The notes below the pieces were generated by a model. The model did no database searches. It worked only from the letters and a program-made list of their open reading frames with translations, and was not told where the DNA came from. From Octopus sinensis (taxonomy: Eukaryota), in NCBI RefSeq assembly GCF_006345805.1, contig NW_021828135.1:1-8776 (forward strand): a stretch of 8,776 bases of DNA, written 5' to 3'. Position numbers and translations under genes: made by a program. The stretch's first letter is position 1; the number at the start of each line of letters is the position of its first letter. Below, piece after piece: positions 1 to 8,776 of the stretch.

Positions 1-200
1 GGAGCGGATGATATCAATATGAATGAGCTTAAAGCGGGCATCTGGGATGGAAAGAGTACCCAAAGGTGCCCGAATATGACGTTGCACTTTAGACTTCTGA
101 AATATCGGGTGCGACAAATTATGGAGCGCCGAAAATGCAGTTCATCTGTGCCCCTTAGGAACGTAAGGTCAAGATATACTGGTAGACACGTCACACAGGT
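1..200 (-). pseudogene. Integrase N-terminal (HHCC zinc-binding) region and start of catalytic core, internally deleted
   Basis: CDVST...PYVP...ALHNLSHP joins directly to IFQKSKVQRH...PDARFKLIHIDII; the usual G..AT...WP...CxxC segment is missing at ~105. Confidence 0.88.
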
Positions 201-349
201 AGATGAATCTGAAGAAAATAATGGTAACTGCCGGAGGTTCAAAGAGTGAGAATCCGATGACTTGAGAAACGAAAATTCTTGATCATAATATTGATCCAAG
301 ACTAATTGTTGAAAATCAATTGAATCAGAAGTGTGCAAAGCGTTAATAT

Positions 350-665
350 GAACGCGAGATAAGGCGTCAGTTGCAGCATTATCAACACCCTTGCTGTATT
401 GAATGTCTAAGGTAAACTGAGAAATAAAATCCAAATGTCGTAAATCTCGGGGAGAAAATTTATCAGATTCTGATTTCAAAGAAAATGTTAATGGTTTGTG
501 ATCTGTAAAAAGTGTCAGAAATTTTTAGCAGCAAGATAAGCAGGTATTACATCTAGACTCGGTAGGCTTGAATCCGCGAGAAAAAAATGCAAGTGATTGT
601 CTGTTACCACTGACCAAGTGTTGAACAACTGCGCCTACACCGACATCATATGCATCAACCACCAC
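350..665 (-). pseudogene. Ty3/Gypsy RNase H domain, inactivated
   Basis: VVDAYDVGVGAVVQ (DAS motif altered), LAFFSR, FTDHKPL, NAATDALSR; the 'RELLA' segment carrying the catalytic Glu appears deleted near 540. Confidence 0.92.
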
Positions 666-961
666 TGACAAAGGTACCTCAAGAATGTAGTGTGCTAACT
701 GTTACTTTGGATAACTGATCCTTGATATTTTCAAAAGCTTGCAGTTAAGAAGAATCTAGTGGTATAGCTTCGTTCTTCTTACGATTTTTCAAGAGTTCAG
801 CAAGAGAACAGATAGTTTCCGTACAATGAGGAATGAATCTCCTGTAGAAATTCATGAGACTAAGAAATTCGCGTAACTTCCGTAATGAAGTAGGAGTAGG
901 GAAATAGTTTCAATACGAATACGAATAACTTCAATTTTATCAGGTAATGTCAATCGAATGT

Positions 962-1500
962 CCTAGAAAAGTGAGTGAAGGAACGCCAAACACACATTTA
1001 CTAGCCTTAATAATTACATCATATTTCGTCAAACGAGTAAAACGTTGCTACAAGTGTGATAAATGGTCTTCTTCAGTAGAGCTAGCTATCAAAAGATCGT
1101 TGATTTAGGTGAAGACAAAATTTAACCCACGAGTTACTTCATCCATGAAGCATTGGAAAGTGCTGGCAGCGTTTCTCAAACCAACTGACATGCACAAATT
1201 CAAAAAGGCCAAATGGTGTGGTTATGGCGGTTTTAGGAATGTCAGACGGTTCAACTGGAATTTGGCTTTAAACTCGCACCAAAGCGATTTTAGAAAAGAT
1301 AGAGCAACCGTGCAAAGATGCTGAAAAATCATGTAAATTGGGTTACGGATAATGATCAGGAATTGTCATGGCATTTAAACGACGAAATTACCACATGACC
1401 GTCAGTCTGAAGAATTTTTCTGGGAGACAAATATTCCTAAGTCAAGCATGTGACGAAACTCATCTTTAGCGACTCTGAGTTTGTCTAGAGCAAGATGCCG
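962..1500 (-). pseudogene. Reverse transcriptase domain, inactivated
   Basis: KTAITTPFGLFEF and GLRNAASTFQ motifs present; the catalytic YIDD reads *IND (TAA ATC AAC GAT on - strand, 1096-1107); several other stops and frameshifts. Boundaries approximate. Confidence 0.95.
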
Positions 1501-1769
1501 AGGAGCAGAAACCACAGGAGGACCTTTAGTAAGAATATATTGCGTTACAGAGTACACTGGAGATTTATTTTGAAAAACGGTTTGGGTCAACTCTGGAAAT
1601 TTTGATAGCAACTCATGAAAGACATTCGAAGGAGATAGAATTAAAAAATAGAGAACTAATAGTAGCAATACTTGCAAACGCACCTTGAGTAGAAAGAAGA
1701 GTTTGTACCACGACACAAAGAATGAAATAAATCCGATAAATTTTAGATGTATGCTCCTAATTACGATTT

Positions 1770-1799
1770 CAGAGATACTATCGAATAGACAAGAGTCAC
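1770..1799 (+). repeat. 30-bp dispersed direct repeat, copy 1
   Basis: CAGAGATACTATCGAATAGACAAGAGTCAC; 28/30 identical to 2484-2513. Confidence 0.9.
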
Positions 1800-1995
1800 C
1801 TGGCTTTGCTGCAGCATACATTAAAGCCTTAGTGGATATTCAGTTGAGACAGAAAATAAGAATAAACGTAACTTTATACTGTGTTACATAAGCTAGCGAA
1901 GGTTATAATTGTAAACTAAAAAACATGTACGAATAAGATTACATACAGTACGAAGAATATACAGCTACATACTCACGCGCGCGCATAAACATGCA

Positions 1996-1998
<3 letters not shown>

Positions 1999-2036
<38 letters not shown>

Positions 2037-2065
2037 TGCGTGTGCGTGCGTGTGTGCTTGTGTGT
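1999..2065. repeat. (GT)18 microsatellite with degenerate GT/GC extension
   Basis: Pure GT 1999-2034, then GGTGCGTGTGCGTGCGTGTGTGCTTGTGTGT; preceded by CACGCGCGCGCATAAACATGCACAC. Confidence 0.98.
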
Positions 2066-2483
2066 AACGAACAGCAACCAACTTTCTGAGGAAGGATTCG
2101 AAATCAAACCCATATATTTCTACGAGTCAACGGCCTATTGTTTTAGCCTGTTGCACCAAAAAATTTATGAGAATATACTGACCCCTTGATTTTTTTCGAG
2201 GCATTCATCTGTCAAAGCTGACTAGAGAAGAAAAATTCCTTGTTTTCGATTGATCTAATTCAATTATGAAGAATATAAATACGAAAAGCAAATCGCTTTC
2301 TATCTCTCTTTGGGTCGATCCCTCTCTGACCAAAGAGCAACTTTTTCAGTCAACGCGCGAAAATAGCTTTATCACTTTCTTTACTTCCCTTGACTTTATT
2401 ACTATTTCTTTCTCACGTAGTCACAGAGATGAAATTATTAACAAATGGACTGAAGATCTACAAAGAACTTATGTGTACACAAA

Positions 2484-2513
2484 CAGAGGTACTATCGAAT
2501 AGACAAGAGTGAC
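2484..2513 (+). repeat. 30-bp dispersed direct repeat, copy 2
   Basis: CAGAGGTACTATCGAATAGACAAGAGTGAC; 28/30 identical to 1770-1799. Confidence 0.9.
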
Positions 2514-2945
2514 TTCTATAAAAAGTTATATTTTCTATATTGTAACGACATAATAATCATATTAATAAATACATTTGACCGGCAGATTTAGAAAATAATT
2601 TTTTGTAAGTAAACACTTTCAAACTTCGTAAACTGGTAGAATGTGTCATATAAAACATCTTTTATTCTTAGTGTTTTTTAGAAAAGTTTATGTTTACGAA
2701 GTTGTTTCGTTTTAAAGTTGTCGTATTTCGGTAATTTCAACGAATCAATGACGTGTATTCAGTTGAATAAAATTACTGCTGTTGTTTGTCAACAGCAACT
2801 CCTTCCATCCAAGTTTGTCATTCTTTTGTTTACATTTCATATCGTACAGTTAACTATGTTTTCTGTTCGGCAAATTTTTATTTGCTTACATGTTGGCACG
2901 TTCATAAGCCTGCAAACAATTTTGTTCAGAGTTCTGTGAATACTA

Positions 2946-2990
2946 ATTCTACGAAGATTGATTCCTCGAAGACTGATTCCGCGAAGGTTA
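2946..2990 (+). repeat. 15-bp minisatellite x3
   Basis: ATTCTACGAAGATTG / ATTCCTCGAAGACTG / ATTCCGCGAAGGTTA. Confidence 0.85.
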
Positions 2991-3053
2991 ATACCGTGTA
3001 TTGATGAAGGGAAATACCCTGAAACCAGAGTGGTCTACTGGTCTTGTAATCGC
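2981..3053 (+). ncRNA. Type I hammerhead ribozyme motif (HHR-A), C3U core variant, predicted cleavage after GUC at 3035
   Basis: Helix I ACCG(U)GUA 2993-3000 / UACUGGU 3036-3042; core UUGAUGA 3001-3007; helix II AGGG-aaaua-CCCU 3008-3020; GAAA 3021-3024; helix III CCA-gag-UGG 3025-3033; UC 3034-3035. Possible distal helix I: GCGA..UUA 2981-2990 / UAAUCGC 3047-3053. Confidence 0.82.
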
Positions 3054-3179
3054 TAGATAGCAGGGGTTCGCAATATATCGGACACAGGTAGTGTCGTTAA
3101 CCAACTGGAGATGTCCTCCTGGGGTTAATAAAATGGTAGTAACATAGTTCCGTATGGAACAATCATGTTGAATGAACAA

Positions 3180-3261
3180 CAAACATTACGGGTTTCGCAT
3201 CCATAAAACTCTGACGAGACCAAACATTACGGGCTTCGCATCCATAAAGCTCAGGCGAAAT
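3180..3261 (+). repeat. 41-bp tandem duplication (2 copies)
   Basis: CAAACATTACGGG(T/C)TTCGCATCCATAAA at 3180 and 3221 (27/28 identical); the following 13 nt are 8/13 identical. Confidence 0.9.
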
Positions 3262-3272
3262 GTGTGTAAAGG
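3208..3272 (+). ncRNA. Decayed type I hammerhead-like motif (HHR-B)
   Basis: CUGACGA 3211-3217, G...C closing pair, GAAA 3257-3260, then UGUGUGUA (GUA 3266-3268). This would be the palindromic GAAACGCGCGUA after three CpG->TpG changes. Helix I and the base of helix II pair poorly. Confidence 0.35.
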
Positions 3273-3282
3273 TAAGCGCTAT

Positions 3283-3297
3283 ACACACACACACACA
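3283..3297. repeat. (AC)7 microsatellite
   Basis: ACACACACACACACA. Confidence 0.9.
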
Positions 3298-3544
3298 TTA
3301 TTAAGTATCTTCTCCAGCGCTGCTTTCCAACTCAGGATCTTACAACATGAACGAAACTCTGCTGTTGAACATTCTAACCCGGGTCGCCGACTTTGGATAT
3401 CATTTTACACCCTTTCACAAACTACATTCTTAACGTCAACAGCCAACTTGGTTGGTCACTCTCTCATTTCATAGTTTGCTTCAACAGACTTCAATCACGT
3501 CCCTGCTGTATTCTTGGGATATTCTTTTATTTGTAAAATTACTT

Positions 3545-3628
3545 TTCATCTGATGATTAGGGATTTTGCAATGGAGTAATATTCTCATTCTTCTATTTAA
3601 AAAATGCGTAAGAAACTGCTGTAATGAG
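3545..3628 (+). ncRNA. Type I hammerhead-like motif (HHR-C) with minimal helix III and long helix II, predicted cleavage after GUA at 3623
   Basis: Helix I UUCAU 3545-3549 / AUGAG 3624-3628; exact CUGAUGA 3550-3556; helix II UUAGGGAUUUU 3557-3567 / AAAAUGCGUAA 3601-3611 (9/11 paired) with inner hairpin AAUG(G)AG/CUCAUU; GAAA 3612-3615; C-ugcu-G-U-A 3616-3623 (ACUGCUGU, one change from palindrome ACAGCUGU). First helix II pair is the atypical U-A. Confidence 0.58.
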
Positions 3629-3970
3629 CTGACAATTATCCATTGTATGTTATTATTCATTTGATTATAATATACCAAGAGGATTTACAACTTGTTGGAC
3701 CCTAGAATATGCCAACAACGTACAATTCAACATACCGCGTGCTTTGGACCAGCCCCTAGGCGTTAAATACTCATAGAATTGGTTTTCTCTGAGTCAACAA
3801 CTGGAATATACTATCTGATACTTACTAACCATAGGGTGGACTTACAGGTTTATCCAGCCCTATCTGATGCACATATTTTCAATTACCTGTGTCTGTGTGT
3901 ATATGTCTCCCGAAGAGCCATTGGGGAATGAAAGTATATTTAGTAGGACTAAAGATAGTGGAATAAATAC

Positions 3971-4207
3971 CATCATCATCATCGTTTAACGTCCGTTTTC
4001 CGCGCTAGCACGGGTTGGACGGTTTCGACCGGGGTCTGGGGAGCAAGGGACTGCCCCAGGCTCCAGTCTAGTCTGGCAAGTTTCTACAAAGCTGGATGCC
4101 CTTCCTAACGCCAACCACTTCCGCGAGTGTAGTGGGTTTTTTACGTGCCACCTGCACAGGTGCCAGAGGGGTCTGGCATCGGCCACGTTCGGATGGTGCT
4201 TTTTTAT
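3971..4207 (-). mobile_element. 5'-truncated SINE-like interspersed repeat with (GAT)n 3' tail
   Basis: (CAT)4 at 3971-3982 is a (GAT)n tail on the - strand. The - strand core TGGTTGGCGTTAGGAAGGGCATCCAGCTTTGTAGAAA (4081-4117) resembles, from recall, the conserved 'Meta'-type SINE domain and an abundant Octopus repeat. Internal duplicated GG(TGC)TTTTTA motif at ~4134 and ~4195. No tRNA-like A/B-box head seen. Confidence 0.7.
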
Positions 4208-4434
4208 GGTGGGGGGGGTGCAGAAATATAGGGGAGCACCAGTGGGAGGGGTGGTTCAGAGAAATGATGACAGGTTCTAGGCAAGTAGAACGTAGGATAT
4301 CAAGAGAGGGGTAATGCATGGTGAAATAGGCGTATTGAAGAGGGGGTTCGAAAGTAGACACCTATTATGGTGGTGGGAGAAGCGACATCCGGGATGGATG
4401 GAGCAAAAATATAGAGATATCCAGTATTGGTGGT

Positions 4435-4451
4435 GGGGTGGGCAGGGCGGG
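4435..4451 (+). other. Canonical G-quadruplex-forming motif
   Basis: GGGG-T-GGG-CA-GGG-C-GGG (loops 1/2/1), preceded by GGTGGT; a longer-looped G-tract cluster lies at 4211-4251. Confidence 0.75.
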
Positions 4452-4456
4452 TGCAC

Positions 4457-7400
4457 CGCGAATACACGATGGTTGATGAATCCACGAGAGGCGAGATGGG
4501 TAATGGATAATTAGTTAAAAAATTAGATAGATATAGAAATTAGTTAAAATAGTTAGATAGATAAGAAAGCAATGGTTGATTGATGGGGAAGTGAAATAAT
4601 AATAAGCCATTCAACTTATCTGTTAGATGAATGAATGAATGTAAGAGCAAAGTTGGGCTGCGGTTTTTTTTTTTTTAAATAAAGATTGTCGGAGGAAGAA
4701 GGCGCGAATACACGATGGTTGATGAATACACGAGAGGCGAGATGGGTAATGGATAATTAGTTAAATAATTAGATAGATATAGAATTAGTTAAAAATAGTT
4801 AGATAGATAGGAAAGCATGTATGATTGATGGGGAAGTGAAATAATAATAAGCATTCAACTTATCTGTTAAATGAATGAATGAATGAAGAGCAGAAGTTTG
4901 GGGCTGCGTTTTTTTTTTTTAAATAAAGATTATCCGGAGGAAAGGCGCGAATACACAATGGTTGATGAATACACGAGAGGCGAGATGGGTAATGGATAAA
5001 TTAGTTAAATAATTAGATAGATATAGAAATTAGTTAAAAATAGTTAGATAGATAAGAAAGCATGTATGATTGATGGGGAAGTGAAATAATAATAAGCATT
5101 CAACTTATCTGTTAGATGAATGAATGAATGAAAGAGCAGAAGTTTGGGGCTGATTTTTTTTTAAAATAAAGATTATCCGGAGGAAGAAGGCGCGAATACA
5201 CGATGGTTGATGAATACACGAGAGGCGAGATGGGTAATGGATAATTAGTTAAAATAATTAGATAGATATAGAAATTAGTTTTATAGTTAGATAGATAAGA
5301 AAGCATTTATGATTGTGGGAAGTGAATAAATAAGCATTCAACTTATCTGTTAGATGAATGAATGAATGAAAGAGCAGAGTTTGGGGCTGCGTTTTTCTTT
5401 TTAATAGAGATTGTCCGAGGAAGAAGGCGCGAATACACGATGTTTGATGAATACACGAGAGGCGAGATGGGTAATGGATAAATAGTTAAAATAATTAGAT
5501 AGATATAGAAATTAGTTAAAATAGTTAGATAGATAAGAAAGCATGTATGATTGATGGGGAATGAAATAATAAATAAGCATTCAACTTATCTGTTAGATGA
5601 ATGAATGAATGAAAGAGCAGAAGTTTGGGGCTGCGTTTTTTTTTAAATAATAAAATGTCCGGAGGAAGAAGGCGCGAATACACGATGGTTGATGAATACA
5701 CGAGAGGCGAGATGGGTAAGGGAAAATTAGTTAAAAAATTAGATAGATATAGAATTAGTTAAAAATAGTTAGATAGATAAGAAAGCATGTATGATTGATG
5801 GGGAAGTGAAATAATAATAAGCATTCAACTTGTCTGTTGATGAATGAAGAATGAAAGAGCAGAAGTTTGGCGCTGCGTTTTTTTTAATAAAGATTGTCCG
5901 GAGGAAGAAGGCGCGAATACACGATGGTTGATGAATACACGAGAGGCGAGATGGGTAATGGATAAATAGTTTAAAATAATTAGATAGATAGAGACTTAGT
6001 TAAAAATAGTTAGATAGATAGGAAAGCATGTATGATTGATGGGGAGTGAAATAATAATAAGCATTCAACTTATCTGTTAAATGAATGAATGAATGAAAGA
6101 GCAGAAGTTTGGGGCTGCGTTTTTTTTTTTTTTAAATAAGATTATCCGGAGGAAGAAGGGCGAATACACGATGGTTGATGAATACACGAGAGCGAGATGG
6201 GTAATCTAAATTAGTTAAAATAATTAGATAGATATAGAAATTAGTTTTAAATAGTTAGATAGATAAGAAAGCATGTATGATTGATGGGGAAGTGAAATAA
6301 TAAATAAGCATTCAACTATCTGTTAGATGAATGAATGAATGAAAGAGCAGAAGTTTGGGGCTGAGTTTTTTTTTTTAAATAAGATTATCCGGAGGAAGAA
6401 GGCGCGAACACGATGGTTGATGAATACACGAGAGGCGAGATGGTAATGGATAAATTAGTTAAAATAATTAATAGATATAGAAATTAGTTTTAAATAGTTA
6501 GATAGATAAGAAAGCATTTATGATTGATGGGAAGTGAAATAATAAAAAGCATTCAACTTATCTGTTAGATGAATGAATGAATGAAAGAGCAAAGTTTGGG
6601 GCTGCGTTTTTCTTTTTAAATAGAGATTGTCCGGAGGAAGAAGGCGCGAATACACGATTTTGATGAATACACGAGAGGCGAGATGGGTAATGATAAATTA
6701 GTTAAAATAATTAGATAGATATAGAAATTAGTTAAAAATAGTTAGATAGATAAGAAAGCATGTATGATTGATGGGAAGTGAAATAATAAATAAGCATTCA
6801 ACTTATCTGTTATGAATGAATGAATGAAAGAGCAGAAGTTTGGGGCTGCGTTTTTTTTTTAAATAAAGATTGTCCGGAGGAAGAAGGCGCGAATACACGA
6901 TGGTTGATGAATACACGAGAGGCGAGATGGGTAGGGATAAATTATTAGTTAAAATAATTAGATAGATATAGAATAGTTAAAAATAGTTAGATAGATAAGA
7001 AAGCATTTATGATTGATGGGGAAGTGAAATAATAAATAAGCATTCAACTTATGTGTTAGATGAATGAATGAATGAAAGAGCAGAAGTTTGGCGCTGCGTT
7101 TTTTTTTTAAATAAAGATTGTCCGAGGAAGAAGGCGCGAATACACGATGGTTGATGAATACACGAGAGGCGAGATGGGTAATGGATAAATTAGTTAAAAT
7201 AATTAGATAGATATAGAAATTAGTTAAAAATAGTTAGATAGATAGGAAAGCATGTATGATTGATGGGGAAGTGAAATAATAAATAAGCATTCAACTTATC
7301 TGTTAAATGAATGAATGAATGAAAGAGCAGAAGTTTGGGGCTGCGTTTTTTTTTTTTAAATAAAGATTATCCGGAGGAAGAAGGCGCGAATACACGATGG

Positions 7401-8776
7401 TTGATGAATACACGAGAGGCGAGATGGGTAATGGATAAATTAGTTAAAATAATTAGATAGATATAGAAATTAGTTTTAAAATAGTTAGATAGATAAGAAG
7501 CATTTATGATTGATGGGGAGTGAATGATTAATAAGCATTCAACTTATCTGTTAGATGAATGATGAATGAAAGAGCAGCGAAGTTTGGGGCTGAGTTTTTT
7601 TTTTTTAAATAAAGATTATCCGGAGGAAGAAGGCGCGAATACACGATGGTTGATGAATACACACGAGAGCGAGATGGGTAATGGATAAATTAGTTAAAAT
7701 CATTAGATAGATATAGAAATTAGTTTAAAATAGTTAGAGTTAGATAAGAAAGCATTTATGATTGATGGGGAAGTGAAATAATAAATAAGCTTCAACTTAT
7801 CTGTTAGATGAATGAATGAATGAAAGAGCAGAAGTTTGGGGCTGCGTTTTTTTTCTTTTTAAATAGAGATTGTCCGGAGGAAGAAGGCGCGAATACACGA
7901 TGTTTGATGAATACACGAGAGGCGAGATGGTAATGGATAAATTAGTTAAATAATTAGATAGATATAGAAATTAGTTAAAATAGTTAGATAGATAAGAAAG
8001 CATGTATGATTGATGGGGAAGTGAAATAATAAATAAGCATTCAACTTATCTGTTATATGAATGAATGAATGAAAGAGCAGAAGTTTGGGGCTGCGTTTTT
8101 TTTTAAATAAAGATTGTCCGAGGAAGAAGGCGCGAATACACGACGATGGTTGATGAATACACGAGAGGCGAGATGGGTAAGGGATAAATTAGTTAAAATA
8201 ATTATAGATATAGAAATTAGTTAAAAATAGTTAGATAGATAAGAAAGCATTTATGATTGATGGGGAAGTGAAATAATAAATAAGCATTCAACTTATCTGT
8301 TAGATGAATGAATGAATGAAAGAGCAGAAGTTTGGGGCTGCGTTTTTTTTTAAATAAGATTGTCCGGAGGAAGAAGGCGCGAATACACGATGGTTGATGA
8401 ATACACGAGAGGCGAGATGGGTAATGGATAAATTAGTTAAAATAATTAGATAGATATAAAATTAGTTTAAAATAGTTAGATAGATAAGAAAGCATGTATG
8501 ATTGATGGGGAGTGAAATAATAAATAAGCATTCAACTTATCTGTTAGATGAATGAATGAATGAAAGAGCAGAAGTTTGGGGCTGGCGTTTTTTTTTTTAA
8601 ATAAAGATTGTCCCGAGGAAGACGGCGCGAATACACGATGGTGATGAATACACGAGAGGCGAGATGGGTAATGGATAAAGTAGTTAAATAATTAGATAGA
8701 TATAGAATTAGAGTTAAATAGTTAGATAGATAAGAAAGCATGTATGATTGATGGGGAAGTGAAATAATAAATAAGC
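4457..8776. repeat. Tandem satellite array, ~245-bp monomer, 17 full copies plus partial, continues past the right edge; 5-mer higher-order structure
   Basis: Monomer starts (CGCGAATACACGAT) at 4457, 4703, 4946, 5191, 5428, 5673, 5912, ~6159, 6403, 6645, 6888, 7135, 7385, 7634, 7888, 8131, 8378, 8626; mean spacing 4169/17 = ~245 bp. Confidence 0.99.

Follow-up and report, generated by a model that had tools for sequence, protein, structure and literature searches.

A cluster of hammerhead ribozyme motifs in Octopus sinensis as a probable patchwork of three repeat families

Known hammerhead-bearing elements and the octopus cluster

The hammerhead ribozymes (HHRs) of Penelope-like elements (PLEs), their diversity within single genomes, the occurrence of nearby motifs, retrozymes and a Hydra family of octopus have already been published. 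According to the accessible part of PMC8557442, PLEs of the Hydra clade are characterized by a C-terminal GIY-YIG domain, a CxCX5C linker, a CxxC motif before a conserved E and a CxH motif after a conserved N. The same part describes back-to-back inversions for PLE insertions, and its supplement lists Hydra-1_Obim of Octopus bimaculoides together with its HHR. In the portions available of two further sources, hammerheads were proposed to act as dimers through a palindromic helix III, with low activity (PMC4209133), and retrozyme units were reported to derive from PLE terminal repeats (bioRxiv 10.64898/2026.07.22.740005).

The window analysed here is an entire contig of 8776 nt from the 2.72-Gb genome of Octopus sinensis. 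In the initial annotation, three co-oriented type I HHRs (A, B and C) had been proposed, and their letters were indeed found in place: the cores UUGAUGA at 3001, CUGACGA at 3211 and CUGAUGA at 3550, GAAA at 3021, 3257 and 3612, and GUH ends at 3035, 3268 and 3623. The motifs originate from genuine type I HHR families, yet they do not constitute a three-ribozyme cassette. With high confidence, the cluster is considered a patchwork of fragments from three separate type I HHR repeat families, which likely arose by independent insertions and local rearrangement and not as one element. Each piece maps to a dispersed family of its own, as in the suggestion that several different PLE or retrozyme families had inserted at one spot. 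All copies of A, B and C that were observed are old and decayed, and the cluster is likely an ordinary pile-up of such elements with no working multi-ribozyme unit. The features of the locus are collected in Table 1.

Table 1. Features identified in and around the hammerhead cluster (window coordinates)
Feature	Position	Strand	Details
Family D, unrelated dispersed repeat ending in a 15-nt minisatellite	2800-2995	+	supplants the helix I 5' strand of family A
Truncated fragment of family A	2998-3189	+	from a tandem, circularly permuted, retrozyme-like unit of about 350 nt
HHR-A	2998-3038	+	core UUGAUGA 3001-3007; helix II 3008-3020; GAAA 3021-3024; GUC site 3035
41-nt tandem duplication across the A/B junction	3180-3261	+	copies 3180-3220 and 3221-3261
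Antisense scrap of family B hammerhead	3190-3209	-	helix II 3' arm, true GAAA, start of helix III
Sense scraps of family B hammerhead	3211-3281	+	core half 3211-3220; decayed core and helix II 5' arm/loop 3252-3281
(CA)n tract, then about 75 nt without family assignment	3282-3372	.	
Family C 3' end, 5'-truncated, Hydra-clade PLE	3373-3902	+	
HHR-C	3545-3628	+	core CUGAUGA 3550-3556; GAAA 3612-3615; GUA site 3623

The annotation had named Rfam models and a type I descriptor as suitable checks. In Rfam, no hammerhead was recovered among the eight matches at E<=10. A type I descriptor of our own was run on positions 1-4400, on both strands, and compared with 300 dinucleotide shuffles. HHR-C was detected by the strict form (1 observed against a shuffle mean of 0.01), and HHR-A joined it once U3 was allowed (2 observed, mean 0.023, none of the 300 shuffles as high). 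HHR-B appeared only in the loosest form, with 1 bp in each of helices I and II, at which shuffles already average 0.75 hits. In this comparison, A and C exceed the shuffles, and B as drawn lies at chance level. Alternative sites at 3043 for A, and at 3274 and 3299 for B, with 1-2 bp in helix I, were rejected.

The missing Rfam match, the chance level of B as drawn and a contig of only 8776 nt would all suit an explanation by chance matches, or by an assembly artefact of a small unplaced contig. The family alignments refute such an explanation where A and C are concerned, and it holds only for B as drawn: 86-90% of the helix cells pair in each of families A, B and C, against 26-51% when the alignments are slid. 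A contig from sequencing run X6, possibly from the same study as the assembly, spans 2800-3525 with no difference, and most of the stretch is also covered, piece by piece, by run X7 of a different study. The agreement of these short-read contigs with the window shows that the junctions exist in the DNA and are not assembly errors. For the cluster as a whole, chance or artefact is thus given a practically negligible probability.

Repeat families behind the three motifs

Family A. A genome search with 2960-3090 returned at least 39 other places at 72-89% identity, none of them beginning before window position 2998, and the copies cease to match near 3189. In copies elsewhere, an identical family sequence extends to either side, forming tandems with a period of 342-356 nt (L002, L015, L017 and L021) which often have an inverted partner. 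The second units in L015 and L021 carry damaged or partial HHRs, and no longer arrays were seen among the loci fetched. About half of one unit is left in the window, and its HHR is damaged. In the family, the hammerhead is canonical, with 6 bp and a further 6 bp distally in helix I, 4 bp in helix II and a palindromic helix III. Pairing reaches 86% of cells, against 31-38% when slid, in an alignment of 23 of 29 rows from which rows without the upstream strand were omitted; covariation was not above that of shuffles (470 of 500 as high). Of 22 copies, 10 retain an intact core and 19 have C3. In the window, HHR-A carries U3 (C3U) in place of the canonical CUGANGA, and its helices I, II and III, the last near-palindromic, comprise 3, 4 and 4 bp, respectively. 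Helix I is reduced to 3 bp because the upstream DNA belongs to another repeat, family D.

Parts of family D were matched at seven other places at 73-83% identity, and none of the matches between the window and those loci fell within A, B or C. A donation of a hammerhead half from D to A was considered and rejected, as D copies run on into other sequence. The minisatellite of family D is present in three copies in the window (2938-2986) and in more than 10 copies in another locus (L270:1620-1840).

Among the loci examined, neither a linked PLE protein nor any protein-coding partner could be identified for the family A unit. One Hydra RT remnant, close to an A locus (L005/L057), was rejected as a partner, as it lies beyond an inverted A end and at one place only. 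Family A, alone among the three, looks like a non-autonomous retrozyme-like unit. Judged by its sequence, it would fit a non-LTR retrozyme, its units being short, non-coding, arranged in tandem and equipped with a type I HHR.

Family C. The best 40 places found with 3420-3760 showed 79-86% identity, besides inverted partner pieces. Copies end together near 3902 and thin out upstream, as expected from 5'-truncated retroelements. The family hammerhead displays 5 bp in each of helices I and II, the latter closing 41-51 nt, and 14 of the 29 copies have a perfect palindrome of 8 nt as helix III. Pairing was obtained for 89% of cells, against 26-49% when slid; covariation did not exceed that of shuffles (141 of 500 as high), and RNAalifold gave no consensus fold. 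In the window copy, the core is intact, with 5, 3 and 2 bp in helices I, II and III, and the features of a type I HHR are present. It differs by one change in the helix III palindrome and one in helix II, which closes an insert of about 46 nt. An intact core is kept in only 15 of the 29 other copies.

Longer copies of family C revealed a protein-coding past. Among 36 loci screened, the end of a GIY-YIG endonuclease was located about 1.0-1.3 kb upstream of the HHR at seven places and 0.55 kb upstream at one more. The C locus L199 contains the CxCX5C, CxxC-E and N-CxH motifs, and a full HMMER search with its ORF returned 1358 proteins at E<=0.001. One homolog, P0074, contains RWK, DKT, YRDD and all three cysteine motifs; matches to this long protein or to another one, P0098, occur in most of the B loci and in 13 of the 30 C-body loci. 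Upstream of the family C HHR itself, only the linker and endonuclease region is recognisable in the copies fetched, which are truncated.

Family B. The element drawn as HHR-B is no ribozyme and consists of debris, both inverted and duplicated, from a second family of Hydra PLEs. Neither 3190-3281 as a whole nor 3190-3345 matched anything other than itself in the genome search. For a 16-nt pattern taken from B, 137 matches were obtained, compared with 25 when the pattern was reversed as a control, and the loci with this pattern bear a hammerhead on the strand opposite to it. In 19 copies chosen via a tolerant pattern, 90% of the cells of this hammerhead pair, and compensatory changes in helices I and III, driven by two subfamilies, were as high in none of 500 shuffles.

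The inversion and duplication can be followed letter by letter. The antisense scrap at 3190-3209 is identical at 19 of 20 positions to L141 and L128 (14-19 of 20 over the five copies compared), and recurs in decayed form at 3231-3250. The two copies of the 41-nt duplication are identical at 35 of 41 positions. In the sense direction, 3211-3220 agrees with five natural copies at 9-10 of 10 positions and 3252-3281 at 20-22 of 30, against 5-8 of 30 at a one-base shift; the helix II 5' arm of the latter breaks off at the (CA)n tract, ahead of the GAAA of the family. The GAAA at 3257-3260 used in the initial annotation aligns with GAGA at 3216-3219 in the first duplication copy. The CUGACGA half of B is genuine, and its matching true GAAA half lies on the minus strand. 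Since the GAAA of the drawing is a decayed duplicate of GAGA and the true GAAA is antisense, HHR-B as drawn is a chimera. Its helices I and II comprise 1 bp each, and its forced fold lies 29 kcal/mol above the minimum. Back-to-back inversion of this kind is common in family B.

Several of the earlier statements have to be amended accordingly. The predicted cleavage sites at 3035 and 3623 are the sites of families A and C, and the one at 3268 does not correspond to that of family B. Co-orientation applies in part, and fails for B with its pieces on both strands. The spacers are not copies of each other, as had been noted, apart from the 41-nt tandem duplication inside B, which had been overlooked. 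The lengths of 233, 355 and 588 nt were computed correctly; since B is not a hammerhead at this locus, the 233- and 355-nt products are without basis.

Family B copies encode a GIY-YIG remnant upstream of the hammerhead. In a protein search for this endonuclease, in which the best 150 of 5772 candidates were scored, 10 of the 20 loci fetched, the query's own included, showed a B-type HHR 318-618 nt past the match to the endonuclease. An RT motif YRDD, the endonuclease and the HHR follow in this order in L175 and L187, and YRDD and the thumb were identified upstream of the endonuclease in L175, L187 and L191. The CxCX5C linker, CxxC-E and N-CxH motifs of the Hydra-type endonuclease were found in L180, L174 and L177; RWK/DKT motifs were not convincingly visible in nine B loci. 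Pfam recognised neither the Hydra-type endonuclease nor the RT, and two word-based protein searches with B fragments gave no matches. A long N/S/T-rich low-complexity insert separates the YIG motif from the linker region in L180 (742-1704), where it is in frame, and in other B loci.

A GIY-YIG ORF beside the B locus L094, with its RT relatives, was rejected as the partner of family B because it is of another PLE type and antisense to the B hammerhead. Well-preserved RT/GIY-YIG sequences of this other type, with a CX4CxxC linker, were observed near B or C copies, and not linked to them, in L094 (2145-2744), L087 (1830-3237), L131 (1-840) and L188.

In both families B and C, the HHR is located near the 3' end, in sense. 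From their motifs, the two are identified as putative protein-coding Hydra-clade PLEs, of which the window keeps 3' ends or non-coding scraps. Of the non-autonomous families supposed earlier, only A looks to be one. The observation that no PLE ORF is present in the window was reproduced: eight PLE proteins gave no tblastn or HMM match.

Joint or separate arrival, and predicted activity

The borders of A (2998-3189) and C (3373-3902) are sharp and distinct, and inverted partner copies, typical of PLE insertions, are present in families A, B and C. At the A/B junction, none of the best 40 other matches to 3100-3420 ran past 3195. The flanks are likewise a patchwork of unrelated repeats (2063-2350, 2574-2800, 2800-2995 and 3963-4460). 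Co-occurrence was investigated with natural-copy probes in 3-kb loci, the 57 A loci including some places twice. Probe C was detected in none of the 57 A loci and none of the 45 B loci, and probe B in none of the 57 A loci and none of the 29 C loci. Probe A was absent from the 45 B loci and detected in one of the 29 C loci (L083), downstream of C, which is the reverse of the order in the window. The genome DNA searches score the best 40 candidates and thus represent a sample, which a rare joined copy could escape.

Further repeats were observed along the contig. The region 2574-2800 belongs to a young repeat (86-92% alike) also present in L276 (1362-1800), where it enters TTAGGG-like repeats, and in L277 (1305-1860), where it forms a long palindrome. 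The repeat at 3963-4460 is very common, being present in many fetched loci, and resembles an RTE-type LINE/SINE 3' end. A 244-nt satellite in 17.6 copies (92% matches), purine-rich on the plus strand, extends from 4457 to the contig end at 8776; its copies differ mainly by small indels and contain no hammerhead under the stricter descriptors. Open frames at 3-524 and 1402-1839 (minus strand) gave no Pfam match; their motifs resemble those of the RNase H end and the RT start of a Ty3/Gypsy pol. A 30-nt direct repeat at 1770-1799 and 2484-2513 (93% alike, 714 nt apart) may reflect the duplication of part of the 1402-1839 element.

The abundance of the families was estimated from forty 10-kb stretches at round coordinates, in which B was found four times, C once and A never, and from exact patterns, which gave 6 matches for A, 260 for B and 44 for C, and none for the controls. 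Under uniform independence, with rough copy numbers, about 0.001-0.5 loci would be expected to hold exactly these three families within 1 kb, an estimate which is post hoc and ignores other HHR families, which do exist. This low expectation suggests that some insertion preference or local bias may be involved. The families could thus have arrived separately and non-randomly, if the HHR-bearing families, PLEs and retrozymes alike, prefer common targets, for instance (TA)n/(CA)n tracts or each other's ends, and nest. The (CA)n tract between B and C would agree with this, as would the 4-nt overlap shared by A and B at their junction, the several A copies which stop where the window copy stops and enter TA-rich tracts, and the insertion of Hydra families into (TA)n reported in the accessible part of PMC8557442. 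Cross-family neighbours are however rare, with one positive in six probe comparisons, and the B motif was found in only one of six long C loci, 5.7 kb off. Shared targeting is regarded as unlikely to be the main explanation; it is less a rival of the patchwork of independent insertions than a refinement of it.

The hammerhead of the parent elements would cleave an RNA precursor, likely as a dimer via the palindromic helix III, as can be proposed from the available parts of PMC4209133 and PMC7229834. The cut would give a transcript end or a unit-length RNA, which might then be copied by a Penelope reverse transcriptase. The copies in the window are decayed; A and B presumably cannot cleave, and cleavage by C would be at best weak, as its palindrome is broken and no second C copy is present in the contig. 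Cross-pairing of helix I between A and C amounts to 0 bp in either direction, so that the two cannot form a joint dimer. The locus is thus probably inert or nearly so. In two runs guessed to be RNA, contigs cover 3057-3243, 3319-3485 and 3587-3846 at a depth of 2-4; strand, start and end are not shown by them, and they are uninformative on expression.

Also considered was a composite cassette, either mobile or exapted, with B dead and a 588-nt RNA released by A and C. A and C lie on the same strand, both of their sites are family sites, the C core is intact, and in one direction 6 bp can form between the helix III strands of C and A. Against these points stand the C3U change, the 3-bp helix I of A and the lack of a cross helix I. 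Hammerhead folds lie 6.5 (A) and 10.7 (C) kcal/mol above the minimum, a weak objection, as natural family copies do not fold as monomers either. No second locus with the junctions was found among those examined, and the multi-ribozyme cassette of the initial annotation fails on the same ground, the A-B-C arrangement recurring at no other locus examined. A composite cassette is consequently judged highly improbable. Equally slight is the chance that the locus is transcribed and that HHRs A and C excise a 588-nt chimeric, circularisable RNA, a nascent retrozyme made from different Penelope-type ends.

With the patchwork of decayed fragments as the preferred reading, the cluster by itself is of little importance, and the by-products of the analysis, families A, B and C, are modest. 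It illustrates that in repeat-rich, Penelope-rich genomes, the hammerhead halves of different elements can yield false ribozymes and false cassettes.

Comparison with known systems

Families A, B and C appear to be previously unreported within the literature searched, in which they were not found themselves; the supplements of bioRxiv 10.64898/2026.07.22.740005, which lay outside the search, may list related families. No paper was found there that describes an octopod retrozyme-like unit with a canonical hammerhead like that of family A. A look-up of three short motifs from A, B and C gave no match in the accessible part of the PMC8557442 supplement, in which line breaks or cut runs could hide them.

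As far as the available parts of PMC7229834 and bioRxiv 10.64898/2026.07.22.740005 describe metazoan non-LTR retrozymes, family A resembles them in its partial head-to-tail tandems of non-coding units of about 350 nt, with one canonical type I HHR per unit. It differs from them in that the arrays observed comprise only 1.1-2 units, often contain inversions and are about 70-90% alike. The minimal PLE hammerheads, according to the accessible text of PMC4209133, are likewise found as diverse HHR families per genome, mostly as single motifs from truncated PLEs, with some close opposite-strand pairs, palindromic helices III and predicted low-activity dimers. A minimal PLE variant with U3 is compensated there by A8, whereas in window copy A, a member of a C3 family, U3 occurs together with G8 and is a change private to this copy.

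With Hydra-clade PLEs, as presented in the accessible part of PMC8557442, families B and C share the GIY-YIG and cysteine motifs, the downstream sense HHR, the 5' truncation and the inverted partners; the window differs in holding non-coding scraps only. In a by-eye comparison with the part of Hydra-1_Obim available, the RT stretch of the B locus L187 was identical at 46 of 57 residues. The Hydra-1_Obim HHR also has the layout of B, with a bulged base after G10.1, a long helix II and a palindromic helix III with a one-base centre; its letters differ from those of both B and C. Unlike Hydra-1_Obim as given in this source, family B has an endonuclease with the N/S/T-rich insert, and the family C HHR has U-A in place of G10.1-C11.1 and the helix II insert of about 46 nt. 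Families B and C thus extend the Hydra clade, and the hammerhead of C is unusual for its long helix II insert.
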